Part shown: in pieces, positions 1-32,000 of the stretch
How positions within the stretch are numbered: the stretch's first letter is position 1
Layout of the letters: each line of letters opens with the position of its first letter
Origin: Longivirga aurantiaca
GTDB lineage: Bacteria; Actinomycetota; Actinomycetes; S36-B12; CAIYMF01
Reading direction: 5' to 3'
DNA: 32,000 nucleotides
Assembly (NCBI RefSeq): GCF_042660085.1
Contig: NZ_JBHSTI010000008.1
Coordinates: 2,085,604 to 2,117,603, forward strand
Position numbers and translations under genes: made by a program
The notes under the pieces: model-generated
Databases searched by the model: none
What the model was told of the DNA's origin: nothing
What the model saw: the letters and a program-made list of their open reading frames with translations, nothing else

Positions 1-597
1 GAGCTGGGAGTCGTCGCCGCCCAGCGCGGCGGCCGCGGCGGCAGCCCCGGCTGCGGCCTGGCCGGCACCGAGCAGGGCGTCCACCGCACCGGGCAACGGG
101 CCGCCCGGGTGCGGTACGCCGGTGAGCGAGGCAGTCCCGCGGTGCACGGCGCGTACGAGGGCGAGCCAGTCGCGGTCCTCGGCGGCGACCCGGCGCACGC
201 CGTCGTCACCGAGCTCGGCGCGCGCGAGCAGGTCGTCGAGCACCGGCAGCACGGCGCTCCTCGGCCCGGCCGCCTCGACGACGGGGAGGAGGTCGAGCAC
301 GAGCCAGCCGTCGTCGGTGGAGGACCGGCGCACGAGCAGCCGGTGCGGCAGGTGCTCGGGCGCACGCCGGAGCACGAAGCCGGTGGCGACGAGCGCGGGC
401 AGCACCCGCGGCAGGTCTGCCTCGCGCACCAGGACGTCGACGTCGCCGCCGGGACGGTCGAGCGCGCCGCGCAGCACGGCCCAGGCGGCGCCGGTGGAGT
501 CGAGCGCGCTGAACGCGGCCACGAGGTCGGGGTGGACGTCGGCAGCACGGTCGGGGCTGGCGACGGGGCCCGCCTCGTCCGACGGCGGAGTGAGCAC
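1..597 (-). CDS. Partial CDS (continues beyond position 1): uncharacterised nucleotidyltransferase-like protein
   Basis: This gene is absent from the ORF track because it runs off the window edge. The minus-strand frame from GTG (597-595) stays open for all 199 codons and has strong GC3 bias. The translation VLTPPSDEAGPV...AAWAVLRGALDRPGGDVDVLVREADLPRVLPALVATGFVL resembles the W-x-L-(K/R)-G ... D-x-D-(L/V)-LV core of NTP_transf_5-type nucleotidyltransferases. The GTG overlaps the TAG stop of the upstream 866-aa gene by 1 nt. The + strand ORFs 109-627 and 122-622 are Arg/Ser/Pro-rich shadows. Confidence 0.5.
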   Translation of the reverse strand, partial: MLTPPSDEAGPVASPDRAADVHPDLVAAFSALDSTGAAWAVLRGALDRPGGDVDVLVREADLPRVLPALVATGFVLRRAPEHLPHRLLVRRSSTDDGWLVLDLLPVVEAAGPRSAVLPVLDDLLARAELGDDGVRRVAAEDRDWLALVRAVHRGTASLTGVPHPGGPLPGAVDALLGAGQAAAGAAAAAAALGGDDSQL

Positions 598-3197
598 TAC
601 GACAGGACCTCGATCGCGTTGACCTGAGGGTTGTCGAGCCCGGGGACGCGACCGAACGAGATCACGACGGGGCCGGACGTGGTCACCGTGAACTCGCGGA
701 CGACGCCGCGCCTGGCACCGCCGGCCGCCGCGAAGATGTCGAACCGCGTCAGCACCTTCGTGCCGTTGATGCTCACGTCGAACGCGCGCTTGCCCGCAGC
801 AGTCCAGTAGTTCTCCGAGAAGTAGAGGCGCACCGTGTAGGTGCCGGCCTGCGGCACGGGCATGGTCCACACCATGTCCTTGCCGCCCGACACGTCGTAC
901 CGGTACGTCTGGAAGAGCGCGGCCGGCGTGCCCGCGGGCACGGACGGGTCGGAGACGTTGATGGCCGACGTCGTCGACCCCGTCTTGAGCTTGGCCGCGG
1001 CGGTGTTCGCCCAGGACGAGGGCGACGACGAGGTGTCGGCCAGCCAGCCGCCGGACAGCGCCGCGCCACCGGCGTTCACGCGGTCGATGGGCGTGCCGCT
1101 CGTGAGCGGCGGGCTCACGACGACCGTGCGCGAGGCGGAGGTCGAGCCTCCGGAGTTGGTCGCCGTGAGCGTGACCACGTACGAACCGGCCGCGGTGAAG
1201 GTGTACGAGGGGTTGCGGCTCGTGCTGGTGCCGCCGTCGCCGAAGTCCCATGCCCACGAGGTCGGGGCGCCCGTGGACGTGTCGGTGAACGAGACCGTCA
1301 CCGGAGCAGTGCCCGACGTGGTCGAGGCCGTGAACGACGCGGTCGGCGGCGTCACGACGGGCTCGGACACCACGATGGTCGCGGACGCCGACGTCGAGCC
1401 GCCCGCGTTGGTCGCTGTGAGCGTGACGGTGTACGTGCCCGGCGTGGAGTAGGTGTGCGCCGGGCTTGCGACGGTGCTGGTGCCGCCGTCGCCGAAGTCC
1501 CACGCCCACGACGTGGGCGCACCGGCGGAGGTGTCGGTGAAGGACACCGTGACCGGCGCGGTGCCCGAGGTGGTGGACGACGTGAACGACGCCGTGGGCG
1601 CGGTGACCGAGGCGGTCGTGACGACGACGGTCGTGGACGCCGACGTGGAGCCGCCGTCGTTGGTCGCGGTCAGCGTGACGGTGTACGTGCCGGGATCGGC
1701 GAAGAGGTGCGACGGGTTCTGCGCGGTGCTGGTGCCGCCGTCCCCGAACGACCACGACCACGACGTGGGACCGCCCGTGGACGTGTCGGTGAACGAGACA
1801 CCGAGCGGCGCCGCACCCGTGGTGGCCGACGGCGTGAACGACGCGGTCGGAGCGGTCGGGGCGGCGGAGCCGGAGTCGGCGTACCAGTAGCGCGGCGAGA
1901 TCTCCGTCGCAGCGAGCACAACGACCCCCGAGGTCGCCGTCGCCGGCTGCTTGCTCGAGGTCGCGTTGTTCATCGTCGCGTTCGCGACGTCGCGCAGCAC
2001 CGGCGTGCCCGCCGACGGGAAGGTGAGCGTGGAGAGCGACGCCGTCTTCTCGTAGACCGTGCCCTCGTACGCCACGACGCCTGCGGTCGAGGGGGCGGTG
2101 TAGAAGACGTGCACGAGGTCGGTGCCAGGCTCGACGACCACCATCGGCCGGGTCGCGGACTCGGCGACCGTGGCCACCGTCGCGGTCGCCCAGGTGCCGG
2201 TGGCCGGCGTGTAGACCGCAGCGAGCAGGAGCGGGTCGGTCTGGATCGGCACGGACGAGTCGTTGCGACTGGTCTTCAGCACCACGACCACGCGCCCTGC
2301 GGCGTCGCCCGGGAGCGCCCGCAGGCTGAGGTGGTCGTCGGACATGAGCGGGCCGGAGGCGACGAGCGCCGCGGTCCACGTGCTGCCGGCGTCGGTGCGG
2401 CGGGCCGACCACGTCTGCCCCGTGACCTGGTTGCTCCACGCCAGGGTCGTGACGCCGTCCGCCGACACGATGGTCGAGATGTCGTCCGAGCTGAGGGTGG
2501 TCGCGGCCGTGGACTCGGTGGCCGTCAGGTTGCTCATCGCGGGGATGAAGCTGGTGTTGAACGCGACCGACGGCGCGTCGGCCGAGCCGGAGGTCTGCGC
2601 GAGGTAGACGCGCTTGTTGAGCGTCCACGTGGCCCAGATGCGGCCGGAGTCGGTCTGCGCGATCGTCAGCGACTCCGACGAGCGCCCTGAGATGACCACC
2701 GGGAAGCCGGCGTCAGGGGTCCACGCCGTGCCGTCCCACGAGTACCGGAACAGCCGCGCGGGCTCGAGGGCGGACGTCGTGGTCGAGCTGGACGAGACCG
2801 GGTGCGAGGCCACGAACAGGTGGGTGCCGTTCCACAGCACGTCGGACTGGGTCGCACCGCGGGGATCGAGGTCGACGCCGGTGTCGACCCAGGTGCGCGA
2901 CGCCCGGTCGAGCCGGTGGATGCGGTAGCCGCCGGTGGCGGTGGACGCCATCGACGCCCACCACGAGCCGTGGGCGAACCACAGCTTGCTCTCGGGCTTG
3001 GTGGCGGTCGGGGTGGACGACGCGAAGCCGACGAAGGACTGCGCCGCCGTGCCGTAGTCGCCGGGTGCGGCGCTCGCGGGGGCGGGGAGCGCGACCGAGA
3101 CCACGACGAGGAGCGTCGTGGTCAGCGAGCCGACGACGAGTCCCACGGTCGCGCGCAGACGCGCCGCGGTCCTGGTGGTCGTCCGTCTCCCGTTCAT
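597..3197 (-). CDS. Secreted multidomain protein (paralog 1): signal peptide, ~400-aa uncharacterised N-terminal domain, 3 PKD domains, C-terminal malectin-like carbohydrate-binding domain
   Basis: This is an 866-aa ORF with high GC3. The N-terminus MNGRRTTTRTAARLRATVGLVVGSL...PAPASA has a basic n-region, a hydrophobic core and an AxA site. It carries three copies of the PKD signature (SFTDTS...W.W.FGDGGTS...Y..PGTYTVTLTATN). The C-terminus IDRVNAGG...LFQTYRYD...GTYTVRLYFSENYW...KRAFDVSINGTKVL..FDI fits the malectin (PF11721-type) pattern. Confidence 0.85.
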   Translation of the reverse strand: MNGRRTTTRTAARLRATVGLVVGSLTTTLLVVVSVALPAPASAAPGDYGTAAQSFVGFASSTPTATKPESKLWFAHGSWWASMASTATGGYRIHRLDRASRTWVDTGVDLDPRGATQSDVLWNGTHLFVASHPVSSSSTTTSALEPARLFRYSWDGTAWTPDAGFPVVISGRSSESLTIAQTDSGRIWATWTLNKRVYLAQTSGSADAPSVAFNTSFIPAMSNLTATESTAATTLSSDDISTIVSADGVTTLAWSNQVTGQTWSARRTDAGSTWTAALVASGPLMSDDHLSLRALPGDAAGRVVVVLKTSRNDSSVPIQTDPLLLAAVYTPATGTWATATVATVAESATRPMVVVEPGTDLVHVFYTAPSTAGVVAYEGTVYEKTASLSTLTFPSAGTPVLRDVANATMNNATSSKQPATATSGVVVLAATEISPRYWYADSGSAAPTAPTASFTPSATTGAAPLGVSFTDTSTGGPTSWSWSFGDGGTSTAQNPSHLFADPGTYTVTLTATNDGGSTSASTTVVVTTASVTAPTASFTSSTTSGTAPVTVSFTDTSAGAPTSWAWDFGDGGTSTVASPAHTYSTPGTYTVTLTATNAGGSTSASATIVVSEPVVTPPTASFTASTTSGTAPVTVSFTDTSTGAPTSWAWDFGDGGTSTSRNPSYTFTAAGSYVVTLTATNSGGSTSASRTVVVSPPLTSGTPIDRVNAGGAALSGGWLADTSSSPSSWANTAAAKLKTGSTTSAINVSDPSVPAGTPAALFQTYRYDVSGGKDMVWTMPVPQAGTYTVRLYFSENYWTAAGKRAFDVSINGTKVLTRFDIFAAAGGARRGVVREFTVTTSGPVVISFGRVPGLDNPQVNAIEVLS
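1100..1853 (-). repeat. Three tandem ~252-bp (84-codon) PKD-domain coding repeats inside paralog 1
   Basis: Protein residues ~451-534, 535-618 and 619-700 are near-identical units (TASFT.S.TSG.AP..VSFTDTS.G.PTSW.W.FGDGGTS...TLTATN.GGSTSAS). Boundaries are approximate. Confidence 0.8.
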
Positions 3198-3259
3198 GCC
3201 GATGACAGACTACGGGGGAAGCCGACCGATTCCTGTGGTCCGAAGGGACGATAAGCACG

Positions 3260-4294
3260 GTGAGTCATGACGATGTCAGCCATTCGGACTACTCGACGGA
3301 CCCGGTCGAATCCGATCGTGTGACGCCTGGGTTGCGCTCTGTGAGCGTGGTGATTCCGACCCGCAACCGACGCGCCCGGATCTCCGCGCTGCTCGACCGC
3401 CTCCTCGCCGACCCGGGCGACCACGAGATCGTCGTGGTAGACGACGGCAGCGCCGACGGCACGCCCGAGATGCTGGCCGAGTACGCGCGCCGCACCGGTC
3501 GCGTCGTGCCCGTCGTCGGCCCGTCCGCGGGCAGCTCCGGCGCGCGTCGCGCCGGTGTCGAGCGCGCCTCGGGCGAGATCCTCGTGCTGCTCGACGACGA
3601 CGTCATGCCCGAGCCGGGCCTCGTGGCCGCGCACGCCGCGCACCACGTCGGCACCGACGACCTGCTGGTGCTCGGCTACATGCCGACCACCGTGCCCGAC
3701 CCCCTCCCCCGCGGTGCCTTCGCGACCCTGCTGTACGCCCAGGAGTACGAGAAGAGCTGCCTCGGCTACGCCAGCGACCCCGACCTCGTGCTGACCGCGC
3801 TCTGGATGGGCAACGTGTCGATGTCGCGCCGTCGCTTCCTCGAGGCCTTCGAGTCCGGCCGCATGCCGAGGTTCACCTTCCGGCACGAGGACCGGATCTT
3901 CGGACTGGTGCTGCGCGACCTCGGCGTCGGCGGCATCTTCGACCGGTCGATCGTCGCCCGGCACGTGCACAGCCGGCCGCTCGAGGCCTTCCTGCGCGAC
4001 TGCTACGAGAACGGCCGCGGGCGCGAGGCGATCCACCGGCTGTACCCCGAGGTGCTCCCTCAGAGCTCCGAGGACGCCTACCTCGACGGTCTTCCCGGCC
4101 CGGCCCGCTCGCTCGTCGCGACGACCCGGCGCGAGCCGGTGCGCCGCGCAGTCGTCGGAGCCCTCAAGGGCGGCATCGTGGCCGCAGGAGCCGTGGGCTC
4201 GCGAGCCGGCGAGATCCAGCTCGCGCGGATCGTGCGCAAGGTCGAGCAGCTCCACGGCGCGCGCGACCTCGACGCCGCGGGGTTCGAGGCCTGA
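3260..4294 (+). CDS. Family 2 glycosyltransferase (GT-A fold)
   Basis: The N-terminal motif VSVVIPTRNRRARISALLDRL...EIVVVDDGSADGT and a later LLDDD (DxD-like) motif are typical of GT2. The start is uncertain. Codons 1-20 after GTG 3260 have poor GC3, so the in-frame GTG at 3320 (VTPGLRSVSVVIPT) is an alternative. Confidence 0.8.
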   Translation: MSHDDVSHSDYSTDPVESDRVTPGLRSVSVVIPTRNRRARISALLDRLLADPGDHEIVVVDDGSADGTPEMLAEYARRTGRVVPVVGPSAGSSGARRAGVERASGEILVLLDDDVMPEPGLVAAHAAHHVGTDDLLVLGYMPTTVPDPLPRGAFATLLYAQEYEKSCLGYASDPDLVLTALWMGNVSMSRRRFLEAFESGRMPRFTFRHEDRIFGLVLRDLGVGGIFDRSIVARHVHSRPLEAFLRDCYENGRGREAIHRLYPEVLPQSSEDAYLDGLPGPARSLVATTRREPVRRAVVGALKGGIVAAGAVGSRAGEIQLARIVRKVEQLHGARDLDAAGFEA

Positions 4295-4298
4295 GGCC

Positions 4299-6485
4299 TC
4301 AGGCGCGCGCGGTGAAGGCCGCGCTCGCCGGTGACGCGACGCTCCAGCCCGCCCCGTTGTGCGCACGGACCACGCAGCTGTAGCGCGCGCCGGCGACGAG
4401 GGAGCCCACCGTCCGCGTGCGGGGCTGCCCGAAGCCGAGAGTCGGGTCCGAGACGGCGACGTACGCCGTGCGCGTGCTGCCCGGTGCCCTGCAGACCACC
4501 TGGTAGGTGTTGATCGGGAGCCCGCGCGGGTCCGGGACCATCCAGGTGAGCAGCACCTTCCGCCCGGACGGCACGCTGCGCGTGGGCCGGGCGATGCGCA
4601 CGGGCGTCGCGGTCACCACGGCGTCGTACGGGCCGGCGGCCGTCGACGGATGGTCCACGACGTCCGTGCCCGCGCCGTTGCTGGCGGTCAGCGTCACGCG
4701 GTACGTGCCGGCCACGGCGTACTCGTGCACGACCGCCCCTCCCGGCGCGGCGCCCTCGAGCGTCGTGCCGTCGCCGAAGTCCCACGTGATCGAGTCCGGC
4801 TCCCCCGTCGAGGTGTCGGTGAGCTCGAGGGCGAGCACGGACCTGCTCGGCTGCGTCATGGTGAAGCTGGCCACGGGCGGCACGCCCACCGCGATGCTGC
4901 GCGTGACGGTGGACGCCGGGCCGTTGGCGTTGTCGACCGTGAGGCGCACGACCACCGTGCCCGCCCGCGCGTAGGTGTGCGTGGGGTTGCGCTGGGTCGA
5001 CGTCGTACCGTCGCCGAAGTCCCAGCGCCACGACGTCGGGCTGCCCGCGGACCGGTCGGTGAAGGCGAGCTGCCGCGTGCTGCCGCCCAGGACGGTCGCG
5101 CTGGTGAACGCGGCGAGCGCCGGTGCAGCGCTCGAACCGCCGAAGACCCTGTGCCAGTAGCGCGCAGACACCTCGGTGGCCGCGAGGATCACGACGCCCG
5201 ACGTCGACGTCGCGGTCTGCCGCGTCGAGGTCACGTTGTTCATCGTCGCGTTCGTGACGTCGCGCAGCACCGGCGTGCCGGCAGCCGGGAAGACCAGGCC
5301 GGAGATCGTGGAGTCCTTCTCGTAGATCGTCCCCTCGAACCCGGCCCCACCAGCGGTGGACGGCGCGGAGTAGAACACCCGCAGCTCGTCGCTGCCGGGG
5401 CCGATCTCGACGATGGGCCGCGTCGCGGCCTCCGCCACGGTGGCGATGGTCGATGTCGTCCACGCGCCGTCGGCCGGCGTGTAGACCGCCGCCACCAGCA
5501 GCGGACCGTCCGGGAGCGGGAGCGGGGAGTCGTTCAGGCTCGTCTTCACGACCGCCACGACGCGCCGCGCCGGGTCGCCGGGGATCGCCCTCAGGTTGAG
5601 GTGGTCGTCGGACAGGAGCGGCCCCGAGATCACGGGCGTGGCCGTCCAGGTGGCGGCCGCGTCGTCGCGCCGCGCCGACCACGTGGTGCCGGTGACCTGG
5701 TTGCTCCACAGCAGCGTCGTCACGCCGTCGGCCGAGACCACGGTCGAGATGTCGTCGCCGTGCAGGGTCGTGGCTGAGGCCGACTCCGTCGCCGTGAGGT
5801 TGGCCATCGTGGGGATGAACGGCGCACCGAACGAGACCGCGCCCGCGTCGGCCGACCCGGTGGTCTGGGCGAGGAAGAGGCGGCGGCCCTGCGTCCAGGT
5901 GGCCCACATGCGCCCGGCACTCGTCTGCGCGATGGTGAGCGACTCTGCGGACGACGGCGTGATCGTGACGGGGAAGCCCTCATCGGGGGTCCAGGTGGCG
6001 CCGTCCCACGAGTAGCGGAACAGCCGGGCCGGCTGGGCGGTCGAGGTGGCCGTCGAGCTCGACGCGACGGCGTGCGAGGCGACGAACAGGTGCGAGCCGT
6101 TCCACAGGACGTCGGCCCGCGTCGCACCACGGGGGTCGAGGTCGACGCCGGTGTCGACCCACGTGCCCGACGCCCGGTCGAGCCGGTTGATGCGGTAGCC
6201 GCCGGTGGTCGCGGACGCCATCGACGCCCACCACCAGCCGGCCGCGAACCACAGCTTGCTCTGCGGCTTGGCGGCGGTCGGGATCGTGTTGGCGAAGCCC
6301 GCCACCGACGCCCCGCGGGTGCCCAGGTCGCCGGTCGCGGCCCGAGCCGACGACGGGGCGGCGACGAGCGCCGCGGCGGCCAGGGTGACTGCGAGGAGCG
6401 CAGCCATCACCCCGCGCGCACGGGCGTGGATAGAGGTCGGACGATCCGCCAGCACCCACGGCACGGTGGGCGATCCGCCGTCCAT
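4299..6485 (-). CDS. Secreted multidomain protein (paralog 2): same N-terminal domain, 2 PKD domains, C-terminal FN3-like domain
   Basis: This is a 728-aa ORF. By eye, its N-terminal ~430 aa align along their full length with paralog 1 at roughly two thirds identity (KLWFA.G.WWASMAS...GGYRI.RLDRAS.TWVDTGVDLDPRGAT..DVLWNG.HLFVASH...). It has two WDFGDGTT PKD signatures. The FN3-like tail is GRKVLLTWMVPDPRGLPINTYQVVC...ARYSCVVRAHNGAGWS...AFTARA. The start is uncertain (6485 or in-frame downstream starts before the hydrophobic AALLAVTLAAAALVAAPSSARA segment). Confidence 0.85.
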   Translation of the reverse strand: MDGGSPTVPWVLADRPTSIHARARGVMAALLAVTLAAAALVAAPSSARAATGDLGTRGASVAGFANTIPTAAKPQSKLWFAAGWWWASMASATTGGYRINRLDRASGTWVDTGVDLDPRGATRADVLWNGSHLFVASHAVASSSTATSTAQPARLFRYSWDGATWTPDEGFPVTITPSSAESLTIAQTSAGRMWATWTQGRRLFLAQTTGSADAGAVSFGAPFIPTMANLTATESASATTLHGDDISTVVSADGVTTLLWSNQVTGTTWSARRDDAAATWTATPVISGPLLSDDHLNLRAIPGDPARRVVAVVKTSLNDSPLPLPDGPLLVAAVYTPADGAWTTSTIATVAEAATRPIVEIGPGSDELRVFYSAPSTAGGAGFEGTIYEKDSTISGLVFPAAGTPVLRDVTNATMNNVTSTRQTATSTSGVVILAATEVSARYWHRVFGGSSAAPALAAFTSATVLGGSTRQLAFTDRSAGSPTSWRWDFGDGTTSTQRNPTHTYARAGTVVVRLTVDNANGPASTVTRSIAVGVPPVASFTMTQPSRSVLALELTDTSTGEPDSITWDFGDGTTLEGAAPGGAVVHEYAVAGTYRVTLTASNGAGTDVVDHPSTAAGPYDAVVTATPVRIARPTRSVPSGRKVLLTWMVPDPRGLPINTYQVVCRAPGSTRTAYVAVSDPTLGFGQPRTRTVGSLVAGARYSCVVRAHNGAGWSVASPASAAFTARA

Positions 6486-6540
6486 AGAGGAGACGGTACG
6501 TCAGCGACGCCTCGGCGGGGTGGCATCGCCCGACACAGCG

Positions 6541-6572
6541 ACGGGCGCCCTCCCGCAGGAGGACGCCCGTCG
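6541..6572 (-). terminator. Candidate intrinsic terminator after paralog 3
   Basis: The inverted repeat gacgggcgccctcc / ggaggacgcccgtc forms a 14-bp stem with one mismatch and loop cgca. It lies 16 nt downstream of the stop at 6588. There is no clean U-tract. Confidence 0.45.
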
Positions 6573-6587
6573 TGCTGGTGCGTTCGG

Positions 6588-8936
6588 TCAGGCGCGGGCG
6601 GTGAACGCCGTCGACGGGGCCGACGGGATGTTCCAGCCCTTGGCGTTGTACGCCTTCACGGTGCAGGTGTACGACTTGCCGGCCGTGAGCGACACGACCG
6701 TGGCCGTACGGACCCGGCCGATCTGGGCAATGCCGTCCTTGGCCGTGACCACGGTCGACTTGATGCTCGAGCCCGAGCGGCAGAGCGCCTGGTACTTGGT
6801 GATGACCAGGCCGCGCGGGTTCGGCGCCTTCCACGCCACGACGACCTTCTTGCCGGCGAGGGCCGTGCGGGTCGGCTTGGCGATCTTGGCCGCGGTCGCG
6901 TTCACGGTGAAGTAGTAGACCGAGACGGGCTTGGTCGTCGGGTGGGCCACCCAGTTCGAGCCCACCCCGTTGGTCACCGTGAGCTTGATGCGGTACTTGC
7001 CGGCCTTGGCGTAGGCGTGCCGGACCACCGTGGACCCGACCGGGTAGGTCACCGTGCGGCTCGTGCCGTCGCCGAAGTCCCAGACCGCGGTCTGCGGGGC
7101 GCCGGTGGAGACGTCGGTGAGCTCGAGGAGCAGCCGATGCCGGTCCGGGAACCTGTACGTGAAGCGTGCTGCCGGAGCCTGGCCGACGACGACCGTCTTG
7201 GTGACCGAGTCGGTCGCGAAGCCGTTGTCGACCTCGAGGGTGATCGTCTTGGTGCCCGCCGTGGCGAACGTGTGCGACGGGTTCTCCGCGGTGCTCGTGC
7301 CCTCACCGGGACCGAAGTTCCAGGTCCAGCTGGTCGGCTTGCCGAGCGAGGTGTCGGTGAAGTCGACCGTGAGGCCGTCCGCGTTGCCGACCTCGTCCGG
7401 GATGGTCGAGGTGAACGCCGCCACCGGGGCGCGGAACAGATCGTTGAACCAGTAGCGGCGGGTGATGCTCAGCGGGTTCGCGTTGAGGTTGGCCACCGTG
7501 GTGTCGGTCGCCAGCACCATCGTGCCGTAGGTCCGGTTCACGATCTGCGCCGAGACGGTCGGGTCGGACAGGCCGTCCGGCTTGCTCGTCGTGGCGCCGG
7601 CGGTGTTGGCCGAGTTGGCCATCACGACGTCGGCGGCCGAGGCCTCGAACGCGCCGGAGAGCGGCACGCTCACGTGCTCGATCACGCCGATCACGTTGGT
7701 GTTGAGCGACGGGTCGTCCGGCACCGAGTAGAAGACGTCGACCTTGCGACGGCTGTTGTCGAGCGAGATGACCGGGCGGGTGCCCGCCTGGCCGACGGTG
7801 GTGACCGTGGTGTCGGCTGCGAGGTCGACGTAGCCGGCGTTCTGGTCGGTGAGCGCGGTGCCGCCCGAGCGCGGCTGCAGCTTGAAGACCTGCAACAGCG
7901 GGTCGTTGGGGTCCACCACCCGCGGCGTCACGCCGTCCGGCTCGACGGTGTCGTCGAGCGAGGTCTTCACGACCGCGTACACCGGCGAGGTCAGGCCCGA
8001 GGTCGGGTCGGTGACCAGCGCGAGGTGGTTGTCGGCGCTGTCGGCGCCCGAGGTGAGCCGGGTGCCGAAGAAGTTGCCGGTGCCGAAGCTGTCGCCCACG
8101 CGGTGGCGCGCGACGTAGAAGCCCTCGTTGCCCACGCTCTGGTTGCTGAACATGATGGTGACGAAGCCGTCGGCGGCGGTGATGGCCGAGACGTCGTCGC
8201 TGGTCAGCGTGGTGGAGCCCAGGACGTCCGGCGCGAGCAGCGTGTTCTTGGTCCACTGCACGACGAACGGGGTGACGAAGGTCGGCGGGGTGACGCCGTT
8301 GGCCGTGCCCCTGGTGTTGGTGGCGTACGGGCGACGGTTGTAGGTGTAGGTCGCCATGACCTTGCCGTCGGTCAGCTGCGCGATGGCGAGCGCGGACAGC
8401 CCGCGGCCGACGATGGTGACGGGGAAGTTCTCGTCGAGCACCCAGGTGCCGTCGACGAGCGAGTAGCGCATGAGCTTGGCGTCGTTGTCGGCGCCGGCGG
8501 TGGTCGGGAGGCTCGTGGTGTTGCGCTCGGTCACGACGTGCGTCGCCACGAAGAGCTTGTTGACAGCCCCGTTGTAGAGCGAGTCGGACGACGTGCCGTT
8601 GCGGGAGTCGATGACGACGTTGGTGTCGGTCCACGTCGGCGTGCCGGTCTCGCGGCCGTCGAGCCGGTGGATGCTCGTGCCCGTGCTGCCCTGGTTCTGC
8701 ATCGCGGCCCACCACGTGCCGCCGGCGTACCAGACCTTGTGCTGGTTCTTGGCCGCGGTGGGGGGGGTCGGCAGGGACGACAGCGTGCCGTTGACCTGCA
8801 GCTGCACCTGGCCGCTGTAGCCGACACTGGCGACCGCCTGCGCGACGGTGGGGACGGCGACGACGAGACTGACAGCAAGTGCGGCGGTGACGCCCAGTGC
8901 TGCCAGCGCGCGCCCGCGCCTCAGGACAGTCTTCAT
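6588..8936 (-). CDS. Secreted multidomain protein (paralog 3, divergent): related N-terminal domain, 2 PKD domains, C-terminal FN3-like domain
   Basis: I chose the start at ATG 8936 (MKTVLRRGRALAALGVTAALAVSLVVAVPTVAQA), which is preceded by GGAGGAA. The ORF track extends to 9008. The protein shares landmark motifs with paralogs 1 and 2 (HKVWYAGGTWWAAM...SIHRLD...WTDTNVVIDSR..SSD.LYNG..LFVATH; MNNATS-like ...ATTSKP). It has PKD signatures (WTWNFGPGEGTS, WDFGDGTS). The FN3 tail ends in the same AFTARA as paralog 2. Confidence 0.85.
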   Translation of the reverse strand: MKTVLRRGRALAALGVTAALAVSLVVAVPTVAQAVASVGYSGQVQLQVNGTLSSLPTPPTAAKNQHKVWYAGGTWWAAMQNQGSTGTSIHRLDGRETGTPTWTDTNVVIDSRNGTSSDSLYNGAVNKLFVATHVVTERNTTSLPTTAGADNDAKLMRYSLVDGTWVLDENFPVTIVGRGLSALAIAQLTDGKVMATYTYNRRPYATNTRGTANGVTPPTFVTPFVVQWTKNTLLAPDVLGSTTLTSDDVSAITAADGFVTIMFSNQSVGNEGFYVARHRVGDSFGTGNFFGTRLTSGADSADNHLALVTDPTSGLTSPVYAVVKTSLDDTVEPDGVTPRVVDPNDPLLQVFKLQPRSGGTALTDQNAGYVDLAADTTVTTVGQAGTRPVISLDNSRRKVDVFYSVPDDPSLNTNVIGVIEHVSVPLSGAFEASAADVVMANSANTAGATTSKPDGLSDPTVSAQIVNRTYGTMVLATDTTVANLNANPLSITRRYWFNDLFRAPVAAFTSTIPDEVGNADGLTVDFTDTSLGKPTSWTWNFGPGEGTSTAENPSHTFATAGTKTITLEVDNGFATDSVTKTVVVGQAPAARFTYRFPDRHRLLLELTDVSTGAPQTAVWDFGDGTSRTVTYPVGSTVVRHAYAKAGKYRIKLTVTNGVGSNWVAHPTTKPVSVYYFTVNATAAKIAKPTRTALAGKKVVVAWKAPNPRGLVITKYQALCRSGSSIKSTVVTAKDGIAQIGRVRTATVVSLTAGKSYTCTVKAYNAKGWNIPSAPSTAFTARA

Positions 8937-9089
8937 GCGGGGTTCCTCCGTGGTGTGACTCGCCCGCTCGACCACGGACGTCCCGACGATGGTAAGCGCC
9001 AGGTTCACCCGCTGTTTACCCCGTCACCCGTTCGACGCAGCACACCGGCCGAACGGACCTCACGCTCCGACAGGTGGGGGCGCAGGGCG

Positions 9090-9126
9090 AGGGCCCCGCT
9101 GCGCGACGTGAGCGGAGCGGGGCCCT
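9090..9126 (-). terminator. Candidate terminator hairpin after the 315-aa secreted protein gene
   Basis: agggccccgct (9090-9100) pairs with agcggggccct (9116-9126) in an 11-bp GC-rich stem just downstream of the stop at 9141. The loop is long (15 nt) and there is no U-tract. Confidence 0.35.
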
Positions 9127-9140
9127 GACGATGCCGGCGG

Positions 9141-10088
9141 CTACAGGTAGCCGGGCGAGGTGTAGGCGAAGCCGCCCGACGAGCCGTACTTCGTGGTCGG
9201 CTTGGTCGTCTTCACGTAGGGCCAGGCGGTGCGGCTGGGCCACAGGCCCGACGACTGCCGGGTCGAACCGGTCACGTGCACGAGGCTCGTGCGGATCGGC
9301 CAGTCGGCGCCGTCGCGCCAGAGCAGGTAGGCGGCGTCGCGCCCGTCGATCCAGACGCGGCGCAGGTCCCACGTGCCGAGGGTCACCGAGGCGTGCTGGG
9401 TCGGGGTGAGGAACAGGCCCTGGTACTGCGTCGAGGCGAAGAGGCCGTCGACCAGCAGGGAGCGCGGACCGCCCCAGGCCTGCACCACGTCGGCGTGGTT
9501 GGTGCTCTGCGACCCGGAGAGCAGCGAGCTCATCCAGACGTTGAACAGGCGCAGGTATCCGTCGGGCATCGAGACGTTGATGCCCTCGGTGAGCTTCTGG
9601 GTCGAGCTCGACATGAAGCGGACGCCCTCGACGTGCAGGATGCCGGTGGTGTCGCGGAAGTACGCCGCGCGCTTGACGACGTCGCCGCTGCTGTCGCGCC
9701 AGCCGTAGCCGACGTCGACGGTTCCGCCGATGACCACGACGTTGTGACCGCCGGTGATCCAGAGGCCGCGCGCGTTCTTCCAGGCGCGGGTCTTGGGCAG
9801 CACGATCCGGTAGTCGCGGGAGGTGCTCAGCTTGAGCTCGCCCATCTGGTCCTTCACCACGATGGTGATCGGGTTCGACAGGGTCGGGGGGCGGCGCGGC
9901 AGCTTGGGGCTGGTGATGGCGACCGGGGTCAGCGTGGTGGCAGTGGCGGTGGCGGTGGCAGTGGCCGTCGCGGTGGCTGCGGAGGCCGTCGGCGTGCCGG
10001 GCGTCCCGGGCCCGACGGCGACGGCGCCTGCGGCGAGCAGCGCGAGGGTCCCGGTGATCGCGCCGATGCGCGTGGTCGTCCTGGTCAT
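9141..10088 (-). CDS. Secreted hypothetical protein with (Ala-Thr)7 linker; possible beta-helix glycan-active fold (product unassigned)
   Basis: I chose the start at ATG 10088, which is preceded by GGAGGAGG. The track ORF extends to 10334 through an Arg/Pro-rich low-quality segment. The signal peptide is MTRTTTRIGAITGTLALLAAGAVAVGPG...TASA, followed by ATATATATATATAT. The body has repeated short G/V/N-rich strands (GLWITGGHNVVVIGGTVDVG..., GILHVEGVRF...) that suggest a parallel beta-helix. That fold assignment is inference only. Confidence 0.7.
   Translation of the reverse strand: MTRTTTRIGAITGTLALLAAGAVAVGPGTPGTPTASAATATATATATATATTLTPVAITSPKLPRRPPTLSNPITIVVKDQMGELKLSTSRDYRIVLPKTRAWKNARGLWITGGHNVVVIGGTVDVGYGWRDSSGDVVKRAAYFRDTTGILHVEGVRFMSSSTQKLTEGINVSMPDGYLRLFNVWMSSLLSGSQSTNHADVVQAWGGPRSLLVDGLFASTQYQGLFLTPTQHASVTLGTWDLRRVWIDGRDAAYLLWRDGADWPIRTSLVHVTGSTRQSSGLWPSRTAWPYVKTTKPTTKYGSSGGFAYTSPGYL
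9936..9977 (-). repeat. Hexanucleotide tandem repeat (7 units, ggtggc/agtggc/cgtcgc) encoding (Ala-Thr)7
   Basis: Direct reading gives ggtggc agtggc ggtggc ggtggc agtggc cgtcgc ggtggc. The repeat is in frame and sits immediately after the predicted signal-peptide cleavage region. Confidence 0.9.
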
Positions 10089-10352
10089 GCTCCTCCTCCA
10101 ACGGGGTGCTGCGCGTCGTGCGGGTCGCACCCTTCCTGGATCGGCACGACCGTCGTGCGGGCTGGTGTGCGGAGCCCGGGTCGTTACCGTTCCGTGATCG
10201 GGGGTGAGCCCATCACGGACCCCGGAAGCACGTCTACGACCCGTCCGGTGAGCGAGACGCAGGCCTCTGACCTGCGACGACCGGTCCGCCTCGGGCCCGG
10301 TGAACGGTCCGACGGTCACCGGGAGACCCCTCACCCGTTCGGCCCAGCCGTA

Positions 10353-10830
10353 TCAGCCGTCCCACCGACCCCAGCGGCCCCGGCAGCCCTCGGCTCCCGA
10401 CCGCCGTCGGAGGAGCGGGCGGATCAGGAGCACCCGCACGACGCCGAGCACGAGGATCGCGAGCGGCACGGCGACGAGCACGACACGCGTCGAGTCGGTC
10501 GCGGAGATGTCCGCCTCGGCCAGGAGCTCCTCGGCGCGGGTCGCGTCGCGGTCCGCCGCCACCTGCTCGGGAACGACGTACGACGGCAGGATGATCGCGG
10601 TCCACGGGCTCGGGCGCCTCGAGGTCTTCCCCCATGACCACGTCGACGACCTCGCCGAGGCCGTCGAGGATCCCGGAGTCCTCCTCGGAGGGTCCGGTTC
10701 TGCGCTGCCCGGGTTCTGCGCTGCCCGGGTTCTGCGCTGCACGGGTTCTGCGCTGCCCCGATCTGCGTCCCTCGGGCCTGCGCTGCCCGGGTTCTGCGTC
10801 CCTCGGGCCTGCGCTGCTCGTACCGCTCAT
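10353..10830 (-). pseudogene. Candidate small single-pass membrane protein, frame-disrupted (or shorter gene starting at GTG 10562)
   Basis: ATG 10830 is preceded by GGAG and opens a frame through the repeat array into an acidic segment (SEEDSGILDGLGEVVDVVMGEDLEAPEPVDRD) with protein-like composition. At about 10585-10600 the protein-like, GC3-rich frame switches. It then reads IILPSYVVPEQVAADRDATRAEELLAEADISATDSTRVVLVAVPLAILVLGVVRVLLIRPLLRRR (one TM helix) up to the stop at 10353. The original frame continues Arg/Gly/Pro-rich to 10234. Alternatively, only 10353-10562 (69 aa) is coding. Confidence 0.35.
10696..10820. repeat. Tandem repeat array: four 16-bp units (ggttctgcgctgcccg) followed by two ~31-bp units (the same unit with a 15-bp insert tccctcgggcctgcg)
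   Basis: Direct reading places units at 10696-10711, 10712-10727, 10728-10743 (1 mismatch) and 10744-10759, followed by 10760-10789 and 10790-10820. The unit length is not a multiple of 3. Confidence 0.9.
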
Positions 10831-10903
10831 CCCGCTCCGCGTCGCGTCGTTCGCCCGCGCGGCAGCGGGTCGCGCCCGGGGCCGGGGCGCGGTCGTTCTC
10901 GGG

Positions 10904-12286
10904 TCAGACGCGGGTACGGCGACGGGCAGCAGGTCTCGGCCCGTCGACCGCGACGGGCAGCACTCGCGGAGCGGCGAGCCCGACGAGGTCGAGCGCCCGC
11001 TGCATGGCCTCGAGCGCGCGCGCCGGGTCGCCGATCCGCTGGTAGACCTCGGCGAGCTGCCGCCACGCCTGTGCGGCGTACCGCGAGGCGTCGGACGACT
11101 CGAGCGAGGCCGCGGCGTCCTCGAGCATGCTGACTCCTGCCGCCTCCTCCCCCAGCGCCACCGACGCGGCTCCGAGGAGCACCAGCGAGTGCGCCCGCTC
11201 GAGCCGCTGGTCGACGTCGAGGCGCTCGAGCGAGGCGGCCGCGTGGCGGCGCGCCACCTCGGGCCGGCCGAGCAGCAGCTCGGCGCGGGCGAGCTCGGAC
11301 AGCACGGGGCCGAGGAGCATCGACCCGGCGTGCTGGCGGACCTCGGGCAGCAGCGACCGCAGCTCGGCGCGCGCCTCGGTGGCGCGCGGCGGGTCCTGCT
11401 GCAGCAGGATCCAGGCCCTCGTGTAGCGCAGGCGCGTGCGGACCATGAGATCGCTGCCGACGGCCGCCAGGGCCGAGGCCTCCTCCACCAGCCGCATGCC
11501 CTCGCCGCCGAAGCCGCGCTCGGTGGCGTTGATCGCGGCGTTCCAGAGCGCCTTGGCGCGGTCGTCCGGGGATGAGTCGGCACCGAGCCGCTCGATCAGG
11601 TCGTCGAGGATCACCTGCGCGCGCACGAGGTCCCCCCGCTCGGCGTACACCCCTGCAACCGTCGAGACCAGTGCCGCGAACCCCGGTGCGTGGTCGATCC
11701 GGAGGTCGGCACCGCGACGAAGCGCCGCCTCGCCGAGGTCGACCGCGCGGGCCATGTCGCCCTGCTCGCGGTAGAGGCGCAGCAGCGAGACGCTCACGCC
11801 GACCCAGGGCAGTCGGGCGGGTGCGGACTCGGCGGCGGTACGCATCGTCTCGAGCAGCCGCAGCGCCTCGAGCAGGTGGCCCTGCCGCTCGAGCGCGGCT
11901 GCCCGCACCTCGGCGGCATGGAAGAGCTCGGGTTCGGCGACGAGGGCAGCGGCGTCGGAGAGCCGCGGCTCCCACGGCGCGAGCAGCGCCAGCGCCTCCG
12001 CCGGGTTGCCGAGCCCGAGCGCGGCCTGCGCGAGCAGGAGGTCGTGCCGAGGCCCTGCAGCGGCGTCCGGCGCGAGCGCGGTCGGGGCGACGCCGAGGCG
12101 CCCGGCGAGCAGGGCGACGACCGCGGGCGTCGGGTCGCGGCGCCCGGACTCGAGGTGGCTGACGTAGCTGGGCGAGAGGTCGTCGCCGGCGAGGGCCGTC
12201 TGCGAGAGACCTGCGGCGAGCCGGGCACGGCGCAGCCGGGAGCCGAAGGTCTCGACTCCCGCGTCGCGATCGGCTCCTCGAGCCAC
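10904..12286 (-). CDS. XRE-family HTH transcriptional regulator with long C-terminal TPR/helical-repeat domain
   Basis: The N-terminus FGSRLRRARLAAGLSQTALAGDDLSPSYVSHLESGRRDPTPAVVALLAGRLGV is a classic XRE/Cro-type HTH. About 380 aa of Ala/Leu-rich two-helix repeats follow (…EALRLLE…, …GDMARAVDLGEAAL…, …GDLVRAQVILDDL…, …AQAWRQLAEVYQRIGDPARALEAMQRALDL). I chose the start at GTG 12286, which is preceded by GAGAGGGG. The track start at 12340 is also possible. Confidence 0.8.
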   Translation of the reverse strand: MARGADRDAGVETFGSRLRRARLAAGLSQTALAGDDLSPSYVSHLESGRRDPTPAVVALLAGRLGVAPTALAPDAAAGPRHDLLLAQAALGLGNPAEALALLAPWEPRLSDAAALVAEPELFHAAEVRAAALERQGHLLEALRLLETMRTAAESAPARLPWVGVSVSLLRLYREQGDMARAVDLGEAALRRGADLRIDHAPGFAALVSTVAGVYAERGDLVRAQVILDDLIERLGADSSPDDRAKALWNAAINATERGFGGEGMRLVEEASALAAVGSDLMVRTRLRYTRAWILLQQDPPRATEARAELRSLLPEVRQHAGSMLLGPVLSELARAELLLGRPEVARRHAAASLERLDVDQRLERAHSLVLLGAASVALGEEAAGVSMLEDAAASLESSDASRYAAQAWRQLAEVYQRIGDPARALEAMQRALDLVGLAAPRVLPVAVDGPRPAARRRTRV

Positions 12287-12335
12287 GTCGACCCCTCTCG
12301 CCCACTCGGTCGAGCGGCGGCGACATCCAACCACC

Positions 12336-12370
12336 GTCACGCGCGCCCACCCCCGTGGGGCGCGCGTGAC
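12336..12370. promoter_or_regulatory. GC-rich near-perfect palindrome in the divergent regulator/peptide intergenic region (candidate operator or 5'-UTR hairpin)
   Basis: The sequence gtcacgcgcgcccac cccc gtggggcgcgcgtgac has arms of about 15-16 bp with one bulged G. It is followed by the only AT-rich stretch in the region (12381-12430), which carries direct repeats ATGACTC (12399, 12425) and TGTCAyG (12410, 12421). Confidence 0.45.
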
Positions 12371-12468
12371 GGTGGCCCTATCGAACTATGACCAGTTTAT
12401 GACTCACTTGTCACGTTGTGTGTCATGACTCGCCCGGTCGGGCGAGTCCGTCCTTCGTGGAGGTCCTC

Positions 12469-12606
12469 ATGAACGTCACCCGCCGCACGCACGTCCTGCT
12501 CGCCGCCGCGCTCGCGGTCGCGGCCGCCCTCGGCCTCGTGACCGCCGGCCCGCCGGCCGCCCCCGAGCCGACCCTCGTGGCCGGCGGGTCGGGGCACTGC
12601 TGCTGA
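12469..12606 (+). CDS. 45-aa secreted small peptide, C-terminus GGSGHCC (candidate signalling pro-peptide or RiPP-like precursor)
   Basis: ATG 12469 lies 5 nt after GGAGG (12459-12463). Nearly all codons end in G/C. The sequence is MNVTRRTHVLLAAALAVAAALGLVTAGPPAAPEPTLVAGGSGHCC, with a basic RR n-region, an Ala/Leu hydrophobic core, a Pro-rich spacer and a Cys-Cys C-terminus. It is transcribed divergently from the HTH-TPR regulator. Confidence 0.55.
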   Translation: MNVTRRTHVLLAAALAVAAALGLVTAGPPAAPEPTLVAGGSGHCC

Positions 12607-12645
12607 GCGGCCCTCGCGGCACGGGCCTCGCGGCAGGCGGCGGGG

Positions 12646-13181
12646 TCACGGGATCGGGACGACCCGGCCCCGGCCCTGCTGCGTGCCGCCGTACAGCGCG
12701 GCGTCGGCCCGCGCGGTGCCGCCGCCCTGGCAGAGCATGCGCATGCGGACCGCCCTCGGCGAGCCGTCGTGCATCGCGGCGAGGTTCGACATCGCCCAGG
12801 CGAGGTCGCGGGGATCGATGAAGTCCGTGCCCGGCCGGTCGACGACCTCGGAGGCTCCCAGCCGAGGATGTCGAGCACCCCCGCGGACGTCCACAGGACC
12901 GTGCCGTCGGCGAACTGGGCGAAGGCCTCCTGCGCGGCCACGAGGTCGCGGGCGTCGGTGAAGCCGAAGCCGCTGCGCCCGATCACCTCGGCGGCGGTCC
13001 ATCCGAGGAAGCGCTCGCTGCCGTCCGAGATCCAGTCGACGACGCCGTCCGGGGTGATGCGGAAGACGACGTCCGTCGCGTTCTCGGCCAGGACGCGGTA
13101 CCGCTCCTCGCTGGCGAGAAGGCCGTCGGACCCGTCCGCGCAGGCCTCCGGCTGCCCGCCGCAGATCGGGCACACCTGCAC
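12646..13181 (-). pseudogene. Small PAS-domain protein, frameshifted near 12848-12860
   Basis: GTG 13181 is preceded by GGGAGG. Frame 1 reads VQVCPICGG...SEERYRVLAENATDVVFRITPDGVVDWISDGSERFLGWTAAEVIGRSGFGFTDARDL...DGTVLWTSAGVLDILGWEP and then degenerates. The continuation SEVVDRPGTDFIDPRDLAWAMSNLAAMHDGSPRAVRMRML...VVPIP* is in another frame (the tail of track ORF 12646-13623). Joining the two gives the canonical PAS motif LGW.p.EVvgRpg.dFidP.D. Confidence 0.6.
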
Positions 13182-13289
13182 GCCCGGCCTCCCGGAGGAG
13201 CTCCCACCTCGGAGTGGGGGCGGAGCCCATCACGCGCCGATTCTCGACCGGCCCGACCTCCGGATGCGTGCCGAGCCGGAGGCCGAAGC

Positions 13290-13535
13290 TCAGGCGGGGC
13301 TGCCGGGATCCGCGTCCGTCGCGGCGGCCTCGGCGGCACGCGGCAGCCCGTCCGTCAGGTCGATCACGGCCGGCTCGCGCAGGTCGACGACGTCGCGGTG
13401 GACCGGCACGGCCCGTCGGTAGATGTGGGCGTACTCGGCCGCGTGCGCATCGCACGCGGTGTCGACGCTGTTGTGGGAGTCGCGGTCCGAGAGCAGGTAC
13501 GTCGTGGCCTCGGCACCGCACCAGCTGCAGTGCAT
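13290..13535 (-). CDS. Hypothetical 81-aa protein with CxxC...C..H (possible zinc-ribbon-like) N-terminus
   Basis: ATG 13535 lies 5 nt after GGAGG. The sequence is MHCSWCGAEATTYLLSDRDSHNSVDTACDAHAAEYAHIYRRAVPVHRDVVDL... with good GC3. The track ORF extends upstream through low-quality sequence. Confidence 0.55.
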   Translation of the reverse strand: MHCSWCGAEATTYLLSDRDSHNSVDTACDAHAAEYAHIYRRAVPVHRDVVDLREPAVIDLTDGLPRAAEAAATDADPGSPA

Positions 13536-13712
13536 GTCGCCTCCAGTCCGACCGGGGACGCGGGCACCCGACGAGCGGCGGGCGTCCTGATACCAGTGCA
13601 GCACCTCGCGGCCCTGGACGCACGCACCACGCGGGATCGTGCCGCGACCGAGGCCGGGCGAGTGCGCCGGTTTCCTGGGAACGGCGCGCCGCGCCGGTCC
13701 ATGATCGTCGCC

Positions 13713-15167
13713 ATGTCGAGCGCAGCCCCTGCTCAGTCCACCGCCGGCAGCAGCCACCGGGTCGTCTCGGTCGCAGCGGTCGCCGCGCTGGGTGGCTTCC
13801 TGTTCGGCTTCGACTCGTCGGTGATCAACGCCGCGGTGCCGGGGATCGTCGCGCAGTACGGCACGTCTCCGACGCAGACCGGCTTCGTCGTCTCGATCGC
13901 CCTCATCGGCTGCGCCGTGGGCGCCTGGTACGCGGGCCGCGTGGCCAACCGGCTGGGCCGGCCCCGCACGATGCAGGTCGCAGCGGTCGTGTTCATCGTC
14001 TCGGCCATCGGTTCGGCGTTCCCCGGAGGCGTGACCGGCCTCATGCTCTGGCGCTTCGTCGGCGGCCTCGCGATCGGCGCGGCGTCGGTGATCGCACCGG
14101 CGTACATCGCCGAGATCGCGCCGCCCGCGCTGCGTGGCCGCCTCGGCTCGCTGCAGCAGCTCGCGATCGTCACCGGCATCTTCGTGGCCCTGCTGTCCGG
14201 ATGGGCGATCGCGACGGCCGCCGGTGGGGCGAGCCAGGACTGGCTCCTCGGGTTCGAGGCGTGGCGCTGGATGTTCCTCGTCGAGGTCGTCCCGGCCGTC
14301 GTCTACCTGCTCGCAGCACGCACCATCCCCGAGAGTCCGCGCTACCTGGTGGCCACCGGACGGTCGGACGAGGCGCGCGCGGTGATGGCGAGCATGGGGC
14401 AGGAGATCACCGACGACGACCTCGCGACGATGCAGCGCCAGCTCGAGGGTGAGTCGGCGCAGAAGCTGAGCGACCTGAAGGGGCCGAAGTTCGGCCTGCT
14501 GCCCGTGGTCTGGGTCGCGATCATCCTGTCGTCACTGCAGCAGCTCGTCGGGATCAACGTGATCTTCTACTACAGCAGCATGCTGTGGCAGGCCGTCGGC
14601 TTCGCCGAGGACGACTCGCTCAAGATCTCGGTGATCTCCGGCGGCATCAACATCGTCGCCACCCTCATCGCGATCGCGTGCATCGACCGGTTCGGACGCC
14701 GCCCGCTGCTGCTGCTCGGCTCGGCGGGCATGTCGGTGTCGCTGGTGCTGCTCGCCTACCTCTTCGGCACTGCGCCCGTCATCGAGGTGGCGGCGACGTC
14801 GACCTGCGCGGACCCCTGCATGCAGCCGACGCTCACCGGCGCGTCCGCCACCCTCGCGCTGATCGCTGCGAACGGCTTCGTCATCTTCTTCGGCTTCTCG
14901 TGGGGCCCGGTGGTGTGGGTGCTGCTGGGCGAGATGTTCCCCAACCGCATCCGCGCCGTGGCGCTGTCGGTGGCGGCCGCCGCCCAGTGGATGGCGAACT
15001 TCCTCGTCTCGACCACCTTCCCGCCGCTCGCGGCGACCGGGCTCGGGCTCGCGTACGGCATCTACGCCTTCTTCGCGGTCGTCTCGCTTCTGTTCGTCTG
15101 GCGGGTCGTGCACGAGACCAAGGGCCGGTCGCTGGAGTCGATGGACGCGGAGTACTCGTCCGCCTGA
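13713..15167 (+). CDS. MFS sugar porter family transporter
   Basis: The sugar-porter signatures are present: GGFLFGFDSSVIN, GRVANRLGRPRTM (GRxxxxxGRR-like), PESPRYL, and PETKG-like VHETKGRSLESMD at the C-terminus, with about 12 hydrophobic segments. The start is ATG 13713 (MSSAAPAQ) or ATG 13701. Confidence 0.9.
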   Translation: MSSAAPAQSTAGSSHRVVSVAAVAALGGFLFGFDSSVINAAVPGIVAQYGTSPTQTGFVVSIALIGCAVGAWYAGRVANRLGRPRTMQVAAVVFIVSAIGSAFPGGVTGLMLWRFVGGLAIGAASVIAPAYIAEIAPPALRGRLGSLQQLAIVTGIFVALLSGWAIATAAGGASQDWLLGFEAWRWMFLVEVVPAVVYLLAARTIPESPRYLVATGRSDEARAVMASMGQEITDDDLATMQRQLEGESAQKLSDLKGPKFGLLPVVWVAIILSSLQQLVGINVIFYYSSMLWQAVGFAEDDSLKISVISGGINIVATLIAIACIDRFGRRPLLLLGSAGMSVSLVLLAYLFGTAPVIEVAATSTCADPCMQPTLTGASATLALIAANGFVIFFGFSWGPVVWVLLGEMFPNRIRAVALSVAAAAQWMANFLVSTTFPPLAATGLGLAYGIYAFFAVVSLLFVWRVVHETKGRSLESMDAEYSSA

Positions 15168-15269
15168 CCGGTCAGACGTGCCGGAAGCGCTCAGTTCCTG
15201 GCCGGATGCGCATGCACCCGGCCCCTGCCCCCCTGCGACCGTGGCGGCGGGGAAAGGGAGGGGATCCAG

Positions 15270-15578
15270 ATGCCCATGCCCCGTGTCATCGCCGACGAGC
15301 CGTTCACCGTCGAGCTGCCGGCCTCGACCGGGGGCGCCATCTACGTGCGGGCCTCGTTCGGCGAGATCGAGCACATCACCGCCGTCCACCCCCTGGTGGA
15401 GAAGACCGGTCGCACGCTGCTGCTCGTCTCGAACCACGCCGGGTTCAGCGAGCAGGTGGAGTTCTTCCGCGACACGCTCGGCGACTCCGCCGGCATCGAC
15501 GGCGAGCTCGAGGCGGCGGTCACCGACGTGCTGTGCCGCGCCCTGCTCGACAGCACCGCTGCGATCGGCGAGGCCTGA
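15270..15578 (+). CDS. Hypothetical protein (102 aa)
   Basis: The ATG is preceded by GGGAGGGG. GC3 is high and the composition is protein-like (MPMPRVIADEPFTVELPASTGGAIYVRASFGEIEHITAVHPLVEK...). I recognise no family. Confidence 0.7.
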   Translation: MPMPRVIADEPFTVELPASTGGAIYVRASFGEIEHITAVHPLVEKTGRTLLLVSNHAGFSEQVEFFRDTLGDSAGIDGELEAAVTDVLCRALLDSTAAIGEA

Positions 15579-15579
15579 C

Positions 15580-16797
15580 TCAGATCGCGCGGAACGCGAC
15601 CGCGTCGACGACCTCGCGCTCGTAGTCGTCACTGCGTCGGTCGAGCCGCACGAGCGGTCCGCCGATCGTCTTGCGCACCCACAGCGTCGTCGAGGTGCCG
15701 CTGTCGAGGCGGATCGCGGTGACGGCTCCGAGCTGCTTGAGGAGCCCGGCGAACTGGTGCACCGAGACGCCGCCCCACGAGCTGCCGAACTGCTTGCCCG
15801 CGATCGCGACGACGAGCATGTTGCCCTGCGCGTCCCAGGCGATCGCCGAGCGCGGGCGCGGCTGCTCGTCGCGCGAGCTGCACGGCGCGTCGACCGCGCC
15901 GTCGCGCACGATCGCACCGCCGCTGCCCGTCGCGCCGCTCGGCTTGCTGAACGCGGTGGCCGGGTAGCCGGCGTACCGCGTGGTGCCGTTCGCGCCGTAC
16001 CAGAGCGTGGCCGGGTCGCCGACCTTGACCTTGGCGAGGAGCGAGGCGGCGCCGCTGCCGGTGCGCGCGGTGAGGAACTTCTCCCACGTCGCCGGGCGCC
16101 GAGATGCTGCCGTGCCCGTGAGGATCTTGGTGACCTTGGTGCCCGCGACGACCACGACGCGCGAGCCCGCCGGGTGGGCGCGGGTTCCCCAGGCGTTCGT
16201 GTAGACCGCGACGCCCTGGCTCGGCAGCATCTGCCAGTTCACCGAGCCCACCATCGCGCTGCCCGCGCGCGTGCTGAAGCTGCCGGCCAGGTCGAAGGCT
16301 CCACCGGTGATCGTCTTGTTGACCGAGTCGACCGCGATGCCGCCGTACAGGCCGCCGGAGTACGCCTGGCGCACCAGCTTGCGCAAGACGCCCTTCGAGA
16401 TCTGCACGCGGTCCGGGATGCCGGGCACGCTCGGGTCGAACGTGCCGCCGTTGAGGACGACGACGGCGTTGGGGTCGCCCGCGACCATCGTGGAGACCCG
16501 GGCGGCGCGCGCGACGGTCGGCGAGGTCACGACCGTCGGGGTGAGCGACGCCTTCGGGATGCGCACGACGGCGAGGCGGCGGTCGCCCTCGGTGAACGAG
16601 CGCGTGTTGGTGTCCCAGATGCGCACGGTGGCGCCGCCGGGCAGGGAGTACGACGAGACCGGTGCCGAGGCGAGGATCGCCGGCGTCGGCTTGCAGACCA
16701 CGGCGGCGGCCGGGTTGGCGGGCGTGGCCGACAGCAGCGTGACGGACAGCGCGGCGACGCCGAGGGCGGCAGCGGCGGTGCGGGTGCGCGAGCGCAT
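15580..16797 (-). CDS. Secreted phosphodiester glycosidase family protein (NAGPA/DUF2233-like)
   Basis: I chose the start at ATG 16797 (MRSRTRTAAAALGVAALSVTLLSATPANPAAA signal), which is preceded by GAGAAGGA. The C-terminal region RSAIAWDAQGNMLVVAIAGK...GVSVHQFAGLLKQLGAVTAIRLDSGTSTTLWV matches the family pattern (R.aiG....g.lllv.vdG......G.tl.ela.ll..lGa..AlnLDGGGSst). Confidence 0.75.
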   Translation of the reverse strand: MRSRTRTAAAALGVAALSVTLLSATPANPAAAVVCKPTPAILASAPVSSYSLPGGATVRIWDTNTRSFTEGDRRLAVVRIPKASLTPTVVTSPTVARAARVSTMVAGDPNAVVVLNGGTFDPSVPGIPDRVQISKGVLRKLVRQAYSGGLYGGIAVDSVNKTITGGAFDLAGSFSTRAGSAMVGSVNWQMLPSQGVAVYTNAWGTRAHPAGSRVVVVAGTKVTKILTGTAASRRPATWEKFLTARTGSGAASLLAKVKVGDPATLWYGANGTTRYAGYPATAFSKPSGATGSGGAIVRDGAVDAPCSSRDEQPRPRSAIAWDAQGNMLVVAIAGKQFGSSWGGVSVHQFAGLLKQLGAVTAIRLDSGTSTTLWVRKTIGGPLVRLDRRSDDYEREVVDAVAFRAI

Positions 16798-16921
16798 CGA
16801 GGTCCTTCTCGTCGTGACGTGCGGCTGCCCCGGCAGGCGGCCCACCGGCGTTATCGACCCTGGGCGCGGAGGTCTGAAGCGACCGCCACCCGTTCGCCGA
16901 CCACGCCCATGTCAAGAACCT

Positions 16922-16950
16922 TTGACATCACGTACAGCATGCTTTACCTT
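16922..16950 (+). promoter_or_regulatory. Candidate sigma-70-type promoter for the membrane-protein/HTH/oxidoreductase operon
   Basis: TTGACA (16922-16927), a 17-nt spacer and TACCTT (16945-16950) sit in a locally AT-richer region. A second TTGACATC copy lies at 16968, and an inverted TGTCAA and the palindrome agcatgct lie between them. These could be operator sites for the small HTH protein encoded downstream. Confidence 0.35.
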
Positions 16951-16990
16951 CTGCGTGTCAAGCATTCTTGACATCGACGAAGGAGGAGCC

Positions 16991-17431
16991 GTGGGCTTCG
17001 AGGAGCGGAACACCTGGTCGTTCCTGGTGATCAGCGTGGTGTCCTACGCGACGTACGTCGTGCTCGTGCTGCGGTCCGCCGCCGGCGGTCCGCTCGTGGA
17101 CGCGCCGTACCAGCGCTACCTGCTCGGCACGATCGGCTTCGCGATCCTCGCGGCGATCATCTCCAGCATCGCCATCCGGATCGCCATGGCGGTGCGGACC
17201 GGCAAGGAGGACCAGGGCGCCGACCAGCGCGACCGAGAGATCTCGGCGTTCGGCTCGCGCATGGGCCAGTCGTTCATGGTGATCGGCGGCCTCGCCGCGA
17301 TGCTCATGGCCCTCGCCGAGTGGGACTGGTTCTGGATCGCCAACGTGATCTACCTCTGCTTCGCGCTCTCGGGCCTCACCGAGTCCATCGCCCGCATCGC
17401 CGCCTACCGCGGAGGGCTCCCCCAGTGGTGA
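16991..17431 (+). CDS. Small integral membrane protein (146 aa, ~4 TM), partner of the downstream small HTH regulator
   Basis: GTG 16991 directly follows GAAGGAGGAG. The sequence is VGFEERNTWSFLVISVVSYATYVVLVL...LLGTIGFAILAAIISSIAIRIAMAV...FMVIGGLAAMLMALAEWDWFWIANVIYLCFALSGL. The stop overlaps the next start (GTGA). Confidence 0.75.
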   Translation: MGFEERNTWSFLVISVVSYATYVVLVLRSAAGGPLVDAPYQRYLLGTIGFAILAAIISSIAIRIAMAVRTGKEDQGADQRDREISAFGSRMGQSFMVIGGLAAMLMALAEWDWFWIANVIYLCFALSGLTESIARIAAYRGGLPQW

Positions 17432-17658
17432 GGCCCACGCGGGTCACCAACCGCATCCGCGCGCTGCGCTTCGAGCACGGCGAGATGACCCAGGCCGAGC
17501 TCGCGAAGAGCATCGGTGCCACCCGCCAGACCGTCATCGCCATCGAGCAGGGCAAGTACTCCCCCACCCTGGAGATGGCCTTCCAGATCGCAGCCGTCTT
17601 CGGCGTACCTCTCGACGACGTGTTCCAGTACCCCACCAGCTTGGAGAGCACCCCATGA
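17428..17658 (+). CDS. Small XRE-family helix-turn-helix transcriptional regulator (76 aa)
   Basis: The sequence NRIRALRFEHGEMTQAELAKSIGATRQTVIAIEQGKYSPTLEMAFQIAAVFGVPLDDVFQY is the typical short Cro/C1-type regulator found next to small membrane proteins. Its start overlaps the upstream stop (GTGA) and its stop overlaps the downstream start (ATGA). Confidence 0.85.
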   Translation: MRPTRVTNRIRALRFEHGEMTQAELAKSIGATRQTVIAIEQGKYSPTLEMAFQIAAVFGVPLDDVFQYPTSLESTP

Positions 17659-18695
17659 AGGCCTTGACCCAGTCCGCGTACGGCTCGCCCGACACCTTCG
17701 TCGTCCGCGAGCTCCCCGCCCCCAGCGCCGCCGCCGACGAGGTGGTCGTGCGCGTCGAGGCCGTCGGCCTCAACGCCGCCGACTGGCACCTGTTCCGCGG
17801 CAAGCCGTACGCCGCCCGCGCCGCCTTCGGCCTGCGCCGTCCGAAGAATCCCGTCATGGGCTCGGACGTCTCGGGCGTCGTCGTGCAGGTCGGGTCCGAC
17901 GTCACGACGTTCGCCGTCGGCGACGAGGTGATGGTCGAGGCTCAGCGCGGCGGCCTCGCCGAGCTCGTCGCGGTGAAGGCGACGCACGTGGCGCGCAAGC
18001 CGGCGTCGTTCACCTTCCTCGAGGCGGCCACGCTGCCGCTCGCCGGCGGCACCGCGCTGCAGGCGCTGCGCGACCACGGCAAGGTCCGGGCCGGAGAGAG
18101 CGTTCTCGTGATCGGCGCGTCCGGCGGCGTCGGCACCTGGGCGGTGCAGATCGCGGTCGCGCTCGGCGCCGAGGTGACCGGTGTGTGCAGCACCCGCAAC
18201 GTCGACCTCGTCCGCTCGCTCGGTGCCGCGCACGTCGTGGACTACACCGCGACCGACGTGCTCGCGGCGGGCACGACGTACGACGTGGTGATCGACATGA
18301 TCGGCGACGTCCCCCTGCGCGAGTGCCGCCGCCTGCTCTCCCCCGGCGGCCGCTACGTGATGGTCGGCGGTGGCGAGGGCGGCCGGATCCTCGGCCCGGT
18401 GTTCGGTCCGATGGGCCGCACGTTCGGCACGTTCGTGCTCGGCCGGGGCGGCGAGAAGCGCTCGCTCAACGCGGCGATCGCCAAGCGCGACGGTGCCGAC
18501 GTCGAGGTGCTGCGCGAGATGGCCGACGCCGGATCGCTGAAGCCCTCGATCGAGAAGGTGTACGCGTTCGACGACGCCCGCGAGGCGCTCGCGCAGATCG
18601 AGACCGGCCGCGTCGCCGGCAAGCTCGCGATCGCCGTGGGGTCGTACGCCGCCGAGCAGCACGCCACTGCCGGCGACGAGGCGTCCACCACCTGA
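17655..18695 (+). CDS. Zinc-type alcohol dehydrogenase / NADPH:quinone oxidoreductase family (MDR superfamily) protein
   Basis: The protein has the GroES-like N-terminus (EVVVRVEAVGLNAADWHLFRGKP...VMGSDVSGVVVQVGSDVTTFAVGDEV) and the Rossmann motif VLVIGASGGVGTWAVQIA. Confidence 0.9.
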   Translation: MKALTQSAYGSPDTFVVRELPAPSAAADEVVVRVEAVGLNAADWHLFRGKPYAARAAFGLRRPKNPVMGSDVSGVVVQVGSDVTTFAVGDEVMVEAQRGGLAELVAVKATHVARKPASFTFLEAATLPLAGGTALQALRDHGKVRAGESVLVIGASGGVGTWAVQIAVALGAEVTGVCSTRNVDLVRSLGAAHVVDYTATDVLAAGTTYDVVIDMIGDVPLRECRRLLSPGGRYVMVGGGEGGRILGPVFGPMGRTFGTFVLGRGGEKRSLNAAIAKRDGADVEVLREMADAGSLKPSIEKVYAFDDAREALAQIETGRVAGKLAIAVGSYAAEQHATAGDEASTT

Positions 18696-18943
18696 CCTCG
18701 TCGACCTGCCCGGCGCTCCAGGTCGCACATGCGCCACCGCGAGCAGGGCAGCCCCTCACTGCGGCGGGACACGCGGCAGGCAGAGGTGGACCATGGAACC
18801 GTGCGGGCCTCGACCCGTCGGGGCTGGCGTGTCTGCGCGCCGGACGGCCTTCCCACCGTCCACGACGGCAGGTGCGCCGTCGCACCGTCGACCGGACCGA
18901 CGGCCGCAGGCACACGGCGGGCGAGGAGAGAGGTGGGTGCGCC

Positions 18944-19390
18944 ATGACGACGATCTCCGAATCCACGCAGCTGCTTCCCACCGGGGAGACACGGCGGCAG
19001 GTCGCGCGCGAGTACGGGCTTCGCGTGCTGCTCCCCGGCCTCGGCGCCCTGCTGCTGGTCCCCATGTTCGGCCCGGTCAGCGTGGTGCTCGACTGGATCG
19101 TGTACTCGATCCTGTGGGACACCTACGGGCTGGCGAAGACGGTCTCGAACTGGGTCATGCTCGCCGACCTCGTCGTCGGCGGCGCCCTCGCGATATACGC
19201 GCTCGTCAGCACGGTCCGGCTCGGACGAGTGCATCGCGGCGACCGGCTTCATCACGCGGACAACCGCGCTGGCGCCTGGCACGTCGGATCCGTCGTGCTG
19301 CTCGTGGTGCTGATGCTTGTCCCGGTCGCGCTCGTGCTGCTCGCCTTCGCACTCGCGATGACGTTCAGCATGATGAACTCAGGCCTGTGA
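18944..19390 (+). CDS. Hypothetical integral membrane protein (148 aa)
   Basis: ATG 18944 follows GAGGAGAGAGG. There are three or four hydrophobic segments (LLPGLGALLLVPMFGPVSVVLDWIVYSILW; VMLADLVVGGALAIYALV; VVLLVVLMLVPVALVLLAFALAM) and good GC3. Confidence 0.7.
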   Translation: MTTISESTQLLPTGETRRQVAREYGLRVLLPGLGALLLVPMFGPVSVVLDWIVYSILWDTYGLAKTVSNWVMLADLVVGGALAIYALVSTVRLGRVHRGDRLHHADNRAGAWHVGSVVLLVVLMLVPVALVLLAFALAMTFSMMNSGL

Positions 19391-19465
19391 AGCCGCGGCT
19401 GCGAGCGCCGCGCGTCGGTTCCCGTCGGTCTTGCTGAAGGCGAGCGCGAACGGCACGTCAGAGCG

Positions 19466-19517
19466 CGATTTGGTAGTGGAAAGTCGGGGCAGAGCGCGAG
19501 ATTCCACTACCAAATCG
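19466..19517. repeat. 52-bp hairpin module, copy A (16-bp perfect stem, 20-nt loop)
   Basis: CGATTTGGTAGTGGAA (19466-19481) is the exact reverse complement of TTCCACTACCAAATCG (19502-19517). The loop is AGTCGGGGCAGAGCGCGAGA. Confidence 0.95.
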
Positions 19518-19654
19518 GCCATCCGCGGCGACGCCGACTGCCGGTTGCTTCTCGCGGTGTCGCCCGTGCCCGGACATGGCACAGGGACCGCTCCCTGTCG
19601 GGTGGTGCGGTCTGCCTGCGGTGCTGATCGATCCCGAGTGCGGCCTGCCCTTCC

Positions 19655-21150
19655 TCAGGGCCGGGTTCGGACGGGGACGGGGTCGGGTGGGTCGACGGTG
19701 AGCCAGGTCGGGCATCCCGGGTCGATGCCGGGGTTCTTCACGATGGTCCAGCCGCCCTCGTGCACCGCGTGGTGGTGCTTCGCGCACAGGAGCGTGAGGT
19801 TGTCGAGGTCGGTCGCGCCGCCGTGCTCCCACTCGGTGATGTGGTGGGCCTCGCACCACCCGACCGCGATCCGGCAGCCCGGGAACGCGCAGTGCCGGTC
19901 CCGCAGGTCCAGCGCCCGACGCAGGCGGGGTGGGACGGTGCGGTAGCGGCGGCCCTCGTCCCAGACGTGGTGCCGACGGCGCAGCAGCCGCGCCGAGCCG
20001 GGGTGCAGCTCGCAGCCGGCGATCGGGTGCAGCAGCCCGAGCCCGTGCTGGGCCTGGGTGTGCGCCGACCGATACGCAGCGCCGTGGCAGGGGATGCCGT
20101 CGTGGTGGTGGGCGTGCCGGTCGGGGACGGACCCGATGACGCCGATCTCGGTCACCGACGCGTCGCACAGCATCCGCTTCACCGTCTCGGCGTTGACCAG
20201 CACCGGGGACGACATCCCGGGGACGGTCATCTCGCCGGGGAACCCGGCGTCGAGGTCGTCGACCGTGGTCGCGATGGTGACGTGGGGTCGGACGCCGTGG
20301 GCGCGGCCGACCATGCCGTTGGTCAGCCACAGCTGCACGAGGTGGTTCAGCGACAGGGCGTCCTGGTGCGCGGCGGCGATCCGGCGCCGCCGCTCGTCGA
20401 CCGCGGCGTCGCCGGTGGGCTGCTCGTCCGGGGTGAGGGATCCCGATCGGTACTTCGCGTCGCGCATCCGATCGAGCAGCACCTTGAGCGCCGCGCCGTC
20501 CTCCAGGGTGAGGGCGCCCTTGATCACGAACTGGTCCCCGACCTGGGTGACGGTGAGGAACTGGCCGGCCATGGCTTCTTCCTCGCGGCGGGCCGCGGCC
20601 TCCGGGTCCAGGATCTCCTTGAGCACGGCGGCGGCGCCCGCGACCTCCTCCACCGAGCCCTGCTCGGCGATGGGGAGGAGGTAGTCCTCGCAGAACGCCC
20701 GCCACTGCACCCGGTCGTCGGCGGTCCTGTCCGCGATCGCCGCCTCGCTGCCGCGCACCAGGGCAGCCGCCAGGTCGGGGGTGACCCGGCCCGCGACCAG
20801 CGCGACCCGGGTCGCGGCATAGGACCGCAGCGTGCGGGCGCCGGAGACCACGCTGCTGGCCCTGCCCGGGGCCATGCCGGTGCGCTGGGTCAGGAACGCC
20901 GTCGTCGACCCGAACCCCGCCGACGCCAGCACCCCCGACGCGTCCAGGCGATCGACCGCGACGGTCCCCAGGGCGTGGGCGGCGTCCCGGACCGCGAACA
21001 GCTCCGCCGTCAGCTGGGCAGACCCGCCAGCTGCACCTCAGACACGGCACCCGAACCGGCCAGCACCGACGCCTCGGCAAGCAGGCCCCGCGCACCCGCG
21101 ACCAGGCGCGCGAACTCCACCGCCGGATCGACGAAGGTGGCCTGGGACAT
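19655..21150 (-). pseudogene. DUF222 domain / HNH endonuclease (13E12-repeat family type), apparently frameshifted near 21010-21030
   Basis: The C-terminal HNH motif is HCAFPGCRIAVGWCEAHHITEWEHGGATDLDNLTLLCAKHHHAVHEGGW. The body is typical DUF222 (…AFLTQRTGMAPGRA…ARTL…AEQGSVEE…). The track ORF 19655-20932 lacks the usual N-terminus. A 46-aa ORF from ATG 21150 (MSQATFVDPAVEFARLVAGARGLLAEASVLAGSGAVSEVQLAGLPS*) stops at 21010. The main frame is already open there (...SAQLTAELFAVRDAAHALGTVAVDRLDASGV...). This is consistent with a 1-nt indel or an assembly error. Confidence 0.8.
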
Positions 21151-21236
21151 GACCCCATCATGCCGACCACCTCCGACAATGCACCGACCACCGACAGGCG
21201 ATATCCACAGCAACCACAGGCGAATCCGGCCGCACC

Positions 21237-21290
21237 CCGACTTGGTAGTGGGAACTCGCGCCCTGCCGCGACTTCCCACTACCAAGTCGG
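21237..21290. repeat. 52-bp hairpin module, copy B (18-bp perfect stem, 18-nt loop), inverted relative to copy A
   Basis: CCGACTTGGTAGTGGGAA (21237-21254) is the exact reverse complement of TTCCCACTACCAAGTCGG (21273-21290). The loop CTCGCGCCCTGCCGCGAC is the reverse complement of a sequence that is 16/18 identical to the loop core of copy A. Confidence 0.95.
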
Positions 21291-21407
21291 CGGGGCCATG
21301 CCTCAGCACTCGCCCTTGATGACGAAGTAGCTGCCGCGGATCGTGCCGGCGAGCTTGGACTTCCGATCGGCACGAACGACGACGCCCTCGACGTCTAGCG
21401 TGGCGGG

Positions 21408-21836
21408 ATGGCAGCCCGCACCCCGTCGCCCTCGCCCTCGCTCGATCTCGTGACCCTGCTCGTCGACGACTACGACCGGGCGATCGCATGGTTCACCGAC
21501 GTCCTCGGCTTCGAGCTGGCGGAGGACTCGCCGTCGCTCACGAACGACGGCCGCCCCAAGCGTTGGGTGGTCGTCCGCCCCTCCCCGGAGGCCACCGGGT
21601 TCCTTCTCGCCGTCGCCGATACCGAGCAGAAGCGCACGGCGCTCGGAAACCAGACCGGCGGCCGCGTCGGCTTCTTCCTGCGCGTACCTGCCTTCGAGGC
21701 CTCCCTCGCGCGGCTGCGTGCGGCGGGTACGCCGGTCCTCGGCGAACCGCGCCGTGAGGAGTACGGCCAGGTGGTGGTCGTCGTCGACCCGTTCGGCAAC
21801 CGGTGGGACCTCGTGGGGCCGCGCAGCAACCGCTGA
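21408..21836 (+). CDS. VOC (glyoxalase/bleomycin-resistance/dioxygenase) family protein
   Basis: This 142-aa protein reads LDLVTLLVDDYDRAIAWFTDVLGFELAEDS...RWVVVRP......LLAVAD...GRVGFFLRV.DFEA...L...G......P.....G.V.V..DP.GN.W.L, the typical paired beta-alpha-beta-beta-beta VOC pattern. Confidence 0.85.
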   Translation: MAARTPSPSPSLDLVTLLVDDYDRAIAWFTDVLGFELAEDSPSLTNDGRPKRWVVVRPSPEATGFLLAVADTEQKRTALGNQTGGRVGFFLRVPAFEASLARLRAAGTPVLGEPRREEYGQVVVVVDPFGNRWDLVGPRSNR

Positions 21837-21950
21837 CCGGACAGCAGACGGCGGGTTTGGCGGAACAGGGTTGGCTAACCTATTCTTGCGGTCTGCTCGC
21901 GCTCAGACGGATGTTCTTCCTGTCTGAGCGCCTGATGACCGGAGGATCTG

Positions 21951-23285
21951 TTGACCACGACGTACGCCGCCCCCGCCTCGGCCCTGGCCACGAGCGCTGC
22001 CTGGCTCTCGCTGAAGGCTGCGGTGGAGGACCTCCGCGCGAAGCAGGCCGCCGACGGCTCGATCCCCGATGCCGGCGCGCACGCGTGCGCCGCGCACCTG
22101 GTCGAGGCGGTCGTGGCCGGCGTCGAGACGCTCTCCCCCGAGCTGCCGCACGACAAGGCGTACCACGTGGCGCTCGTCGACGACCTCCGTCGCTGGGCCG
22201 CCGAGGGCTTCGGCACGCCGGACTTCCTCGACTCGCTGGTCGCGTTCGACTCGATGGCCCAGCGCGCCGACGGCCTCGAGCACCTCGTGCTCTTCCCGAT
22301 GCTCACCCAGAACGGCAGCACCGAGCGCAAGCTCGAGGCCGTGCTGCTCAGCGTCTTCTGGCCCGAGTGGGTCGCGCGCATCGAGGCCGAGCAGTACCGC
22401 AACGACAAGTTCGTCCCCGTGACGTTCACCGACTTCACGGCTGGCTACGACACCCACAGCGCCGTGCTCTTCCCCGAGACGGTCGCCGTCCGCGAGGTGC
22501 CGTCGTTCGAGTGGGGCGCGATCTTCTGCGACCGCGAGGCCGCCCGCTTCCGCCGCGTCATCGGTGCCGCCGTCGAGACGCTGCGTATCGAGCTGCCCGC
22601 CGACGCCGCTCCCCTGTTCACCGACCAGCGCGTCGCGCAGGAGACCTTCGTCCTCTGGGACCTCGTGCACGACCGCGCCCACATGCGCGGCGACCTGCCG
22701 TTCGACCCGTTCCTGGTCAAGCAGCGCCTCCCCTACTGGCTGTATGCGATCGAGGAGCTGCGCTGCGACCTCACCGCCTTCCGCGCTGCGGTCGCGCTCG
22801 AGAAGCAGGGCGTCGAGGGTGCGCGGCGCGTGCAGTACGCCGTGATCCTCGACCGCTGCCTGCGCTTCCCCGTGAGCGGCACGCGCAACCGCAACTACGA
22901 CAGCGTCGGCGGCCAGCTGCTCTTCGCGGCACTGCGCCGCGAGGGTGCGCTCTCGTGGTCCGACGCCACGCTCACCATCGACTGGGACCGCGTCGCGGTC
23001 GTCGCCGAGGCGCTGCTCGCGCGCATCGAGGACCTCTACCGCACGAGCATCGACCGCAACAAGGCGAGCCACTGGCAGGCGACGTACGACCTCGTCAGCG
23101 AGTACGTCGAGCCGCACGTCGCCTCCACCTGGCAGCACGGGCTTGCCGCGATGGGCCCGCAGGCGACCACGAAGGAGTACAACGACTCCGTGCTCCCCGA
23201 CGAGTTCCCCCTCAGCATGTTCTTCGAGATCCTCGCCAAGAAGGTCTCCCCCGTGGTCGAGTCCGCACGCGGGATCCGCGCATGA
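21951..23285 (+). CDS. Conserved hypothetical protein (444 aa), first gene of a 3-gene translationally coupled operon; resembles actinobacterial DUF6421-type proteins (from memory, unverified)
   Basis: TTG 21951 lies 4 nt after GGAGGA. GC3 is high throughout. There is no signal peptide or TM segment. It carries a His/Asp-rich candidate metal motif WDLVHDRAHMRGDLPFDPF and an IEELRCD segment. Confidence 0.75.
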   Translation: MTTTYAAPASALATSAAWLSLKAAVEDLRAKQAADGSIPDAGAHACAAHLVEAVVAGVETLSPELPHDKAYHVALVDDLRRWAAEGFGTPDFLDSLVAFDSMAQRADGLEHLVLFPMLTQNGSTERKLEAVLLSVFWPEWVARIEAEQYRNDKFVPVTFTDFTAGYDTHSAVLFPETVAVREVPSFEWGAIFCDREAARFRRVIGAAVETLRIELPADAAPLFTDQRVAQETFVLWDLVHDRAHMRGDLPFDPFLVKQRLPYWLYAIEELRCDLTAFRAAVALEKQGVEGARRVQYAVILDRCLRFPVSGTRNRNYDSVGGQLLFAALRREGALSWSDATLTIDWDRVAVVAEALLARIEDLYRTSIDRNKASHWQATYDLVSEYVEPHVASTWQHGLAAMGPQATTKEYNDSVLPDEFPLSMFFEILAKKVSPVVESARGIRA

Positions 23286-24016
23286 GCGCCCTGGGCGCGG
23301 GCTCGCTCGTCGTCGTCACCGGCGCGGGCGGCCCCGCGGGTACGGCGATGGTGCGGGCACTGATCGAGACCGGAGCCCACGTGGCAGCGGCCGACCGCAC
23401 GCAGAGCAAGCTCGACGCCCTCGGTGCCTCGCTCGGCGACGGCGCCGCACGCTTCCGCGGCACGGCCGTCGACCTCCTCGACTCCGCTGCCGTGCGGGCC
23501 TGGGCCGACGCGGCAGCGGCCTCGCACCCGAGCGGCGCGCCGCGCGTCGACGGCGTCATCCACCTCGTGGGCGGATGGCGCGGCGGCAAGGGCTTCCTCG
23601 ACAACACCGTCGCCGACTCCGAGCTCATGCTCGACCTGCTCGTGCGCACGCTGCAGCACGTGTCGCTGGCCTACCACGACCACCTCGTCGCCTCGCCCCG
23701 CAGCGAGTTCGTGATCGTGTCGGCCGCCGCAGCCGAGAAGCCCACCGCGGGCAACGCCGCCTACGCCGCCGCGAAGTCGGCAGCCGAGGCATGGACCGCC
23801 GCGCTCGCCGACTCGTTCGGGAAGCTCGCGCCCGAGAGCGCCGCCGCGACCACGCTGGTGGTCAAGGCCCTCGTGCACGACGAGATGCGTGCCGCCGACC
23901 CCAGCAAGACGTTCCCCGGCTACACCGACGTGGCCGACCTCGCCGCCGAGACGGTGGCGCTCTGGTCCCTGCCCGCGGCAGAGGCCAACGGACTCCGGAA
24001 GGTGCTCGTCCCGTGA
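23282..24016 (+). CDS. Short-chain dehydrogenase/reductase (SDR) family oxidoreductase
   Basis: The motifs are the Rossmann VVVTGAGGPAGTAMVRAL (TGxxGxxG) and the catalytic YAAAKSA (YxxxK). The ATG overlaps the upstream stop (ATGA). Confidence 0.85.
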   Translation: MSALGAGSLVVVTGAGGPAGTAMVRALIETGAHVAAADRTQSKLDALGASLGDGAARFRGTAVDLLDSAAVRAWADAAAASHPSGAPRVDGVIHLVGGWRGGKGFLDNTVADSELMLDLLVRTLQHVSLAYHDHLVASPRSEFVIVSAAAAEKPTAGNAAYAAAKSAAEAWTAALADSFGKLAPESAAATTLVVKALVHDEMRAADPSKTFPGYTDVADLAAETVALWSLPAAEANGLRKVLVP

Positions 24017-25053
24017 CCAGCTTCGCCAGCGACAACTACAGCGGCGTCCACCCCGCCGTCCTCGACGCGATCGCCGCGGCCAACGTCGGACGCGAGCCCG
24101 CCTACGGCCGCGATGCGAGCACCGTGCGCCTGCAGGAGACCTTCCGCCGCCACTTCGGCGAGCAGGCCGAGGCGTTCCCCGTCTTCAACGGCACCGGTGC
24201 CAACGTCGTCGCGCTCGCCGCGATGACCACGCGCTACGGCTCGGTCGTGTGCACGTCCACCGCGCACATCCATGTCGACGAGTGCGGCGCCCCGGAGAAG
24301 GTCGGCGGCGTCAAGCTGCTCACCATCCCGACGTACGACGGCAAGCTCACGCCCGAGCTCATCGACCTCGAGGCGCGCGGCATGGACGACGTGCACCGCG
24401 CGCAGCCGCAGGTCGTGAGCATCACGCAGACCACCGAGCTCGGCACGGCGTACACGGTCGAGGAGATCCGCACGATCTGCGACCACGCGCACTCGCTGGG
24501 CCTCTCCGTGCACCTCGACGGCGCGCGGATCGCGAACGCGGCTGCGCACCTCGGCGTGCCGCTGCGCGCGTTCACCACCGATGCCGGCGTCGACGTCGTG
24601 TCGTTCGGCGGCACGAAGAACGGCCTCATGCTCGGCGAGGCCGTCGTCGTCCTGAACCCCTCTGCCGCACCGAACCTCGACTACATCCGCAAGTCGAGCA
24701 CGCAGCTCGCGTCGAAGATGCGCTTCGTCTCCGCGCAGCTCGACGCGCTGCTCGGCACCGACCTCTGGATCGAGAACGCCTCGCACGCCAACGCGATGGC
24801 GCAGCGCCTCGCCGCCGGCCTCGAGGGCCTCGTCGAGATGCCGCGGCCCGTGCAGGCCAATGCCGTGTTCGTGCGGCTGCCGCAGGCAGTCATCGACGAC
24901 CTGCGCACGACGTACGAGTTCTACGACTGGGACGAGACGGTCGGCGAGGTGCGCTGGATGACCGCGTGGGACCACACGGCCGACGAGGTCGACGCCTTCG
25001 TGCGTGATGTGCGTGCCGCGCTCGCCCGGGCCGGGGCGCCCGTCCCCGCCTGA
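24013..25053 (+). CDS. Threonine aldolase family PLP-dependent enzyme (beta-eliminating lyase fold)
   Basis: The sequence FASDNYSGVHPAVLDAI...FNGTGANVVAL...HI.VDECGAPE...SITQTTELGT.Y...I...H..GL.VHLDGAR..NA...SFGGTKNG matches the low-specificity L-threonine aldolase family, including the PLP-lysine context GGTKNG. The GTG overlaps the upstream stop (GTGA). Confidence 0.8.
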   Translation: MTSFASDNYSGVHPAVLDAIAAANVGREPAYGRDASTVRLQETFRRHFGEQAEAFPVFNGTGANVVALAAMTTRYGSVVCTSTAHIHVDECGAPEKVGGVKLLTIPTYDGKLTPELIDLEARGMDDVHRAQPQVVSITQTTELGTAYTVEEIRTICDHAHSLGLSVHLDGARIANAAAHLGVPLRAFTTDAGVDVVSFGGTKNGLMLGEAVVVLNPSAAPNLDYIRKSSTQLASKMRFVSAQLDALLGTDLWIENASHANAMAQRLAAGLEGLVEMPRPVQANAVFVRLPQAVIDDLRTTYEFYDWDETVGEVRWMTAWDHTADEVDAFVRDVRAALARAGAPVPA

Positions 25054-25057
25054 CGGC

Positions 25058-25561
25058 TCAGGACCCGGCGGTCATCGGGCCGGTGATGCGCTGGCTCGGA
25101 TCGACGTTCTCGAGGATCGAGTCCGCGATCGCGGCCAGCTGGGCCAGCTGCTCGCGGGTCAGCCCGTCGATCACGTAGTGCCGCACGGCGTCGAGGTGGC
25201 CCGGGGCGGTGTCGACGACCTTCTCCCAGCCGTCGGCCGTGAGACGCGCGTTGGTGGCCCGCTTGTCCTGCGGGCAGGGGAACCGCTCGACGAGGCCGCG
25301 CGCCTCGAGCCGCGACACGACGTGCGAGAGCCGCGAGAGCGACGCGTTGGTGCGCTCGGCCAGGGCCGTCATGCGCAGCGTGCGGTCCTGCGCCTCGGAC
25401 AGCATCGACAGCACCCAGTACTCGAAGTGGGTCAGGTCGGCGTCGCGGCGCAGCTGCGCGTCGAGCGCCGCGGGCAGCAGCTCGACCACCGCCGCGGTGC
25501 GGATCCACGCCGCCATCTCCTCGCGGTCGAGCCATCGGGGCTGGGGCGCGCGGCTGCTCAT
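25058..25561 (-). CDS. MarR family transcriptional regulator
   Basis: I chose the start at ATG 25561. The sequence is THFEYWVLSMLSEAQDRTLRMTALAERTNASLSRLSHVVSRLEARGLVERFPCPQDKRATNARLTADG, the winged-helix MarR core. It is divergent from the NADP-oxidoreductase gene. Confidence 0.85.
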   Translation of the reverse strand: MSSRAPQPRWLDREEMAAWIRTAAVVELLPAALDAQLRRDADLTHFEYWVLSMLSEAQDRTLRMTALAERTNASLSRLSHVVSRLEARGLVERFPCPQDKRATNARLTADGWEKVVDTAPGHLDAVRHYVIDGLTREQLAQLAAIADSILENVDPSQRITGPMTAGS

Positions 25562-25581
25562 GGGCACATCGTAGCCATTAC

Positions 25582-25610
25582 TTGACGGAACAACCATTCC
25601 CCTCTACGGT
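25582..25610 (+). promoter_or_regulatory. Candidate promoter plus MarR operator region
   Basis: TTGACG (25582-25587), a 17-nt spacer and TACGGT (25605-25610). The direct repeat TTACTTGA occurs at 25578 and 25612, and the inverted repeat CTTGaagcgaCAAG lies at 25615-25628, near the predicted transcription start. Confidence 0.4.
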
Positions 25611-25658
25611 GTTACTTGAAGCGACAAGCAAAGCCACTCACCTCTCAGGGAGCACCTC

Positions 25659-26234
25659 ATGGCCAGCATCACCATCATCGGCAAGGGCAACATCGGCTCG
25701 GCCGTCGCCACGATCGCCGCCAAGGGCGGGCACGACGTCCAGGTCCTCGACACCGACACCCCCGACACCGCCATCACCGGCGATGTCGTCGTCCTCGCGG
25801 TCCCGCACCCGGCCGTCGCCGAGATCATCGGCGCGCGCGGCGAGCAGCTCGCCGGCAAGATCGTCGTCGACCCGACCAACCCCGTGAACTTCGAGACCTT
25901 CGACGGCCTCGTCGTGCCGGCCGACTCGTCCAAGGCCGCCGAGATCGCCGCCGCGCTGCCCGACTCGAAGGTCGTCAAGGCGTTCAACACCAACTTCGCG
26001 GCCACGCTCGTCTCCGGCACGGTCGGCACAGACCCCACCACCGTGCTGCTCGCTGGCGACGACGCCGACGCGAAGGCCGCGGTCGCGGCGATCGTCGCCG
26101 ACGGCGGCCTCGCGGTCATCGACGCCGGGTCGCTCAAGCGCGCCCGTGAGCTCGAGGCCGTCGGCTTCCTGCAGATCACCCTGGCCGCAGCCGAGAAGAC
26201 CAGCTGGGTCGGCGGCTTCGCCGTCGTCGCCTGA
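25659..26234 (+). CDS. NADP oxidoreductase, coenzyme F420-dependent family (NADPH-dependent F420 reductase-like)
   Basis: The N-terminus MASITIIGKGNIGSAVATIAAKGGHDV is a GxGxxG Rossmann motif. The sequence VVLAVPHPAV...GKIVVDPTNP...VVKAFN is typical of PF03807-type reductases. The RBS is GGGAG. Confidence 0.8.
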   Translation: MASITIIGKGNIGSAVATIAAKGGHDVQVLDTDTPDTAITGDVVVLAVPHPAVAEIIGARGEQLAGKIVVDPTNPVNFETFDGLVVPADSSKAAEIAAALPDSKVVKAFNTNFAATLVSGTVGTDPTTVLLAGDDADAKAAVAAIVADGGLAVIDAGSLKRARELEAVGFLQITLAAAEKTSWVGGFAVVA

Positions 26235-26250
26235 CGCAGCACCGCACGCA

Positions 26251-26292
26251 CGAAGGGCGGGCCAGGACCTCACGGTCCTGGCCCGCCCTTCG
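26251..26292. terminator. Bidirectional intrinsic terminator hairpin between convergent genes
   Basis: There is a perfect 19-bp stem, cgaagggcgggccaggacc (26251-26269) pairing with ggtcctggcccgcccttcg (26274-26292), and loop tcac. It sits between the stop at 26234 (+) and the stop at 26318 (-). Confidence 0.75.
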
Positions 26293-26317
26293 TGCTAGAG
26301 GCGTGCTCCCCTCGACG

Positions 26318-28723
26318 TCACTTCGTCGAGGTGAGCTTCACCCACATCGACGTCTTGTTCTGGTTGATCACACGGATCCTGACGCCGGCGTTGGGCACCT
26401 TCACGCCCGCACCCGGAGCCTCCGCGTACCAGTAGGTGCGGCTGTCGTCGAAGACTGGCTGCGCCTTCTGGCTCTTGATCTTGTTGAGCTCGCTGTTCAG
26501 GTGCAGGTAGAGCGCGTCCGTGCGCTGCACCGAGAACGGGGCGTCGTACACCTGCACGCGACCACGCCACGGCGTGCCGTCGTTGCGGAGCAGGGGCACG
26601 GGGTGCGAGTCGATCGGGAGGATCAGGCCCTCGCCGGGGTGCTCGCTCTTGTTGTTGTCGTTGAACGAGGTGTCCCAGTACGAGATGAGCAGGCCGTCCT
26701 GGTACGGGAAGTGCTCGACCTTGTTGGTGTTCACGTCGTTGAACCCGAAGTTGTACGGACCCGTCTTCAGGTAGACGTCGTACGACGTGTACGCGCGGTA
26801 CGAGGCGATGTAGTAGTGGTTGTACGGCGCGGTCGAGGAGGCACCGACGGCCGCGAAGCCGTCCGAGGTCCAGCCGTTGTCGCCGCTCTCGGCACCGTCC
26901 GAGAACACCGTGTTCGCACCGGCGGTGACGGCGATGTCGTCGGCGAAGAAGCCGATCCCACCGACGGCGCCGTCGGTCGCGTAGCGGAAGCGCAGGTCGA
27001 CCGTCTTGCCGGCGTACGCCGACAGGTCCACCGTCGCCGGCACCCAGGCTCCGTTCGAGGAGCCGTCGATGCCGTTGTTCTCCGCAGGCTGGGTGACGCC
27101 GGCAGCGGGCAGCGACTTGAAGCCGGTGCCGTCGTCGACCTCGATGTACGCGTAGTCGCACGGGGTGTCGCCGCAGTCCTCGACGTCCCAGTTGGCCTGG
27201 AACGTGAGGGTCGCCGCCGGGCTGGCGGGCACCGCGACCGAGCGGGTGAGCGTGTTGTTCAGGTCGTCACCCGATCCCGACCACCAGGAGCTCGCACCCG
27301 ACTTCGGCGGCACGAGATCGATCGTGACGTCCTTCGGCGGGAGCACCACGATGAGCGACTGCGGCAGCGCGGTGTTGTACTCATGCGGGCCGAGCTTCAG
27401 GGTCGTGGTGTCGCCTGCGAAGGCGACCCGGTAGTCGAGCCACCCCAGCTGGAGCTTGTCCCAGGCCGAGAGGTCGGCAGAGCGGGTGCCGATGCCCTGG
27501 TCGCCCGGCTTCCACACACGGCTCTGGGCCATGAGGGTCCACCAGTCGACGCCGTTGTCGCCGCCGCCCGCCGTGTCGTAGTGGTCCGGCAGACCGAGGT
27601 CGTGGCCGTACTCGTGCGTGAAGACCGACAGGCCGCCGTTCTCGGGCTGGATGGTGTAGTCGCCGATCCAGACGCCGGTCTCGCCGATCTGGGTGCCGCC
27701 GAGCGGCGCGGCCGCGGGGCCGTCACCCTCGGAGCCGTCGAAGAAGGCGTACCAGCGGTGGCTCCAGATGGCGTCCTCACCCTGGTACGGGTCGCCATCG
27801 GCCTCGTCGCCACCGGCGTGCACGATCTGGAAGTGGTCGATGTAGCCGTCGGCCTCGTTGAAGTTGCCGTCGCCGTCCGCGTCGTAGCGGTCCCACTGGT
27901 CGAAGGTCGCGAGCTCGGCGGCGATGTCCGCGTCGCTGCGGCCGGCGGCCTTCTGGTCAGCGACCCACTGGTCGGCGGCGTCGCGGATGAGGGCCCAGGT
28001 GTTCGTGCAGACGATGTCGCCGCAGTCGTTGCGACCGTAGCGGGCCTCGTTGTACTTCACCTTCACCCAGTTGCTGACGGTGCCGTCGACGCTGTAGCGG
28101 CCCGAGCTCTGGCGCTGGTAGTAGGTCTTGAGCGACTCGACCCCGTACCCGGTGCCGAAGTACATCTTCTGGAAGAACGCCTGGTTGGAGTCCGCCTGCC
28201 AGACCGTGGAGTTGTCGGACGTCGCCGGCTTGGGGATCTGGTTGTGCAGCGGGCCGTCGAAGACGGTCGGCCCGGGGGTGTCGGGGTCGGAGTCGACGTC
28301 GGGGTACGCCGGGTCACGGTCGTTGCCGAACTCGGCGAGGATCACGAAGATCTTGTCCGTCGTCTCGCGCGCGAGCTCGACGTAGTTGTGGGTCCTGTTG
28401 ACGCTGTACCCGGACGACGCGCGCCGCGACGACGCGTTCGCCGCGGTGGCCGACGCTCCTGGGCCGAGGTCGACGACGGTGCTGCCGCCCCGCTGCACCG
28501 GAGTCGCCGTGCCGTCCAGGACCGCCTGCAGAGCGGCCTGGCGCTCGGCGCGACGCTTGTCCTCGAGCGGGTTCGGCAGATCATGGTTCTGGCCCTTGGC
28601 CGTGGACACCGCGGACGGTGCCTTGGCCCCGTCGGTCGATACGGCACTCGCTGCTGCTCCACCGGTGGCGATGCTTCCGCACACCAGGGCGAGCCCCAGG
28701 AGCCCCACTACGGGTCGACGCAC
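26318..28723 (-). CDS. Secreted M6-family metalloprotease (immune inhibitor A / InhA-like)
   Basis: This is an 801-aa ORF. The signal peptide is MRRPVVGLLGLALVCGSIATGGAAASA. The zinc motif is FTHEYGHDLGLPDHYD (HExxHxxGxxD, typical of M6). The GTG start is preceded by GGGGAGGGAAGA. Confidence 0.9.
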   Translation of the reverse strand: MRRPVVGLLGLALVCGSIATGGAAASAVSTDGAKAPSAVSTAKGQNHDLPNPLEDKRRAERQAALQAVLDGTATPVQRGGSTVVDLGPGASATAANASSRRASSGYSVNRTHNYVELARETTDKIFVILAEFGNDRDPAYPDVDSDPDTPGPTVFDGPLHNQIPKPATSDNSTVWQADSNQAFFQKMYFGTGYGVESLKTYYQRQSSGRYSVDGTVSNWVKVKYNEARYGRNDCGDIVCTNTWALIRDAADQWVADQKAAGRSDADIAAELATFDQWDRYDADGDGNFNEADGYIDHFQIVHAGGDEADGDPYQGEDAIWSHRWYAFFDGSEGDGPAAAPLGGTQIGETGVWIGDYTIQPENGGLSVFTHEYGHDLGLPDHYDTAGGGDNGVDWWTLMAQSRVWKPGDQGIGTRSADLSAWDKLQLGWLDYRVAFAGDTTTLKLGPHEYNTALPQSLIVVLPPKDVTIDLVPPKSGASSWWSGSGDDLNNTLTRSVAVPASPAATLTFQANWDVEDCGDTPCDYAYIEVDDGTGFKSLPAAGVTQPAENNGIDGSSNGAWVPATVDLSAYAGKTVDLRFRYATDGAVGGIGFFADDIAVTAGANTVFSDGAESGDNGWTSDGFAAVGASSTAPYNHYYIASYRAYTSYDVYLKTGPYNFGFNDVNTNKVEHFPYQDGLLISYWDTSFNDNNKSEHPGEGLILPIDSHPVPLLRNDGTPWRGRVQVYDAPFSVQRTDALYLHLNSELNKIKSQKAQPVFDDSRTYWYAEAPGAGVKVPNAGVRIRVINQNKTSMWVKLTSTK

Positions 28724-28836
28724 TCTTCCCTCCCCAATTTCGGCCGGGCCGCGATGCGCCCCGGCGCAAACATGGCCACGGAGATCGTCCGTGGTCCACG
28801 CGGCAACCTAGGTGCCGGTGATGACCGCTGCCAGCA

Positions 28837-28938
28837 CTTCGGGTCACGTTTTCGCGGCGGTGGCCGCGTGTGACCGTAGATCCTCCGGCCAGGTGACCAT
28901 GGACCACCGAGAATTGCGGAACTGCCCTTCGGGTCACG
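28837..28938. repeat. Two copies of the 12-mer CTTCGGGTCACG, 90 bp apart, in the protease upstream region
   Basis: Exact copies lie at 28837-28848 and 28927-28938. Several GGTCAC/GTGACC half-sites and small hairpins (28775-28793, 28938-28954) lie nearby. Confidence 0.85.
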
Positions 28939-29020
28939 GACGGCGACCGTCCGGCCAGCGGTGATCGTCGCCCCGACAGGGCTGAGGACCGTGTTCATCT
29001 TCGGGGGCTAGCGTCGAGTC

Positions 29021-29218
29021 ATGGCGAAGTTGAGCAAGTCCGAGGCACTGGCGGAGTGGCGTGAGGCCGAGGACCGGTACCGCGCCGTCCTCGAGGTCTA
29101 CCTGACCGACGGCGGCGACAAGGCGCGCATCGACAAGGACGCGGCGGTCAGGATCGCGAAGGCCCGGGCGAAGGCCGACAAGCGGCTCGACGCCTGCCTG
29201 CACCGCCTCCTCGACTGA
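29021..29218 (+). CDS. Hypothetical small helical protein (65 aa)
   Basis: The sequence is MAKLSKSEALAEWREAEDRYRAVLEVYLTDGGDKARIDKDAAVRIAKARAKADKRLDACLHRLLD. GC3 is very high and the sequence is charged and helical. The RBS is weak. Confidence 0.6.
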   Translation: MAKLSKSEALAEWREAEDRYRAVLEVYLTDGGDKARIDKDAAVRIAKARAKADKRLDACLHRLLD

Positions 29219-29292
29219 GCCCGCCGCATCGTCGACCGCGTCGGTGTCGGGTTGGTGCCAGGGTCGGGGTCGCGCCCGGACGAGTCGCAGCA

Positions 29293-29316
29293 GAAGTCGT
29301 GTGTCACAACGACTTC
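29293..29316. terminator. Hairpin immediately 3' of tRNA-Met and downstream of the 65-aa gene
   Basis: gaagtcgt (29293-29300) pairs with acgacttc (29309-29316) around loop gtgtcaca. On the minus strand it directly follows the tRNA 3' end. Confidence 0.4.
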
Positions 29317-29318
29317 CG

Positions 29319-29393
29319 TGGGGCGGGTGGGGCTCGAACCCACGACCTGACGGATTATGAGTCCGCTGCTCTGACCAGCTGAGCTACCGCCCC
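29319..29393 (-). tRNA. tRNA with CAU anticodon (elongator tRNA-Met; tRNA-Ile2 with lysidine cannot be excluded)
   Basis: The minus-strand sequence is GGGGCGGTAGCTCAGCTGGTCAGAGCAGCGGACTCATAATCCGTCAGGTCGTGGGTTCGAGCCCCACCCGCCCCA. The acceptor stem is GGGGCGG/CCGCCCC, the D arm GCTC/GAGC, the anticodon loop CTCATAA, and the T arm GTGGG-TTCGAGC-CCCAC. No CCA is encoded. The variable region appears to be 6 nt. It lacks initiator features (1:72 is paired and the anticodon stem has no GGG/CCC). Confidence 0.85.
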
Positions 29394-29485
29394 GGCCGGA
29401 GCAGCCTAGTAAGGACCAGGCACCAGCTGGGTGACGTGCGCCGTTGACCTCGCAACCAGGCGCCCTCCGCACCTAGCCTCGGGGC

Positions 29486-30606
29486 GTGCACGAGGGGGAT
29501 CGCCGCCGCGCCGGGCGCGCCGCACGCACGCCTGACGTGCGCGGCGAGCTCGTGCGCCGCTCCGCCCTCGCGTCCCGGTCGATCCTCCTCATCGGTCCGC
29601 CCGCTGCGCTCACGCTGGCGTTGCTCACACCGGACGTCGACCTCACCCGGGCCGTGCTGTTCGTGGTTCTGGAGACCGCCACGATCGCGCTCGCGATCCT
29701 CGCTCTCACGGCCCTGCTCCGCGCGCTCGTCCGCGAGCCCCGCAGCGCGACCACCGTGCCCTCCGTGGTGGCGCTGCTGCTGTCGGCGGCCATGTGGCCC
29801 GCGTCCTTCCTTCTCCTGCAGCCGTCGGACCCCCAGGGGGCCTACCTCGGCATCACCTTCTGCATCGCCGCGGCCGCGACGTCGTTGACCGCGACGTCGG
29901 CGTACCGGCCGTTCTTCCTCGCGCTCACCCTGGGCAACCTCGTCCCGATGACGACCATGGTGCTGATCGGCAAGGTGCCCGGTGTGTCCCCCGCGCTGGC
30001 CGTGATCGGGGTCATCTTCATCGGCGCGCTGTTCGTGAGCTTCGAGCAGTCGCACCGCACCATCCTCGAGGCCGTCGGCGCCCGCGTGGTCGAGGAGGGG
30101 CTGTCCGAGCAGCTGTACGAGGCCAACGCACGGCTCGTCCACCGCGCCACCCACGACGACCTCACCGGCCTCGCCAACCGGGCGCTGTTCCGCGACGTCC
30201 TCGAGCGCCGCATCCAGGCCGTGCACGTCGGATCCCGTGAGCTTGCGCTGCTCTATCTCGACCTCGACCGGTTCAAGGTCATCAACGACTCGCTCGGCCA
30301 CGCCGAGGGCGACGCGCTCCTGCGCGCAGCCTCCGAGCGGCTGCGCAGCGTCGTACGCGGCGACGACTCGCAGTGGTGGCATCGGTCGCCGCGCTCGGCC
30401 GGCGCCTGGGGCTGCACGTCACCGCCGAGGGGGTCGAGACCCAGGCGGAGCTCGACGCCGTGGTCGCCGAGGGTGTGAGCACCATCCAGGGCTACCTGTT
30501 CTCCCCGCCGGTCAGCGGCGAGGTGCTGCTCGGCTGGCTGCGCGACGGGCCGCCCTGGCTCACCGTCGACCCCGTTGGGACCGCGCTCCGTCGCCGCCAC
30601 GACTGA
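29486..30606 (+). pseudogene. Membrane-anchored GGDEF-EAL protein with a large internal deletion and frame change (junction ~30362-30378)
   Basis: The track ORF 29486-30478 has about 6 TM segments followed by the start of a GGDEF domain (ATHDDLTGLANRALF...LALLYLDLDRFKVINDSLGHAEGDALLRAASERLRSVVRGDD). It breaks off before the GG(D/E)EF motif. A different frame (30373-30606) then reads the extreme C-terminus of an EAL domain (VASVAALGRRLGLHVTAEGVETQAELDAVVAEGVSTIQGYLFSPPVS). Confidence 0.7.
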
Positions 30607-30618
30607 CCCTGGGCAGCG

Positions 30619-30650
30619 CGAAGGCGCCACCCCGGAGGATGGCGCCTTCG
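30619..30650. terminator. Hairpin between the GGDEF-EAL remnant and tRNA-Asn
   Basis: cgaaggcgcca (30619-30629) pairs with tggcgccttcg (30640-30650) in an 11-bp perfect stem with a 10-nt loop. Confidence 0.55.
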
Positions 30651-30657
30651 TCGTCTG

Positions 30658-30729
30658 CTCCCGCGTCTGGATTCGAACCAGAAACCGCCCGATTAACAGT
30701 CGGGAGCTCTGCCGTTGAGCTACGCGGGA
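30658..30729 (-). tRNA. tRNA-Asn (GUU)
   Basis: The minus-strand sequence is TCCCGCGTAGCTCAACGGCAGAGCTCCCGACTGTTAATCGGGCGGTTTCTGGTTCGAATCCAGACGCGGGAG. It folds as a full cloverleaf: acceptor TCCCGCG/CGCGGGA, anticodon stem CCCGA/TCGGG, loop CTGTTAA, T arm TCTGG-TTCGAAT-CCAGA. It is 72 nt and no CCA is encoded. Confidence 0.92.
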
Positions 30730-30821
30730 TGGTGCACGGCTCGCCCGATCCCTCGGTGGAGCAGCCCGAGGAGGATAGCAAGACCGGAGGGCCCGACCGA
30801 AATCGAGTGCAGCCGGGCGGG

Positions 30822-31307
30822 TCACACGCCGAGCGAGGCCCGCAGCTCGGCCAGGGCGGCGTCCGCCCGGGCGCGGAGCTCGGGGTCGCGGCGGTCGAGG
30901 CCGGCGTCGAACACCACCGACCAGCGGAGGTCGGCGGAGCCGGGCACCCGGCGCGCGACGACCCGTGCGCCCTGCGTGCCCGACAGCGTCACGTGGTCCT
31001 GCACGACGATGCTGGCGTTGACCCGCTCGCGCACCACCCCGGCGAGCACGTCGGGAGCCCCGGTGAACGGCACCTGCACCAGCTTCGGTCGACCGCCCGG
31101 CCCGTCCTGCGCCGTGAGGTCGAGGACGCCCTCGGCCCACTGGGCGCGCAGCACGAGGTCCCACGGCACCCGCACCGGGTCGCTGCCCTCGGGCAGGACG
31201 AGCGCCAGCTCGGTGGCGACGACGCTGGAGGCCCCGCTCGGGAGCCACGCCAGCACGCGGTCTCCCCCGGCCCGGGCCTTCACCTCCGGCGGCGTACGGA
31301 ACCTCAC
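30822..31307 (-). CDS. Conserved hypothetical protein (161 aa) downstream of dnaG
   Basis: GTG 31307 overlaps the dnaG stop (GTGA). The sequence is VRFRTPPEVKARAGGDRVLAWLPSGASSVVATELALVLPEGSDPVRVPWDLVLRAQWAEGVLDL... with good GC3. The order dnaG, small hypothetical, tRNA-Asn is a common actinobacterial arrangement. The track ORF extends upstream out of the real gene. Confidence 0.7.
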   Translation of the reverse strand: MRFRTPPEVKARAGGDRVLAWLPSGASSVVATELALVLPEGSDPVRVPWDLVLRAQWAEGVLDLTAQDGPGGRPKLVQVPFTGAPDVLAGVVRERVNASIVVQDHVTLSGTQGARVVARRVPGSADLRWSVVFDAGLDRRDPELRARADAALAELRASLGV

Positions 31308-32000
31308 GAGCCGCCTCCGGCGACCTGCTCGCGGAGGCCGCGCCGGTACTGCTCGAGGGCGAGGACGTCGGCGAAGAGCGCCTGGTAGGTGTCGGGCTCG
31401 CTCGCCGGCTCGATCCGCTGCAGGCGGGCCTTGAGGTCGGTGATCCGGCGCGACGCGTCGATCTCGAGCAGGCGGGCCACCACCGACTGCGCGTAGCGCG
31501 TGTCCATCTCGTCGATCGGTGACGGCTCCACCGCGAGCTCGTGCACCACGGCGCGGACTGCGTCGTCGGGGCACGCGGCGAGCACGGCGTCGAGCCAGGC
31601 GCGGTCCTCGAGCCCGGCCGCCGCTCCCCCGGCCGCGACGATCGCACGGTGCACGGCGATGTACGCCGGCGAGCGGAAGCCCTCGGTCTCGAGCGCGTCG
31701 ACCCACGTGCCGGCGAGCTGCGGGGCCTGCAGGGCAACCTTCAGCGCCTCCCGCTCGACCGATGCGACCTTGTCGCGCGGGTCCGGGCGCGGCAGCCTCG
31801 GGGGCCCGGCGGGCGCGTCCGGGGCCGTCGGCTGCTCGTACGTGCGGCGGCTGGCGGGCGGCTGGGCCTTGCCCGCGGCCTGCACCGCGCGACGCACCTC
31901 GTCGTCCGGGATGGCGAGCCAGCCCGACAGCAGCCGGATGTACTCCGGCCGCAGCGCCTCGTCGCGGATGCGGGCCACCACGGGCGCGGCCGCGCGCAGA
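31304..32000 (-). CDS. dnaG: DNA primase, C-terminal part (5' end beyond the window)
   Basis: The frame is open to the window edge. The sequence ...ARIRDEALRPEYIRLLSGWLAIPDDEVRRAV...EREALKVALQAPQLAG...IAVHRAIVAAGG... resembles the C-terminal DnaB-interaction region of actinobacterial DnaG. The synteny with tRNA-Asn supports the call. Confidence 0.7.
   Translation of the reverse strand, partial: LRAAAPVVARIRDEALRPEYIRLLSGWLAIPDDEVRRAVQAAGKAQPPASRRTYEQPTAPDAPAGPPRLPRPDPRDKVASVEREALKVALQAPQLAGTWVDALETEGFRSPAYIAVHRAIVAAGGAAAGLEDRAWLDAVLAACPDDAVRAVVHELAVEPSPIDEMDTRYAQSVVARLLEIDASRRITDLKARLQRIEPASEPDTYQALFADVLALEQYRRGLREQVAGGGS

Follow-up and report, generated by a model that had tools for sequence, protein, structure and literature searches.

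Quorum sensing in Actinomycetota is thought to depend on small molecules, of which the gamma-butyrolactones are an example. Reviews and large-scale surveys place systems of the RRNPP type, which signal with peptides, in Bacillota and the mobile elements of this phylum only (PMC10075063, PMC12700828). They have an operational signature: a propeptide of 10-100 aa with a Sec/SPI signal, encoded as the neighbour of a receptor of 250-500 aa in which TPRs lie C-terminal to an HTH (PMC10075063). The PlcR-PapR system of the Bacillus cereus group couples a 285-aa receptor, an XRE-type HTH fused to five C-terminal TPRs, to an adjacent pro-peptide of ~48 aa that has a Sec signal and yields the signal from its C-terminal residues. 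It regulates itself through a palindromic box, with papR downstream of plcR; PapR is free of cysteines, and PlcR is found in Bacillota only. In NprR-NprX and AimR-AimP, receptors of ~390-420 aa that combine an HTH and about nine TPRs are paired with Sec-exported pro-peptides of ~43 aa, and the module has no export or modification genes of its own (PMC10075063). In Rgg-SHP and PrgX-PrgQ, receptor and peptide are encoded divergently around a common regulatory region; SHP and PrgQ have no Sec signal and depend on PptAB and Eep (PMC10075063), and the repeat domain of Rgg is a different one. The TPR sensors of the MalT type, which belong to large regulators of actinobacteria and of the LuxR family, come with an NTPase domain and a C-terminal LuxR HTH; MalT responds to a sugar, and no peptide gene is partnered with it.

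We analysed a window of 32,000 nucleotides from the genome of Longivirga aurantiaca (contig NZ_JBHSTI010000008.1). An initial annotation had reported a 460-aa regulator with an XRE-type HTH and a TPR-like domain, and a small ORF transcribed divergently 180 bp away, and had read the two as an RRNPP-like peptide-signalling architecture. The ORF list, Pfam searches and homologues place the regulator gene at 10904..12286 on the minus strand. It starts with a GTG codon (12284-12286), and a Shine-Dalgarno sequence, GAGAGGGG (12292..12299, minus strand), stands 5 nt before the GTG and is kept in L085 and L001-L003. The small ORF (12469..12606, plus strand, stop codon included), identified by third-position GC content (GC3), homologues and pN/pS, encodes the 45-aa pre-peptide MNVTRRTHVLLAAALAVAAALGLVTAGPPAAPEPTLVAGGSGHCC, and the two divergent genes are 182 bp apart. 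Its Shine-Dalgarno sequence, GGAGG at 12459..12463 (plus strand) with a 5-nt spacer, its GC3 of 1.00 and its tail ending in VAGGSGHCC were all as originally described.

Compared with the operational signature, the pre-peptide has 45 aa and the peptides of its homologues have 36-79 aa (median 45, 73 homologues). The receptor is 460 aa long, with homologues of 430-475 aa, and its TPRs lie C-terminal to the HTH both by Pfam and in the AlphaFold2 (AF2) model, where the HTH is followed by 19 helices. By rule-based reading, the window peptide, like nearly all homologues, shows an n-region, an h-region and an A-x-A-type site. The distance of 182 bp lies within the range of -60 to 400 bp for neighbouring genes, whereas in clade C (17 loci) the two genes are not direct neighbours. 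The divergent arrangement with a shared regulatory region is that of Rgg-SHP and PrgX-PrgQ, and the XRE-TPR receptor beside a short Sec-type pro-peptide resembles PlcR-PapR. The best reading of the pair is a previously undescribed peptide-receptor signalling cassette and a strong candidate for peptide-based signalling between cells in Actinomycetota. In the literature on RRNPP and peptide-based quorum sensing, HTH-TPR proteins and Cys-Cys secreted peptides we found no actinobacterial system reported, and the members are all labelled as hypothetical proteins, one wrong label aside.

The RRNPP-like reading predicts that relatives of the regulator keep a small signal-peptide ORF next to them whose C-terminal motif is conserved. 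In 77 of 84 homologue loci (33-100% identity) such an ORF was found beside or near the regulator. These ORFs encode 36-79 aa and combine an A-x-A-type site with a basic n-region, a hydrophobic core and, among the last 12 residues, CC; elsewhere in ~600 kb of flanks there were just two ORFs of this type, both unrelated. Four of the seven loci without a peptide (L006, L014, L036 and L054) lacked the required flank. The peptide ORF was truly absent at L004 and L009, and probably at L011, where the contig ends 883 nt upstream; these form a three-locus subclade without an adjacent peptide. Pairs occur in Sporichthyales, Nanopelagicales, Micrococcales, Streptosporangiales, Streptomyces, Micromonosporales and other lineages, and an exhaustive HMMER search at E<=1e-30 recovered 896 regulator clusters (50% identity) from at least six orders.

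The two genes stay linked through changes of gene order. In the Longivirga/Nanopelagicales/Frankiales clade they diverge; in Cellulomonas, Cellulosimicrobium and Actinotalea the peptide gene lies upstream of the regulator and points the same way, and in Streptomyces it is convergent and downstream. In clades A, B and D no gene lies between regulator and peptide genes, and in the Streptosporangiaceae-type loci (clade C) a single S9-peptidase gene separates them. The genes flanking the pair are clade-specific, and at the L. aurantiaca locus the pair has remained intact between two decayed genes. No universal third gene (enzyme, exporter or Opp) emerged when 545 neighbouring ORFs were clustered all against all, and no oligopeptide permease gene was linked. 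IMG/VR viral contigs gave matches to the HTH only and no full-length relative of the regulator; the family is therefore apparently not phage-borne. In Micrococcales loci an EAL gene is divergently transcribed, and in Streptosporangiaceae-type loci CtaG-like, CopC/CopD and DsbA-like genes are found nearby.

Spurious ORFs are common in high-GC genomes, and the small ORF could in principle be one of them, with its RRNPP similarity a coincidence. The comparative data refute this explanation and leave it a practically negligible probability: the ORF is conserved across orders together with its ribosome-binding site and its motif, and the substitution pattern among homologues (pN/pS 0.13-0.46, with six synonymous and no non-synonymous changes in one pair) indicates that it is under purifying selection. 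AGGAG or GGAGG precedes nearly all homologous small ORFs. Translation is indicated by this selection and by the conserved ribosome-binding site. Gene callers annotate it in many genomes, in NCBI as a hypothetical protein of Longivirga aurantiaca, and a cluster look-up of eight peptides returned only hypothetical proteins apart from one evidently wrong Spy/CpxP label. Among the window's 150 ORFs of 25-140 aa, this is the only one that combines a hydrophobic run with CC in the last 10 residues.

The predicted Sec-type signal peptide, MNVTRRTHVLLAAALAVAAALGLVTA (12469..12546, plus strand), shows in our rule-based reading a basic n-region and a hydrophobic h-region, with V-T-A as the cleavage motif, and A-x-A-type sites stand at the corresponding position in the 73 homologous peptides (nearly all members). 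The C-terminal core VAGGSGHCC (12577..12603, plus strand) is the presumed mature signal and follows the family motif G-[P/A]-x-x-C-C. Across the 73 distinct peptides, G is found at position -4 in 53 and P or A at -3 in 59, and CC is invariant. In the peptides of L085 and L001-L003 the core is kept and the spacer is variable, a pattern also seen in PapR, Phr and AimP (PMC10075063). A single hydrophobic helix in a protein of 36-79 aa, next to an XRE regulator, would also suit an uncleaved membrane-anchored toxin or sensor subunit under XRE-type control. We consider this very improbable, since nearly all members have A-x-A-type motifs after the h-region, conservation peaks in the extracytoplasmic C-terminal core and not in the helix, and the cytoplasmic N-terminus has only 3-8 residues.

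The conserved C-terminal cysteines raise the question of chemistry. If the small ORF encoded a RiPP precursor, the Cys-Cys pair would be decarboxylated, cyclised or prenylated by enzymes encoded elsewhere and the regulator would be pathway-specific. This agrees with a conserved Cys motif in a G-P/A-x-x context and with the S9 prolyl-oligopeptidase-family gene that adjoins the peptide gene in 17 loci, but no clade conserves a modifying enzyme beside the pair, and neither NCBIfam nor Pfam recognises a precursor family, or any other family, in the peptide. To our knowledge, RiPP leaders are normally not Sec signal peptides with A-x-A sites, and we regard a RiPP as improbable.

Vicinal cysteines in flexible, Gly-flanked C-terminal tails are redox-active or metal-binding in MerA (...CC..) and in high-Mr thioredoxin reductase (...GC[C/U]G). 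Those tails sit on large enzymes and not on secreted peptides of 15-25 aa, so the resemblance is chemical only. The initial annotation had offered thiol or metal chemistry at the His-Cys-Cys terminus as its alternative, and this idea was strengthened because CC is invariant across all clades whereas the His is not. In its full form, the alternative holds that the peptide is a secreted thiol effector, binding Cu, Zn or another metal or acting as an extracellular redox buffer or chaperone, and that the HTH-TPR protein controls its expression in response to another cue, which might be the metal or a small molecule, as with TPR sensors of the MalT type. The residues next to CC vary among the 73 peptides, a His precedes CC in the window's clade, and TPR_MalT gave the second-best Pfam score of the regulator after HTH_31, although at 43.2 bits it is just below the 45-bit cut-off. 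The CtaG-like, CopC/CopD and DsbA-like neighbours point the same way but are limited to one clade type. Further, the homologue alignments of the receptor contain no invariant Cys or His to serve in a metal site or as a disulfide partner, the strict two-gene linkage without transporter or enzyme is the pattern of a ligand and its receptor, and the size and layout of the peptide fit pro-pheromones. We judge a thiol effector fairly unlikely, though the likeliest of the alternatives.

The regulator itself gave Pfam matches above cut-off to HTH_31 (E 1.6e-11), HTH_3, TPR_12, TPR_14 and TPR_2. It was reported as 100% identical to a 460-aa database protein, from which one residue differs near the N-terminus. 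The HTH DNA-binding domain, at about residues 14-71 (12074..12247, minus strand) by alignment, AF2 helices and PDB matches, has modelled helices at 14-24, 29-33, 39-46, 54-64 and 68-71 and matches the HTH domains of C.AhdI, ComR and SinR in the PDB. Twelve of its residues are invariant in 18 homologues (R17, R22, G26, S28, Q29, L32, S40, Y41, S43, E46, R50 and P52). The remainder, about residues 79-435 (10982..12052, minus strand), is a TPR-like superhelical domain by AF2 model, Foldseek and PlcR alignment, and it is the presumed ligand-binding domain. The model (mean pLDDT 86.8, pTM 0.70) contains 19 helices here, or about 9-10 helix pairs compared with the five TPRs of PlcR. The TPR-like repeat domain described in the initial annotation is borne out by the model as a TPR superhelix, and its top PDB matches in Foldseek (E ~1e-7 to 1e-8) are the peptide-binding TPRs of LGN/Pins and OGT together with consensus-TPR proteins. 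MalT (1hz4) is also among the PDB matches, but the regulator has no NTPase domain and its XRE HTH is N-terminal.

By fold, the closest solved structures are not RRNPP receptors, none of which appeared among the top 50 PDB matches of the regulator model in Foldseek. RRNPP-specific Pfam and NCBIfam families gave no match at E<=1, and by homology the regulator is not a detectable member of any receptor subfamily (Rap, Rgg, NprR, PlcR, PrgX or AimR). No relationship to NprR or AimR was detected at the sequence level, and of Rgg and ComR only the HTH matches. The sole solved protein that aligns colinearly with the regulator over HTH and TPRs is PlcR (2qfc; profile match E 9.3e-12, 189 residues, colinear over the HTH and the first TPRs). 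This match is suggestive of remote relatedness, short of family membership.

In the shared intergenic region, an AT-rich block of TGAC[A/T] and [A/T]GTCA motifs (12387..12430, no strand assigned) stands out by motif counts and conservation as a candidate operator. Its 5-mers start at 12400, 12409, 12421 and 12426, with an ATGAC at 12387, so that four of the 21 TGAC-type sites of the window fall within 30 bp. The direct repeats listed in the initial annotation were recovered here, ATGACTC at 12399 and 12425, TGTCACG at 12409 and TGTCATG at 12421, and L085 and L001-L003 carry the block almost unchanged. In the upstream regions of 73 peptide genes, TGAC[A/T] occurs on average 3.0 times per 140 nt compared with 0.4 in shuffled sequences (7.5x, all clades), and hexamers with a TGAC core are enriched 15-26 times. 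In 37 co-directional spacers upstream of the regulator its density is 5x the all-loci average. The conservation of the repeats across clades matches the invariant HTH residues. A predicted sigma-70-like promoter of the regulator, GTGACA-N18-CATAGT (12385..12414, minus strand), overlaps this cluster; the promoter scan found one site against 0.0 expected in shuffles. Part of the TGAC enrichment could be promoter signal, as TGAC resembles a -35 hexamer.

The initial annotation had also proposed a GC palindrome with arms of ~16 bp (12336-12370) as an operator. The palindrome is present and larger than noted, a repeat search giving perfect 18-nt arms (12331-12348 and 12358-12375) around a 9-nt loop (12331..12375, minus strand), but it is probably not an operator, and we rejected that role. 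Eight of its 21 predicted pairs show compensatory double changes in five genomes, the RNA fold has -69.6 kcal/mol (z -5.2), and it sits just downstream of the predicted regulator promoter. Because pairing is kept by compensatory changes and the element lies past the promoter, a stem-loop formed by the 5' end of the regulator mRNA is more probable. The AT-rich TGAC repeats make better candidates for the operator. Rfam searches of 10600-13300 gave no credible family, and a sub-threshold match of the palindrome to a viral miRNA hairpin was dismissed.

The conserved pairing, the TPR fold and the operational signature support the RRNPP-like reading, and we rate the chances as about even that the two-gene cassette is a peptide-signalling system working like RRNPP quorum sensing, with the peptide as the inferred ligand of the regulator. 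The 45-aa pre-peptide would be exported via Sec and cleaved by signal peptidase after ...VTA, and the released peptide of ~19 aa, possibly trimmed to the C-terminal core ending in G-x-x-x-C-C, would build up outside the cell. It would be re-imported, presumably through a general oligopeptide permease, and would dock in the concave TPR groove of the cytoplasmic regulator. Binding would alter occupancy of the TGAC[A/T] repeats in the shared promoter region and change transcription of the peptide gene, of the regulator gene in an autoregulatory loop like that of PlcR-PapR, and of other targets. The vicinal cysteines suggest a chemistry of thiols, redox or metals that has no counterpart in the Bacillota systems. 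The signal would probably be chemically switchable, by a thiol/disulfide change or metal binding, so that the cassette could convey redox or metal state besides cell density. Unlike the freely diversifying RRNPP peptides, this family keeps CC throughout, and the main job of its peptide may be chemical and not informational.

We tentatively extend this to a broader proposal, to which we give somewhat less than an even chance: that these genes are the first RRNPP-type pheromone-receptor family of Actinomycetota, ancient and widespread, in which the obligatory Cys-Cys state gates recognition and couples density sensing to redox or metal sensing. Within this proposal, the Micrococcales cassette would probably feed c-di-GMP turnover via the divergent EAL gene. 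If true, the small-molecule-only picture of actinobacterial quorum sensing changes, and actinobacterial physiology gains a new regulatory handle, operated by a chemically distinctive Cys-Cys signal whose activity is possibly redox- or metal-dependent. Carriers include abundant freshwater and soil groups, namely Nanopelagicales-type MAGs, Cellulomonas and Streptosporangiaceae, and some Streptomyces.

Two further hairpins flank the small ORF. Between the TGAC block and its ribosome-binding site lies a palindrome beyond those listed in the initial annotation, GACTCGCCCG-gt-CGGGCGAGTC, with perfect 10-nt arms (12427..12448, plus strand). It is conserved in clade A, and in clades A and C short GC palindromes are found at the equivalent place. 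Probably it forms a stem-loop in the 5' UTR of the peptide mRNA, or else it acts as a second binding site. On the 3' side of the small ORF, a consensus scan found no canonical intrinsic terminator. A strong stem-loop (12630..12689, no strand assigned; -63.1 kcal/mol, z -3.0) lies between the stop codon and a convergent PAS-gene remnant and, although it has no U-run, is a possible bidirectional terminator.

The regulator gene (10904-12286, minus strand) encodes 460 aa from a GTG start, 5 nt upstream of which lies a Shine-Dalgarno sequence, GAGAGGGG, that is kept in relatives. The initial annotation had described an XRE-type HTH followed by TPRs, and both Pfam and AlphaFold2 bore this out. HTH_31 (E 1.6e-11) and HTH_3 matched the N-terminus, and TPR_12, TPR_14, and TPR_2 all exceeded their Pfam cut-offs at the C-terminus; TPR_MalT reached 43.2 bits, below its 45-bit cut-off. 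The AlphaFold2 model was confident (mean pLDDT 86.8, pTM 0.70) and consists of a five-helix HTH joined by a short linker of low confidence to 19 helices, which form ~9-10 TPR-like pairs. The C-terminal domain is modelled as a TPR superhelix of the proposed kind, and its nearest folds in the PDB (Foldseek) were the peptide-binding TPR superhelices LGN/Pins, OGT, and consensus TPRs, with E ~1e-7 to 1e-8 and TM-scores up to 0.69 (target-length normalised). Searched exhaustively with HMMER, 1.84 billion cluster representatives yielded 896 proteins at E<=1e-30, and each of the best 150 fell below E 1e-89. Most were ~430-475 aa long and matched over nearly their full length, and a few were fragments or longer multi-domain proteins. 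No full-length relatives were found in IMG/VR viral contigs.

Divergently, 182 bp away, a small ORF (12469-12606, plus strand) encodes MNVTRRTHVLLAAALAVAAALGLVTAGPPAAPEPTLVAGGSGHCC, a 45-aa product identical to an NCBI "hypothetical protein" of Longivirga aurantiaca (Sporichthyales). The reported GGAGG Shine-Dalgarno sequence 5 nt ahead of the ATG and the G/C third positions were both confirmed (third-position G+C of 1.00; 72% G+C for the window). To find peptide genes beside other regulators, flanks were searched for a small ORF with a hydrophobic run preceded by Lys/Arg and a Cys-Cys (CC) within the last 10 residues. Among 150 similar-sized ORFs in the 32-kb window, this ORF alone had these properties.

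An alignment of 18 regulator homologues was used to scan GTDB at one genome per species. The scan identified 329 stretches encoding regulator relatives, from which the best 80 loci were taken; three more were added through exact-protein look-ups. An adjacent or nearby signal-peptide ORF with a conserved C-terminal motif, as anticipated, was carried by 77/84 regulator loci (best 80 of the 329 scanned stretches plus added loci), including three that the ORF filters missed and tblastn recovered. At four of the others (L006, L014, L036, and L054) contig ends cut the expected peptide position. The peptide was truly absent beside the regulator at L004 and L009, and probably also at L011, which has 883 nt upstream and sits at a contig end. 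Elsewhere in ~600 kb of flanking DNA only two ORFs, both unrelated, had the same properties. Clustering of 545 neighbouring ORFs revealed no gene family besides the regulator common to all clades. The two-gene cassette is real and conserved.

The loci fell into four lineage groups by cassette arrangement. Clade A (Longivirga plus Nanopelagicales- and Frankiales-type MAGs) has a divergently transcribed peptide gene, and CC makes up the last two residues of its products (for example GPGHCC, PPTCC, PPRCC, GPPVCC, and VPACC). In Micrococcales such as Cellulomonas, Cellulosimicrobium, and Actinotalea (clade B), the peptide gene is co-directional and upstream of the regulator with a median spacer of 139 bp; its product has G-A-x-G-C-C, then R or K and a further 0-5 residues. 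Clade C (Streptosporangiaceae, soil MAGs) has the regulator, a convergent S9 prolyl-oligopeptidase-family gene, and then the peptide gene, with a DsbA-like gene next in six loci. The clade D peptide gene (Streptomyces sasae, S. violascens, and Streptomyces sp. NPDC057253) lies downstream of the regulator in convergent orientation and encodes a GPGPCC motif. The S9 gene (L026 5306-7138, minus strand, and 16 other clade C loci) and the peptide gene are divergently oriented. Peptides of these loci have P-x-x-CC and may be processed or degraded by the S9 product.

The family contains 73 different peptides (median 45 aa), matched by no Pfam or NCBIfam model. Eight looked up in public annotation were named "hypothetical protein", apart from one evidently wrong label. 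All have a short basic n-region and a hydrophobic core, and nearly all an A-x-A-type site; from the predicted cleavage site to the end of CC the median distance is 15 residues. The CC is invariant (73/73), Gly occupies position -4 relative to it in 53/73, and Pro or Ala position -3 in 59/73. It forms the C-terminal end in 23 peptides and is directly followed by Arg or Lys in 32. Between members of a clade the sequence differs in the spacer behind the signal peptide and is constant over the ~nine residues ending in CC, which at the sequence level is the pattern of a pro-peptide with an active C-terminal part. The small ORF is under purifying selection: four sets of closely related sequences gave pooled pN/pS values of 0.46, 0.35, 0.24, and 0.13. 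Between L057 and L066 it differs by 6 synonymous and 0 non-synonymous changes; a single clade C pair, more divergent than the other groups, gave 0.82.

Both neighbours of the pair have decayed in L. aurantiaca. Convergent with the small ORF lies a PAS-PAS-GGDEF diguanylate cyclase remnant (12646-13180, minus strand), in which just residues 6-99 and 193-238 of the L085 orthologue (intact, 440 aa) are matched, in two different frames. It has lost the middle and the GGDEF domain and is a pseudogene; relatives keep an intact copy, which converges on the peptide gene. Downstream of the regulator, a membrane-protein gene (~10350-10830, minus strand), orthologous to a 253-aa L085 protein, is broken into two frames with internal deletions, and its 5' part contains a tandem repeat (10696-10817; period 16, 7.8 copies, equivalently period 31). 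With no other gene family shared across clades and the pair intact between decayed neighbours, its linkage is functional, beyond mere inherited synteny. Clade B has a conserved EAL-domain (c-di-GMP phosphodiesterase) gene (L081/L082 4776-5540, minus strand, and 34 Micrococcales loci) that lies upstream of the peptide gene in divergent orientation, the two having a TGAC-rich intergenic region in common. Taken with the clade A PAS-GGDEF neighbour, it points to a possible connection with c-di-GMP signalling.

The regulator-small ORF intergenic region is strongly conserved among five clade A genomes and does hold the two ATGACTC repeats described initially. The long GC palindrome suggested as an operator is present and slightly larger than thought, with perfect 18-nt arms (12331-12375); a second perfect palindrome with 10-nt arms (12427-12448) had been missed. 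The long palindrome is probably not an operator. Compensatory double changes keep the pairing in 8/21 pairs, and the single sigma-70-like promoter of the region (GTGACA-N18-CATAGT, 12414-12385, minus strand) is immediately upstream of it. The RNA structure containing it (-69.6 kcal/mol, z -5.2) includes a second hairpin over the regulator Shine-Dalgarno sequence and start codon. On these grounds we take the palindrome to form a 5' UTR stem-loop of the regulator mRNA; no Rfam family covers it.

From motif content, the better operator candidate is an AT-rich block (12387-12430) with four TGAC[A/T] sites within 30 bp, 4/21 of those in the window. Counting direct and inverted copies, this pentamer averaged 3.0 per 140 nt ahead of 73 non-identical peptide genes drawn from every clade, vs 0.4 in shuffles, and TGAC-core hexamers were enriched 15-26 times. 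Part of the enrichment could be promoter signal since TGACA overlaps the -35 consensus. In the spacer that separates the peptide gene from the regulator at 37 co-directional loci, the motif is five times as dense as the average over all loci. In the 18-homologue alignment 12 HTH residues were invariant down to 33% identity, and the conservation of the DNA motif along with them fits one regulator family controlling its own cassette. The only other half-site cluster in the window consists of two perfect TGTCAAG-N4-CTTGACA palindromes 46 bp apart (16910-16973), between an NAGPA-like gene (15580-16911, minus strand) and a Zn-dependent dehydrogenase gene (17349-18695, plus strand); they could be a second regulator target or an unrelated regulator's operator.

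RRNPP_detector, which was applied to Firmicutes and viruses only, defines RRNPP (Rap/Rgg/NprR/PlcR/PrgX) systems by five operational points: a small propeptide with a Sec signal, encoded directly beside a TPR-containing receptor of 250-500 aa (PMC10075063). The pair agrees in propeptide size, receptor length, TPRs, and adjacency, and a Sec signal is predicted for its peptide by rule-based reading. PlcR-PapR and NprR-NprX are closest in architecture and Sec-exported pro-peptide, Rgg-SHP in divergent layout. By sequence profile, PlcR is the only solved protein colinear with the HTH and following TPRs (query 7-195, PlcR 3-189, E 9.3e-12); ComR and Rgg align in the HTH only. We do not call the cassette an RRNPP member because RRNPP-specific profiles gave no match to the regulator and RRNPP receptors did not lead the fold ranking, none being among the top 50 PDB matches. 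It would work like an RRNPP system, without established membership in that homology family.

The most economical reading, with about an even chance of being correct, is an RRNPP-like ligand-receptor loop. The pre-peptide would be exported through Sec, lose its signal peptide, and possibly be trimmed, with candidate processing sites at a basic residue following CC in clade B and a Pro preceding it in clades A, C, and D. The CC-containing peptide would build up outside the cell, be re-imported, and bind the TPR groove, altering regulator occupancy of TGAC sites. No known RRNPP family has an invariant Cys-Cys, and this difference argues that the two thiols do chemistry besides, or in place of, carrying information; vicinal or intermolecular disulfides, metal binding, or modification are proposed. 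A regulated secreted thiol/metal peptide that is not a ligand is the main rival, less probable than the loop but still plausible. An RiPP precursor is a weaker reading, as the leader is Sec-type and no enzyme is linked; so is a membrane anchor, given the cleavage motifs and the conservation in the extracytoplasmic tail. As a ligand-receptor loop the cassette would be an RRNPP-type variant in a new phylum with distinctive signal chemistry. Recent surveys assign RRNPP(A) systems to Bacillota and small-molecule quorum sensing to actinobacteria; no actinobacterial counterpart was found in the literature searches, and the cassette is apparently undescribed.

Pheromone systems typically occur as several cassettes in one genome. 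MAG BP4.bin34 encodes two paralogous regulators (L006 and L010; 51% and 46% identity to the query), of which L010 has its own CC peptide (GPLPCC) and L006 has 379 nt of upstream flank, too little to assess. The homologue at L014 (JAJAYQ010000108.1, 39% identity, short upstream flank) is on a contig binned as Spirochaetaceae, probably a mis-binned actinobacterial one. In the Bacillus cereus group, InhA-type proteases are part of the PlcR/NprR regulons; by analogy only, L. aurantiaca has an InhA-like M6 secreted metallopeptidase gene (26318-28807, minus strand) 14 kb from the cassette. At L083, from a Streptosporangiaceae MAG, the gene directly downstream of the regulator (7419-8609, plus strand) encodes a DUF5685 protein whose C-terminus is extremely rich in Cys (...GGCCDCCECCECGECCDGGCCDCGCDC); AMP-binding enzyme and CopC/CopD genes come next.

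Follow-up and report, generated by a model that had tools for sequence, protein, structure and literature searches.

Hairpins bracketing a REP13E12-type DUF222-HNH unit in Longivirga aurantiaca as probable members of a dispersed, REP-like repeat family

Why would a single nuclease gene stand between two inverted copies of the same hairpin? This question is raised by a stretch of 32,000 nucleotides from the genome of Longivirga aurantiaca (hereafter, the window), in which the only gene between hairpin modules A and B (Table 1) encodes a DUF222-HNH protein of the REP13E12 type. In the original prediction, A and B were terminal inverted repeats of a mobile element that transposes through single-stranded DNA. 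Comparison with other loci leads to another answer. It is reasonably probable that A and B belong to a dispersed, low-copy, REP-like family of palindromic intergenic hairpins of about 52 bp, which brackets the HNH unit in this lineage only. Retrieved loci are referred to by L numbers.

Table 1. Features of the window around the two hairpin modules
Feature	Position	Strand	Remarks
Small membrane-protein ORF	18944..19390	+	no Pfam family; convergent with the HNH gene
Hairpin module A	19466..19517	.	covariance model 71.6 bits
Conserved 3' tail of the HNH unit	19527..19654	-	homology among copies stops at 19527-19537
DUF222-HNH (REP13E12-type) gene	19655..21150	-	ATG at 21150-21148
Conserved 5' leader of the HNH unit	21151..21236	-	common to all paralogous and orthologous copies
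Hairpin module B	21237..21290	.	covariance model 81.1 bits
Glyoxalase-family gene	21408..21836	+	divergent from the HNH gene

The structure of the two modules stands as first described. When rechecked in the sequence, copy A has a perfect stem of 16 bp with a loop of 20 nt and copy B a perfect stem of 18 bp, and pairing of B can be extended to 23 pairs with 1 mismatch and a 6-nt loop. Because their arms are 87% complementary over 53 nt (equivalent to the 45 of 52 identical positions of the original prediction), the copies lie in opposite orientations, and the loop of B is the reverse complement of the loop of A, with 16 of 18 positions matching. Both compensatory pairs were also found, T19469/A19514 in A corresponding to C/G in B, and A19480/T19503 in A to G/C in B. 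Module A has an AT-rich outer stem, CGATTTGGTAGTGG, and carries GCAGAGCGCG in its loop. All 4 occurrences of the core word TTGGTAGTGGRAA in the 32-kb window fall inside A or B, against 0.13 expected by chance, and none of 100 shuffles got to 4. Folding z-scores of A and B range from -6.6 to -8.9, with no equally well folded sequence among 200 shuffles. When the entire window was scanned with the covariance model and filters off, A and B were the sole matches (71-81 bits) and the runner-up scored 13 bits.

No T-run lies 3' of the stem of A or B on either strand, and a simple scan of the window for canonical terminators and promoters called neither hairpin; a terminator or stabiliser role can therefore only be proposed. 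An Rfam 15 search of the window at gathering score returned 2 tRNAs and no family at A or B, and the sole hit at a permissive E-value, to a miRNA precursor, was discarded as spurious (27 bits against a gathering score of 67). Outside B, a short minus-strand ORF whose end lies 13 bp from the module was rejected as a gene, since it lacks a start codon, matches no Pfam family and is not conserved in L048. The window also contains further long hairpins of unique sequence (6539-6572, 9090-9126, 12331-12375, 26248-26295 and 30619-30650).

The gene between the modules contains DUF222 and HNH domains, as claimed (Pfam: DUF222 1.1e-12, HNH 3e-6), and the frameshift suspected near 21010-21030 corresponds to one deletion of 1 bp at ~21016 when the gene is compared with intact homologues. 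Both domains are held by the ORF downstream of the deletion (19655-20932, 425 aa). The window protein is 90% identical to two Longivirga aurantiaca proteins, and the His and Cys residues of the HNH motif are invariant in an alignment of 76 sequences. Genes of this type are multicopy, with two copies in GCA_038316965.1 (L047, L048) and the two proteins in L. aurantiaca, and close copies of the unit occur at three or more different loci. Comparison of HNH copies across three loci delimits a repeat unit of ~1.7 kb (window ~19527/19537 to 21236), composed of the gene, a leader of ~86 bp in which GGAGGTG precedes the ATG, and a tail of ~120-130 bp with a small conserved hairpin (19581-19598). Homology among paralogues at other loci starts in the leader. 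Both modules lie just outside this common unit: B abuts the 5' end of the leader with a gap of 0 bp, whereas A is 10-20 bp outside the 3' end of the unit and 75 bp past the stop codon of the + strand membrane-protein ORF, between convergent genes. As judged from these alignments, the DUF222-HNH gene is probably a separate REP13E12-type unit with its own leader and tail, and the hairpins are probably not its transposition ends. Sequence-defined ends are thus now given for one clade of REP13E12-type units. In L049, an element with a serine recombinase is integrated within the DUF222-HNH gene, much as phiRv1 integrates in REP13E12.

The flanking genes inform on the history of the unit. In the syntenic loci L044, L045 and L048, identity to the window is 95, 91 and 89% for DUF6421, 94, 91 and 85% for ADH, and 88, 81 and 77% for the HNH gene. 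Since the HNH gene diverges in the same order as its neighbours, vertical inheritance at the DUF6421...ADH locus is indicated. At a different locus, the L046 copy is 89.6% identical to the window gene, compared with 88.5% for the syntenic orthologue L044; with L046 as close as L044, the unit must also have moved or been converted between loci. The membrane-protein ORF is missing from L044, L045 and L048, and the glyoxalase orthologue of L044 is cut off exactly at the outer edge of the L044 hairpin.

Modules are unevenly distributed among HNH copies. Upstream of the gene, a module was found in 3 of 7 close homologues (77-92% identity), all at one syntenic locus, and downstream in 1 of 8 close copies, namely the window itself. 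Near the HNH gene, covariance-model scans with filters off detected no module in L046, L047, L048, L049, L072 or L073, nor was there one downstream of the gene in L044, L045, L072 or L073. Rather than co-varying with the gene at the orthologous locus, the hairpins vary independently of it: two in the window, one plus one decayed (cmsearch E = 0.006) in L044, one in L045 and none in L048. Upstream modules of this HNH copy are thus seen at three of four syntenic loci (window, L044 and L045), at two positions, those of L044 and L045 being ~60 bp further out than that of the window, and in both loop orientations. Because the loop of the L044 upstream hairpin is flipped relative to B, the inversion of A and B carries little weight. 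No further module is present in ~100 kb of HNH-lineage sequence outside the neighbourhood of the HNH gene, so that the local enrichment beside it, in loci picked for carrying the gene, is real; ~26 kb of sequence from other lineages contains ~2 extra modules.

Wider searches recovered the module apart from the nuclease. Species-representative genomes scanned for TTGGTAGTGG-N14-30-CCACTACCAA gave 43 hits, most of them due to chance or to an unrelated hairpin family of Acidobacteria. True relatives were confined to one Actinomycetes MAG (L037, L041), L032 and L042 being a more distant subtype, and none of the 43 loci gave a DUF222 match with tblastn. A metagenome scan yielded two true family members only (L059, L067), with no DUF222 gene in either locus. 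Viral contigs gave 0 hits to the module, and no viral relatives of DUF222-HNH were found; BLAST against plasmids and phages returned HNH-motif matches alone. Scans for the exact core gave 2 copies in the sole species-representative genome containing them and 2 in the JGI metagenome collection. The hosts of the family are Sporichthyaceae-like and other high-GC Actinomycetes.

The same module thus occurs at at least five HNH-free sites (L037, L041, L059/L069/L071, L069b/L071b and L067), directly 3' of the stop codons of ordinary genes and mostly between convergent genes; in L037, L041, L059 and L067 it is tightly enclosed by the stop codons of a convergent pair. At a carbonic-anhydrase locus, L059, L069/L070 and L071 share one module site. 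A second L069 module, 2 kb away, is orthologous to a copy in L071 and differs from it by three double compensatory changes in the outer stem. Modules are denser in L069, L071 and L037, which have no HNH gene within 5-8 kb. Altogether, the module was found, much like a REP, at nine or more sites at unrelated loci (orthologous sites counted once): eight of nine lie no more than 75 bp from a stop codon (0-75 bp, and 0-40 bp at every one except A), and five of those eight lie between convergent genes.

Selection on hairpin pairing, first suggested by the two covarying pairs of A and B, finds much stronger support in an alignment of 14 modules, where 13 of 23 pairs have undergone double changes. 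The family has a conserved outer stem, CGAYTTGGTAGTGG...CCACTACCAARTCG, whose AT content is unusually high for these genomes, and the inner stem and loop vary in sequence with pairing retained. Among the 14 modules, the share of paired cells is 88.5%, compared with 75% for shuffles and 29-42% for slid controls, and none of 500 shuffles matched the observed value on any of five measures. Compensatory changes also distinguish orthologous module copies. Because the modules evolve by compensatory substitutions, the folded hairpin appears to be what selection sees, and the best reading of the alignment is that the structure is under selection and acts as RNA or single-stranded DNA. The loci compared show that modules are inherited at orthologous sites. 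Nevertheless, identity between the orthologues L069b and L071b is only 63%, whereas A is 87-88% identical to the HNH-free copies L059, L067 and L069b, and 87% to B; A is therefore not specifically akin to B. Since non-orthologous copies across genomes are more alike than orthologous ones, modules may have spread or been refreshed as miniature REP-like repeats.

If transcribed at the 3' ends of genes, the hairpins would most likely serve as barriers at the ends of transcription units. Such a role would not depend on a U-tract, by analogy with what has been proposed for REP elements and for the 'I-shaped' hairpins of actinobacteria. Around the HNH gene, they would mark the boundaries between the unit and the neighbouring genes, just outside the unit. 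Some observations fit this REP-like reading less well, namely the closeness of both hairpins to the unit ends, the recurrence of an upstream module at three of the four syntenic loci at two positions, the local enrichment beside the HNH gene, and the truncation of the L044 glyoxalase gene at the hairpin edge. Should it be right, these hairpins form an undescribed REP-like family of structure-constrained elements in high-GC Actinomycetes, recognizable by their location directly after stop codons and by a stem that is conserved and AT-rich in its outer part and covaries in its inner part. This would be of use for annotation and for the study of transcript ends in these organisms, without being surprising.

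One alternative is that a module belongs to the unit. The ancestral REP13E12-type unit would then have had a 5' hairpin where B now lies, which has stayed intact in the window but decayed elsewhere; A, like the outer hairpins of L044 and L045, would be an unrelated resident of a neighbouring gene. Indeed, B aligns in the columns of a segment of ~55 bp common to L044, L046, L047 and L049; with the module model, the inner segment of L044 reaches 20.9 bits (E = 0.006), and in alignment to B the L047 segment, which folds like a module (TTGGGC...GCCCAA), outscores 97.7% of background windows. However, a search for decayed modules upstream of every paralogue gave a signal only in these two (empirical p ~0.02 for L047), and the remaining B-equivalent segments, like all fold z-scores, are at background level. 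L045, L046, L048 and L049 lack significant similarity: background windows score as high with a frequency of 0.22-0.72 for L046, L048 and L049, covariance-model hits in L046 and L049 reach only E = 1-10, and the test window of L045 overlapped that locus's own outer hairpin, so that its score is uninformative on the B position. B-equivalent segments, L045 included, fold no better than shuffles (z -1.0 to +0.95). Moreover, the sole intact and perfectly paired copy is in the genome with the frameshifted gene, which decay elsewhere alone hardly explains. A unit-borne origin of B is accordingly considered unlikely.

Less likely again is a functional partnership of the RAYT/REP or homing type, in which the HNH nuclease recognizes or nicks the hairpins and so mobilizes or seeds them, or in which the unit inserts beside them; hairpins piling up at the unit borders would be the footprint of nuclease activity. 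Such a partnership would account for two hairpins abutting boundaries that were defined from paralogues, for modules recurring upstream of this HNH copy (in the window, in L045 and, as a tandem of which one is decayed, in L044), for the ~100 kb of the same lineages free of other modules, and for the L044 glyoxalase breakpoint. Furthermore, inverted REPs typically lie on either side of RAYT genes (PMC3733652, PMC2817692), and the conserved AT-rich outer stem resembles a protein-recognition element. Against it, the paralogues L046, L047, L049, L072 and L073 and the syntenic L048 have no module, loci with denser modules have no HNH gene nearby, and the window gene is frameshifted. The three loci with upstream modules are a single syntenic locus and therefore represent few independent events, and a structural model, with matches for the HNH domain only, gives no hint that DUF222 would bind hairpins. 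It is more doubtful still that the modules have their cognate enzyme in the DUF222-HNH nuclease of the DUF6421...ADH locus, which would then be either an HNH-based, non-tyrosine counterpart of RAYT/REPIN systems or a hairpin-targeting homing unit; if so, this would provide the first defined DNA substrate for REP13E12-type genes, whose regions have been described as lacking 'defined biological function' (PMC13061034). Some functional link between hairpins and nuclease, although improbable, is kept in consideration because the hairpins abut the unit ends and recur at the locus.

The model that opened this study, in which A and B are the terminal hairpin ends of an element moving like IS200/IS605, has scarcely any probability left: it draws on the inverted placement of A and B immediately around one unit and on the movement or conversion of that unit between loci, but copies of the unit at other loci lack the hairpins, homology between copies stops inside them, modules occur by themselves at the ends of ordinary genes, the loop of L044 is flipped relative to B and A is no closer to B than to HNH-free copies, no Y1 HUH transposase (TnpA, PF01797) is present among the genes of the retrieved loci, and no target-site duplication was found, the outer flanks on the left of A (GTCAGAGCG) and on the right of B (CGGGGCCAT) having no direct repeat in common. 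The sole 12-nt direct repeat nearby (20867, 21291) has one copy within the gene and is compatible with chance. Because the small repeat family to which A and B belong is also found behind ordinary genes far from any nuclease gene, it is improbable that the two hairpins delimit a mobile nuclease element. Of the three outcomes that the original prediction named as fatal to it, two were observed, namely close DUF222-HNH copies that lack the module and independent variation of hairpins and gene at the orthologous locus. The terminal-end model is thereby largely refuted, and an attractive but wrong lead on the movement of REP13E12-type genes is removed.

In IS200/IS605 elements, hairpins likewise lie near the ends of a nuclease-encoding unit, but they are subterminal, imperfect and strand-specific, and are not inverted copies of each other; A and B, by contrast, are perfect palindromes outside the conserved unit that also occur alone elsewhere, and the window element has no Y1 HUH TnpA. 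With mycobacterial REP13E12, the window gene shares the DUF222 and HNH architecture and the multicopy state within genomes. The host is a Sporichthyaceae-like actinomycete and not a mycobacterium, and the mycobacterial units are not known to be accompanied by a hairpin module. Similarity among paralogues suggests gene conversion, as in M. tuberculosis, where REP13E12 also holds a putative prophage attachment site (PMC13061034).

The likeness to REPs and REPINs lies in short extragenic palindromes that are repeated at many loci and whose stem sequence varies through complementary changes, in the GTAG word within the module stem (TTGGTAGTGG), and in placement, since REPs are found downstream of ORFs, between convergent or co-directional genes (PMC3733652). 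The inverted copies bracketing a nuclease gene recall RAYT loci (PMC3733652, PMC2817692). Nevertheless, the GTAG of the module is paired with CTAC inside the stem, on both arms, whereas the REP tag is an unpaired GTAG/CGTC at one end (PMC3733652); the stem measures 16-23 bp as opposed to 6-13 bp in classical REPs, copy number is apparently low in the exact-core scans, as opposed to the more than 100 copies per genome of a typical REP, no RAYT (Y1 transposase) is present at any module locus, and the text of the REP survey does not mention Actinomycetota, the host phylum here. Neither A nor B conforms to a canonical intrinsic terminator, with its GC-rich stem followed by a U-tract. Finally, the 'I-shaped' hairpins of high-GC actinobacteria are similarly long and stable, lie directly after stop codons, often between convergent genes, and have no U-tract, and the window itself contains several other long hairpins of unique sequence; the module differs from them in being a repeated family, which shares its AT-rich outer stem across loci and genomes instead of being unique to one gene.

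The hairpin modules A and B, which bracket a minus-strand gene encoding DUF222 and HNH domains, most likely belong to a dispersed and apparently low-copy family of palindromic elements whose structure is constrained. Members of this family are characterized by an AT-rich, conserved outer stem, a covarying inner stem and a typical site directly after stop codons. In the window, a core word occurs four times, always within A or B (0.13 expected). The folding energies of the two modules lie 6.6-8.9 standard deviations under those of shuffles, and a covariance model built after their initial description scored them at 71-81 bits in a scan of the 32 kb, the rest of the window reaching at most 13 bits. 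The original prediction had described inverted copies with compensatory stem substitutions; A and B are indeed 87% complementary over 53 nt, hence inverted relative to each other, and both compensatory pair differences were found in the sequence. No Rfam family was matched by hairpins of this type, and a canonical terminator scan made no call at them; a U-tract is absent. A 21-nt stretch left of A (19448-19468, GAACGGCACGTCAGAGCGCGA) is 76% identical to the inner arm and loop of A (19479-19499, GAAAGTCGGGGCAGAGCGCGA) and may, from this similarity, be the remnant of an older, overwritten module. Further long GC-rich hairpins in the window (6539-6572, 9090-9126, 12331-12375, 26248-26295 and 30619-30650), with stems of 13-22 bp and a sequence unique to each, may be of the 'I-shaped' gene-end type.

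Hairpin modules, limits of the DUF222-HNH unit and related loci (plain coordinates are window positions)
Feature	Location	Description
Module A	19466-19517	perfect 16-bp stem, 20-nt loop
Module B	21237-21290	perfect 18-bp stem; 23 pairs with one mismatch when extended
Leader of DUF222-HNH unit	21151-21236	~86 bp, conserved
Tail of DUF222-HNH unit	19527-19654	~120-130 bp, conserved; small conserved hairpin at 19581-19598
Second module, orthologues	L069 6494-6555; L071 3352-3413	
HNH loci L044, L045, L048		syntenic with the window, order DUF6421 ... HNH ... zinc-ADH
HNH loci L046, L049		HNH copy after csrA, flagellar cluster
HNH locus L047		second HNH copy, same assembly as L048
HNH loci L072, L073/L074		contig start inside HNH gene

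In flank alignments, the leader common to all HNH copies starts at 21236, the base adjoining B, and the common sequence downstream of the stop codon ends at 19527-19537, 10-20 bp short of A. A and B therefore lie just outside the HNH unit. Leader and tail are present in copies at at least three different loci and, judged from these alignments, the ends of this clade's unit are sequence-defined. The suspected frameshift is explained by the loss of a single base pair at about 21016, seen against intact homologues; this loss is either genuine or an artefact of assembly.

The closest proteins are two Longivirga aurantiaca (Sporichthyaceae) paralogues (90% identity each), followed by a metagenomic clade (77-92%) for which nine loci were retrieved. 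Identities to the window in L044, L045 and L048 are 94, 91 and 85% for ADH, 95, 91 and 89% for DUF6421 and 88, 81 and 77% for HNH; this shared order of divergence argues that the HNH copy at the DUF6421...ADH locus was inherited vertically. The HNH gene of L046 lies elsewhere and shares 89.6% identity with that of the window, a similarity that suggests conversion or movement among HNH paralogues. Between DUF6421 and ADH, each of the four syntenic genomes has its own rearrangement. In L049 (7300-11900; GCA_964269125.1, CAXWMM010000001.1), a 4.4-kb element carrying a large serine recombinase (10343-11740) and a REP_ORF2-G2P gene is inserted within the DUF222-HNH gene, where it splits the codons of the HNH motif (DLDN|LTLLC); beyond it, from about 11775, follow the C-terminal part of the gene and the 3' tail of the unit. 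We take this insertion to parallel the integration of phiRv1 into REP13E12 of M. tuberculosis.

Modules at HNH loci were sought by a generic hairpin search and by covariance-model searches with filters off. In L044, a module that is somewhat degraded lies about 190 bp before the ATG, next to a second, weak copy (20.9 bits, E = 0.006); L045 has a single module, with the same outer position as in L044 and a different inner stem. No module was detected at L046, L047, L048, L049, L072 or L073. Upstream modules thus accompany three of seven HNH copies, all at one syntenic locus, and a downstream module one of eight, that of the window. At the position of B in paralogues, traces of a decayed module are marginal in L047 (p ~0.02) and at background in the other copies, and the folding of all these segments is no better than that of shuffles. 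Relative to the gene, the L044 loop points the other way from that of B. Since loop orientation can thus vary, the inversion of A and B no longer weighs in favour of terminal repeats.

The HNH nuclease may be linked to the hairpins, in the manner of RAYTs or by homing next to them, but this appears improbable. In favour of such a link, both A and B abut the ends of the unit, modules stand upstream of the same HNH copy, at two positions in all, at three of its four syntenic loci, none is contained in about 100 kb of further sequence from the HNH lineages, and in L044 (5780-5812) the break in a glyoxalase orthologue, which lacks its first ~56 codons, coincides exactly with the module's outer edge. 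Against it, the module-bearing HNH loci are not independent of one another, and modules are missing from several close HNH paralogues. The predicted protein structure (pLDDT 84.8), with solved relatives for the HNH domain only, is no help on this link.

The dispersed family extends to loci without the gene. Pattern scans revealed true members in one Actinomycetes MAG (L037, L041) and on two metagenome contigs (L059, L067), and tblastn found no DUF222 at these loci; in all four, convergent genes end on either side of the module, which takes up the short spacer between their stop codons. At the carbonic-anhydrase locus of L059, the site is the same in L069/L070 (neighbour gene 91% identical) and L071 (86%), and the orthologues differ by paired substitutions, for instance TTTGG/CCAAA to TTCGG/CCGAA. 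L069 has a second module 2 kb off, directly 3' of a stop codon, with an orthologue in L071; CGATGTGG...CCACATCG in the former and CGAGCCGG...CCGGCTCG in the latter differ at three pairs of the outer stem, both bases having changed in a compensatory way. Accompanied by hairpins that lie outside the unit, are missing at several other copies and are found without HNH, the gene and its flanking modules do not support the initial proposal of an IS200/IS605-like mobile element with A and B as its terminal inverted repeats.

Other hairpins were also noted. In L037, a different long hairpin (3037-3096, CCCCGACATATGAGGAAGGGCCGGCC...) directly follows the 3' end of an apparent tRNA gene and has the layout of the module, CCGA followed by an AT-rich outer and a GC-rich inner stem. 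A separate repeated hairpin, roughly (T)TGGTAGTGG-GTCAGTTTGAAA-CTGAC-CCACTACCA(A), occurs in Acidobacteria (Terriglobales, Bryobacterales, Pyrinomonadaceae) and metagenome contigs of 55-60% GC (L001, L004, L010, L022, L023, L025, L053, L057, L058, L060-L062, L065, L068). Its outer-stem word is shared with the actinobacterial module, which could reflect coincidence or a common recognition motif.

In an alignment of 14 modules, 88.5% of cells are paired (shuffles, 75%; slid controls, 29-42%), and double changes occur at 13 of 23 pairs, so that the selection on hairpin structure proposed from A and B is borne out and strengthened. The variable inner stem keeps its pairing, which shows the folded form (RNA or single-stranded DNA) to be the functional state. 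A is 87-88% identical to L067, L059 and the second L069 module, all of them HNH-free, non-orthologous copies from other genomes, and 87% identical to B; by this comparison, A and B do not form a pair of their own. The second modules of L069 and L071, although orthologous, are only 63% identical. Taken together, these values argue for a consensus that is renewed or constrained, as for a REP-like repeat, and suggest either that sites already occupied have their copies replaced or refreshed, or that constraint on the consensus is strong. Where transcription units end, such hairpins may serve as 3' barriers, and they may multiply as miniature mobile repeats.

Among known systems, IS200/IS605 elements are not matched, either in their transposase or in hairpins that travel with the element. 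The window gene is a typical member of the REP13E12 family, for which one study records no defined function (PMC13061034). Although the modules lack the unpaired GTAG or CGTC tag that defines REPs, REP/REPIN sequences are their closest analogue, in position, palindromy, stem covariation and the bracketing of a nuclease gene (PMC3733652).
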